A stretch of DNA of 63,769 nt, filler included, from Reticulomyxa filosa (Eukaryota > Protista > Foraminifera), in the NCBI GenBank assembly GCA_000512085.1. It is 19 parts of 19 records of this genome, joined end to end, with 100 filler letters (N's around TTAATTAATTAA, not from the genome) between each part and the next. Parts side by side here need not be neighbours in the genome. Positions count along the whole stretch, not along the records: positions 26,045 to 27,891 come from ASPP01021268.1; 18 more parts are not named here. One strand, 5' to 3'. The notes beneath the pieces were generated by a model. The model was given only the letters and a program-made list of their open reading frames with translations. It did no database searches and had not been told where the DNA came from. This document shows positions 1 through 63,769 of the stretch, one piece after another (position 1 is the stretch's first letter; every line of letters begins with the position of its first letter). The translations under genes were made by a program, and so were the position numbers.

Positions 1-449
1 CATTGGCATTGGCATTGGCATTGGCATTGACATTGGCATTGACATAGGCATCGACATTGCTGCTGGATACATTGACGGCGGAGCTGGCAACGAAGGCAAA
101 AAAAATGGCGACGGGTTGATGCGCCCCGATTCGTGACTGAACGGGTAAATCGAAAACGAATGGTTCTGCGACATCGAATGCACACTGCTACCCCCTTTTA
201 TCGACATTGCCGCGTTCACACTCGACATATTCAATGCTTTGACATCGTCGAGGTCGGGTACATTGGCCCTGATACATGCATATCCGGAGACTCTAGATTT
301 GAATCTCCGGAATATGAGGCCACCGACGAGTTGCCGGCAAGGCTGCTCGACTCTTTCACTGCTAAGTCATTCGAATTGGGTGGAGAAGGCCCAACTACCA
401 AAAATTGTGGGATACCACCTGTGGGATATGATTGCGTGTTTGCCAACAT
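1..449 (-). CDS. Hypothetical Ser/Pro/Met-rich low-complexity protein, 5' part, with a frame disruption at ~190-240
   Basis: ORF 231-449 (MLANTQSYPTGG...). The same frame resumes as GSSVHSMSQNHSFSIYPF...AAMSMPMSMP and runs off the window. GC is exon-like and the gene is divergent from CAP-H. Confidence 0.35.
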
Positions 450-815
450 TACCGGAAAAAAGCTGTGAATGCCTGACTATGTTCCCCCCCCTCCCTCCGA
501 CTAAAAAACTTTTGTTTTTAAAACAATCCAAAATCATGGACCATTTTAAAACAAATTCCTACGTTTTTGCATATTATTGCGGATTTTTTTAACTTGTTTT
601 TTTTTCTCGCCCTTTGCAAGATGGACTTGTTAATTTGTTAAATTCATTAAAAATCTTCCCCTTAGAATGCTTAAACTGCGTCAATAAGGTAGATTTAACA
701 GAGAAACATTGCAATAAATGGAAAACTTAAAAAAGCTGAAAGACGAAAATCTGTGTAAGACAAAAAAAAATAGCTGCGATATATCCTTTTTGATTAGTGG
801 TGCAGTCTGTCAACC

Positions 816-2412
816 ATGAGACAACGAAGAAGAAGATTAAGTTCGCACAATGTGGAGGCATCAACTGGGCCTATCAGCACGCCGATCAAAGGTGTGTCAG
901 CGTGATATAAAATAAAGGATAAAAAAAGGGAGTGTACAAAGCTAAACGATTATTTGAACAAAAACAACAACAAAAGATGGCTCCGAGCCCCCTGTCCAGC
1001 AATATGCAGATTTGGGCAACAACGACGATGAAGCGGAGCGCATGGAGGTAAGGATGCATATAAAAAAGAGACAAGCGTGAAACAAGCTTAAAAAAGTATG
1101 ACTAATTTTAAAAAAAAAAAAAAAATAGAGAACAGAATCTCCGTTCTCGCATCCGACGAAAAAGTATTGGGCGTTCAACGCCAGTACGAAATGGAGGAGG
1201 AGGAGGTTCACATAGCAACAAGAACAGCCCGTACTTGAACTTGAGCGGACGTCGCGGTGCATTTCAACCTGCAAATTTGACAAATGGGCAATTGGCAGAC
1301 ATGTACTCAAAGTGTGTGCAACTCTCTCAGCACGGCAAGATTAATCAAAAGAACGCATGGAATTTGCAACTGGTCGACTATATCAACAACATTATCCAGC
1401 TGGATGAACAAACCAACTTTACAAAGGCTTCACATACCATCGACGCTGCTTCCAAAATCTATGGCTCGCGAGTCGACTCGGTCCATCAAGACACCTTTAA
1501 GACTTTGGGTACTTTTCAGCAAACCGACGCAGTTGCAAAAAAAAAATACGTTTTTTTGCTTTGTCATAATTTTTAATTTTTTTTTCGGACTTTTTTTGTA
1601 GTGTAAATTGCGGAATGTTTTTTAAAAAATTTATGTTATAACTTTTTTTTTTTGGTTTGATTGTTTATTTAAAAAAAAAAAGGGAGGGGAAAATGGAACA
1701 GCGGATGACGAAGCCAATGCGCGTCGAAAAGAAGAACGCAAGTCGAGGAATCGCAACGTGGGCAAGAATACGATAGCAAGCAGTGACGAAGCGATTAGTG
1801 AAATCTGGAAAAATTTGGTGGTGAAGGTAGACCCGCTGTTTCACAAAACAGCCACAGCTTTTGACGAAGGAGGGGCAAAGGGATTGCTCATGAACCAACT
1901 GTACGTGCAAAATGGATGCGAAGTTGTCTTTGATGGAAGTACACTGTTGGAACAAAACAATGCTCATTCCTCGGCTCTCGTTTCGTTTGCTTTATTTATT
2001 TATTAATTTTTTGTTGTTGTTGTTGTTGTTATTATTAAAAAAAAAGGTGAACACGTGCTTTTACAAAATAATAAGCAAAAAACATAACACACGAAAATGG
2101 ATTAGAAACCAGAAGAAGAAGAAGAAGAAGAAAAAGAAGAAAAAGAAAAAGAAGTGGACGAAGGGAAGTCGGCGATGGAAGAGGAGTGGATAAAAGACCT
2201 GTCGCAACGAGCATTTGGCAAGACGATGGCAGAAGGCGCCGAAGACGACAACAGGGAAGAACTTGACTTGTTGTGGATCGAAGATACAACTCTCTGTCCA
2301 CTGATCGAACACTTTGTCTCTGGCATTGGAGACCTTGCCAAAGGAATGAAGGCAGAAGACTTTCGAAGAATATTGGAAGAACCTGACGGTATGTTTATAT
2401 ATGTATATATAC

Positions 2413-2443
<31 letters not shown>

Positions 2444-4683
2444 AATAGCAAGTTGTGGCGGACGACAGAAAGTGAATGCCAATGCGAACGAAGAGGTGGA
2501 TAGTGATAACGACGTGGTGGTGGAAATGAAACGTGACAACATAACGCACAATGGATTCCCAGCCACGTTTGACAACATCAATATGAATGCCATGCAGCTG
2601 TTCCACGACGACGACCTGGATGGCCCTGGCGACGTGGACATTGCGCTCCAGCCCATGCCAGACGCCCATCTGCTGCAGCCGCATGACGCCAATCTTGCCA
2701 TTGGCGATATTGACGACGCCTTCCACTTGGAACAAAGACTGGCCGGAAAAGACATGCAACCCATTATCACAGGACAACTCAAAAATTCGGGTGCGAGCAT
2801 GCATTGCTTTGTAATTTTTTTTTTTTTTTTTTTTTTTAACGAATTATGTTTTGTTTTGTTTTGTTTTGTTATATGTGGATAGATATGCAATTTTCGGTTG
2901 ATCCGCAGACCGCTTTGGCGATGATGCAGCTGCAACGACCGCAGCTGAGCAAGTCGGTGAACTTGCAAGCGATGAATCAATTCATTGAAACTCTGGAACA
3001 CGCCGATTTGGAAAACGTGACAACGCTGTTCGATTCCAAAAAACACGGCAATTGGACCGGGCCCGACAATTGGTACCATCGAAGATATCAACTCACTTTG
3101 GAGCGACAAAAGCATTTGGCGGAGTTGGAAGTTTGTTTTTTTTTTTTATTTGTGTAATCAAATTAAAATAAGACAATGATAATAATAATAATAAATAATA
3201 AATAATAAATAATAAATAATAAATAGAATGCAAAAACAGAAGATAAAACAGAAGCAAATGGGGACCAGGACGACGAACCTGAAACCGACAAAACGACAAA
3301 GAAAAAGAAAACGTCGAAATCGAGGGGAGGAGAGTCGAAATATTTAGACTTTATGGGCATAGCCTCGAAAAAGTTTGTGGCGGACAAAGACTTTGCCCCT
3401 CCTCAACGCAACTTCAATTGCCTGACGGAACGCGTGTTGCAAATGAATGAGCAAAAGCTATACCAGCTCCCCAAAGACTTGGGCGTCAAGCCCGACGTTT
3501 TCATCAAAATGTTCAACAAGCCCACGTACAGCGTCTGGAAGCACTGGCTCAAGACATACCACGCACATGCCAAACTTGTGGCGGAACAAGCCAAGCATGC
3601 GCCAGAGGTATGAGGGTCAAAGTATCTTTGTTTTGAAATCAAACATATGGTAACAAATAATAATAAATAACAAATAATAATGAATATATATATATATATA
3701 TATTCATTATTATTTGTTACTAATAAAAAAAATCTTTTTATTTGATCTGTGAAAAAGAATGCAGACGCGCAGCAACCCATTGCAATGGACGCCGGTGGGA
3801 ACATTGACATGCAGCAAATTCAAGCGATGCAAGCAGCTTCTAATGCTGGACAAGCAGACGATAACAACCACAACATTGGTGGTATCAACAGCAATGACAA
3901 TGACGACGAACTGGATCCTCACTTTTACGACTACCAAAATCCAAACGACCAAACCAACTTTGTGCCGAACGTGCCATTATTGGACGACAAAGGTCTGCGT
4001 GCTGACGGCCCTGCTGTCCATGACCTGCCGCGAGTCCAAGACTCGGAACAATTTGACATGGTCGAAGCGCCTATGCAAGTCAACAAAATCAGCATTGATT
4101 TTGCTACCAAAGCAAAAAAGGTTGACGTTCGCAATCTAAAATCGCGTCTCTGGGAACAAATTTCTGTCACTGTCAACACCATTGGTATTTTGATTATCTT
4201 TGCATTTGTTTGCTTATATGTATACTATACATATACATATATATATATATATATTTATATATTTTGCCCCTTTTTGCAAAAAGAACCAGAAAGTGAAAAT
4301 ATTAATCCGAATGTACCTAGTGAAGAAACAAACAATAAGACTGAACCTGAAGACCTCTCGGCGCCCAAGACAAACACCTTCATGAACTCAATGATAGGAC
4401 TGGAAAAAACTGTCGACTCCAAAGAACTTCAGAACATATCTGTGTCTTTTTGCTTCATTTGCTTGCTACACTTGGCCAATGAACAAAATTTGGTCTTGAA
4501 AGCAGACGAAACCGAAGTCGGCGGAGACTTTGCAATTTTAGTTACGTTTGTTCATCAAACTAGTCTTTTGTTGGCATCCTTTGGCTTTACTAGTTTTTTT
4601 TTTTTTGGTCATAGAGTGAAACAAAATACGTTGAATCGCCCCAAAAAGTTCAAGAAATGATGATTTTGGGTGAAGAAAGATAA
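816..4683 (+). CDS. NCAPH: Condensin I kleisin subunit (CAP-H/Barren/Cnd2), ~11 exons
   Basis: Spliced model MRQRRRRL...NNDDEAER...CVQLSQHGKINQKNAWNLQLVDY...NFTKASHTIDAASKIYGSRVDSVH...VDPLFHKTATAFDEGGAKGLLMNQL...NWTGPDNW...IDFATKAKKVDVRNLK...SVSFCFICLLHLANEQNL, all hallmark Cnd2 motifs. Introns are phase-compatible GT-AG, and the stop is at 4681-4683. Confidence 0.95.
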
Positions 4684-5477
4684 AGGAATCTCTTTGTATG
4701 TCAACAAAACATGCTTTTTGCACGCAGGGGATATACTTGTGGGACAAAACGTGTGCAAAAAAAAAATTAATAATGTGTCGTTTTCAGTGCATTTTTGATT
4801 AATATGTTTGCTTTTCCAGAAAGATACACTTTGTTTTTCTAATTTATTTAAGACTTTTGTTGATAAAGTGTGAAAATCTGTAATTCATGAATTCCACATA
4901 TTTTCTAGCGGTCCTCATTACAAAATTGATGATAAATCTCTTCTATTCGTTCCAGCTTATTAACTTTGTGATTTTCCAATATGTTTTAAAGTAATGACAC
5001 TTTTCAAATAAATTACAAAAATGTAAACCTGTTTTTTTTTTGTTTATGTGCAATTTTATAATTCGTAAAACATTATTGCAAATCAAATTTATGATCTTTA
5101 ATACATAAAATTTCATGATTGTCTTTTTTTGTAAAAAATTAAATGAAAATGTCAATCTCCTATTTTGCGATAATTACAAGTCGTAGACACGGAAAAATTT
5201 AAGAAAGTGTTTTCCACCAAAAACACAATTAACTCCCTTGACATCGGAAATTTTTTTATAAAACATTGCGCAAAATTGGATCAAGATTCACCAGGTTGTC
5301 TACGATGACAAACCAAAAAAAAAAGGTGAGAATGTCTTAATGTCAAAATATGACACAGTATTCAATTTAGATTTGAAATTATAATTCCCCTTCTCAATTA
5401 ACATCCAAAATTTGAAAAAAAATATTGGGGTAAAACATATGTGAAATTAATTTCAACAACAAATAGCATTGAAAGTG

Positions 5478-6348
5478 CTACTTTTGTTCAGTAAATTCTT
5501 CTCTCAGCATATGATCAACATCGACCAAAACGCGTTCAATTAAACTCTGGAACTCACCTAAGTCTAATTGGTTATCTTCACCAGCCAATTCTTTGAACGA
5601 ACCCAATTCCTCAAATTTGGCCCTTTGATTTTTGGATAAGCGACCTAAGAATCTCTTATACTCAGATTCGTTCATTGTATTATCATTGTCACGGAACTTT
5701 GGTTATTTATTTATTATTATTATTTATTTATAAAACAAAAATAAATATACGAGAATAAATATCAAACGTAACAGCGCACTCATAAAAAGTAGACAACAAA
5801 TGGGCCCTTTCATTTTGCAAGATGCTGTTTCGCATGTCGTGGAAAATGTTATTGGTTTGGTCCAAAATTGATGCAACATCTTCATTGTCTTTGGCAATGC
5901 TTTTCAAATCGTTCAACAAGGGCTCAAATTGCTTTGTTTGCTCTTCTAATAAACTTGCATCTTTTTCCATGTTTGATACTGTTGAGTTCATCTCTTCCAC
6001 TTGCTTTTTCAGCTCATCTTTGCTTTGCTTCAAATCGTCAATGTTCGACTTGTACTCATTGTTTTGCTCTTTCAGCTTATCAATTTGGTCTTGGATTACT
6101 CCATATTGATACACCGACCATGCGCCCAATAGGTTGATACCCGCGTTCACCAACAACAATATCCACACCAACGCATTCGCCGATGTTTTAACTGCAAAAC
6201 CAACTATCCAAATTATCAGTACGCCCAAGCAAGCCGCCGCAAACAGTTTTGGTAATATCCACGCACAAATGCGTAAAAATTTCGTGCTTTGATCATCTTT
6301 TTCTGGTTCTTCGTTGACTGTATCGGGCCTTCTTGTTGTAGGTTGCAT
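5478..6348 (-). CDS. Membrane protein: 2 TM helices, coiled coil and degenerate EF-hand-like C-terminus (2 exons, intron 5697-5772)
   Basis: Two hydrophobic stretches and a heptad-rich region. After a phase-0 GTTACG..AAAG intron it reads FRDNDNTMNESEY...AGEDNQLDLGEF (EF-loop-like). Confidence 0.7.
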
Positions 6349-7049
6349 TTTAGATTCTGGAGTTTTCAGAAAATTTAAACAAAAAAATTTGGGAGAAAAG
6401 ATACTTTAAAAACACTATGTTTTTGCTCAGTCGACACACCAAAAATATTGGCAATTTTTTTTTGCATGGAGTAGAGATTACTTTTTTATTAAAAAATTTT
6501 TTAAATCATTGAGAAAAAATCTGTGCGAGACTTTCAAAGTACACATTTGATACAAAAGACAATAAACAATCACATTTGCACGCAAAAAAAAAAATTTGAG
6601 AGGTATTGTTGATTCGACAATTTTGACTACTTGAACTTGCTCTTGCCATCAGTACCACATGCACTTCAACTTTCCCGTTTGTTCGATGGCGACTTTGATT
6701 TCTTTGAGATCTATATCACATACTTATTGATCATGCATATATTCAAACATCGTCCAAACACATTAAAAAACATCAACTTGAGACAATGTCGCAAGCACAA
6801 CAGATAGTTATTTGGATCCAATAAAGTCAAGTATAAATTAATAAATGTTACGTTCGAAGTTGATCATTTTTTACGACAAGGCCAACACATAGAATCATTG
6901 TTTGTTCAATATTTTTTTATATTGATCAAAGGTTTACACGCTGCTCAAACTGTTTCTATTTGTAGTATGTATAAAACAATTATAAAAAAAATGTAAGTGA
7001 CTATTTTGATTTTTCTTTCAATAAATGACGCGACAATCTATTCAAAATT

Positions 7050-7800
7050 AGAAGATCAATATCTAACATCAATAAAGTGTACGCATTCAGCGCGTAAACA
7101 GCAATACCATGACCTTATCTCGATACACGATATCCAATAAAATATTCATTTATTCACAACTGAACAAATAGCATATATCTTTGTTGGAAAAAATAATGCG
7201 AATATGTTATTGATGATGTGGCACCACGGAATCAATTTTCTATTTTTTCTTAAAGAAGTATAAATAAAAAACCTAAAAAGTTTTTTTTTTGTTTTTTTTA
7301 GTCTTTTTTTAAAAACGTTTGATTGTTACAATTTAGATCAATTTCCAATAATACGTACACACAATATCAATCATTGTCGCTTTCGTTCTTTGCGTAATCC
7401 AATCAAGAGATTCGATCTGCTAACTCAACCAACGTCTACGCTGACACAAATCTTATCCAAGTGTTACGTTATGTACACGATATCTCGTATATTGCCAATC
7501 TGCAGCCGGAAAAATTTTTCATTGACAAAGATGTGAATGCAACTAATTGAATTTGATATAGCACTAAATTTTTTCAACGTTTGAAATGCAAATTTAGCGC
7601 GACGACCAGACTTCATGCATAGCATAGCATAATGATAGAGGTTTTGCAAGTGTGATATATAGAAGCATGGTGACAATAGTGCAAGCAGCGAATTGATCTG
7701 AAACTGTTGATATTGGAGAAGATGTATATATTACCAATCGAATGGGTGAGTTAGACGTATAAACAATAGCGTTATCGTAATGAGCAAAGTTTTTAATCTT
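7050..7800 (+). pseudogene. Probable degenerate protein kinase relic
   Basis: IQVLRYVHDISYIANLQPEKFFID.../LIEFDIA resembles subdomains VIa-VII (HRDLKPEN...LIDFGLA), with stops and frameshifts. Confidence 0.3.
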
Positions 7801-7913
7801 CAGAAAAGCAGTTTTTGGAGATTTTCCAATTATTTCCCCTTTTATACTGCAACGCGAACGGCTGTTTATACGAGTTTTTGCGATCTTAAGTTCAACAATT
7901 GCGACAACGATTC

Positions 7914-8180
7914 TACAGTAGATTGCAAAAAAAACTGGCATAACTAAATGGCACTATATGAAGAGAATCGATTTTCTCCATGAAAAATAAAGATTTAACC
8001 TAATTTTTTTAAAAAAATATATACTAATATTGTAGTTTTTAAAATGAAATTGGTTTTATAATAAGTTTTTCATATGTTGATCAAAAATATGATTTTTTTA
8101 AATGATTTTTAAAAATTTCGAAGGATTTCATATAAATGAACCTGTATTGAAAATAAGAAATTTTTAAATCTTTTTGTTTT
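7914..8180 (+). mobile_element. End of a Tc1/mariner/pogo-like DNA transposon or MITE (TA + CAGTAGATTGCAAAAAAAACTG...)
   Basis: About 145 bp closely matches 19407-19551, and the reverse complement of the terminus is at 19652-19687. It begins TA|CAGT. Confidence 0.75.
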
Positions 8181-8280
8181 NNNNNNNNNNNNNNNNNNNN
8201 NNNNNNNNNNNNNNNNNNNNNNNNTTAATTAATTAANNNNNNNNNNNNNNNNNNNNNNNNNNNNNNNNNNNNNNNNNNNN
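8181..8280. other. Artificial contig-joining spacer N44-TTAATTAATTAA-N44 (first of 18; others start at 9707, 11299, 12811, 14092, 15860, 17770, 19552, 20668, 21919, 25945, 27892, 40034, 41775, 46396, 48399, 49551, 62033)
   Basis: Identical 100-bp structure each time. TTAATTAATTAA is palindromic and places TAA in all six frames. Genes are truncated at the spacers. Confidence 0.99.
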
Positions 8281-8429
8281 TCGATTTCTCCAGAAATGTC
8301 ACGATTTGGATGACAGTATGAAAGAAAAACACAAAGTGTAATACTTGTGTTGTAAAAAAAAAGAATGTAAAAAAATATACAAAACTATTTTGAACACATA
8401 CCCCCCTAACAATCTTTTTACATATTAGC

Positions 8430-8881
8430 ATGAATTGCATTTGTTTGCAAAAAGTAATATCAGGAAATATGACATATTCGTTGGTGCCATCTTCTGTCCA
8501 AAACAGCAACGAACGCACATATAGTTCATTTTCCACGACTGCGACCAAAACGCAACCAATAACGATAAAATCACAATCCAATGAAAAGGATAACTCCGAC
8601 CATGAACCGAATATACTTTCCAATGATACCAATATTGGTAAAGGTATTGTTCGACTGTCCAACTTCACTACCGGAGGTGAATGAATCTTTTCACTTTTTT
8701 TTTTTTAAAACAACAACGAAAAAGGGACTCCAGTACCAAGCGTGGGCGTCATCGACGACATGGCAAGTGCGACGACAGACGCCACGATGGCGACGTCGAA
8801 GAAAGATTCCATTGTGGCCCGATGGTTACTATGAGTGTGACCAAGACAAGGTCAGAGTCAAGTGCGGCCAAGCAATGCTAA
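8430..8881 (+). CDS. C-terminal exons of a hypothetical Ser/Thr-rich protein
   Basis: Two adjacent ORFs with exon-like composition separated by a short GT..AAAAG intron-like segment. No family recognised. Confidence 0.3.
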
Positions 8882-9419
8882 TGAGCCTTTGTCCTTTGAT
8901 TGTGTCACAGGAAAGCAGCTTAATCAGTTAGTCAAGCAAGCAATTTTATTTTTTTTTATCGTATATGTATTTTATTATTTAAGTAATTATAACTAAAAAA
9001 AAAAAAATAGAAAATAAAAGTTTTTGCATTTGATTGATACTCACGTTTCCTCTCATCCATTTGGTCAGGTCTTTCTTTTTCTGCAAGTGGTAATATTAAT
9101 TCAATGGTAGCACTTAGTAACAACTGTAATAACATAATCTATGAATGCAAATAACTCCAAAAATGAAAGTGTAATGAGGAATGGAGGATAGCCAACAAGC
9201 AATAGCAATAATAACAACAATAATGGTGGATAAAAGAATTTGTCGCATACCAGATTCATCGGGCCTATATTCAATCAAGAAACGTTCGAAACTCAATATT
9301 TCCAGTGACATTTGTGAAGAACTTGTCCAACATAGCAGACTGAAGATATGATGCAAGGTTACCGTCATAATCGTTGTGTTATAAGTAGATCTAAAAATAT
9401 GTAAATATAATTAGTACTC

Positions 9420-9706
9420 GGAGTTGTCGTAGCGCAGCACGTGTTGCAAGAATCTGCAGTTGTAGTGATTCATCGACATTTCCTCAGCCTTGTCTGTAAA
9501 CATAGACTGCAAAAACGCCTTGCCCAGTTAGATCAGTTATCAGACACAACTTGACACAAGTACACTGCTGTGTCCTCGCGACAGAGAAGCTTGAGCAGCT
9601 CCTCAATATGACGGATGGGCACGCTGTGATCGTCCAACAGCTTTTCTTGTTTTGGCAAAGCTCCTGCTCCTCCACCAGATCCAACAAACTATATTTCAAC
9701 TGCTTC
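9420..9706 (-). pseudogene. Possible Pumilio/PUF-repeat pseudogene fragment
   Basis: One frame reads LQSMFTDKAEEMSMNHYNCRFLQHVLRY, similar to the PUF repeat LS..xYGCRVIQ..L. Stops and shifts surround it. Confidence 0.25.
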
Positions 9707-9806
9707 NNNNNNNNNNNNNNNNNNNNNNNNNNNNNNNNNNNNNNNNNNNNTTAATTAATTAANNNNNNNNNNNNNNNNNNNNNNNNNNNNNNNNNNNNNN
9801 NNNNNN

Positions 9807-10386
9807 AAAGTCATGGTGTGTATGTGTGTCCCCCTTGACGATGAAGGGTCCTCTCCTTTTTTTTTTTTTTTTGCACTTTTTGTTTTGTATATGCATGCAT
9901 ATACATCCTCTCTCATAATTTATATATGGATGTTTTGTTTTTTTTTTAAATAAAAAAAAAAAAAAAAAAAAAAAAAAGTCCTTTTTTTAAATAAATCAAT
10001 AAATAATAATAATAATAATAAATAATAAAAAGCAACCACTATTTAAACGCATTGCTAGTGCCATTAGCAGCAACCACTTTCAAATCGCTGAAAGGGCTTT
10101 GTTTTTATGGAATAATGATGTCATTGCCACGTTCACTTCGGATCACAGAGATCAAATCCTTCCCATCATCTTTCCGGCGTTACAACACAATTTCACGAAT
10201 CACTGGAATCCTACTGTCACCAATTTGACACTTAACATTATTCGCATTTTCAAAGAAATGGACAAAGATTTGTATGAAGATACCTCCAAAAAATTCAAAA
10301 ACCAAAAACAAACTCCTGATTGCAAAGCTGAACAAAGAGCTGAAAAATGGAACAAAATTCGACAACTTAAAACAACTTCGGGTTAA
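9807..10386 (+). CDS. PP2A regulatory subunit B' (B56 family), 3' end (intron 9816-10032)
   Basis: KVM|QPLFKRIASAISSNHFQIAERALFLWNN...ILPIIFPAL...HWNPTVTNLTLNIIRIFKEMD is the conserved B56 C-terminal signature. Confidence 0.95.
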
Positions 10387-11398
10387 TTGATTTTTTTTTT
10401 AAAAAAAAAAAATAATAAAAATAAAAAATCAATTTGCCAATGCCTTTACTCTCTTTCTGGCTTTTTTTAAAAATTTTTACTCAGGCAAAGGAGGGAGGGA
10501 GGAAAGGGGGACATAAGAAATATGTTTTTTGCTTTTTTTTTTCCCTCCTCCTCCCTCCGGCTCTTCTTCTTCTTTCCCCTTTTTTTACTTCTTTTATTAT
10601 TTTCTTCGTTTTAATCTTATCTATCCAAATTATTTTTCTTTTTTTATAGTATTTTTCAAATTGTGTTAAGGCGTTTTCCAACCAAAAAAAAAAAAGAAAA
10701 AAAATGACAGGAATACTTTTTGTTTTGTGTTTTTATTTTGTGGTGCAATGGAAAGGGAAGGGGAAGAAAGAGGGAGAGGGCATGTGTTCCCTTGTCCTCT
10801 TTGTTTGCAACATGGAAAGTGTTTTGAATAGCCTATGACATTTTGGCTCACAAAATCGAGGATTGATCATGATCCTCGTTATTTGACGAAGCCAAACAAA
10901 GGGTAATTTTTTTCAAAACAAAATAAAAATTCACTTATTGAGGAAGGTTTTACTTGATTGAGTTGAATGCACAATGAAAAAAAAAACATTGGCAACATTT
11001 ATTATTTACGTGTTTCAATCATACTCATATGCAACGTCAAGGAGATTAATGTTTCATTTCAAGAAAATTCTTTTTTTTTTCTTTTTTTTTTGTTGAAAGG
11101 ATAAGTGCAATGCTGTAACATCCTATAAAAATTGTCTTTATTTGCTATTTTATCTTGGACATCGGGCAGATAATCGAAGGTGAAATTTCTTTAGAAAAAA
11201 GTTCTTGGCATAAATTTTCGAAAACGTTTTTGCGACTAGAAAGTCAAAATTTTAATTGATAAAAAAATCCAAATGGACATGTAGGGAAGTCATTACGANN
11301 NNNNNNNNNNNNNNNNNNNNNNNNNNNNNNNNNNNNNNNNNNTTAATTAATTAANNNNNNNNNNNNNNNNNNNNNNNNNNNNNNNNNNNNNNNNNNNN

Positions 11399-12710
11399 CG
11401 TTTCTATGGAACTGGCTTAGTCTTGTCACTGGTTTGTATATACGTATATGTTACGATGCATGAAACTTTTTTTAATTTGCCTCCCCTTTGACTTATTTGA
11501 CTCACAACCTATCACAAAAAAAAAAAAAAAAAAAAAAAGAACCTTTTTTGGAATATTTTTTCTGCATGTCGTTGGTATTTCAATCGCCAAAGGTGGGCAA
11601 TACGACGTACGATCTAATGAGCACATTATTCTTTTACAAAATATTGATTGCGGTGGCTCCAATAACGCTGTGGATTAGCGTCAACGCTTTCCTTGCTTAT
11701 TTGTGGATTAATATTTTCAGTGACGATGTCCGAGAACGCGACCTCTGTCTTACCTTTGTGAAGTTTGTTTTCTTCGTCGTCTCTGGCCTGCTTTGCCTCG
11801 CTGGTGGAACCATGCTCTTGGCCATAATGTTTTGTCATTTTGTATTTTCAAAGCCTTATTATTATTATTTTTTTTTTTTTCATCTCTCTCTCTCTCTCTC
11901 TCTTCCTTTCATACGTTTCAAAAACATTTTTTTAAAAAAATAAAAAGACTCGAAATTGGCAATTGCACTTACCTTACGTACGTTGTTTACGCCACCTCGA
12001 CTCAAGGAATGCCCTTCTGTTAAGTCCAAATGGCTGTGTTGCAGTATACATACTTTGCTTGTTGGTAACATGATTGATGAACAACACAAATAGTGGTGCA
12101 TAGTCAGGGTGATTGCCTAGAAGAACTGTTGTCATTTTTGCAAGAGGGCTTTGACTTTAAAACACGTTTGGTATGTGTAAATACCGAACTGGGATACACG
12201 TTTAAGGAATGGCAAGCAAATTTGTACAAAAGCATCACATTGTACGACATACGGCGTAGTGGGATAATGCAGATTAATGCAAAAAGACCGTTTTTTTTTT
12301 TTTTTTTTTTTTATTATAATGCGTACATTGCATATCAAAAAATGTCCTCTTGGCATGAACACGTATGCAAATCATGTCAGGCGTTTGTGATGTTTATTTG
12401 GAGCCGTGGCGCTACACTAAAGGCAATGACATTGCTATGCTACCTATTCAACAGGGTGGACGTGTTGGAATCCGCTTTCGCATTTGCATTGTCGCTGTAA
12501 TGACCTTTTTGATTGGTCCGATTTATTTATTGTCTCGTTGCATTAACATCGCCTTCCCTGCCATCTTTATCATTTATGTTTCTATTCATGATCTGTGGGC
12601 ACATATTGGAATTCTACAGCTCTCCATGACCGCCATTTATGTTGCCTTATTGGTCGTTTTGAGCCTGCTTTTCATTAAAGTCTTGTTCATACATACTCTC
12701 ATGTGGTCCG
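11399..12710 (+). CDS. Multi-pass membrane protein, internal exons, family unknown
   Basis: Several hydrophobic exons (e.g. ILIAVAPITLWISVNAFLAYLW; IVAVMTFLIGPIYLLSRCINIAFPAIFIIYV) joined by GT-AG introns. Truncated at both spacers. Confidence 0.6.
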
Positions 12711-13639
12711 TTTTGTTTTTTATTTTTTTATTTTTTTTCAATTTATGCTTCACTTTAGATCATTGCTCATTTTTTTTTTTTTTTTGTATAATTTTTCAAA
12801 AAAAAAAAAANNNNNNNNNNNNNNNNNNNNNNNNNNNNNNNNNNNNNNNNNNNNTTAATTAATTAANNNNNNNNNNNNNNNNNNNNNNNNNNNNNNNNNN
12901 NNNNNNNNNNAAAAAGAGATACAATGAAGTTCACAAAAATATACATTTCATTGACCAACAGTTTCATCTTTTCAAAAATAACACAACATTGAAACATTTT
13001 TGACTGCTAGTGTACATAGACTAACAAAATTTCACTATAAAATTCATACTTGTTATTTGTACTGATTATATACTAATGACTAAACTAATCGATATGCATT
13101 TGTTCCTACATCAAATGTATGAATAGTTATTTTATCAACAAAATAATTAATTAAACTTGTTGGATGTTTCCAACCATTTGAAATGTAGGCAAAAACACAT
13201 ACAAACAATGCCAATTCAAAAAAAAAGTCCCAAATAACCCATTTATTTATTTTTTTAAAAAAAACAAATTTTTACAGACTCCCTTTGCTGAAAGTAATTG
13301 TTCATTTGACATTGTTTTAAATTTTTGAATTATCTCTGCTTTATCTTTTTATTTTTTTCCTATTTTTTTTACATATATAATACAATACAATGAAAATAAT
13401 AATAGTAGTAATAATAAAATATATTTGTAACATTAATTTTGTTCATTTTTTTGAAAAATAATATAATTTTCATTTTGTCCTTTCTTGTTTCATTTGCATT
13501 CTATTTCAAAAAGACATAAATTATATTTATTAATTTATTAATGAAAATCAATTTCATTTTCCATTTACAAAGCAATGATATCTTTTTTCACTTTGTTCTG
13601 TGTTGTTCGTCATTCTCTTTTTTTTATTTATTATTTTGT

Positions 13640-14091
13640 CCATTTCATTTTCCTTTTTCAATTCAATTCCTTTTTTCATTTCTTCATTACTTAACCAATC
13701 CACTCACTTCAGTTTTTCATGTGTATTAACATGCTTTATTTCGCATTAAATCCTCCAATAATATGTACATACGTGCAACACAATAATACAATGGACTATA
13801 TAAAGTATTTTGAAATATCATCTAATTTATTTTCTCTAATTGAATTCTTGTGCACTGATTTTGAAACAACATCAAGTGCAATATCTACCACTCCATCCAC
13901 CAAAGAACAAGATGATATCATTGATACACATATCCACATATGCATATTTATGTAATGATGCAATATCATCACAAGCAGCTAATTTTATGAAATTGAAAAG
14001 TGTTTTTATCTTCATCATATTCAATTAATAATCCTGTCTTTTCACAAAACAACATTTGATAATATTGTTTATTTTCTCCTTCATTTGTTTT
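13640..14091 (-). pseudogene. Pseudogene of the Kelch-like domain family seen at 32084 and 38058
   Basis: Reads MLFCEKTGLLIEYDEDKNTFQFHK...YAY...INDIILFFGGWSG...VSKSVHK...HIIGG with frameshifts. It matches MVLFCNNVGLSIEYDEDNCTFQFEK...DILFFGGW of ORF 32084. Confidence 0.8.
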
Positions 14092-14222
14092 NNNNNNNNN
14101 NNNNNNNNNNNNNNNNNNNNNNNNNNNNNNNNNNNTTAATTAATTAANNNNNNNNNNNNNNNNNNNNNNNNNNNNNNNNNNNNNNNNNNNNTTTTTTTTT
14201 TTTTGTTATTTTAAAAAAAAAG

Positions 14223-14917
14223 CGCCTTTGCAGCATTGGATGTGGGAGTTTGCAAACGAATTAGAACACAGTGGGATGTGCACTTGCCCTGAAAATGTTG
14301 CATTTGTGTTTGCGGACAACAAGCCCAATGTGCAACATCGACTAATCGAAAGGAGCTATGAAAAGTGCAATCGGCAAACGTGCCATTATTTTCATGTGGC
14401 AAAGGACTATCATCCGTGGGATTGGTATGGCAAATTAGGTCCGTTAAACAAGTTGGTGTATGATGATCCCACGTTTTTAAAGCGATTTGATTACTTGGTC
14501 CTCACTGATGCCGACGACCAAACTTTGACGCGCTCTCCTCACGACATTGTCGAGAGGTTCTTATCCTATGATTGTGACATCCTTTTGGCCGGGGAAGCCA
14601 CTAGCTATCCGCATTGGATGGCCCAAGAGAGTGCTTTTGAAAATCAATGTAGTCCTTGGAGCAGACATCATCAACATGTCAATGCAGGTGGGCTCATGAT
14701 CAAATTGAGTGCTTTTCGTCCCTATTTGGATTATATTGATCGTGATTACAAAAACTTTACCATCATGCGTGCCTCTGAGATCGCCGAAACTGGCAAAAAT
14801 CGCTGGAGGGACCAAACGTGCTGGAGACAAATGCTACTTCGATTTTATCCGCGTATGAAAGTCGACTCCTTAGCTAAAATTTGGACAAGGGTCGATATTT
14901 TTTTAAATGACTTGTGA
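14223..14917 (+). CDS. PLOD (procollagen glycosyltransferase)-type GT-A domain protein, last exon
   Basis: GKL..L...YLVLTDADD...P..IVERF...DILLAGEATSYP...VNAGGLM...DQ..W...KVDS..KIW follows the PLOD GT pattern FTDSYD / FSAE..CWP / LNSGG / DDQ / LD..IFQ. Confidence 0.7.
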
Positions 14918-17216
14918 GATACTTACTCGTGTCTCTTCGCTTGCATACCATGCTCATATATAACACGTGCACTCTTTTATTTCCATTTTATAAATGGATC
15001 ATATCATTAGCAAATGTCACAGATAACAAATATCATTTTCAAACTGTTGGTTCATTGATACACATGTCCTTTTTTTTTTTGTTTCCAATGTTTACCCTTC
15101 TCGTTTTTTTTTTGCATTTTTCTTTCTTATTTCTTTTATCTTTTCTTTTTCTGGTTTTGAGATGCCCGCTCACATTTCAATATATCAATTTATTTTATCG
15201 ACAAATACATACATCTCTGTATGTTTTGAATGTTTTTTTCCCCCTACACTTGAAGAAATGTTTTTTGATCAATTTACTTTTTGTTTGCTTTTTTTTTTTT
15301 TGCGCACTTTTTTCCTTGGCCGTTGTAATGTCGTACCAAAAAACTCAAAGAAGGGTCTTAGTTTTGAATGAATTACTTTGCATAATCTTGCTATTTAAAA
15401 AAGAGTATTAAGATTTCTACAAAATTCAGCCTAAAAAATGGAACTGTCTTCAGATTCTTGTATGCACAATTCTCAACATACTCTCCTTTGTTTTTCCTTT
15501 AGGAAAAACGAGCTAGGACAGTGTCAATGTGTGTACTTTCATTTGATGTGACGCAGCTCGACTGATGAAATTAAGAGCATTAGCGAAGATGCTAGCGAAA
15601 CAATTGAAGCAAATGAAAGAGAAGGAGTGGCTGGTAGAAGCGATAATAGATAATGTCGAAGACAAAGAGAAGCAAGCGTCGCTGAGGCAAATAAAACAAA
15701 GAGCATTGGGAGCTGAAACGAAGCTGATGAATTCATTGCAACTATTGGAATTGGTGCATTTTTTGCGATCGGCAGTTCCTCTTTTGCTTTGTGTTTGGTC
15801 TCATGGCAATGAGATCGTTGGGCAAAGGTATCTCCCAAACAAACAATAAAAAAAAAAAANNNNNNNNNNNNNNNNNNNNNNNNNNNNNNNNNNNNNNNNN
15901 NNNTTAATTAATTAANNNNNNNNNNNNNNNNNNNNNNNNNNNNNNNNNNNNNNNNNNNNTTTTTTTTTTTTTTTTTTTTTTTTGATATTATTGATTTTTT
16001 TTTGTTTGAAATAAACAAACAAAATTGATGAAAATTATTTACTTGGTTGTTTGTTTGTTTATTTTTTGATTGAACTGTTTTTGTTTTTTTCTTTTTTTTC
16101 TTTCATTATCATTATTTTCTTTTTTCCCCCTTTTTTTTATAATACAATCACCTATTTTCTTCATTATTTTTTCCCCCCTTCTTTTTTTGTGTATTAAAAA
16201 AAAACAATTGGAAAGCTCAAAAAAAAAAGGAAATCAAAAGTAAACAAACAAGCAGACAAACAAAACGAGCACATACACAAGAAATCAAAACACTAACTAA
16301 AGTGTGTGCTGTTGTTGTGATTGCTATGGTTGTGTGTTTTTTTCTGTCTTTCCATTTTTCAAACAAAATCCTTGATTTTGTATTTGATTTCTTGATTGCT
16401 TGATTTGCTTTGTTTGTCTTGTCTTATTTTTTGTTTTTTTTAAATAGTTGGTCTTTTTCAATTAGATTGTGTAGTACAAACATTTGTATCTTGGCATGTG
16501 TGTTCACCTTTTTTCCCCCATTATTGGAGTGTTTTAATTTCAATTGTTGTAACAATTATGTGTTTCACAAAATTATTGAAACAATTTGTATTCACGGAAA
16601 ACTCAGGTCCTTAGCCCTATTACTTTCGCCTTATTCTAAATTCCAATTCATGTAGGGTATTTTTAACTTGAATTAAAATATTATCACTTTCAATGTCCGA
16701 TATTTCTTTTTTATCTTTATTTCACTAGCTAAAAAATTTGCCCAAATTCGATGCTAAAAATCGGTTTTTATAGAAAGCATTCATGTAAGAATACTTGTAT
16801 TTTATAAATTGTTTTGTTTGCAAAAATTGGAGTTGATAAAAACTCACGATGGTAATGGCAGTGGAATAGAGGAGTAACTTTATAATTCACGAATTACCCT
16901 CCTCAGTTGAAGCCCTTACTTTCTTTACGCATTCCCTGTTAAAATATGCCACAGCAGTTCAAAAACTAGTTTTATATACGTTTACTACTTATTTGATCGA
17001 ACCAATATAGTCTAATATTGAATCGTACATTTTTTGTGTACACCAAAAAAAAAAAAGGTTGCGACTGTGACCAAAAAAACCTCTTTAGCCAAAATAAGCA
17101 AAATAATTGATTGCTAAATCATAAATTGGCTTCTAAAAAAATATTGTTAGCGGGGGAGTTTGGATTTTTTTGTACTTAAACTATAAAATAAATAGTTTAA
17201 ACTGTGAATAAATTGG

Positions 17217-17769
17217 ATGAATAATTTTACAAGAAACGCCTTATTATTGAAGGTGTATATTTTATTTGGAATTCTCGTAAATGTGACGAAATATGTTGAA
17301 AGTTCGTCTTTAGAAGCACTGAGCCCTTGTGTATGTGGAGAGCCAGTGACAAGTTTCGACAACACTACTAACACAATTGAAATTGTGTATCCTCCATCAC
17401 TTGGGAACTTAAGTGATGCATATTGCACGGCCGTGTTATCGGCGAATACCCTTCCTGAAAATATGCCAAAGAAGATGAGTCATGCGAATATATCGATTGC
17501 ATTGATCTTTAACACATCGTTTGACAATTGTATATTTCAAGACTATCTATACTTGGACAACTTGTCTATGTTTTCAAGCATTAATTTTTCTATTTCAAAC
17601 TTTCGTTTGGATAATGTGTATGCAAATGTATCTCGGCGATATCCCAAATGGAAAAGCGTATCGTATGTCACTACAGGTTTGCTTTTTGTTTTTGTGTTTG
17701 TTGTTCTGACTCTCTTCTTAACTTTGATGAACGTATTGGGAACATTTACAACAAATCAAAAAAAAAAAA
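17217..17769 (+). CDS. Signal peptide, Cys/N-glycan-site-rich ectodomain and first TM helix; possibly the N-terminus of an NRF-6-like acyltransferase-3 protein
   Basis: Hydrophobic N-terminus, several NxS/T sequons, and a TM ending ...LMNVLGT. The family call is weak. Confidence 0.45.
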
Positions 17770-18199
17770 NNNNNNNNNNNNNNNNNNNNNNNNNNNNNNN
17801 NNNNNNNNNNNNNTTAATTAATTAANNNNNNNNNNNNNNNNNNNNNNNNNNNNNNNNNNNNNNNNNNNNAGAAACACAATCATCTCTATAAGGTGGCATT
17901 TTAGGTGTCAGCTTTCTTTTTTATCTTACTGTATATGAACGAACAAAAGGCAATTAACACGAAATTGACTCCAAACAGTAAAAGTGCATAGCCAGTCAAA
18001 AAGCCAATATACCAAAGTCATAGCAATCATAAATAAAAAAGCATCCAAATACGTACAATACATAATGCACAAAATCAACAATTGCTAGCAACAAATAGTC
18101 TCAACATAGTGAAACTTAGAGATGCAGAAATAAAATTGAGTTGAAACCTGGAACTCTACTAATAAAAATAAACTATACTTTATGAATCACGAACATCAA

Positions 18200-19406
18200 T
18201 ATGAAGTGAAAAAACAGGTAAAAGAGTAGAGCTAGTATGAATAATAACGAAAAGCTTTTCTCAATTTGAGGAACCAGGAGTATTAGTCAAGAAAAACGAT
18301 AAATGACTTAATGAAAAAATTGTCAAATAAGAAAATATTTTCCAAATTAGATATCAAGTCATGATATCTACATGTTCAAATACGCGAGATAGACCAATAT
18401 AACACTGCATTTATCACTCCAAATGTATTATACGAATGGAATCTTATGGGATTTGGATTATCAAACGCACTAGCAACATTTCAACGTATTGTTGTGTCTA
18501 TATTTAGAGATTTAGAAAATGTAGACATTTACATAGACGACATACTGATTGCAACAGAAACAAAACATTAAAAATATCTAAGCATCAAAGCGAAAAGAAA
18601 TTTGGACAATTTCTCGGAATGGTTCAATGGATTGTACGTTTCATACTTAATATTGCGGAATTAACTGCAAAATTATCACAACTACGGCAAAAGGATATGA
18701 CTTGAAAATTGACTATAATACATGAAGAAATATTTGAATAATTAAAAAGACAATTGAAATGCAAAGCTGCTACGTCCAATACAAAATGAGCTATTTATAG
18801 TTCAATGTAATGCTTCTGACAAATACTACAAATACAAGAAGGAAAACTTGTTCCAATCGAATTTGTGTCAAAGAAATTTGACAATTATCAGTTGAACTGA
18901 CATAAATCAGAAAAGGAGTTATATTCGTTTATTTATACATAATCGTTATCAAAATCAAATAACAAAGCACAAATACAAAGAAAGTCATCTTAACGATATT
19001 CAATGCAAAATCGAAATAAGATATTTCGACTAATTATTCGACTTAAAAAGCTTTCTAAGCTCAGGGACATGACAACGAAATAAAAAACATAAAAAGGAAA
19101 CTGACATAAGTAAAAAACGCACTATATACATTCCTTCGAGTTGGCATTCATCATTTATAAAAAGTAGCTGTCAATATATAAACAGAATTTACTAACACGT
19201 ACAAGCAAAGTGGTAGTACCTGTTATGTCGAAGTATGACATAATTGCTTATTTTCACTCACATGCGTTATCACAGTCTATCTGTTCAAAAAGAATAATAA
19301 CCTTAATTATATAAAGATTATCTACCCATAAATGTACAAAGACTTAAAAAAATTTTGCGAAGAATGTTTTACCTGCCAAGTGACAAAGAAAGAGTCGCCA
19401 AAGACA
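18200..19406 (+). mobile_element. Degenerate Ty3/gypsy LTR-retrotransposon pol (RT, RNase H, integrase Zn finger)
   Basis: KIFSKLDIKS*YLHVQIR...TAFITPNVLYEWNLMGFGLSNALATFQR...IYIDDILIA (YIDD at 18530-18541); QFLGMVQW..RFI; FIVQCNASD; PIEFVSKKF...EKEL; MYKDLKKFCEECFTCQ. The RT-RH-IN order is gypsy-type. Many stops. Confidence 0.92.
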
Positions 19407-19551
19407 TACAGTAGATTGCAAAAAAAACTGACATACCTAAAGGCACTATACGAAGAGAGTCGATTTTCTCCATGAAAAATAAAGATTTAAACTTAATTTT
19501 TTTTTTTAATATCTAATAATCTTGTAGTTTTTAAATATGAAATTGGTTTTA
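19407..19551 (+). mobile_element. Second TA-CAGT transposon end, interrupting the gypsy integrase
   Basis: TACAGTAGATTGCAAAAAAAACTGACATACCTAAAGGCACTATACGAAGAGAGTCGATTTTCTCCATGAAAAATAAAGATTTAA matches the copy at 7914. Confidence 0.78.
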
Positions 19552-19651
19552 NNNNNNNNNNNNNNNNNNNNNNNNNNNNNNNNNNNNNNNNNNNNTTAAT
19601 TAATTAANNNNNNNNNNNNNNNNNNNNNNNNNNNNNNNNNNNNNNNNNNNN

Positions 19652-19687
19652 ATTTAGGTATGGCAGTTTTTTTTGCAATCTACTGTA
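19652..19687 (-). mobile_element. Opposite-orientation terminal repeat of the same element (...CTACTG|TA)
   Basis: The reverse complement is TACAGTAGATTGCAAAAAAAACTGCCATACCTAAAT. Confidence 0.75.
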
Positions 19688-19689
19688 GT

Positions 19690-20667
19690 ACATGCGATTC
19701 TGTGTTGTCAACCATTCTGACATCATGTTCCAAAACTGCGAGGGTTATACATAAGAAAAGAATTGGTCGTATGTAGTACAAGCATTTGTTTGAATGTGTG
19801 AAAAGATAAAACAGTTCAAGAAGCAGACGCGACATGCAAGAAATTTGTGTTCCATAAAGATGTAGTAGGCATATTGTTCAATGTCGTCAAGGCGTGCAAG
19901 ACCATTTGTGAAACATTAAATGGATACAATTTATTCTGGGTCATGGGATAAAACCATTCGAATATGAGATATTGAAACAACCAAAGAACAGATTGTACTC
20001 AAAGGACATGACCATTGGGTTAATAGTGTAAAATATGGATCAAATGAATTAGTGTGACGTTAATTTATGTTATGGTTCAATTCGATTTGGGATGAATATA
20101 TGCAAATAATGTTTTAGCAAAATTACAATTGTTATATTTTTTGTATTTGGTACATTTAAGAAAGTGAAAATGATGCTAATTACACAAGTTCAGCACTTGC
20201 TTGCATAATTTTTTGGGTCATGTCAATAATATTATTTTTAAAAAAAGTTCAAACATTTCTCCCTCTTACATCATAGCTCAATCTCAAAAAAATCTGAAAG
20301 AATGACTACTTTTTTTAAGAAAAAACAAACTTCAACGCAACGATCATTGGTCGACTTTTTTTAATCTTTGAGAAAGTGACTTGTCTTTAGACTGTTGTTA
20401 TTATATTTATTGTATGTTAAATCAGGTAGGAGAAAAAGATATTCAAATTATTATTTCACATTGGATTCGAATATTTAAGATTAAATTGGGATGGATTTAT
20501 GATTTTGATCACTTGTTGCCAATTATGTTATGCTTTCTTTTAAATATGTTTTTTAATAGCATATATATTATGTCCACAATTTAATACAGGCAACTAACTT
20601 TTTCATGCTTGATTTGTTTCGTTCATCATCTAAATTGCTCAAAACATTTACTGGACATACGGAGAGT
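19690..20667 (+). pseudogene. WD40-repeat gene relics
   Basis: SGSWDKTIRI*DIETTKEQIVLKGHDHWVNSVKY; DIQIIISHWIRIFKIKLGWIYDFD; SSKLLKTFTGHTES. Confidence 0.8.
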
Positions 20668-20768
20668 NNNNNNNNNNNNNNNNNNNNNNNNNNNNNNNNN
20701 NNNNNNNNNNNTTAATTAATTAANNNNNNNNNNNNNNNNNNNNNNNNNNNNNNNNNNNNNNNNNNNNA

Positions 20769-21870
20769 ACAACAACAACAACAACAGCTAATATTGCTAA
20801 TACAAATGACACAAACAGCAAAACCAAAGGCAAGGCAAAATCGAAAGCTCGAAAGAGTACGAACCGAAAGATCAGTGCTAGTGCCAGTGGCAGTGGGAGT
20901 GGCACTACAAGTAATAGTACCAGTCGTAGTGGTAGTGCTCGACCAAGTGGTAATGACATTGGCATTGGTAGTAGTAGTAGTAGTAATAGCAGTAGTAATA
21001 ATGGCAGTGGTGAAAAACATAAACATGAACACAACAAAGTTTTAATGTATCCATTTGATATACACAAAGATTATAAATGGGTTCATACTAGATATGTCTT
21101 TGAGAAAACTATTTTCCGTGCTGATCATGTGAATGAACAATACTTGCCTTATTCTTTGCAACCCAGGTTATTGCCTTTGCCAAGTGCGCCTAACCGTCGC
21201 CGCATTCGCCGAAGCTGGCATCCGACACTGGTGTCTTCGCCGACGCATCACTACGTATACCGCATCGGCGGGGGCCACTCCAGCGCGGGGTTGTTCGGCG
21301 AAGCGTCGGACCGCTGCGAAGTGTTCAACCTAATTGACTTGACATGGACCGCTTTGCCACGCATGAGATATGCACGCGCGACCTGTGGTGCAGTGTTGTT
21401 ACCGCCAGATATTCCCAAGCTATTTACCGATGCTACCAAAGATTTGCAAGCCTTACCCGGAGGAGGAGGAGTACTTGGCTCGATGAGTAACCCATCCACT
21501 CCTCCTAACAAATCCTTGAAATACCCTCCCAAAATGCCCCTTCCACCCTTTAAGCCTCTTGACGGAGCTCCTCTGCCCACATTGCCCAACCAAGCGCCAC
21601 TGCCAAATGCCGCCCCTATCCCCATCTCCGCTCCTGCTCCCGCCCCCGCCCCTGCGCCTTTGCCGACTGGCGTCGCTCCATTGCCCATCCTCACCTCAGC
21701 TGCCCCTCCTCCCGACTCCATGTCCATCGTCGACGGAGGGGCGCTCAATAACAGCTCGCCCTTTGGCTTTTCCCAGCCCACCACCACGCCGCGTACCGTG
21801 GAAGATTTGTTCCGAGCTCGTATGATCGATGAAAGTGAGGATGAAAGTGAAAAGTTGGGATTGAAATATG
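20769..21870 (+). CDS. Kelch-repeat protein, internal exon with Ser/Gly-rich and Pro-rich tracts
   Basis: The frame is open from the fragment start. YVYRIGG...SDRCEVFNLIDLTWTALPRMRYARATCGAVLL is a canonical kelch repeat. Confidence 0.8.
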
Positions 21871-22196
21871 TTTTTATATATAAATATATATAAATATATA
21901 TTTATATATATTTATATANNNNNNNNNNNNNNNNNNNNNNNNNNNNNNNNNNNNNNNNNNNNTTAATTAATTAANNNNNNNNNNNNNNNNNNNNNNNNNN
22001 NNNNNNNNNNNNNNNNNNTTTTTGTCGTTCTTCGTCTCGTTGTTGAGAGCATTGTTCTTTTCGCGGCAATGTCTTTACCTTTATACTTTTTTCGCCACTT
22101 CTTTTTTTTTTTTTTTTTTTGCAGTATATAAAACAAAAGTGTTTATGATCACAAACAAATATATACATATGTATACATGTATATATGTATATATAT

Positions 22197-25100
22197 TTAA
22201 AGGACATAACCATGGATACGATATCCAAACATAGCAATCAAATAGACGATTGAAACCAGGGTTTTAACGAACATTTGAGTTGGCGAAGCGCCTTCAAACC
22301 AATGCAAAATGAAAAAAAACAGCAAAGTGCAAGCAATTTTGATCAGTTTGGGCAGCAACACAAACTCGGCCCAATGGTCTACTTGAAAAAGGGAAATGTG
22401 AAATGGTGGATATGAATACAAGTCGAAATGCGAATGAGAATGCAAATGCGAAGGCGAGTGCATCGCAGAACGAGAGCGAGAATGGGAAGGAGAATGAGAA
22501 TGAGACCGAGAATGAGAACGAGAATGAGAATGGGGACGAGAACAGGAATGAGAAGCCGATTGTGAGCGCGACTGTGAATGTGAACGTGAACGTGAACGCG
22601 AACGCGAGTGTGGATGTGCATGTGCATGTGCATGTGCATGCGTCTGCGAAGGGAGATGTGAACGCGTGCGTGCACGCGCACGAGAATGTATATGGGAATG
22701 CAAAGGAGTAACGTCACTTTTGTTTGTAGTCTTGTCTTTATTCTTATTTTTATTCTTTTTTTTGTTCTTGCTCATGTTTTTGTTTTTACTCTTTCGTGAT
22801 GCATTCATTTGCTTTTTGTCCATACTTATTTGCAGTAGCTTTTCAACTTCGACATGGTTGGCATTGTATCCATTCTTTTGTTTTTGTTTTTGTTTTTTGT
22901 CATCCTCTGTCGTCATAGCATTGTCGCTATTATTATTATTATTATTATCACTATTATTATTATTGTTATTGTTTTCATTTGTTGTATTATTCACTTTCGT
23001 GTCATTTAATGTCTTCTTTTTCTTTTTCTTCTTTTCTTTTTCCTTTTCCTTCTTTGTGTTCTTCTTCTTCTTTTTCTTTTTCTTATTTTCTTTCCTTTGC
23101 TCGACCTCGTTGACAGACAGTCCGACTATACTATTCTCATTATTTTCACTGTGCTTTTTTGGGTCTGCGTTTGCGTTTGCGTTTGCTTTGGATTGGAATG
23201 CATACTCGTGCTTTTGTTGTCATCGCTACTTTTATGCTCTTGATTGGACGCATGGTTCGCATTCGAATGAAGGTACATTGGATCAATACACTGCGAGGCG
23301 ACTTCCACGTTGCATGCGCTCTGTCATCCCCCCCCATAGACGTGGTCATTTGCAAAGTGCAAAAAGCGAGGTTCACACATGCACACGTGAGTGTAATGTA
23401 CACCAAAATGACATACAAAAAAAAAAAAAAAAAAGCTCACATACATACCAGTGATGATGGAATGCAAGTGGAGTTGACTTGAAAAGTACGAAAGTGATCC
23501 AAGTGATTTATTTCTTCTCCTTCTTCTTCTTCCTTTCTTCATTTTCATTTTGAGCATCCTCTTCTTCTTCTTCTTCGTTCGGAGGATGTGGAAGAAGATA
23601 AGGGTGAGAACAGGAGTGAAGACATAGGAGATGGTAATAACGGCAATAACGAGGAAGAAGAAGAAGAAGAAGAAGAAGACAAGGAAGATGAAGACGAGTC
23701 TCCCGAGTGAGTAAGTTGTGAATGAGACAAGAGATGCAGCAGCTGCTTAGACGAATACAATCGACGTCGTCGAACAGACTTGCGTAGCTTGACAGTATTA
23801 CAACAGATGCCTTTGTTTGCGCTCTTTTGATAGGTCTCAAAAAACCTGCGTTTATGCCTGCCTTTTGTCCCAAGCGTGTATTTGCGTTTCCATTTTTCTT
23901 TTAGGCGATGTTTGTTCGCATTTCCCTCTTTTGTTAAACTGCTTCTTCTTTTTCTTCCCTTCCTCCAATGTCCACCCTTCTCCAGTTTTTGTCTCTTTTC
24001 TGTTTTTTCCATGTTCACACGATCCTCCTTCTTGTTTTCACAATCATTGTCATTATTATTATTATCAGTATTAATACTATCCAGATTGTCACGGTCATGA
24101 TCATCCTCTCCGTCTCCACTCTTATCACGAAAATGCACGTCGACATCGACATCAGTACAAGAAGACGAGAGCGAAGGAGAGGACAAAGAGGACACGGAAG
24201 AGAAAGAGGGAAAGGAGGGCGAAGGGGATAACAACAAAAAATAGGACGATGAGGAAGAGTAATTGGAGGAAGAAAACGAAGACGACGAAGACAATTGCAA
24301 AGTCGATGAAGGTGAATGAGGCTGTGCATCTCCATTTTTGTCTCTATCTTTTGTCTTTGAATCATTTGGCTTGGCCGTGTCAAAATCGCCATTCTTGTTA
24401 TTGCTATTGCTATTGCTATTGCTATTGTCATTGCCACCAATTCCATCACCTTTGGCTAATGTGTGTCCACCCATCTCCACATCATCTTCATCACAACCAC
24501 GCCAAGCATTACTCTTATCCGCGTTGCGCGTCGCAAATTGGCACTCGCCGCCATCGCTCAATTTGGAAATGTCATTCCGTGTTTCTGTTTTGGAACGAGG
24601 TCCATGGCCAGAACAAGTTGCGTCATGAAATGCACAAGACGCTGAAGATGATGAAGAGGAGGAAGGAGGAAGAGGAGAAGAAGAAGAAGAAGGCAATGAT
24701 GATGATGATGATGGCAATGATTCATCCTCTTCGAAACAAGAGGAATAATTGTCCATATAAAAACCGCCCAACGTTAAGGCAGGGATGACCAAGTCACTTT
24801 TACAACTCGTGTCTGTCATTATTGGGGTTGTTGTTATTGTTGGAAGACCGCTTTCGACCGATGGCAATGGACAAGTTGTTTCTTTGCAAGTGGCTTGCAC
24901 TTCCTCTTTTTCATCGATATTTACGGATGGACGTATACTATCTCCTTCCCACATCTTCAATTTTCTCTTCCATCCAATCGTGGTGTCCACTTTTTTTCCC
25001 CCCTTTTTTATGACGCCTTTTTTTTTTTTTTAATTTCATATTTTTTTTTTATTATTATTATTATTTTTTAGTTATTTGTACATGCCATGCTTTTTCCAAG

Positions 25101-25861
25101 AAAAGAACAAAAAAAAAAAAAAAAACGAAACGAAAAGGATTGTTGGCGAAACCAATCTCGTGACAATTGAAGAGGCTTATCGCCATGAGCATTTCTTAAA
25201 AATGGGTCAGCCCCTTTTGACAGCAGATACGTCACGTTTTCTATTGAACCGGTTAACACTGCGAAATGTAATGCTACAATATTTTGTTGTTATTGTTGTT
25301 GGTTTGTAGGCTTTAAGTTTTTTTTAAAAAAAAAAAAACAAACAAAGAAAAACTTAAACGGGTATTTCCTTCGATAAATTTATTTTTACTTTTGACTGAT
25401 GGCAATAGCTCGTATTCTTCAATCCATTTGGATAACAAATCACAAGCATTGGACCACAAGCCAATATTCACATTGCCCACTGCTTCCGCTTGCTCTTTCA
25501 CGATCCTTCTGGCATCGATTAGTAACGCACCTGCTAAAAGTACTTTTTCCCCCCCCTCATTCCCTTGTCATTAATATACTTTGGAAAAATTAACGGAGAT
25601 AATCAATTAAAGGGAGGACAGAGAGGAGGAACAAAAAAAAAAATTTTTTAGTTGTGTTTTGTTTTTTGTGCACGTTGAATGTACGGTTTGAGTGATGTCC
25701 CCACTTGTGTCGCATTCTGCTATGGTAATGGTCTTGTGAATTTGCTTTTGTAAGGCCTTTCGAAGTGAACTTAATGCTTCAAACTGCAAGTCTTCCTTGT
25801 CATGTCTTGCTGCTAAACTAAACACAACTGAGGTGGTTTCGCTCACCACGTTTGTTGCCAT
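22197..25861 (-). CDS. Ankyrin-repeat protein with very long low-complexity region and two C-terminal TM-like helices (exon structure uncertain)
   Basis: Spliced GNTP|LHFAVLTGSIENVTYLLSKGADPFLRNAHGDKPLQL (ankyrin). A 481-aa Ser/Asn-rich ORF follows, then an SR/SH-repeat ORF ending in hydrophobic helices. Several frame junctions are unresolved. Confidence 0.6.
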
Positions 25862-26176
25862 AAAAAGAAAAAAAAGTAAAACGATTTACTTTTTTTTCTT
25901 TAGAATGATAAATTTTTTTTTAAAAGTATGTATCTTTTTTTTTTNNNNNNNNNNNNNNNNNNNNNNNNNNNNNNNNNNNNNNNNNNNNTTAATTAATTAA
26001 NNNNNNNNNNNNNNNNNNNNNNNNNNNNNNNNNNNNNNNNNNNNTTGATTTGTATTTTTTTTTTTTTTTTTGGGAGAGGGATAGCAAAGATGTATTTGTT
26101 CTTTGCGATGTGATTGATGGCATCGATATACAATACATCAAAAAAAAAAAAAAACAAAGTCATTAGTTGAAAAAGA

Positions 26177-27865
26177 ATCACTGAATTGTTTGTACGACAT
26201 GGAAGAAGACGCCCGTGCGAAGTGCGCGGCATTAGTGTACCAGGCATTGAAGCAAGTATACACATTGAACATGACAGAAGCGGAATTCAATGCCACGGTG
26301 AAGGGGAAAATGAGTCGACCGAAACACAAACGAGGGGAAATAAGTATTCCGTGTTTCTTGTTGACAAAGCATTGTTCTGGCGATCCTCCTCCGGTTATTG
26401 CCTCAAAATTGGAGGAAGCTATTAACAAAATCATTGGCGACAATTCTGGAAATAGTTCTATATTCGCCGTCACTAATCCGATTGAAAGAGTTGTTCTTTT
26501 TTTTTTTTTTTAACCTAACAACGTCATCACTACTGAAAGAGTGAAGGAGAAGAAGATAAATAAATAAATAAATATATATTATATATATACATATATATAA
26601 ATAAGAAAGTCTGAACAATTTGAAAATTGCAATAGGTAGAAAAAGTAGATGGGTATCTGAATGTTCATCTGTTTACCAGTTTCCTAGGAGACGTAATCCC
26701 GAAAATCTTGAGTGAAACAAGCAGCTATTTAAATCGATTACCCAACACGAATGTGCGCGTGATGGTGGAATATTCCCAGCCCAACACGCACAAGGCGTTC
26801 CACGTCGGACACATGAGAAATGTCGCGTTGGGAGACTGTTTGGTGCGCTTGTATGAGCACCTTGGAAATGACGTGGTGGCGGTCAATTACTTTGGCGACG
26901 AAGGAGCACACATTGCTTCATGCTTGTGGCTGTTGAAACGCAAGATGGACGCCGGCTTGGACTTGGACGACGTTCGACAAGTTCCCGAAGAAGGACGCGG
27001 CGAATGGCTTGGGAACGTGTATACCGAATCGAAGCGATGGCTGGACTTGTCCACGTACACACATTTCCCATTCAAAGGAGTAGTTGCCGCCAAAGTGATG
27101 TCTGTCGACAAGCACCCCAGTGCCGACGCACCACCCAACTGGCATGTCGTGGTCGTCGATTATGGCGCCAGCAAACATGCCACGGTCGTATGTGGTGGCG
27201 AAGGATACAAAGTGGGGGACTTTGTCCCTTATGTGCCAATTGGTGGAACCTACAAGGATCAACCAGTAGAGCCTCGTGATATGAAGGGCGTATCTTCCAA
27301 TGGTGTCATTATGTCCGCCAATGAATTGGGAATTCGCTTGCCTTCAAAACCGCAAGAAGAGACAACACTGCCCGTCAAAACTGAGGAAAAACAGAAAGAA
27401 AAAGAACAAGAAAAGGAAAATGAGAAAGAAAAATCCAAGGAAAATGAAAAAGCAAACACTGGAAAAAAAAAGACAAAAAAGATAAAAAAGATAAAAACAA
27501 AGAAAAACAAGACAAAGCTCAGGCAGAAAAAAAGAAAGAACAACCAGATCGACGCATATTGATACTGAGCGAACATGCGGGTATCGACAAAAAGAAATTA
27601 TCGCCTGGCGTGTCACTCATCGAATTGGGAAGAAAGTCTCCTCAAGATTTGTTGGAATTTGGTGTCACTGACAAGGATTCCAGCGTCTCGGAAGTGTTCG
27701 AGAAATACACCAAAGAGAGCAGACAAGTGCTCACCTCTTTGGAACACAAAGACAAGGAATGGCATGCCTTGTGGTGGAAAACAAGACAGTGGTCATTGGA
27801 TGAGTTCCACCAAATTTACAAATGGCTGGGAGCAAGATTTGATTATGACTTTTGTGAATCCGAGG
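26177..27865 (+). CDS. RARS: Arginyl-tRNA synthetase (N-terminal half) with an inserted tRNA-binding OB-fold domain
   Basis: Add-1 domain (RGEISIPCFLLTK...PPVIASKL...IER|VEKVDGYLN, intron 26490-26635). VEYSQPNTHKAFHVGHMRNVALGD..VNYFGDEG is the class I HIGH region. LWWKTRQWSLDEFHQIYKWLGARFDYDFCESE follows. Frame break near the A9 run at 27463-27471. Confidence 0.93.
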
Positions 27866-27996
27866 TTTGTACATTCATTTTTTTTTTTTTTNNNNNNNNN
27901 NNNNNNNNNNNNNNNNNNNNNNNNNNNNNNNNNNNTTAATTAATTAANNNNNNNNNNNNNNNNNNNNNNNNNNNNNNNNNNNNNNNNNNNNCCCCC

Positions 27997-28034
<38 letters not shown>

Positions 28035-28035
28035 G

Positions 28036-30239
28036 GAAATTGCAAGCAGAACTTTTGCAAAACTCGTTCTGTGAACGAAGCCTGAAATTACGCGATACAT
28101 TTGGCGAATCGGCGAACGAGCACTTGTACGAGGTGTATATCCAACCGAACATGGACAAGATTGGGATTCGGTTCAAGATAATCGACGGGAGAGCGGTGAT
28201 AATCGAGTGCGAGCGTGCGTTTGGACGTGAGCATATAATTCCAGGCAGCTACATAATCGGACTGAACGAGAACAGCTTGCTGCCCTACTACATCAACGAC
28301 TGCGACTTTGTGATTGACAAATGGGACAGCGTGAAGCGGCAGTCGTTGGTGAGCGGTTACACGATCCAATTCGGGATCCACCCACGCGCCTACCAGCGGG
28401 GGTATCACACGCAGTTTCGCATTACGCTCGAATCACCCTGTGAAAACTTTGTTGCGCTCATGAAAGCGTCCAAGAAGCCACTGATCAAGTACGATGTATT
28501 GAAGCACTCGTTTCTGCAAACCCTGATTTGTCAAGAAGTTTTTGGTTTGCCATCCAACCAATTCCAATGTGAAATCTATGGCAGTGTTTTTTGTGGTGTT
28601 AATAATAATAATAATAATAATAATAATGGAATTACTGCCATTGATATTTTGACATTCATCCCCATATCGCCAGTTCACAAAATCATAGAGTACTATCAGC
28701 GATGGCTGGGCTTGTCGATCCCAAGCGAACTGGTGCATGTCATTCACAAATATGTGACGGCCGACTTGATGGTCGAACAGGTGCTGCGTAAAAAGCTGTC
28801 GCAATTGCAAAGTCGTGCCAAAGGCATTTGCGTGGACTTGAATCATCGCAGCGACGACAGCAAGTATCCTAGCTTGTTTTACAATTGGGCCGAGTTTCGA
28901 AACACCCTGAATGCCCCTGTACCAAGCGATGGGAATAATACTAATGGTACTACTACTAATGGTACTACTACTACTAATGGTACTACTACTACTAATGGTA
29001 CTACTAATGGTAATGCTAGTACCAATACTAGTGGTAGTGCCAGTGGTAGTGGTAATGGAGTAGATGAATCTAATGCTTCTTCTTCTTCTTCTTCGTCTTC
29101 TTCTTCTTCGGCTATCTCGTGTCTGAAAGAAACAAAAGGGGCTGTCCATATCGGCTGTGTTCGCTATTACCATAACATTCGCAATCGCTTCATCCATCGA
29201 GGCTTTGGGATGAACGACTACTTGAGGGGCATTGACATGCTCAGCAATTACTTGTATTGCGTCAAAGGCATCGACAACAACCAAAGCGCTTGGTACTACG
29301 TGTTCATCGACCCCGCTCGCAAGGACGCCTTCGAAAAGGCTCTGAACGACGATGAAATACACTTGGAAAACTATGGCTCCATTGTCTGCAGCGCGTATGG
29401 GGAAGACCCTTCGGAGGAAGTCACCAATCGCATGCGCTTTGAGTACATCCTCGACAACGATGCCAAGCTTTTCGATATCCCCAAAGACACCAACGCCAAA
29501 CACAAAATACACACACGCACGACTCCTACGCTCGCCATTGGCTCCGAAAAAAACGAAGAAAAGACACTCCAACCTAACAACGCCGAAAAAAAAACGGACG
29601 TGTTTGGACATGAACGTATACGTCAGTCACGTGCAAATGATACTGCTCATTCAAACGCAAATGCAAATGCAAATGCGAATGCAAATGTAAGTGCAACTGT
29701 AAATGCAAGTAATGAAAATGGACAGGAAAATGAGGATGACAATGCTGACGCTGATGAAGAAGATGATGACGATGACGATGATGACAATGACAATGACAAT
29801 GTTCTACACAATTTTCGAGTCGAAACAGAAGACGAAGAGAAAGCCATTGATATTTTGAGTATTATGTTTCCACATGTCCAAAAAGATACAATCGCTTCAC
29901 TCCTGTCGCAAGAAAAAGGGGACATTGAATCGCTCATTGACAAACTTAACGCTTTTCATGTGGAAGAACTTCAGTTTTTGTGACCTCTTTTTTTTTTAAA
30001 TACAAAAAAAAAAAAAAAAAAAAGATGACAAATTTTTAATTTTTTTTTGTTTGGTTGCTTTTTGCAGAGATGACACCCATGAACCAAATGATCAATACAA
30101 CGAAAAAAATGATGAAAAATTGGCATATCTACAATGTCTGTTTGAAAATATCAGTCCTGATATCTTACAGATGAAGTTAGACCAAAACCATGGAAGTGTT
30201 GGAGAAACAGTCAATGAGTTGATGAGATGGAATTCTTGA
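28036..30239 (+). CDS. Multidomain protein with two C-terminal CUE-like ubiquitin-binding domains (5'-truncated; intron 29974-30067)
   Basis: 647-aa ORF. AIDILSIMFPHVQKDTIASLLSQEKGDIESLIDKL and KLAYLQCLFENISPDILQMKLDQNHGSVGETVNEL fit the CUE consensus (MFP...L...GD.E..I..L). Confidence 0.8.
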
Positions 30240-31131
30240 GCACTCCTTTGTCTTGGCTATTTTTGATTGCTTCAAAAAAAAAACAATTTTTAAAAAAATC
30301 CCCCAAATTGGAACAAAAAATCGTATGAGTTAGCCAGTTTGTGAAGATTCAAAAAATTGTGTTGTTTTGTTTTTTTAATTTTTCTGTTCCCTTTTTTTTT
30401 TTTTTTGAAGGTTGGATTGTTCAGTTTGAACTTGTATTTTCTTTTTTTCTTCTTTTTTTTTTGCTTGTGTAGTCACTCAAAATGTAAGTGTTCTCTACGT
30501 TTTACTGATCAATTGGAGCCACTCACTGTTTTTTTTCTCATCTCATTCAATAAATGTTTTCATGTCGTTTTGTTTCCTATTTTTTCTGTTGGGCAGGGTC
30601 CAGAGATCAACAACTACGCAATTATTTTTGGAATTCGGACAAGTTTTTGTTTTGTTAAGCAAACAAAAAAAGCTAGTAGTTTCCTTTCAAGTTTGGTTTG
30701 CTGTCGTTTGTTTGTTTATTTTGTAATACTCAGAATGAGCCAAAAATAAATAGATGTGTATGCAAAAAAACAACATCGATTTTTTTGTTTTTTTAACACT
30801 GGATTATTGAACAATGATTTTGCAACATTTTTTTTCAACACCGGAATGGCAAGTAGATGTTGAATATAGTGACTGATATTCGCTGAGCAATCATATCTCC
30901 AAAGCAGATTACTTCACTAGAAAAAAAGGTGAACATACTGAAACGCTTTCTTGGGTTATGTGCTGAAGCGAATTGTGTGTTGCATAAATACAAGTTTTTG
31001 CGATTAGTTGAAACAAAAGAAATAAATAAATAAGAAAATTAAATAGATGTATAAAGTTCGTGCTCATTATCTATGACTAACCACTTAATTTTTTTTATTG
31101 ACAAGGGAGCTTTTTTTTTAAGAAAAAAAGT

Positions 31132-31749
31132 TCAGGGTTTTTGATTAGTTGGCACCACCTGTCCCCGACGAATCATAAATTCAACGTCATTTACATTAAC
31201 ATACTGTCGCGTATTTTTCGTCAAATTGTACGATGATCCATTTGCTGAGGTTACTTCCCCAACGTTTTCGGCAACCCAAACTTCAGTTTTTAAATATTTT
31301 GGGGGTAATAAAGTACTAGTGATTTCAATGTCAGTGAGCTCAATGTAAGTTGCTAATAACTTGTTATACTCATTAAAATAAGATTGTTCCACATTATTTA
31401 GCTTACTTTTGTGCTCAGCGCTCAGGACACCTCCTTTATCCCATCGCAAATCCTCGATGCAGTCCAGCCGATAGCGGTGATATGCGTGTAAAATACGCTT
31501 GTTTCGCAGCAGCGCATGACGATAGGTCAAAAAAGCGCATGCAATTCCTGGATCTGTGATTCTGCCGTTTGCTGCTTGCATAGTTTCAGAAACGCACGTG
31601 TGCAACTCGTCCACTTCGTGCAGGACGGTGTTCACAGAGTCATTATCATAGCATGGCAACCAAGCATTTCGCTTTAGAGAGCGCAGCATTTCTGCTCCAA
31701 CACAGCCATATAACGGTTGTTGTTTGTTGAATTTCGTTGAGGAGGCCAT
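31132..31749 (-). CDS. GINS1: DNA replication GINS complex subunit Psf1, intronless
   Basis: LPCYDND.V..V..E...ALLRNKRILHAYHRYRLDCIEDLRW..G..L...LNNVEQSYFNEY..LL..Y...LPPKYLKTEVWV...GEV...DVEFMIRRG. Confidence 0.95.
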   Translation of the reverse strand: MASSTKFNKQQPLYGCVGAEMLRSLKRNAWLPCYDNDSVNTVLHEVDELHTCVSETMQAANGRITDPGIACAFLTYRHALLRNKRILHAYHRYRLDCIEDLRWDKGGVLSAEHKSKLNNVEQSYFNEYNKLLATYIELTDIEITSTLLPPKYLKTEVWVAENVGEVTSANGSSYNLTKNTRQYVNVNDVEFMIRRGQVVPTNQKP

Positions 31750-32083
31750 AGATGTTTTATTGAGCACAATTATTCTAATTGAGACCCTTTTTTCAGCGTT
31801 TTCGGCCCAAAAAATCAGACCGAAATGGGGACAAAATGATAAAGCATGGCCAACTAAAAAGCAATTTTTCAGTTCCTTCGATTAAATTTTAAAAAGCTGT
31901 TAGCGATAGCGACACAGTATCTTTTTTCTATTGTGTGCGGGCGACATGTTTCTGTTTAGCACATACAGCGTTGTTTTCCTCTCCCTAAAGTTCAGCACTT
32001 CCAGAGCAAAAAATCTCACTATTAATTGTATTTAGTAGCGTTTTTGAGCACTGCTACAAAGTTCGCAAGGCTTATCCAATAAA

Positions 32084-34539
32084 ATGGATACAATTAATGC
32101 CAACCTAGAACAGCCTCCAATTACAGCTCTTTCACTCCCCTTTAAAAAACTGGCCTCTTTACCTGTTCCACTTTCTTGTATCCAATGTATAGTCCACAAA
32201 AACGAAATAATAATTTGCGGAGGTTATGAAAATAACGACTGCTATTCGTACGATATTAGCAAAGATCAATACAAGCGTATCTGTTCTTATCCGAATGACG
32301 TTCGATTACGCGGGCACAGTGTGGTAAAGCGTGTGGACAACGAAAAATCAAGAGAAATCGTGTTGTTATCGTTTGGCGGATTACATAAGCATACATTAAT
32401 GATGAGATATAGAAGCGTTTGGGAGGATGAACAAGATGACATTGCAATACATTGCAATAAATGGTATCCTTTCACAAACAATGCAAATGAATCAATTTCA
32501 ATTGGAAGAGATGAAGATATTTACATTGGGATGCGTGCAGTGATTGGAGGAAGCAATAATCATTTGTTATTTATCTCTTATTATCCAAAAAATCTTGACG
32601 TATTTAATTTGATAACATTTCAATTTGTCAAACATGACACTCTGCCAACACATGATTCAATTGGATATCATTGTTTTGTATCAAAGGCAGCAAATGGATT
32701 ACAAACGATTACAACAAATAAAATTAAGAATGAAATGGTATTATTTTGTAATAACGTGGGATTATCCATTGAATATGATGAGGATAATTGCACATTTCAA
32801 TTTGAAAAATTACGTGTCTGCACAACCATTCGATCAATTGAGCGCTATGCCTATGTGCAAGTCAATAATGATGATATCTTATTTTTTGGTGGCTGGGATA
32901 GCTATTTAGGAATCGTTTCGAAAGGAGTATACAAATATTCAATACATGAGCGCAAATGGATGAAATTTGAATACAATTTACCTACTCCATTGAGCGATTG
33001 TGTTGTAATTTTGAGTGAGGATAATACATGTATGCATATTCTTGGAGGAAAAGGCAAAAAAAATGCATCCCTGTTGACGCATATAAAAACGAAGGTGAAG
33101 AACTGGATGAAAGAAGAAACAGAAAAAGAGAAACAATGGATCATAGAAGAAAGAAGAATAGAGGATGCTGAAAAGGAGATTGCAGAGTTGAAAACTGTGA
33201 AAAATGAGATTGAAAATATGAAACAAGATTTAAATTTGAAAAAGCTAAAAGTTATATATTATTTGTTTTTGTTTGTTTGAAAAAAAAAAATAATAATAAT
33301 AACTCAACAAAGCATTTTTATTACTAAAACAAAACAGAGGCAAAGAGAGATAAATAAGATAGTTGAATATTGGATCCGAGAATTGTATATTCAAATAGGA
33401 TGGATTGACGATTTCAATACAATAATTTCACGATATATTCTGGTACGCCTTTTTGTTTGTATATTTGTTTGGCCTTTTTATTCACAACATAACTATGTAA
33501 TATCGGCCTCATTTTAAAATAGATGAAGTACTTTAAACCATTGAAAGTACTTTATGGCCATTTTGACACTGTGAACAGTGCAAAATTCTCACCAAATGGT
33601 CGTAGAATTGTTTCATCTTCCAATGACTGGACCGTCCGAATTTGGGACATTGCATTGGAAACAGAAATTAAAATACTACGTGGTCATTCCAATAATGTTA
33701 ATGACGCGCAATTTTCACCCATTGATGATTTGGTGGTATCTTGTTCAAAAGATAAAACTCTTCGATTGTGGGATATAAAATCAGGACGAGATATCAAGAT
33801 ATTCAAAGGACATTCGCGTGCTGTGTTAAGAGCACAGTTTTCACCAAATGGACAAATGATTGCATCAGGTTCACAAGATAAAACTATTCGATTATGGAAT
33901 GTGAAATCTGGAGAAGTGCTAAAAATACTTGAAGGACATTTAAATTGGATAAATGATGTGCAATTTTCATTAGATGGCCAACAAATTATATCTTCTTCTG
34001 ATGACAACACTATTGTCATATGGGATGTGAAATCAGGTGAAAGATTACGAACTTTGAAAGGGAATTCAAGTAGCATAATGAAAGCGCGGCTTTCCCCAGA
34101 CAGTCTCTCAATTGCTTCCTTTTCAATTTCTAAAACAATTAATATATGGAATATAGCATCGGAAAAAACTGTGCAAATATTGGATGGACTTTTTGATATA
34201 GTTCGAAATATAGAGCTTTCAGAAGATGGACAAATTATCGTATCTTATTCAATTGACACAACCAATCGCTGGTGTGATGTGAAAGAAAGAATGAAGAAAG
34301 AGCAGGCAGGATGCTATTTAAATTGTGCCGGCGATTTTCAATATTTTCCAGATGGCCAAACTATTGTATCATCTTCATATGATGCGACCATTCTCTTGTG
34401 GGATGTGAAATTTGGGATGGAAATACAAAAACTGAGAGGTCATTGTAACAATGTCACAGGAATAGATCTTTCGCATGATTACAACACAATTGTATCATGT
34501 TCTATTGACAAAACAATCCGGCTTTGGGGAAGATTATGA
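32084..34539 (+). CDS. Kelch-like beta-propeller + coiled coil + WD40-repeat protein (exons 32084-33250, 33338-33441, 33523-34539)
   Basis: GG-containing kelch-like blades (IIICGG, LLSFGG, AVIGG, LFFGG, HILGG), phase-0 introns, and about 7-8 GH...WD repeats. Confidence 0.9.
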
Positions 34540-35646
34540 ATACAAAAAATATATATAAATGAATTGGAATTTTCTTTGTTTATTTTTGTGAAAATGTCAA
34601 AAAAAAAAGAAAAGCATTTTTTATTTTATTTTTTTTAGCGTTTATTATTTTTAGAAGTATAATTTAGTATATTATATTGTCAATGTTGTTAAATCTGTAA
34701 TCATAAATATCTCTATTTAATACTTTGCAAAAATTTTGCATAATTTTTTAGTCCGTCTCTTTTATGATCAATATTTTTGCTTTTGTTATGGAATAAAAAA
34801 AGTAATATTTAATTGTTATACATCTTTGATCATTAATTCAATATTTCATTGTAGGATTATTGTAATCATTTACATACAATGAGTTGCAGAAACAACTGGC
34901 ATTGCTTTTTATGCCTTTTAAAAATTTAAAAAATATTATGGTTTTTTATTAAAACCAAATACATATCATTTTAAAGAAAATTTTGAACAATATTGATTAT
35001 TTATAAACTTACAAAATGTTTATAAGAGTTTTTTTGTTAGAAATTTTTATCTTTGGGAGTCTTAACCACCAAAAAGAAATCAACTACTGAAAATAATGTA
35101 TTTGGAATCAATGATCATGGAACGTCATAAAATATCTTAAAAAATTGCAATTATATTATAATTTTTTATTGTAAATTTGTTGTCTTTCTTGGTTAACATA
35201 CATAGAAATTGTGGAATATCTATCTTGTCCACATTTTTGGTCTTTTAAAGCATCTCTAATCCAATTGTACTGAGGGTACTTCAATGGTAAATTCTCTTCT
35301 AATGCTCTTCTCGTGCCCCCACCCCAAAATTTGGCACAGTAATTGTCTTTATGAAGACGAAGAGACTGCTCTAAATCATATAATCCACTTCCTTTGTTAG
35401 CTTGTAATAAATTATTTCGAATTTCAGTAGCACAAGATAATTGGGATATGTGAAGCTCCAAATGATTTTTGCATTGTTTAATTGTTACAAAGAATGTAAT
35501 ATATCGACTAATGGTTTTAAATGAAATAAATTTTGTTTTTCATTATTGAAGATAGTCATTCTTTCAGTCTCCTTTTAAGAGTAACTTAGATGTTAGAAAT
35601 GTTATGAAATCAATGGATGTGGCAATGATTATGCAATAGATTGTCT

Positions 35647-38058
35647 TCAATGGCTTAAGGATTTTATACATATGCCCAAAAAAAAAAAATTGCACGTTGA
35701 CAAAACAAAAACAAAAGTTCCCAGATACTCACTTTTTTTGGATTTTTTTGTATACAATACCATCTTCTCGAACAACTGGATTACTTCTGCACATGATATC
35801 GCAACGGTATTTCCATCAGATGAAATATCCATACCTAACATACTTCTATAATAATACGATTCAATATATTGTATAACCACTTTTAGTTTTACATCCCAGA
35901 ATTGTATACCATTTGACCCACAAGCTACAATTGTTTGGCTATCTGATAAAAATCTTACATCATTTGTTTCACCTCTTATCTCGTCACTTGTTTCAAATTT
36001 TGCAATCTCCAATCCTGTTTGTGCATTCCATATGCGGATTGTTTTATCACTTGAACATGAAACAATAAATTTACCATCTGAAGAAAATGATGCTTTCTTC
36101 ACAGTACTGGCATGCCCTTTCAATGTATATACTTTTCACCTATTTTTATATTCCATATTCCAATTGTAGTGTCAGCAGAGGATGATACAAGATATTGCCC
36201 ATCTGGTGAAAATTCCACATTGAGGATTGCATTAGTGTGTCTTTCAAGTTTTTTAAGCAATATTCCAGAATTAACATCCCAAATACGAATTATACCATCA
36301 CTTGAAGACGATACTATGAAAGTTCCTTCTGGTGAAAATTGAACACTTGTTAAACCATTAAAATGTCCTTTTAATATCATTAACTCATTTCCAGATTTCA
36401 AATTCCACAGTCGAATCGTATCATCTTGTCCACATGATACAACTAATTTACCATCTGGTGAAAATTGTGCATGTGTTACACTTCCAAAATGTCCTCTTAG
36501 TAATTGGATTTCTTTACTTGATTTTATATCCCATATTCGAATTGTTTGATCATTTGAAGAAGAAACAAGTTTGGTTCCGTCTACTGAAAATTTTGCACTG
36601 TTTACATTCTCTAAATGTCCAGTCAATCCATTTGATGGTTTGAAATATTCCCTCTATTTAATGATTTTTTTTTTTGGATGTATTATATGTTGCAAAACAT
36701 AAATGCTACATACCATAATATATAGTGTAACAATAATATTAAAATCATCAATCCATCCCTTTTTAATATTTGATAATCTAGCCCAATATTTAATGATAAT
36801 TATGATATTCTTTTGCTTCTATTTTTATAATAAATGAAAATCTTATTTTCATTTTTTTATTCTTATTCTTATTCTTATTACAAATATGATAACATATATT
36901 ATCAACTTTTGATTTATATTTTTGGAAGATATTCTCAATAGTATAAGGATTTGTGAGTCCATTCTTGTGTCTTTCAATCACTTTTATCTCTCTCATTTCA
37001 GCTTCTCTCAAAACCGATTGCTTCTCTTTCTCAGTCTCATTTTTCATCCATTCTTCTGCTTTTGTCCTCACATGTGTTTCATTTCCGCCTTTTCCTCCAA
37101 TAATATGCACAAATGTTTTGTCTTCATTCAATATAACAGCACAACCATCTAATCTAATGGGTAAAGTGTGTTCGAATTGCATCCATTTATTCTCAATGGT
37201 TGAATACTTGTAAATTTCACGATTTAATGCATTAAAAAAAATAAAAATATCATTTATATAAATACATCTACAGCCAAATATTATTGATGAACAGGTATGT
37301 ATTTTAAAATATCTCACTCGGTCGATGGTTTCATCATAATCAATTGCTAATCCCATATCATTAAAAAATAATATCAGTTCGGTCTTCTTTTTCTCGATTT
37401 TTATGACTGACAATTCTTTCTCATTCTCTCTTATCACAAAATTATGATAACATAAACCAATAGAAACAGGCATGCTAGTATGAGTAACACATTGAAACGT
37501 ATTCAAATTGAATATATCTATATTTTTTGGACTATATGTAATAAACAACAAATGTTTCTTACTTCCGCCAATCACTGCACGTGCTCCTTCGTAATTGGCA
37601 TTTTCTGCACCAATACTAATCTGTTTATTATTATTATCTTTGAAACGTAACCATTCATTCAAATATTTTGATTTTTCAATTTTACTTTTTTCTTCTTTTT
37701 TATCTTCACTATCGCTATCCCAAACACTCACATATTTCATTATCAATGCATGTTTGTATGCTCCACCAAAAGATAGCAATGTAATTTCATTTGGATTAGT
37801 ATTACTGTTTAGTTTCACCACACAATGTCCAATTAATATAATCCTACGTGGATACGAGCAAATATATTTATATTCGTTTTTGACTGTATGATAAGAGTAA
37901 CAATCTATTTTGTATTGTCCTCCGCAAATTAGAATTTCATGCTTATAAGCTATACATTGGCATTGATAAAGCGGGATTGGTAAAGGAAGTAAAGGTTCAA
38001 AGCGATTATCACTAGCTAGAATCATGCTTTGTTCTACTTTGGTGTCACTTGAATCCAT
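35647..38058 (-). pseudogene. Convergent paralog of the Kelch-like/WD40 gene with one frameshift at ~36130 (pseudogene or sequencing error)
   Basis: Same three-exon layout and motifs. GEKYIH* continues as LKGHASTV in the -1 frame, and adding one A gives GEKVYTLKGH. Confidence 0.8.
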
Positions 38059-39186
38059 TCGTAAATGAATGTTAGTCAATATGCTAATCTATGATGAAAT
38101 TATTATCGTTAAGCAGATAGCTTTTTTTGTTGAAAGGGTTAGCTTAGATTTTTTAAAAGTAGAGCAAAAAAAGAAAGTTTACGTTTTCGTTTTTCTCGTG
38201 TTCATGAAATTTTCCATTCTTTTTAATCATTTTCAAAAAAATCTTACAAAATTTTCATTTATTATCCATATTCCTACATTATTGAAAAAAACAAAATTAA
38301 ATATTTAGAAGGCCTAGCCTTATAATGAATGACCTTACATTTATCCAACAGTAGTTCAAAGTGAAGTTTATTCACTTTTCCAATATTATAAATCCACTAA
38401 AAAAATATTCCATAGTGATGGGATCTAAATTAAATTTAATTATATAAATTAAATTTAAAAGTTATATAATATATAATTAAATACATTTAGATCGGCTATA
38501 AAAAAAAATGAAAATTTCTTTATGATTTAGTTGATCAAAAGTCAACTATCAATAACACAAAAAAATACATATCTTAAAAATATTGATATACAATTTTTTA
38601 TTAATTTTTTTAAAATAAAGCTCACTTATGAAATTTTACCAATATTTTTATCGTTATACAAATATCAAAGAGTTTTGTTATAACAATTTTATTTGAGTTT
38701 TTGACTTGCCGAAATGTTGAAATGGAATTCTTTAATTGCTTTGTGATATTGTTTTTTTGTTTTTTCTTATATTTTAATTTATTTTTTTTAGCATATTTTT
38801 TACGACAATTATTCTGTTTTAATAAAAAATGCGTATTAAAACAACTTGAATTAAATAAAAGTTAAATGTTTTATTATTTCTATCAAATAAATATTATTTG
38901 ATTTTTTTATTTATTGTTATTATGTAAATGTTAATGTTTACAGTACTCTAAATCTTTTACTTTTTTATTTGTTTTGTTTATCTCATTACTTTTTTTAATT
39001 CATTTAACTGAAATTGCGTACAGGAACAGTTTGTCAAAAATGCTTTCAAAAAAAGTAAATTGTCAACATGTTTTAGAGATTTGTCTTTAGAAAACTGGAA
39101 TAAACTGATTTGGCAGCAACACTTTTCGTGATTAAAAGCATTAAAAGAATATGGAAAATGAATTAATATTTTGTCTTCCCCCATTA

Positions 39187-39947
39187 CTAATGGCCAAGAA
39201 CATCATACAATTGTGTGAGTGCGGATAACATGTCAGATGAGTTTTGTGTGTTGTCTATGGTAGCCGTGTCTTCTTTTACGTTATTTTCAGTGGTATTTCC
39301 AAGAGGTTTGAAAGCATTGTCTTGGCTTGGAGCCGTTGTCGGCGATCTTTCATCTACAGTCGTTACGGTTTTATCTTTATTTATTTGTCCCATAGAAAGT
39401 TGGAATTTGAGAGAGGGAAAAAAAATCCAATCAAACCTCAAACGCACATTAAAATATAACCTGTTTTAGTAGCCATCATTTTGGATTTGTATAAGAGAGA
39501 TTTATCCGAGCTGGTGATTGAAACAAGCCAAATGAATTTTTTTGGAAATTTAGGAAGATTGAGAAAAGATTGGAGAGTGAAGGGTCCCTTAGGGAAATGC
39601 TGTAAGTCTTCTGTCAGCAATTGTTCTTCATATTGGTCAGAAATTGCTGTCATTTTCTTGGCACGTTTTTTTTCAGCTTTGTCTTTTTCCTTTTCCTTTT
39701 CCTTTTCTTTCTCTTTTTCTTTTTCTTTTTTTAGTTTATTAAATTTGCTGGTCAAGTCAATAGTTTGCTTTGCCACCTTTGGCGGCAAGAAATACAACAA
39801 TATGCCCATTGTCGATTGTTTGTCTATGACTGCAGCGCGGTCTGCTTTACCAAAGTATTGACAAAATTCCTCATATGCATTTTGGTCACTCGCCGACAAC
39901 GGCAAGCATTCGAATACACGCACTTGTCGTTTGGGTGAGTTAATAGC
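39187..39947 (-). CDS. SPOC-domain-like protein, last two exons
   Basis: PLSASDQNAYEEFCQYFGKADRAAVI...LLYFLPP resembles the SPOC C-terminal half. A phase-1 intron joins it to ...LYDVLGH*. Confidence 0.6.
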
Positions 39948-40172
39948 CTATTCATTTATTTGTCCATTTTTTCAAAATTGTTATCACATATATGCATATA
40001 TGTATATATGTATATATGTATATATGTATATATNNNNNNNNNNNNNNNNNNNNNNNNNNNNNNNNNNNNNNNNNNNNTTAATTAATTAANNNNNNNNNNN
40101 NNNNNNNNNNNNNNNNNNNNNNNNNNNNNNNNNAAAAAAAAAAAAAAAAGTGTGTATACGTACATACATTAC

Positions 40173-40871
40173 CTCCCAAAATTGAACGGTCAAGTTAACA
40201 AAGGCCTTGAGGTTACTGACACAATGCTTCGTCGACACATTGTTCCATTTGAAATACAAACGGTCGATTCCGCAATAACACTGATCGCCATTGGTGACGC
40301 GGTGCAATGGGTCATTCCTGTTCTCTGCTTCCGGGATGTACAGCACTGCGTATGCATTCTGGTCCCATGCCTTCAAACAGTCTTGCTCACATTTCGTCAG
40401 GTTATTCTGAGTTATGTCCACCCCATTTATGCTCGAGTTCGATATGCAATACAACTGCGTCCAATTGCTTGCTCCATAGGCGTACCAGCTGCTTGTCGCA
40501 TTTTCCCATACGCCAATATAACTTTTTTTTTAAAAAAAAACGCCAAAAAATTTGATATATTAAATAAAATAAAAAAGTGCGATTTTGCGTGTATGAAAAA
40601 GAAAAAGAAGAAGGTAATGTAACATATATTGTTGTCTTCAATGATACCCCCCATAGGGATGAAAAGGATCATTGTAGCCATTGTCATTTTTGATTAATGC
40701 TATAACGAGCACAAATGGCAATACAAAGAACAGAACCACACAACAAACTTTCAGTTGCTTGCGCAACGTCATGTTTGGGTTTCGTGATGGTTCTGTGATC
40801 AATTTTGTCGAAATATCATTAGAATTCTGCTTGTTTTGTGTGTCATCTACACTATTTTCAGCCACTTCCAT
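40173..40871 (-). CDS. Type II membrane protein with WSC-like Cys-rich domain (intron 40522-40647), 3'-truncated
   Basis: TM VCCVVLFFVLPFVLVIALI, then spliced GG|YIGVWE...LTKCEQDC...AYAVL...NGDQCYCG, matching the WSC pattern Y.GC...C...C...YA...G..C.CG. Confidence 0.6.
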
Positions 40872-41210
40872 GATTTTTTTTATTTTCCTTCTTCACTCCT
40901 TTCTCACTTTATCCTCTGTACTTCTTCGGAGTCGTCGACTTAAACAAATACACAGCAACGAAACATAAAAGAAATAAGCTATTTGCAAAATCATTCCTTT
41001 CTTCATGCGGTTGTCTTTTTCATATTTACAAGAGCTACTTCTGCTGACCCAAATTATTTTATTTCTTCTTTCAAGATCAGGAAATTACCTTAAAGATTTA
41101 CAAATTGGACCAAATTTTTTTCCTTCTTGAAGAGGACGGCACGGCAGCTCTGAGACGCAGAAGAAGAGTTTTTCTTTTTAACAGAGAATGGGAAAACGAT
41201 TAAGTTAAAA

Positions 41211-41665
41211 ATGGAAATAAGAAACCGCTTAAATCAACTCAAGGGAAAATTATTCACACAAGAGAGTGAAAAAATCGGGGATAACGTCCCACAAAGTAAT
41301 CCATATGAGTGCTTCTGTTTTGTCTACCGTAGAGAAACACCTCAGTACGATTTGTCAATCGAAGGACAAAGACTGGTGGCGCGTGAAAAGCCCAATTTCG
41401 ACGCCCCAGCGAAGGATGCGTGGACAGGCATTAAGTTTTGTAATTGAAGAGCTTACATGTCAAAATTGAGTATGTTCGCTATCAACCTCCAACTTATTAC
41501 AAATATAAAACAAAAAAAAGACAATGGTTTAAAAAGATTGGTCGAATCGAATTTGACCACGAAGAAAAAAGCAATTTATTGTACAAATTGAAACGTGCAA
41601 AAACAGTGTATGCCATTAAACCCTCCCCAGATGGCAAGCATTTCGCAGTTGTTGTGTCGATGTCA
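41211..41665 (+). CDS. Hypothetical protein, 5' exons (intron 41435-41520), possibly leading into WD40-like blades
   Basis: A phase-2 GTTTTG..AAAAAAAG intron joins the ORFs into ...WTGIKQWFKKIG...VYAIKPSPDGKHFAVV. Confidence 0.55.
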
Positions 41666-44600
41666 GTTAGTTAAGTTATTGGGATGCCTCTCGTCGCAAT
41701 ATCGCACAACTATGTTCTTCCCCCCCCCCTTTTTTTTTTTAAATAAAAAAAAATATTTATGTACTTTGTTTTTTNNNNNNNNNNNNNNNNNNNNNNNNNN
41801 NNNNNNNNNNNNNNNNNNTTAATTAATTAANNNNNNNNNNNNNNNNNNNNNNNNNNNNNNNNNNNNNNNNNNNNGATCTGGCAAAAAAATGCTTTCATGA
41901 TTTTGATGAAACTGATCAATTAGTGCTTACTATAACAAATGGAAATCATTAAACATAAAAAATTATTATTTTTTATTTGTCATTTTTAATTTGTTATCCA
42001 ATTCTTTTTTTTTTTTTTTGTTGACTGCTTCTTTTGAATTGGTCTGATATCCATTCTCCTCGTTTAATGACTTATTCGGTGTATTTCTCAGTTTTTCTTC
42101 CCTTTTTTTTTTTTATCAATGAGTTGTCGTGTAGACTGATTTTGCGTTTGTTTGCTGCACAGACAACTCCATTGTATTCATCTTTCCTTGTTGGTGTAGT
42201 GTGATCGACTATTTTTTTTTTCTAACGAATGTGCTATCCTTCAAATTGTGAAGTGATTTACTGAGAGCGATTAAATCGGGTGTGTGGCTTAAATATTTTA
42301 AAAGTTGAAAGAGCACTTTGTTTCCTTTCGAATAAAATTCCTTTGTTGATGACCAATCGTTTTATGTCAAAAAGCTAATTTTGCTGTGAAATCTTTTCTT
42401 AGTCTCTAACGAAGACCATCGTTTTTTAAAAATAGAATCGCAAAAAGAATGTAGCTAAACGTTCCAATGTAGAGAAAAAATGTCCCAGCAATCGTGACAA
42501 GTTGTATATCGAATTAATTCAAACCTGCTCGGCGTCAATCCCTACAAATCTCTTTTGTGAGGTTGAGCGACCGTTCTTTCATGATAACGTATAATTTTCT
42601 CCACTTTAAATCTATGTATTGATTTATTTTTAGAAGTTGGCAAATGATGAATGTTAATCGTATCATTTGAAGTACTCTTTTTGGATACAATGTCATAAAG
42701 CAACAATAATTTTTAAATAATATTTATCAAACTATCACGTGTATTTTTAAAATCAAGTTAAAAAATAAGATGACTAGTTTTACTTAATGCGCACGTAGCC
42801 CTCTAATGAGATTATGTGACAATGAACTTTCATAACGTAGAATTTCCCTAGTGTACGAATTTTTGTATAGTATCCAAGATACTGTTTATTTTTCACTGAC
42901 TTTGATTTGCTTTTTTAATAACGGCAGTAACAAAAAGTTTTTAAGTGTTACGTGGAAGCGCGTAGTATCATACGTAACACAATAAGTAAAATCTCAGCCC
43001 AGATGCCGCAATAAGGTAGTAACTCTGCTAAAGACAAAATTGTATAAAATAACAAACTAATAAAACGGAGGGGACCATAAAACCAACTGACATTGAACTT
43101 TTGTTGCAAAAAAGACGCTTTCGATTTTGTTCTTTGTCTTTTGGCTACTGTTCCTCGAAATTAAAATTATATTTATCAAAAGAAAATTGAAGCCATAAAT
43201 CTCAAGCCATGTTATTCAAATATTATATGAATCTTTCATTTTGTTTGTGTTTGTCTTAAACGATCGGACCTCGAACTAAAAATTGCTGTAGTTTTGAAGA
43301 AAAGGGGTAACAATTTCATAATAAAGAAGCAAACAAATGTACAAAATAAAAACACAAAAAAGCTGAACAGTCTTACAACAACGTCGTATTATTGATGATC
43401 TATTCACGCATATTACGTCAGTTGATCCTTTCGACGCAACAACATGAACACGAAAAACGACTAAACAAATTGAATTGTTTGTTAATACATAGTGAACCTG
43501 AAAATTTCTGGATTTTTTAGAAATATCCGATTTGAATGATCCAACAGTGTTAATCCAGATCGAGTTCCACTTCACAAGATATTGACACAAATACGTTTGT
43601 ATGGCATATTTGCAAGCTAATGATCACATATCATTCAGAAAACAGTTGTCGAAATATAAAAAATGAAATGACAAAACTACGTTTGAAAATTATTTACGTC
43701 ATATGATTTCGAACTAGAAGTGGCTAGAATTTGATGGATAATAATAAAGTAAATGAACAAATTGTGTCCCAATGATTAATTGTTTAATGCTGACAGTGCA
43801 CAGACAATTTGCTATCTGTGCAATTGGAACGACATGCAGCTGTATTTATCGACGAATTATTTGTATTACAAATTGCAGAAATGAGAGCATAACAAGGCAA
43901 TATTTGATACATGAAGATATATGGCAATTGCTGTATTAAAAAAGGATATGCAATTGAAAACGAAAAAGAGAATAAGGCATTGTTGTATTTAATCACCATA
44001 TTCAAATACTAGTAATACTATTACTTTGTAACGCCAATTCGTTCAACGCATTCAATAAATAGCTTATTAATAGGGAGCATTCCAAGTTTAACAAAGTGTA
44101 ATAGTAACAATATCCCAATCTTTGATTGAATAATTACATTGTATTGCAATTACAATCTTTCAACAATAATAAATACATTGCAAAATTAATTGCATATAAT
44201 ATCAGCTACTCATTTTTTCAAACGCAATAACAAGCAATATCCAAGTTTATTATTGAGGCTGAATGCAATAGTGCTTGTCTCGTTTAAATATGTGAGGCAG
44301 TCATAGAATTTGCAAACCTTTTAAAATTGTACTGAGTCTCAAAATTATGTAGATATGTTCAAAAAACTTAGTTCTAAGAAGTGGGCATCTTTCATTATTT
44401 TCATTTTATGGAGATAATTGCAAATTTTCAAAATGTTCATATTTTATAACTCAAAGAAAAAAATTTACGTGGTAGATTCCAAGTACTGATAATCTTTAAT
44501 TTTTGGCGAAATTTTTAAACATTCATGCCTTTCTAAACTTTTGTAAAAAATATTTATGTTCACTCATTGCCAAATCATTAAAAAATTTCAAGAATGTTTA

Positions 44601-45164
44601 TTTTCAAAAAAATTAAAAATTTTTTGAACATAAAAAAGTGTTGTTTTCATTTATAATAATCAATATATAAGGCAAAAACTATTTCAAGAAGCATCTTACG
44701 TAAACTGGCAAGTATTGGTTGAATTCAATATCGACAAAAAAAACAATCATGACAAAAGTTTTTTGAAAATTAACGTCAACCACTTGTTCGGGCTCAAATC
44801 CGACCATAAAAGTAGTCCTAGTAGCTTGTAAACTAGTTGCGAAAAAAAATTTTTAAGTAATCAAACTTTTAGAACCAGATATATTAATTTTTAACCTTTT
44901 ATGGAAACATCATTGTGATGCAAAAGTGCTAAAAAATTTGAAAAAGTAACTTCCAAAAGTTGGTAAACAAATAATTTTGAAGCAAGTACAGAACCCCACT
45001 GGAAAACGATTTTCCACGCCTCAAAATCAAAATATCCCTTTCTTCCTCACCACAAGGACGTAATACACCCAACAAAACATATAAAAAATGCATGCTTCTC
45101 CTCTCCCTTATTGAAGGAAGCAAATTGTTAAAAGTAGCATGAATTTTTTCGTTGCATTGGATGA

Positions 45165-46297
45165 TTATTCCATAGCAGGAGCAGCAGCTTGTCCCTTTCT
45201 GACGAAAATATCTGTGTTCTTGATCAAAAACGTAAGGAGAAAAGCGAGTATAGCAGGGGCCATAGAACAAAGGAAAACCAAGTGCAAAGCTTCAGTTTCA
45301 GCACGTATGCCATCACCGTGGTAACGTGTGTAATTCTTTTTGACTTGCTGATTTAAAACTGAGCCAAATATAGCGACTCCAACACTACCACCAATTGAAC
45401 GGATGAACGTTACTCCAGCAACGGAGGACGCCATGTCTTTTTCAGGGACTGAATTTTGCACGATCCCATTGAACACAGGGAAGCCCATACCCATGCCGAT
45501 TCCCATAATGAATAAAAATATCCATTCAACACCAAAGCTCATGTGTTTGGTCAGCAACGCCAACAAACCTTCTCCAATTGCCACAAATGCCATTCCAAAT
45601 TTCGGGAACCAAATGAAATTTCCCGTTTTCGAGACATAAAGGCCAGTTCCCATGGAAGCAAACATCATTCCTAAAAACAAAAACAAACATGGACAAAAAA
45701 AAAAAAGGTGTACGTAGTGACCAATAGTTAGTAAACAAAACAAAAAAAGAATCCTTTTCTCTGTCCCAGCTTTTTCCGACATACCTATGACCATCGGGAC
45801 CAGCTTCAATCCACTGATGATAGCACTGTCACCGCAAATATCTTGGAAAAAAATGGGCAAAAAGGAAAATCCGCCAAACATGGAAATTCCAAAGAAAATC
45901 ATAATCAAACAAGTGACAGCAAAGTTACGTATTTTGAAGAGACGCAGGTTAATAATTGGTTCCGAGTGTCTCATTTCTTGTAATCCAAACAAAGCGAATA
46001 ATGCTACTGATGCGAAAATGAGCACCAAAATTTCCCAGCTGTCCCAGGCATAGTCTGCACCTCCCCATGTGACTAGTAACACTACACACACGGTTGCAGC
46101 AAACACTAGTATGGAACCAAGGACATCCATTTCCAGTTCCTTCTGTGCGTTTTTGATCTTCTTCAACACGATCCAGCACACGACTAGTGTTATCGCCCCA
46201 AATGGCAGATTGATGAAAAATACCCACCGCCAGCTGATGTAATCCGTGAAGAACCCTCCCAATACAGGTCCCACGACCGTCGCCACCCCGAATATAG
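45165..46297 (-). CDS. MFS drug:H+ antiporter (DHA2/EmrB-QacA-like), C-terminal portion (intron 45671-45784)
   Basis: AIFGVATVVGPVLGGFFTDYISWRWVFFINLPFG, D..G, EPIINLRLFKIRNF, LPIFFQ, FIRSIGGSVGVAIFG. Confidence 0.92.
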
Positions 46298-46495
46298 CTG
46301 TACGTAAAACCACACAACACATATAACTTATACGTTTCTAAAGAAGGGAAAGAATATTCCAGAAATGGAAGGGGAAAAAAAAAAAAATCTTAGAANNNNN
46401 NNNNNNNNNNNNNNNNNNNNNNNNNNNNNNNNNNNNNNNTTAATTAATTAANNNNNNNNNNNNNNNNNNNNNNNNNNNNNNNNNNNNNNNNNNNN

Positions 46496-46961
46496 TATTG
46501 CTATTGCTATTGCTATTGCTATTGTTTGATCCTTGTTTGTCTTGTGAATGCAATTGCAAACTCAAAATTTTATCGATAAAGACATTGGATTGATCAAAGT
46601 GCTTGGCAATGTCTTCGGAAAGACTGTCGTCGATATCGACGTTTAGATACTCGAACAGGTCGCTTGCTTGCGTGTACTTTTCGTTTGAGCAGTTCACAAT
46701 GCCTCGTATGTTGTACGGAGGCTTGTGCAACTTGTAGATGTTAAATGCACACTCGATCGCGCCGACGTACAGTCCAGGGATTATCTTGTACATCGTCGCC
46801 GTCGGCACCGTCTTGCGGCATGGACGCGTGCACGCACACGTCTTTTGCAACGGGAACCGCCAGCAAATGGGATTATACAACGCACCGGCACTGAGATTGG
46901 GATCTTCTCTCTTCTTTACTGCCACCACTGACAATTCGAGAGGAATATCTTTTTTGTCCAT
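46496..46961 (-). CDS. Dual-specificity protein phosphatase, N-terminal part
   Basis: KIIPGLYVGA...NIRGIVNCS...FEYLNVDIDDSLSEDIAKHFDQSNVFIDK. The CX5R motif would lie beyond the spacer. Confidence 0.88.
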
Positions 46962-48829
46962 GGAGAATAATGTCTCTCCAAAAAAAAAAAAAAAAGGGGT
47001 TGCACATTTCGAAAAACAAATATCGTGTTGTCTTCAAAGTTTTTTTTTGTAACTTGTGTCGAGTTATTTCAGATATACATTTTGTTTGTGGTTAATGAAA
47101 CATAATTACATTGCTCCCTCAGTTATTGCATTTATTAACCCAGTTAGGTATGAACACTCGACAGATCCCACATTCGAAAATTTTGCAATGAAGAGAGAGA
47201 TAGAGAGAAAAATAGCATTTTTGTTAAGTGGTGTAACTCGTGAGTTTATTAAAAAAATGGAAAATATGTGCTTAATCACAAAAACCTTAAAACAAAAAAA
47301 CAAATAACAAATAATAAACAAACGCTAATGAAAACAACTGAATAAAAAAAAAAAACAGAAATAACTTTCAAATTAATTTCCAGACACAAATAAGAAGAAC
47401 AACAAACAAAAAAAAATGAACAGTTTAATCAACCAAAACAAAGCAAAATAAAAGATAAAATAAAACAAGCAAATAAAAATATGGACACGAATACATACCC
47501 AATACAAAGCAACATTATAAAATCTGTATTATTTTTTTTTTATAATTGTTTTTTTTTTTAATTAGGTTTGCATTGTCCGACTTTCGTATATGGCTCTCCT
47601 CTTTTTTTTTTTTTTAAAAAAAACTTAAATTAAAAAACAAGAGGCAATGCAGCTCAAGTATCCCTGTGTATGCATAAAGTGAATCACATCTACGATAAGA
47701 CAATAGTAAAAAAAAAAAAAAAAAAAACCAACCAAAAACAACAAGTTTAAAAACAAACTTATGTTCACCCAATATTAAAAAAAAAATTATTTGGTAATGA
47801 TCAAACAAGCCAATCGCATACAACAATGGAAGAGACAGCCCTACGACATGAGACTACAAAGAGATAGATAAAGAGAGAGAACAAGACACGTCAAGCCTTT
47901 GTTTTGCGATTCCAAGAACAAATGGAAGAGCCGCTTTTGGTAACAACAAACACTACCATACAAATAGGGCATTTGTACTTAATTCACAATATACTCTGGC
48001 GAATGTAACAGACGTGATATATATATATATATATATGTATATATGTTGTAGATGTAGATGTTATATATGATATATATGTATATATGTATATAATGTAAAT
48101 GTCCCGTAAGCATAGGCTTATATGTATACTCGTCTTTTTTTGTCATTTGTTTTTAATTGTGGCAAATGGACAAGTGATGGGATATGAGGTCATTGCAAAA
48201 GTTTGATCAACCATTTTTTTTTTTTTTTTTCCCGAAAAAAAAAAATGGAAGAAATATCTTGTGGCGCAGAGGAGGGGGAGAGGAAAAAAAAAAAAAAGGG
48301 AGCACATAGTTTTGATGTTCATCTCGATAGATACTTTATGCTGGCAGAAGAGACGCAAAGGAGAAGAACAAAAGACAATAGAGAGAGAGAGAGAGAGANN
48401 NNNNNNNNNNNNNNNNNNNNNNNNNNNNNNNNNNNNNNNNNNTTAATTAATTAANNNNNNNNNNNNNNNNNNNNNNNNNNNNNNNNNNNNNNNNNNNNTT
48501 CTTTTGTTGCGTTATTCATCTTTCTTTTATTTAATTCACTTTGATTTTATCGAACATTGGTTTCTTGAGCAAAACCATTTTCGTATTACATTTAATACAA
48601 CCTCTTCCAGCTGACGTCCCACACATACGTTAATGGATTGAATTTAGATTTTTTGTTTGACGAATAACTTCAACACCTAAGTCAACTTTTTTTGGAAAAT
48701 TATTTCTTTCTGTACGAGTTGTGCGTTTGGGGTACTATGAATGCACGTATTATTTGAATAATTGAATAGTGAGGAAGATGTTTATAAATATCATGTAGCA
48801 GTATATCTTTCTCATTCTTTTTGATGATA

Positions 48830-49260
48830 TTACTGGTTTACATTTATCAAATTCACATCTAAAATGTTTAGTTCTACGTTCCATCCATAAAATGACCTCT
48901 CATTATAATTTATGTTTGACATATATTCCTTGTTTGAAAGTGATGAATATGGACGCAAGGGTTCTTTGTGTTGAACTAAAATCATCTTCCATAGTTTGAC
49001 TTCATCAAATGAATGAGATACAATAGTTGAACCATCAGTGGAAAATTCCATTTTTTGTTTTCACAATTTTATTGTTAAAATGTTATTTGGTCATTCGGTA
49101 AACTTTTCATATCAAAATATGAGATAATTTTAATCCTTTAATCAGTTCTCCAGATTGTATATCTGAAAGTTTTGCCCTCACAACACTACTTAATTCCATC
49201 GTCTTTTTATCTGATAAAAACTGTATACTTGTTATAATCTGAAAGTTTTTTGATTACTTG
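48830..49260 (-). pseudogene. Degenerate WD40-repeat fragment
   Basis: EFSTDGSTIVSHSFDEVKLW, plus upstream SIQFLSD.../IQSGELIK with shifts. Confidence 0.55.
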
Positions 49261-49744
49261 TTTGATAAGTTTAAAAACAAGTTAAAGGGGGGCGCACAAA
49301 ACAAAAAAAAACAGTTTACTTTGTCAGTGTTGTTTTTGGCTTTTCTTCTTGTTTTTGGCTAATCTCTGAAAAAAAATGGTGGTTGTTCACTTAACTTCGG
49401 CTTATGGTCGGACAACAGGAACTGCAACAGGCCCTTTAGGACCTTCTGGTCAAAGTACTCCATTTGACAAAATTAACGTTTGGGCAACTAGTGATTACGT
49501 TTGTTGAGTATTCAATTTTTGTTTTATTTTTATTTTTTGAAAAATGAAAGNNNNNNNNNNNNNNNNNNNNNNNNNNNNNNNNNNNNNNNNNNNNTTAATT
49601 AATTAANNNNNNNNNNNNNNNNNNNNNNNNNNNNNNNNNNNNNNNNNNNNAAAAAAAAAAAAAAAAAAAGGGGGTTTTTTTTTTTTTTTTTTTTGAACGT
49701 TATAATTTTAAAAATAAAAAATTTTTAAAAAAAAACTAAGCAAG

Positions 49745-50187
49745 TAATCGTTACCATTTTTGTAATGACATTGCCGTGGACAAGAACGGCGATGCCTATG
49801 TGGCAGATAGCTTTGCCGGAGCAGTGTACAAAGTAGCTGCAAACAACGACTCGGATGTGGCTCAAGTGTGGTGTTGGAAGAAAGAGTGGTACACCGGACC
49901 GCCCTATTTTGGTCCCAATGGCATTGCCTTGGATGCCATGCAGTCCAATCTGGTCGTGTCGATATTCCAATCGGGACAATTGTGGCGCATCGACATTGAC
50001 AGTCACACGCAGACAGCAAGTCCAACACAAATCCAAATCACCAATGCCCAACTCTTACAAGGCTTGGATGGGTTAACATTTGATCGTAAAAATGAATCCA
50101 TCCTTTACGTCACTGGTTAATGTTGTATAATATATATATATATAATATATGTATATACGTATATATAATATATACATATATGTATAT

Positions 50188-50219
<32 letters not shown>

Positions 50220-50667
50220 GTACATATATATATATATATATATATGCATATATAATGCAGGCAACAGTGGACACACGGTGTATAAATTTGTGAGTGACGA
50301 TAAATGGAAGACGACAAGTTTGACATATACATACAGCTGTCGTGGTGGTGGCCCCACAGCTGTGACGAATGTTGGTGATGATGATATTTATGTGATCAAT
50401 TCGTATTTGTTTGATAACACGAAAACATCGTATCTCTTGGAAAAATTTCAACCTTTTCAATGCTCTTCTGCACACATTGTCGCCACCAATGACACGAGTC
50501 ATCATCACAACAAGTACTTGCTCACGTCCAGCACCACTATGTTCGCTCTTTATGTCACTCTTGCCGCTCTCATCTTGGTCTCGTTCTCCTGTTTGGTCAC
50601 TGCCATTGTCAAAGTTCGCAAACAAAGCAATTCCAGCAGGTCGGACTATTTTTATCAAAATTTTTAA
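49745..50667 (+). CDS. SMP-30/gluconolactonase-like beta-propeller with C-terminal TM anchor (intron 50116-50260)
   Basis: FCNDIAVDKNGDAYVADS, GPNGIA, GLDGLTF, PTAVT...IYV; TM MFALYVTLAALILVSFSCLVTAIV; tail ...YFYQNF. Confidence 0.8.
50126..50254. repeat. Imperfect (TA)n microsatellite forming almost an entire intron
   Basis: Directly visible. Similar tracts occur at 2395-2442, 4214-4262 and 39985-40033. Confidence 0.95.
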
Positions 50668-51030
50668 TTTCTTATACTTTGTCTGGTCTTTTTCCTTATT
50701 CACTTTTCTGAGTGTTTTTCAACAAAAATAAAAAATTAAAAAAAATGAAAATGTAAACATCTTAATTTCATCCTTATAATGATTCAACTCAATCCTATGA
50801 TTGTACTTCGCATACTTTCTTTTACATTATGGCTGTCAAACGGATTTTTTTCTGGGCTATGAGCTGGCACAAACAAAATCACTAACTCTGAGAAATATCG
50901 CAAAGAAAAGAACAGTACAGTTTGGGCTCGCTTTGCAATTAATTGAAAGACAGTTCTTGCGAACAGATTTAAAAAAAAAAAATTGGGTGTGAGCCTTTTA
51001 TTGTGTTTAACATAGGCGCGCAATCAAAAC

Positions 51031-52340
51031 ATGCCAAAAAGACAGTTTGGTGAATTTTGTGTTGTTTTGGTTGAAATGAAGAGGAGCTTTTTGCAATAAT
51101 CTGTGTTTGTATTCAAATGTAATCACTTGAACACAGCGCAATATTACCAGTGAAAGACGTGAACCAGTCGGCATTTGTCCGTCGATTGGCTTCATGGTTG
51201 AAGAAATCTGGAAAAGTGGTAACACCAGCATGGTTAGACTATGTAAAAACTGGTCACTTCAAAGAGTTTTCACCACAAAACCCCGATTGGTTTTACACAA
51301 GAATGGGTATGTTTTATTTTTATTTTTAAGACTTGTAACTTGAATGCGATAACCCGTCACAAAAAAAAAACTTTTTTTTTTTAAAAAATTTCATTCACAT
51401 TTTTGATGGGTGGTCTGTGTATGTATGAATTGTTATGAATAAAAGTATGTATGTGCGTGTTTGTATTTTAAAAATGTATCAAATAGCCGCTGTTGCTCGA
51501 CGTGTGTATATGCGTTGTCCCAGTGGTGTTGGCGCACTTTCAAGAAGATTTGGTGGCAAAAATAAAAGAAGAGGTGTCCGACCAAATCACACTGCTAAAG
51601 GCAGCAGAAAAATCATTCGACAGTTTGTTAATTAATTTTTTTTTTTCTCCCGTCCCTACTCCCCCCCCCCCTTCCTCTCTCTGCCCCCTTCGTGTTCTCT
51701 CCCTCCTCCCTTTTTCCAATTCTCTTCTTCACATACCAACAATACGCCACTTCTTTTCTCTATGCGCAATTCCGTATGTGTGTTTGTGCGGCTCGAAATG
51801 GATTGTGTAAAGCTCGTTGAAAGAATGGGAAAAAATGGGCTTTGTGAAAAAAGCTTACAAAGGCAGAAAGTTGACCGCAAATGGTCGATTGTTTATGGAT
51901 GAGTTCAGCGGACGAGTCCGTCGATCTAGAATGGTCACCGACTACTACAATCGAAAAGCCAAATTTGAAAAACAAAAGAGAAAAAAGGAAAGACGTGAAG
52001 CCGCTGCCGCTGCTGGACAGACTACCGGACAAGTTTGGTTTTCTTATTGTTGTTATTGTTATATTGTCGTTCACTACTTCTACAAACGTTGCAAACGTAT
52101 TCGTGCTTATATTATTATTTTAAATATTACTTTCAAACAAAGGCACTTGTTTCAACCAAAAAAAATATCGATTTTTTTTTAAATGAAAAGTCATTTAAAT
52201 TACATACAAACAATACACATACGTCAAAAATATGATAATATGTTGGAATATAGTATATTGTCATTATTATTGTATAATTATACACAAAAAAAAAAAAATA
52301 GGGTCCAGCAAAAGTTGTTGAACAAGAACGATTTCACTAA
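51031..52340 (+). CDS. RPS19: 40S ribosomal protein eS19, 5 exons (51031-51044, 51137-51306, 51487-51622, 51813-52032, 52302-52340), 192 aa
   Basis: VKDVNQSAFV..LASWLKKSGK...PAWLDYVKTGHFKE..PQNPDWFYTRMAAVARRVYMR..GVG...FGG...RGVRPNH..KGS..IIR...GRKLT..G. The exon phases sum to 579 nt. Confidence 0.96.
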
Positions 52341-53719
52341 TTCCAATACTTTTGTTCCATTTGGAATAAATGTAACAAACAGAAAACCTCCTTGTTGTTG
52401 CTTTGATGAATTATCGATTTTAGCAATCAAAACTGGTGTTTTCATTACAATTTTTCCAATAACCGCAAAAAGTTTTTCTTCTTGAACTTAAACTGACTGC
52501 TTACGCTGTGTCAACTATTTTAACACTCCAGTGCATATGGAGATTGTTTGGAAATTTTTGAAAACTAGTTATTGAACAAAAAAAAAGATATTACTATTAA
52601 AATCTATTTGATCAAAAAGTTCATTTCATTCTTGGAAAAGACAAATATTAATGAAATGAAATTTGTCAAATTTTTGTTAATTTGTACGATTATGAGACAG
52701 TCGCAATCATTGACATTTTAATATTTTTTTTTTACAAAAAAGCGAAAGAAGCAATCTACTTGAAAACAGTATTTCTTTTTTTTTGGGGGGTATTAAGGAA
52801 AAAACGTACAAAAATCGTCAACAAGTAGCTCAATTCTTTTTTTTTTCACTCACAAACTTTGAACTCTTCACAGAGACAAGCTTGTGAAAACAATTGACAA
52901 GGAGAAGGTACGAACTGGTCTTAGTCTTTGACACTGGCAAAATTAGTGAGAGAATTTGTTGAAGTACCAGTTTACGCAAAAATACTGAAAATGCATATAT
53001 AAATTCAAAATGCATTTCAAACAAAAAATTTGTTAATTTAAAAACTGAAATATACAGGTGTTGTATTTTCTTATTTCGAATTTTTTTTTAATAAAGAAAA
53101 AAATTTAATTGTAAGAAATGTTCAGAAAAGTGATTCTCTCTAAAAAATAAGTGTCATCCTAAAAAAACAATAAAAAAATTAACTTGACATGTAATTTGAT
53201 AGAAATTTCTGTCAAATCTTTTTTTTTAAAATTAAAAAAAGGATTAAAATGGATTTATTTTTGTTATTGTATATTTTTTTAATTTTTTTGAAATAGAAAA
53301 GTGTGTTAAATTATACATTGTTTCTGGAAAAGGGTTTAAAAAAACTTGAGTAAATACAAAACTTTTTTTCAAGTTTTTTCTTTGTTTCATAAAGCTATTA
53401 ACAACTACCAACTGAACAAAAGAATGCCTTCTAAAACTTTTTTTTACTTGAAAAAAGGCTATCTAAAACAACGTTTGCCTATCTGGACTTAAAAAGTCTG
53501 GAAAAAAATTTATCAAAGACTGCCAATGATAGAATAATAAATATTACATCATATTTTAACATTGTTGAAAATCGTCAAAAATTAAAAGCCAAATTTAGAA
53601 CGCAGCATGTTTCCTTTTTTATTCGTTCTATTCATAGTTTTGTTACTGTTTTTCTATATGATTATTTATTTAAAATAAAAAATTTTTCAAGCGACAAGTC
53701 CCAACTGAAAAATTTTTTC

Positions 53720-54030
53720 CAAGCAGCACTTTTGATTGATTTGTTCTATCATAACGAAAAAACAAAACAAAAACTGACTTTAAAAATTAGAAGAAAATTA
53801 CTTTACAATGTGGACCAGTTTAAAAAACGGGGAAATGGAAGCGTATGTACTGAAAAAGGGCTTGTCCTTATCGCAGACAGAGACCTTGTCACTAACAATG
53901 CGATACTCGTTATTGCGGGGCCGGCATTTGCCCTTGGTCTTTGCCGTGTGGACCAAGCAAATACTTTTCCAAGGGAAACTCACGTGTTAATATTGCAGTC
54001 ACTACTGCAGCAAGATGTTGATAAATTCAA
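53720..54030 (+). repeat. Dispersed ~300-bp repeat/pseudogene 5' segment, second copy at ~60745-61065
   Basis: Shared AGCACTTTTGATTGATTTGTT...CAAYGTGGAYCAGTTTAAAAA. The translations are EAYVLKKGLSLSQTETLSLTMRYSLLRGRHL and EVYVLTKGLSLPQTATLSLPMRYSLVRGRYL. Confidence 0.8.
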
Positions 54031-55639
54031 CCTTCGCGAGCAGATAATACAAGAAAAGAACACTGTGAATACAGGATCAATCGTATCGATCGACTTCAAC
54101 AATATCTCCAGCATCGACACAGATGGCAACAATAGTGATAACAATAATCAGAATGAAACAATAAACAAAGAGCAAGAGCAATTACGGAACAAGACATTGG
54201 AGCAATTGTTGGAAACCGAAAATATGCAGCGCCTGGAATATTTGACTTTTCAACATCATTTGGTTGCTATTTGTTGCCGATTAAATGACAGCGTTCTATG
54301 TGATTCGCATGGCAATGTGTCGCGACAAGTTGATGATGTACCACCATACCGAACGATATACAATTGCACGCGCAGACATTGATCATTTGTAACATGGCCA
54401 TTATCGCGTCAAGAAAGACTGAACTTTGGTCAAAATAATTGCTTCCAAAAAGTGTTGAAGGTTAAATGGGTCCATGTACATGTATACGTATACGTACATA
54501 CGTATTTATTTATTAAAAAAAAAAATAGAAATATCAATTGTGCTGTCAGTTAATTGTACCAAAGATAGCAAAAATTTGATAAATGAATTATGAAAAACAG
54601 CTGCTGAATCACATTTGACACACGCATCTTGTGACCCATTTGGCATTGATATGTGAACTTGATAGCGACATTTTGATGCCACATACTTGCTTGGCGTCTC
54701 GCAATTTTGGTGATTGTTATTGTTAATATTCTCTTTTGTCAAGATTGTTTATTATCATAGACAATCGAAAAATCATGATATCACTTATTAGTCAAAACCT
54801 TGGTATTAACTAACTTTTTTTTTTTTTGTCAATCAGTACTTTGTCTTCTGAACATAATTTTTGTTTGTGTACTTGTCAATATAAGATACATGGATTTGGC
54901 CGTTGAAACATTTTTTTTTATTTGATACGTACATGTACACTGTTTTCAAATAAATAATTAGTGTTTGTACGTATTTTTTTTTTTAAATAAATTTAAATTC
55001 TCTTAACATTGCATTCGATAAATAATTTGTTGTGTCCAATTTTGTGTGCTTTTTATTGTTGGACATGTTCTAATGTTTGATGGTTTTTTTAATTTGACTT
55101 TTTTGAATGATAATTAAAAAAAAGAACATGAATCAGTTTGGTCAGTACTAGACCAGCCAAATGTCATCACAAATGGTTTTTTTTTTTTCTGAAAACGAAA
55201 AATGATGACTGTGAGACGTTATTGAGTTTTTCAAAATTGGGTCATTTTTTGTGGTTTGTGGGTCATTTTTGAACTGGTTTTTATAAAAAAAGCACTTTTT
55301 TTCTAAAAAAAAAATTTCCAAAAAGTCTTGGACGGGGGGATGTTGTTCAAGTTTTTTTATGTTGATTTTTTTAATGCTTCTTTTCTGACAACAAAGAATA
55401 AAGCTTAAGTAGCCTTTGCTCACAGAAAACAAAAGAGAAAGAGCGTTAGAAGCAAATCATGGAAGTAAATAGGCGAATGGCGACATTAGGGAAGTAGTCT
55501 CAACGACAGAAGTGACAAAAACAGAACGTAACGAAGAATCATAACTTAACAATTGAGCCAACAATCAAAAAAGATCAAGTGATTGATTGGCAAGTATGTG
55601 GTTTAAGTCGTCGAGCACAAGACTGGACAATTTAAAAAA

Positions 55640-55870
55640 TATTAATGAAAAGAAAATATTCATTCACAATAATCGCTGAGAAGGAAGTTGTGTGGGACAT
55701 TAAGGAACAATTGTACCATGTTGAGACTATGATGACCAATTGACGAAAGTTGACACCTCCAGCGAACTTGAACAAAACTACGAATTTCCTGATGCCAAGT
55801 CATTACATTTGGTGCTGAACGATTCAAATGAATAGAAGTTGTTCAAATTAAACTTTATTAGATTTGAAAT
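55640..55870 (+). pseudogene. Actin internal fragment (about residues 195-270), degenerate
   Basis: YSFTIIAEKEVVWDIKEQLYHV/DYDDQLTKVDTSSELEQNYEFPD/QVITFGAERFK*.EV aligns with actin [25 protein letters not shown]...[26 protein letters not shown]. Confidence 0.9.
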
Positions 55871-57038
55871 ATCAATTGCGAAAGGAAGCCACAAAAAAGG
55901 GTATGTTTGTATGAAAAAAAAAAATAGAGAAATTCAAGGACAAACTCGACAGCATGCTCGATTATGCTACTTGTTAGTAATTGAATAACTAATAGTAGGT
56001 GTGAACAAAATGAATGATCCTTCAACAACTACGCTCAAGATCGCTTTGGGGAAATCAGATCAACCAGTTGTATTTATAATATTAAAGGAGTGGGCGATGT
56101 GATCACTGGGACGTATTGAACAAAGAACAATTACACTTTGGTGTCTCAGGGCAAAATTTTACTAATTTTTTAATGAAAATATTTTTTTTTTTATCGTGCA
56201 GTATTACCACCACAAAATATTAGCACGAGTTCAATTTTAATATTCAATATTTTCGCAAATCAATATATCATATTTCTTTACACGTTTTTAATACTTGCTG
56301 AGAAAAAAATATCACTCGATGATTTTCTCACAAGTACGGTTTTGCTGATTTTCGTAACATGCAAAAATATTTATTTATTTTGACCGCATTGATACTATCG
56401 ATCCTTTTTTATTTGAAATGTAATTTGAAAATACGCTTTTTCGCGTTTTGGAGTATTTACGTTTATCAACGATGAGGAATGTTCATCAAAGACGTTGGTT
56501 CAATTATTCGTTATAAAGTACAACGGAATGAGGGAACAAGACCGCTCGAAAAGACAGAAGCTCTGTCGACAGTCAAAATTGTAACCCTTGTTTCTTTATA
56601 TTGTGTTTTCACAAAACATGGGTCTTGTCAATTTTTTACGCGTTGAAATACGTTGTTTTTTCTCTATTATTCTTTCATAAGCATATTCACAGAGAAAGAA
56701 GTAATCTTCGCACGAAATAAATCATTGTATTTCTTTCCATTTGTAAGGAAATTACTCAATTGCTTGCAGAACAAATATTTACAAGATGCAAGTCTTTTTT
56801 GATGTGTGTTGAGTTGCTGTCGTTGCAACGCAAAACTAAATAAAAGTGTCACACACCCAGGCTGAAGATAATGAAACAAAAGATTTGCCTTCAAACAGCA
56901 GATATTGTAATAGGAGGTAAAAAACAGTATTGATCTACTTTTTGAATAAAAAAATGAACAGCACTTTGAGTCCTTTTTTGGTGAAACTGTAATTTTCATC
57001 TTTTTTTGTATTTGGTGCTTGCATTTTTTTTCACAAAC

Positions 57039-58260
57039 TTAGATAGAATTCAACAGTTTTTGTTTGCTTTGGTCTTTACAACGTTTTGAAGAACACAAGC
57101 TCCGGATTATCGTTGTCATCGCATTTGGCAAAGTGACTGGTGCCACATTATTGCTATTGTTATTGTTATCATTTGTGGACGATGCAGAAGTACTAGCATT
57201 GGTCCCTTCCATCAAAGGCATTGCATCTGAAGTGAGACGCCACGATCCAAAAGGCTTTGTGGCAACGCCAGACGAGCCTGTGGCAATAACTCTTAAAAAA
57301 AAAACTTTTGACTCCGTCTTTTTGAGCCCCTACTGATGGGGGTCCATCACGGCACAGCGGTGATTCCAGTCGCGACTCTGATGGTCAGTTTCGTAAACGT
57401 GGATTCGCTGTTGGAAGTCATGGACGATGATGATGACTGCTCTTCTTTTGGCATTGTCGACATTCGACTTCCTAAAAGCAACTCCAAAATGTCGTTATCA
57501 AAGTCGTCTGTCACTTTGTTCTCCTCGCCAAATGGAGTCACAAACTGCGTGTTCCACCACGTGGTTCGGCAGCCGTTCCGACAACTCCATTCACTAATTT
57601 TTTGCTATCTTCGAATATTGTTAACTCCCCATTTCTTTTTTTTTTTTTTTTTTATTTTTTTTTTAAATAAAAAAAAATCAATAAATAAGTATACATAAAT
57701 GTGTACGTATATACATATGTTACATATTATATATGTACATATATATTTAAACTGTAAAAACTTTTCGAATACGATCATCAGCATTCGCAAGGGAGGGATT
57801 GAAATGGACGCAGTTATTGCCATGGAGATAAAGAGAGGACAGTGAACGGATCGACACCATTTGCGGCCAAAGTAAGGTCTTTGCACGACGCGAATGATGA
57901 GTGTATGTTCTTCTTCTTCTTCTTCTTCGTTGGTCTTGATCTACTTCCAAATGGTGATTGATGCTTTTTCCTATCGACAGCGACGACGACGACGACGCTG
58001 CTACAATGAAGGACTCTGTGGAATCTACTTTCCACATTCATGATTTGGCTTGGACTGTCTTCTCTTTCTTTGTTTGCAGCCTCAAAACTACAATATATGC
58101 ACACAAACACAAACATATGCATTTGACAAAAAAAAAAAAAAAAAAAATAATAATGGGAAAAAAAAAATGTTGTGGATTAATTATAGTAAATTATGTGGTT
58201 GTTATGAATAAATAACCTTTGGTCTTTTCAAATGATCGGAAGCCCACGACAAAAGTAAAT
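57039..58260 (-). pseudogene. Disrupted multi-exon low-complexity coding relic downstream of the actin fragment
   Basis: Exon-like GC blocks with short Ser/Thr/Asn-rich ORFs broken by stops (e.g. TGA at 57347). Confidence 0.35.
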
Positions 58261-58364
58261 AGCAACTAGTGTCTCTGTCGTTTTGGGCGTTTCCAATTTG
58301 TAATTCTGTTCATACAAATCTTTCATTTCTTTTTTTGCATTTTTTTTTTTGCGGCAATACCATT

Positions 58365-58590
58365 GTCACCATGTTGTTGCACATGTCTTTTTTTTCTGGT
58401 ATCAGCATCGCATTTCATGATGGATTGGAAAATCAATTTGTGCACGCCTTCTTGTTCAAATCCAATCAAGTTTGTTCTCTGGAAGTCTCAGCTTTCTTCA
58501 ATTCATTGTCATAGTCTAAAGCAACAGAGGACAATTTTTCGTCATCAGCCCGCTATTGGTGAATGAACATCCTCGTTCTCAAAGGTTTTT
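58365..58590 (-). pseudogene. Second actin internal fragment with internal deletions
   Basis: RGCSFTNS.../EKLSSVALDYDNELKKAETS.../NLIGFEQEGVHKLIFQSIMKCDADTRK/DMCNNMV aligns with actin ...[26 protein letters not shown]. Confidence 0.88.
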
Positions 58591-61199
58591 TTTTCCAATT
58601 ATCCAATCTTGTGCTTCACGACGTACTCCACATACTTGCCAAGCAAGCAATCCATTTTTTTTTTTTTTTTTTTGATGATTTGATCGATCTCTGGTTTATG
58701 ATTCTTCGTTCCGGCAGGTCTTTCTTTTTCTGTCGTTGAGTTGACTTCAATAATGTCTTCCATCGCCTTTTCACTTCCATGGCTTTATTCCAACGATCTT
58801 CATCTTTCCTTTTCTGATAAAAAACGTCACTGGAACTCATTGTTTGTTGGTTAAGCTCGACACATTACAAAAACCAACATAAAAAAAAATGAATCATATC
58901 CCCCCTATCAAACGTTTTTGGAAATTTTTTTTTTGACAAAAAGTGGTTTTTTTATAAAAATTGGTTCAAAAAAAATCAAAAATGACCCACAAATTACAAA
59001 AAATGACCCAAATCGAAAAAATGAAAGAACAATGCTTGCTTGTCAATAATACCATTTTCATCTTTTTTGGAGAACAAAAAAAAAAGATGTGATATTTGCC
59101 GGTACATAATTCAACGATGATCATTAATTTTTTTATTTTGAATTTTTTTTCATAAAATTAAAAATTTTGTTACCGTTGTTCAACGACTCAACGGTAAAAA
59201 GTCAACCAAAAAGTAACACAAAAAATTCATTAGAGCAACCTTGCAAACGATGTTACAAAATAAAATAAAAAAAAAAAAACTTTCAAATCAATTTAAAAAA
59301 AGTATTTCAACTAAGTTTTAAAAAAAAAATTTTTTTTTACAATGGGCTCTTTTTGTCTTGTTATGGTGCGTCTTCAAAACTAAAAAGTAAAACAATTCAT
59401 ATCAAAACACACAAACACTTTCAAAAATGAAAAAAAAAGAAAAAAGAAAATGATACCATTCATTTGGAATTGATAATGTGCATAGCACAGTAAGTGCTTA
59501 TTGCAATCCATTGAGCCATACAATCAAACACTATCCAAGCAAATGCTGTAATTAAAAAAATACTTTCAACGGATGGGCACTAGCTTTTTTCATAATTAAG
59601 AAATTGGATTTTTTTTGATTACTTAAATCTATAAGTGTTTTTAAATAATTACTTTGGTACGTATTTTTTTTTAAAAAAAAGTGTAGAACATGTAAGTATC
59701 AAATTAAAAAAAAAAGAGCACTTTTCTCAACTGTTAAATCCAAGGCCTTTTATATCATTGCCAAGTGCTCAATATTTTTGTGAGTGGCAAATAGCAAATC
59801 TTTAGTGTAGACTTTCACTATTTACCTTTATTCATGTCATGTGAAGGTTCACTTACTCAATTTTCTTTGCTCTTGCTACGGTCATAGCCATTTATACTTT
59901 CGCTTTTACTTTTGCTTCCATTTCTGCTTCTGGTTCGAGTGGATGAAGTTGAAGTCATACTTGCTTCACACGTTCGATATCGATGTCCGTTCCTATGTTT
60001 GACCCTCAACAGACTCTTAGTCCAGCTTCGGTCTAGTCCCCTCGACTTGCTGTTGTTCGATGCTTCACCACCTCGATGGAAGTCCCTTTGTCTATTTCTG
60101 TTTCGACTTGTGTCCCAATGTTGGCCTTCGTCGCGCTCTCTCGATAACATGCTATGCAGTATCGCACATAAGACACAAAGCAACAATAACATCATTGTCA
60201 GCTGAAAATATAGAGTAAAAAAAAAAAAAAAAACTGACCAAAGCGTGTAAATGTGGAGACGTTGCGAGAGCTGGTGTTACAAGAAATATAGGACGAAGCA
60301 ATGGATGACACTATTTCGCCATTGTAATTGTGCTTATAATTGAAATTGAAATTATAATGATAATTATAGGTGTGATTGTAATGATTATTGTCCAAGTGGG
60401 ATGCCATGTGATTGTTGCTCCACATCTTTGTCATTTTGTAGTCATATATGATTTTTTTGTCTTTCCAGTTTGTATCCCAAACAGAACATTTCACACCACC
60501 ACAAGACTCAACTTATTACTAACATTCCAAACAAGTCCATGTACAAACAAAAAAGAAAATGATAACTGACGATTCCATTTGTCACAGAAAAACCACTTGG
60601 AAAGTCATCACAGTGCAACATCTTTCTAAAATGAATTCACTTTTTTATACTCTTTTAGTCTTAATGACGCGCCTGTTAGTTGTCCGCACTAAGCAAAAAA
60701 GTTTGACTTATGTTTGGAAGGAAAGTTCTTTTAAACATTTTACAATAAGCACTTTTGATTGATTTGTTTCTCTTAGCAACAGAAAAAACAAAAAATTGAC
60801 TTTAAACAACCAAAATAAAGTTACTTGATAAGAAAATATTACAACGTGGATCAGTTTAAAAACAGGGAAATAGAAGTGTACGTATTGACAAAAGGCTTGT
60901 CCTTACCACAGACAGCGACCTTGTCACTGCCAATGCGTTACTCATTAGTACGAGGCCGATATTTAGCATTGACAAAATCTTTGCTTGTTCGACATGGCAA
61001 AGACCAAACGAAACTCAAGGAACTAGAGTGTTACGTGTTAATATTGTAGTCACTACTGCACCAAGCAAATCGTATCATTGTACTTTGGTATTAACTTTAC
61101 TTTTTTCTTCAAACAGTTGTCTTTGTGAACATAAAATAATTGTTTGTTTGTATGTACTTGTCAATGTACATATATATAACACTTTGGTTTTTTAAGAAA

Positions 61200-62032
61200 A
61201 AGGACATTAGGTCCACATTATTGCAGCCTTTGTTCTGCTATCAACCAGACTATTTTTGGACACATTTGTTATCAATGGAACTAACTTGTAAAGAACACAA
61301 GAACGATAATGCGGTAATTTTTTGTTGGTGAGGAATGTTTGAATCGGTACTTGGAGAAAAATGACAATCAATGTCCATTAGATAATCATGATTCTTGTAA
61401 ATACAAGAAAAAGACGTCAATACGTAAAAACGTAAAGAATTTAACAGTGATATGTCCCCGACAATTTGCCAAAAATACAAATGCGAATTCAGAAATGGAT
61501 ATGTGTTGTATATTTAATGGAAAGATAAAAGAACATTTGGATGAATCGTGTCCGTTGCGACCTTTGAAATGTAGATTCAAAGAATTTGGTCGTAACGATA
61601 TTCTATTCCAATCTAATTTTGAACAGCATTTACAATTGAAAATGGAAAGACATTTGGATTTATTGTTATCGTATATTGGAGAATTGCGAAAAGAACTTGA
61701 GTATCATCAAACTTGCCAAGTATTTTTTATTAATAATAAAAAAAAGAATTTCAAAGCGATTAATTAAATAATTTGTGGTATAAAAAAAAAAAATTAAATA
61801 TTGAAAATAAAGGAACAAATAGAAAAACTTCGTTTGGAAAAGAAAGAGCAAGCAACACAAATTAGAACGTTAAGAAAAAAAAATGGCAAAGATGGATTCT
61901 CACTTATCACACTGCTGAAAGTGTTGAAGGTATCGATTTTTCATCATTTGCTGGAGGACGATATTTGTGTTCTGGGTCATGGGATTGTACCACTTACCAA
62001 TTGCCGCAGTGCCAGTGTAACCCAGTAAAAAT
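61200..62032 (+). pseudogene. RING/TRAF-type zinc finger + coiled coil + WD40 start, disrupted
   Basis: MELTCKEH.../EECLNRYL...CP..NHDSC...LTVICPRQF...C.FNGKIKEHLDESCPLRPLKCRFKEFG...QHL; the end reads FAGGRYLCSGSWD. The 5' part is frameshifted. Confidence 0.75.
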
Positions 62033-62199
62033 NNNNNNNNNNNNNNNNNNNNNNNNNNNNNNNNNNNNNNNNNNNNTTAATTAATTAANNNNNNNNNNNN
62101 NNNNNNNNNNNNNNNNNNNNNNNNNNNNNNNNTAACCAAAGATGTTAATATTTACTGTTTTTTAGAAAGTTTCTAAAAAAATGTAGCATAACCTTTGCC

Positions 62200-63520
62200 A
62201 CTGTTCATTTATGCTAATTGAGAAACGAAACTTAAATTATGAGATATTAAATCAAAAGAACAACAACAATTGATTTTACGTATATGAAGAATCATTTTAG
62301 GGCTTGTAATTTTCTTTGGGTATGATTCATTGTACTTGCAATTTCCTACGTACTTACTTAATGTTGATGTGAAGGTACTCCTTGCACTATTATTCTTTGG
62401 ATTTGGTTGCTTAGCATTGACGGTCAATCTAATCGATCAAGATTTCTTTTTCGATCCTCAGTCTTTTGTTTTCCGGCATTGGAATCCATTACCGGATCGT
62501 AGATTATTGTGAAAAGGATATCTTTTTAGATAAAACAAAGGCTTGAAAAGATTAAATTAAGATTTAAAATATTTGGTAAAGGCAGTGTCACAATTTGAGC
62601 TTGTTTTGGTTCAAAAGGCATTAGGCGAATAAAGCAATAAAAAATGGCTTGAATGAAGCAATAAACAGTTTGAAATGAATATAAAAGAAACAAACTATTT
62701 AGTAATTTTATTTTCTTGTAATTGGCAGTTTCGATGAAAATAATAGCAATACAAGTGCTTTTTTTCAATTACATATCAATTGTTGTTGATGTTACAATGA
62801 CAACAAGCACTTGTCAACTGCATTTCATTGCATCCAATTTGTTCATTTGCTTCTTTTAGTCATTAACATTAATATTTGTAAATTTATCTACTCTTTTGTG
62901 TTCAATCTCTGATATTTTGCATATTTATTAATCTCTTACTGGTGATTAAAATGAAAACTTGTTTTCATTCTTTTTGTTATTACAATTGTAAAATACTAAC
63001 ACTAATACATTCCACCATTTCCATATAATGAACTGTCTATCTTTTGCATTAATAAATCTGACAATAACAACATCATAATATGATTTGTTCAATTTTGTAA
63101 GAAAGTTTTATTTTGTAAAATCTTTTGCGGGAAACTACAACTCTTTCTTGAATAATGTATCACTACTTCTACAATTTTTTTGTTCACTTTTACAGTCTTA
63201 TCAACTTTCTTTTCCTTCAACACTAATTCTTATCGTTTCTTCAATTTGTGTGGGCTTTCAATTCAAATGAAGATGAAGAGCTTATAGAAGTGATAATCTT
63301 TTTATACATTCACTCAATAATGACATATCAACTACTTGATGTCATTTTCTTTCACATTTTTAAGATTTTTCCATATATTATTGTCATTGTATTCACTGAT
63401 AGCAATTACTATTACAAATACATTTTTTAAAGAAGTGATTTCACTTTTCCATTTGCATTCATTCGATACATAATTCAAATTGTTTATTTGACTGTTTGCA
63501 TTTTTCCCAACAAATAACAA
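62200..63520 (-). pseudogene. Possible caspase-like (peptidase C14 fold) gene relic
   Basis: LKNVFVIVIAISEYNDNNIWKNLKNVKENDI resembles the C14 N-terminal strand-helix (AL.I.I..Y......L.....D). Downstream sequence is decayed and the catalytic HG/C motifs are not recoverable. Confidence 0.4.
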
Positions 63521-63769
63521 TATAATTATATTTTTTCAATTGCAAGCTTTTCAATATCTCCCACGAAAAAAATAAAACGTATCTACTCCAAATAAATGAA
63601 GCATACGTAATGTAAATTATGAAACAATCATTGTTGTACAGCGTCTCTTCATATTGTCCATTTTTGGGATGTCAAAAATAACACAAACTTTAAATATTCA
63701 ACCGATGTGGTATTGCATTTTCATCATTTAATGGATCATAATCGCCAATCATAACACGCACGAAACGGG

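What the first reader, a model, noticed from the sequence alone, without database searches (positions are those of the whole stretch)
27071..27630. ArgRS with a PheRS-beta/Trbp111-type tRNA-binding OB fold inserted inside the catalytic domain
Seen: between ArgRS ...GEWLGNVYTESKRWL and the resumed ArgRS helix (ESRQVLTSLE..LWWKTRQWSLDEF) lies FKGVVAAKVMSVDKHPSAD...VVVVDYG...TVVCGGEGYKVGDFVPYVPIGG...PRDMKGVSSNGVIMSANELGI, then ~60 aa of K/E-rich sequence, then RILIL...PGVSLIEL. Known: this matches the OB-fold tRNA-binding family (PheT B2 domain GVVVG.V....HP.AD...VD.G...IVCGA...RGV.S.GM.CS..ELG...GI..L...G; Trbp111/Arc1p/EMAPII). In synthetases such as MetRS and TyrRS that domain is appended at a terminus, and canonical ArgRS has only a helical insertion at this point. 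Inference: an internal, PheT-like domain graft, itself split by a charged loop, could act as a cis tRNA-elbow clamp. That matters because ArgRS needs tRNA for amino-acid activation. The host sequence (QPNTHKAFHVGH..GDEG) also differs from the animal/yeast-type SSPNIAK..GDWG, hinting at a prokaryote-related lineage. I cannot confirm novelty without a search.
Basis: partly seen in the sequence, partly recalled or inferred. Interest (0 to 1): 0.8.

Follow-up and report, generated by a model that had tools for sequence, protein, structure and literature searches.

The report
Arginine-loading enzyme with grafted tRNA-binding domain
This protist gene encodes an arginyl-tRNA synthetase with a tRNA-binding domain from another synthetase built into its catalytic core; the same design occurs in scattered bacteria and in several rhizarian protist groups, including the clubroot parasite, and I found no paper describing it.

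Summary
Confirmed, and not unique to this window. The piece is part of an intron-containing ArgRS gene whose nearest relative is Reticulomyxa filosa RFI_14621. A PheRS-beta B2-type OB fold (Pfam tRNA_bind, above cut-off) sits at the tip of the Ins1 hairpin inside the catalytic domain.

The same insert, at the same position, is in 29 full-length bacterial-type clusters (named members: Holophagae, Bdellovibrionota, Planctomycetota). It is also in foraminifera, chlorarachniophytes and Plasmodiophora. Trees of host and insert favour one insertion in bacteria and one eukaryotic clade, probably from an early transfer into Rhizaria. Eukaryotic copies add a K/E-rich loop.

The elbow-clamp idea is weak: Trbp111-type OB folds bind the CCA end, and the pocket's Gly-x-x-Ser-x-Gly is invariant here. 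Best reading: a cis tRNA 3'-end-binding helper (55%); editing is a rival. Ten literature searches found no description. New variant of a known kind.

The parts
26190..26489 (+). exon encoding most of the ArgRS N-terminal Add1 domain (true start not fixed; the piece is cut upstream)
   Evidence: Pfam Arg_tRNA_synt_N E 0.037, below cut-off; 50% identical to the matching exon of R. filosa RFI_14621
26490..26635 (+). 146-nt phase-0 GT-AG intron, AT-rich, at the same position as in RFI_14621
   Evidence: GTTGTT...CAATAG, 35% T, no codon periodicity
26636..27043 (+). first half of the ArgRS Rossmann fold and first Ins1 helix; SQPNTHKAFHVGH at 26774-26812, GDEG at 26894-26905, GEWLG helix from 26999
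   Evidence: Pfam tRNA-synt_1d E 2e-16; TIGR00456 76-176; PDB ArgRS hits
27044..27334 (+). inserted OB fold, main part (PheT B2 type), with putative A76 pocket R-D-M-K-G-V-x-S-x-G-V at 27275-27307
   Evidence: tRNA_bind above cut-off; pheT E 2.5e-13; profile and fold best match PheT B2; column conservation
27335..27549 (+). K/E/D-rich loop of about 72 codons inside the OB fold; eukaryote-specific (30-76 aa versus about 7 in bacteria)
   Evidence: alignment and loop counts; codon-phase bias shows it is coding
27463..27471 (+). A9 homopolymer where the reading frame shifts by -1; probable assembly error, not confirmed by reads
   Evidence: G phase switches from codon position 1 to 3 across the run, p 0.003 and 0.001; reads uninformative
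27550..27630 (+). last strand and helix of the OB insert (RILIL ... PGVSLIELG)
   Evidence: matches the conserved I-x-x-L-P...G-x-x-L-x-E-x-G end of eukaryotic inserts
27631..27864 (+). linker and resumed ArgRS Ins1 helix through WSLDEF and DFCESE; exon ends at donor GT 27865
   Evidence: TIGR00456 185-261; 56% identity to Plasmodiophora ArgRS 371-449

Best explanation
A nuclear gene of a foraminiferan-like protist encoding an ArgRS of the bacterial SQPNTHKAFHVGH subtype. In a bacterial ancestor a PheT-B2-type OB fold (about 125 aa net) was inserted once into the tip of the Ins1 helical hairpin. The fused gene spread among scattered bacteria and entered eukaryotes once, probably early in Rhizaria, where the OB fold gained a K/E-rich loop. 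Shown here: architecture, insertion site, fold (predicted), distribution, monophyly. Inferred: the OB fold acts in cis as a sequence-independent tRNA helper, catching the single-stranded 3' CA end through its conserved Gly-x-x-Ser-x-Gly pocket next to the catalytic domain. This would raise tRNA affinity or deliver and release the acceptor end. The lysine-rich loop would add electrostatic contact to the tRNA body, as the Arc1p middle domain does.
For: Nested tRNA_bind in split tRNA-synt_1d in bacteria and eukaryotes. Identical insertion point replacing a 7- to 17-residue turn, matching E. coli residues about 201-205 within Ins1 164-221. AF2 models pLDDT 93 and 96; insert Z 19.0, rmsd 2.2 to PheT B2 versus Z 8.8 to Arc1p-C. 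Host tree without insert columns: insert carriers one clade 99/98, eukaryotes 100/99. Insert tree: inserts one clade against PheT 100/98. Ser equivalent to Trbp111 S82 and both flanking Gly invariant in 48/48; R75-equivalent is K/R in 15/15 eukaryotes. OB core conserved (43%) like Add1 (39%) and the anticodon domain (47%). OB fusions raise aminoacylation and bind the 3' end (PMC11286949).
Against: No binding or kinetic data. I could not superimpose the model on a tRNA complex, so reach to the CCA end is not shown. The same motif is conserved throughout PheT B2, so it may be structural. The C75-stacking position varies in bacteria (K9, G7, E5 of 33). Insert-less sister enzymes exist, so it is dispensable in principle. 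The AU test did not reject grouping the eukaryotes with insert-less bacteria on host data alone (p 0.09). This copy is frameshifted in the assembly.
Confidence: 0.55

Rival explanations
1. The insert is a cis editing module that hydrolyses mischarged tRNA-Arg (small amino acids or arginine analogues), like the OB-fold deacylases MCP1 and Arc1p. It would give ArgRS a proofreading domain.
For: MCP1 and Arc1p OB folds deacylate Ala-tRNA (PMC12021450). The S335-equivalent Ser is invariant, and the R331-equivalent is Lys in 12/15 eukaryotes including the window. Insertion within the class I catalytic domain recalls CP1 editing domains (own knowledge).
Against: The K326-equivalent is not basic in either group (Glu in the window), and the R331-equivalent is mostly non-basic in bacteria; each single mutation abolished MCP1 activity. 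The insert is closer to PheT B2 than to Arc1p.
Confidence: 0.15
2. The insert is a tolerated structural passenger or a protein-docking surface (for example for a multisynthetase complex or elongation factor) with little role in tRNA binding.
For: Surface-exposed site that is disordered in the E. coli crystal. Insert-less relatives are close. It tolerates a 30-76 aa loop. No conserved gene neighbourhood in bacteria.
Against: Retained intact in every member of the clade examined, across bacteria and deep rhizarian splits, with conservation like that of known tRNA-binding modules.
Confidence: 0.18
3. One reading: the insert clamps the tRNA elbow in cis.
For: Older footprinting and docking models for Trbp111 (reviewed in PMC11286949). 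Arc1p makes a second contact to the tRNA body through its lysine-rich region.
Against: [quoted passage not shown] The insert is in Ins1 of the catalytic domain, whereas Add1 binds the D-loop side (own knowledge).
Confidence: 0.1
4. The nested architecture is an assembly chimera or gene-model artefact.
For: The piece is short, frameshifted and not covered by usable reads.
Against: Continuous single ORFs in complete bacterial genomes such as Sulfidibacter corallicola. Continuous proteins in Lotharella, Amorphochlora and Plasmodiophora.
Confidence: 0.02

Closest known systems
Canonical ArgRS (yeast 1F7U, E. coli 4OBY, P. horikoshii 2ZUE)
   Same: Add1, Rossmann fold with Ins1/Ins2, DALR anticodon domain; the Sulfidibacter model aligns over about 560 residues, Z 37-39
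   Different: A short turn in Ins1 is replaced by an OB fold of about 125 aa (about 165-200 aa with the loop in eukaryotes). AARS Online lists one ArgRS family and does not list ArgRS among OB-fold carriers (PMC11580382).
Bacterial PheRS beta-subunit B2 domain and YtpR
   Same: Best sequence match (E 8e-21) and best fold match (Z 19.0, 119 residues) of the insert; B2 is itself an inserted domain (own knowledge)
   Different: Here it sits in a class I catalytic domain; the LRG motif is changed to DKxG (bacteria) or DMKG (eukaryotes)
B2-TyrRS and LysRS-B2 fusions of CPR and related bacteria (PMC5370408)
   Same: A PheT B2 domain moved onto another synthetase
   Different: Those are N- or C-terminal appendages in a few genomes; this one is internal and conserved in a clade spanning bacteria and eukaryotes
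Trbp111 / Arc1p / MCP1 / EMAPII OB folds
   Same: Same Pfam family; A76-pocket Ser and motif spacing kept; paired with a lysine-rich segment in eukaryotes
   Different: More distant (E about 1e-4; Z 9-12 for this group of OB domains); the deacylase Lys is absent; the basic segment is inside the OB fold rather than before it

Membership tests
Arginyl-tRNA synthetase (class I) | tRNA-synt_1d catalytic domain with HIGH-type motif | tested here: met
   60.3 bits versus cut-off 23.3; HVGH at 26801-26812
Arginyl-tRNA synthetase (class I) | N-terminal Add1 domain | tested here: inconclusive
   E 0.037, below cut-off in the window exon; above cut-off in full-length relatives
Arginyl-tRNA synthetase (class I) | KMSKS-like loop and DALR anticodon domain | not testable with these tools
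   beyond the edge of the piece; present in relatives
Arginyl-tRNA synthetase (class I) | intact reading frame and arginylation activity of this copy | tested here: inconclusive
   frameshift at the A9 run; reads did not cover it; activity not testable
tRNA_bind / Myf-type OB fold (PF01588) | profile score above gathering threshold | tested here: met
   29.6 and 32.6 bits versus 27
tRNA_bind / Myf-type OB fold (PF01588) | OB beta-barrel fold | tested here: met
   model of the bacterial homologue's insert, pLDDT 96, Z 19.0 to 4p71 B2; the window's own insert was not folded whole
tRNA_bind / Myf-type OB fold (PF01588) | 3' CA-binding pocket residues (Trbp111 R75, I77, F78, S82, M85) | tested here: inconclusive
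   window has R, M, K, S, V; Ser invariant in 48/48; other positions vary in bacteria; register taken from HMM end points
tRNA_bind / Myf-type OB fold (PF01588) | measured tRNA binding | not testable with these tools
   needs a binding assay
MCP1/Arc1p OB-fold aminoacyl-tRNA deacylases | catalytic trio K326, R331, S335 | tested here: not met
   window has E, K, S; K326-equivalent not conserved in either group

The most novel reading that the evidence does not exclude
An undescribed second ArgRS family with a built-in 3'-end-gripping OB fold that also edits mischarged tRNA-Arg, acquired once from bacteria by the ancestor of Rhizaria and replacing the usual eukaryotic enzyme: a supergroup-level molecular marker and a selective drug target in clubroot.
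Probability: 0.12. Interest if true: 0.85.

Novelty: new variant of a known kind. Interest (0 to 1): 0.58.

Why it matters
ArgRS is treated as one structural family without editing or OB modules. An insertion of about 125 aa in the catalytic domain of a monophyletic group meets the AARS Online criterion (indel of at least 50 aa) for a separate family. Known B2/EMAP fusions to other synthetases are terminal; an internal one next to the active site, with natural insert-less sister enzymes and cultured bacterial carriers (Sulfidibacter, Acanthopleuribacter), gives a direct test of what CCA-binding OB folds do in cis. Its presence in foraminifera, chlorarachniophytes and Plasmodiophora points to an early bacterium-to-Rhizaria transfer of a core translation enzyme. 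It also offers a feature of the clubroot parasite's enzyme that the solved yeast, human and bacterial ArgRS structures lack.

Tried and rejected
Reads: one weak holder; its contigs did not cover the insert or the A9 run.

Intron over the K/E stretch (GT 27374 to AG 27522, 149 nt) would restore the frame and is not excluded. It is less likely, because the stretch has about 6% T versus 35% in the real intron, keeps codon-phase bias that flips at the A run, and relatives encode such a loop. Rough odds: assembly error 70%, intron 15%, real lesion 12%, programmed -1 shift 3%. The run reads like a slippery heptamer, but relatives cross the loop in frame, and the breaks in L079 and L086 are ordinary-looking introns.

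Viral contigs: no relative. One AU run returned nothing and was repeated on a smaller set. Searches were frame slips of mine.

I did not run the large protein search, so absence outside Rhizaria is not established. No model coordinates were available for docking tRNA.

Full report
Observation. The 1847-nt piece (26045-27891) holds part of a eukaryotic ArgRS gene: an Add1 exon to 26489, a 146-nt GT-AG intron (26490-26635), and an exon from 26636 to a donor at 27865. In one frame from 26636, Pfam finds tRNA-synt_1d (profile 2-85, E 2e-16) and then tRNA_bind above its cut-off. NCBIfam finds argS 76-176, pheT 42-130 and, in the downstream piece, argS 185-261.

Frameshift. G residues sit at codon position 1 before the A9 run at 27463-27471 and at position 3 after it, whereas the true intron has no such bias and is T-rich. 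A one-base homopolymer error is most likely. A 149-nt intron (27374-27522) or a real lesion is not excluded, and reads could not decide.

Bacterial relatives. Nine GTDB genomes match across both parts at 38-47%: Sulfidibacter corallicola, Acanthopleuribacter pedis, other Acidobacteriota, Bdellovibrionota and a Planctomycetota MAG. Their ArgRS genes are single ORFs of 698-718 aa. Relatives with the same SQPNTHKAFHVGH motif but no insert (Myxococcota, Oligoflexia, SAR324) run about 580-615 aa. A protein search gave 29 full-length clusters with the insert. The insert replaces a turn of 7 or 17 residues by about 132. The site corresponds to E. coli residues about 201-205, inside Ins1 (164-221), where D203-E204 are disordered in the crystal (PMC3956977).

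Eukaryotic relatives. The nearest relative is Reticulomyxa filosa RFI_14621 (62%, same intron position). The insert is also in the foraminifera Bolivina and Nonionella, the chlorarachniophytes Lotharella, Amorphochlora and the Bigelowiella cluster, and Plasmodiophora brassicae. An Astrolonche fragment ends before the insert but groups with an insert-bearing sequence. All named eukaryotes are Rhizaria (own knowledge of taxonomy). Several unnamed metagenomic members (L079, L083, L085, L086) could be from elsewhere. Eukaryotic copies carry a 30-76 aa K/E-rich loop at one position, versus 7 aa in bacteria. No viral copy was found.

Nature of the insert. A profile of 48 inserts matches PheT B2 best (E 8e-21), then YtpR-like 3BU2, with Trbp111 and EMAPII near 1e-4. 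AlphaFold models of the Sulfidibacter enzyme and of its insert are confident (pLDDT 93 and 96). The insert aligns to PheT B2 at Z 19.0, rmsd 2.2 over 119 residues, and to Arc1p-C at Z 8.8. The whole model aligns to yeast ArgRS at Z 39.0.

History. With insert columns removed, insert carriers form one clade (99/98) inside insert-less bacteria, and the eukaryotes form one clade within it (100/99). Inserts form one clade against PheT (100/98). Placing eukaryotes outside all these bacteria is rejected (AU p 0.026); grouping them with insert-less SAR324/Oligoflexia is not formally rejected (p 0.09). Whether eukaryotes are nested in or sister to the bacterial carriers differs between trees, and no donor is identified. 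Canonical eukaryotic ArgRS sequences were not in the trees; they are only about 20-27% identical to the model in structural alignments. Inference: one insertion in bacteria and one transfer to eukaryotes, probably early in Rhizaria.

Mechanism. The Trbp111-tRNA crystal structure shows binding to the 3' CA end and no contribution of the elbow; Arc1p binds likewise and also needs its lysine-rich middle region (PMC11286949). In the insert, the Ser matching Trbp111 S82 and both flanking Gly are invariant in 48 of 48 sequences, and the R75 position is K or R in all 15 eukaryotes. The OB core is as conserved as Add1 and the anticodon domain. I therefore favour a cis 3'-end-binding helper (0.55). Editing like MCP1/Arc1p (PMC12021450) is possible, but the required Lys is absent and the Arg position varies (0.15). 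A passenger or docking role (0.18) and the elbow clamp (0.10) follow. None of this is tested, and the geometry to A76 could not be computed.

Prior knowledge. AARS Online lists one ArgRS family and no ArgRS among OB-fold carriers. B2 fusions are described for TyrRS (N-terminal) and LysRS (C-terminal) (PMC5370408). Ten full-text searches found no description of an ArgRS with an internal B2. Subscription journals are not covered, and public databases already hold these proteins under automatic names, so I put the chance of an earlier description at about 20%.

Verdict. Real, conserved and apparently undescribed: a new variant of a known kind. Interest 0.58.

Noticed in passing
P0112 versus P0172 (Bigelowiella natans cluster): The JGI Genewise model Bigna1/50244 jumps over the OB insert, while a member of the same 90% cluster (809 aa) contains it. 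Homology-based gene calling may have removed the domain as a false intron, which could explain why it was overlooked.
   Followed up: partly
L082:948-2452 (R. filosa RFI_14621); P0171; P0178: These relatives have long N-terminal extensions that look like organellar targeting sequences, and Bolivina has two related entries. Which compartment this ArgRS serves is open.
   Followed up: no
window 26636-26836: A 223-nt public contig matches at about 97.5%; its three listed differences are all synonymous, and the match stops exactly at the exon boundary 26636. This fits a close relative under purifying selection.
   Followed up: partly
L088:112-1401 (P0072): An insert-bearing ArgRS with an intermediate charged loop and a low-complexity N-terminus that falls outside the main eukaryotic clade; source unknown. 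It could be a second transfer.
   Followed up: partly
window 27463-27472: The A run followed by G reads as a -1 slippery-type heptamer in the upstream frame; judged coincidental because relatives cross the loop in frame.
   Followed up: partly
L016, L018, L019, L040, L050 and related Myxococcota loci: Insert-less Myxococcota enzymes have a 17-residue turn at the insertion site versus 7 in Oligoflexia and SAR324, so this hairpin tip tolerates length change.
   Followed up: no
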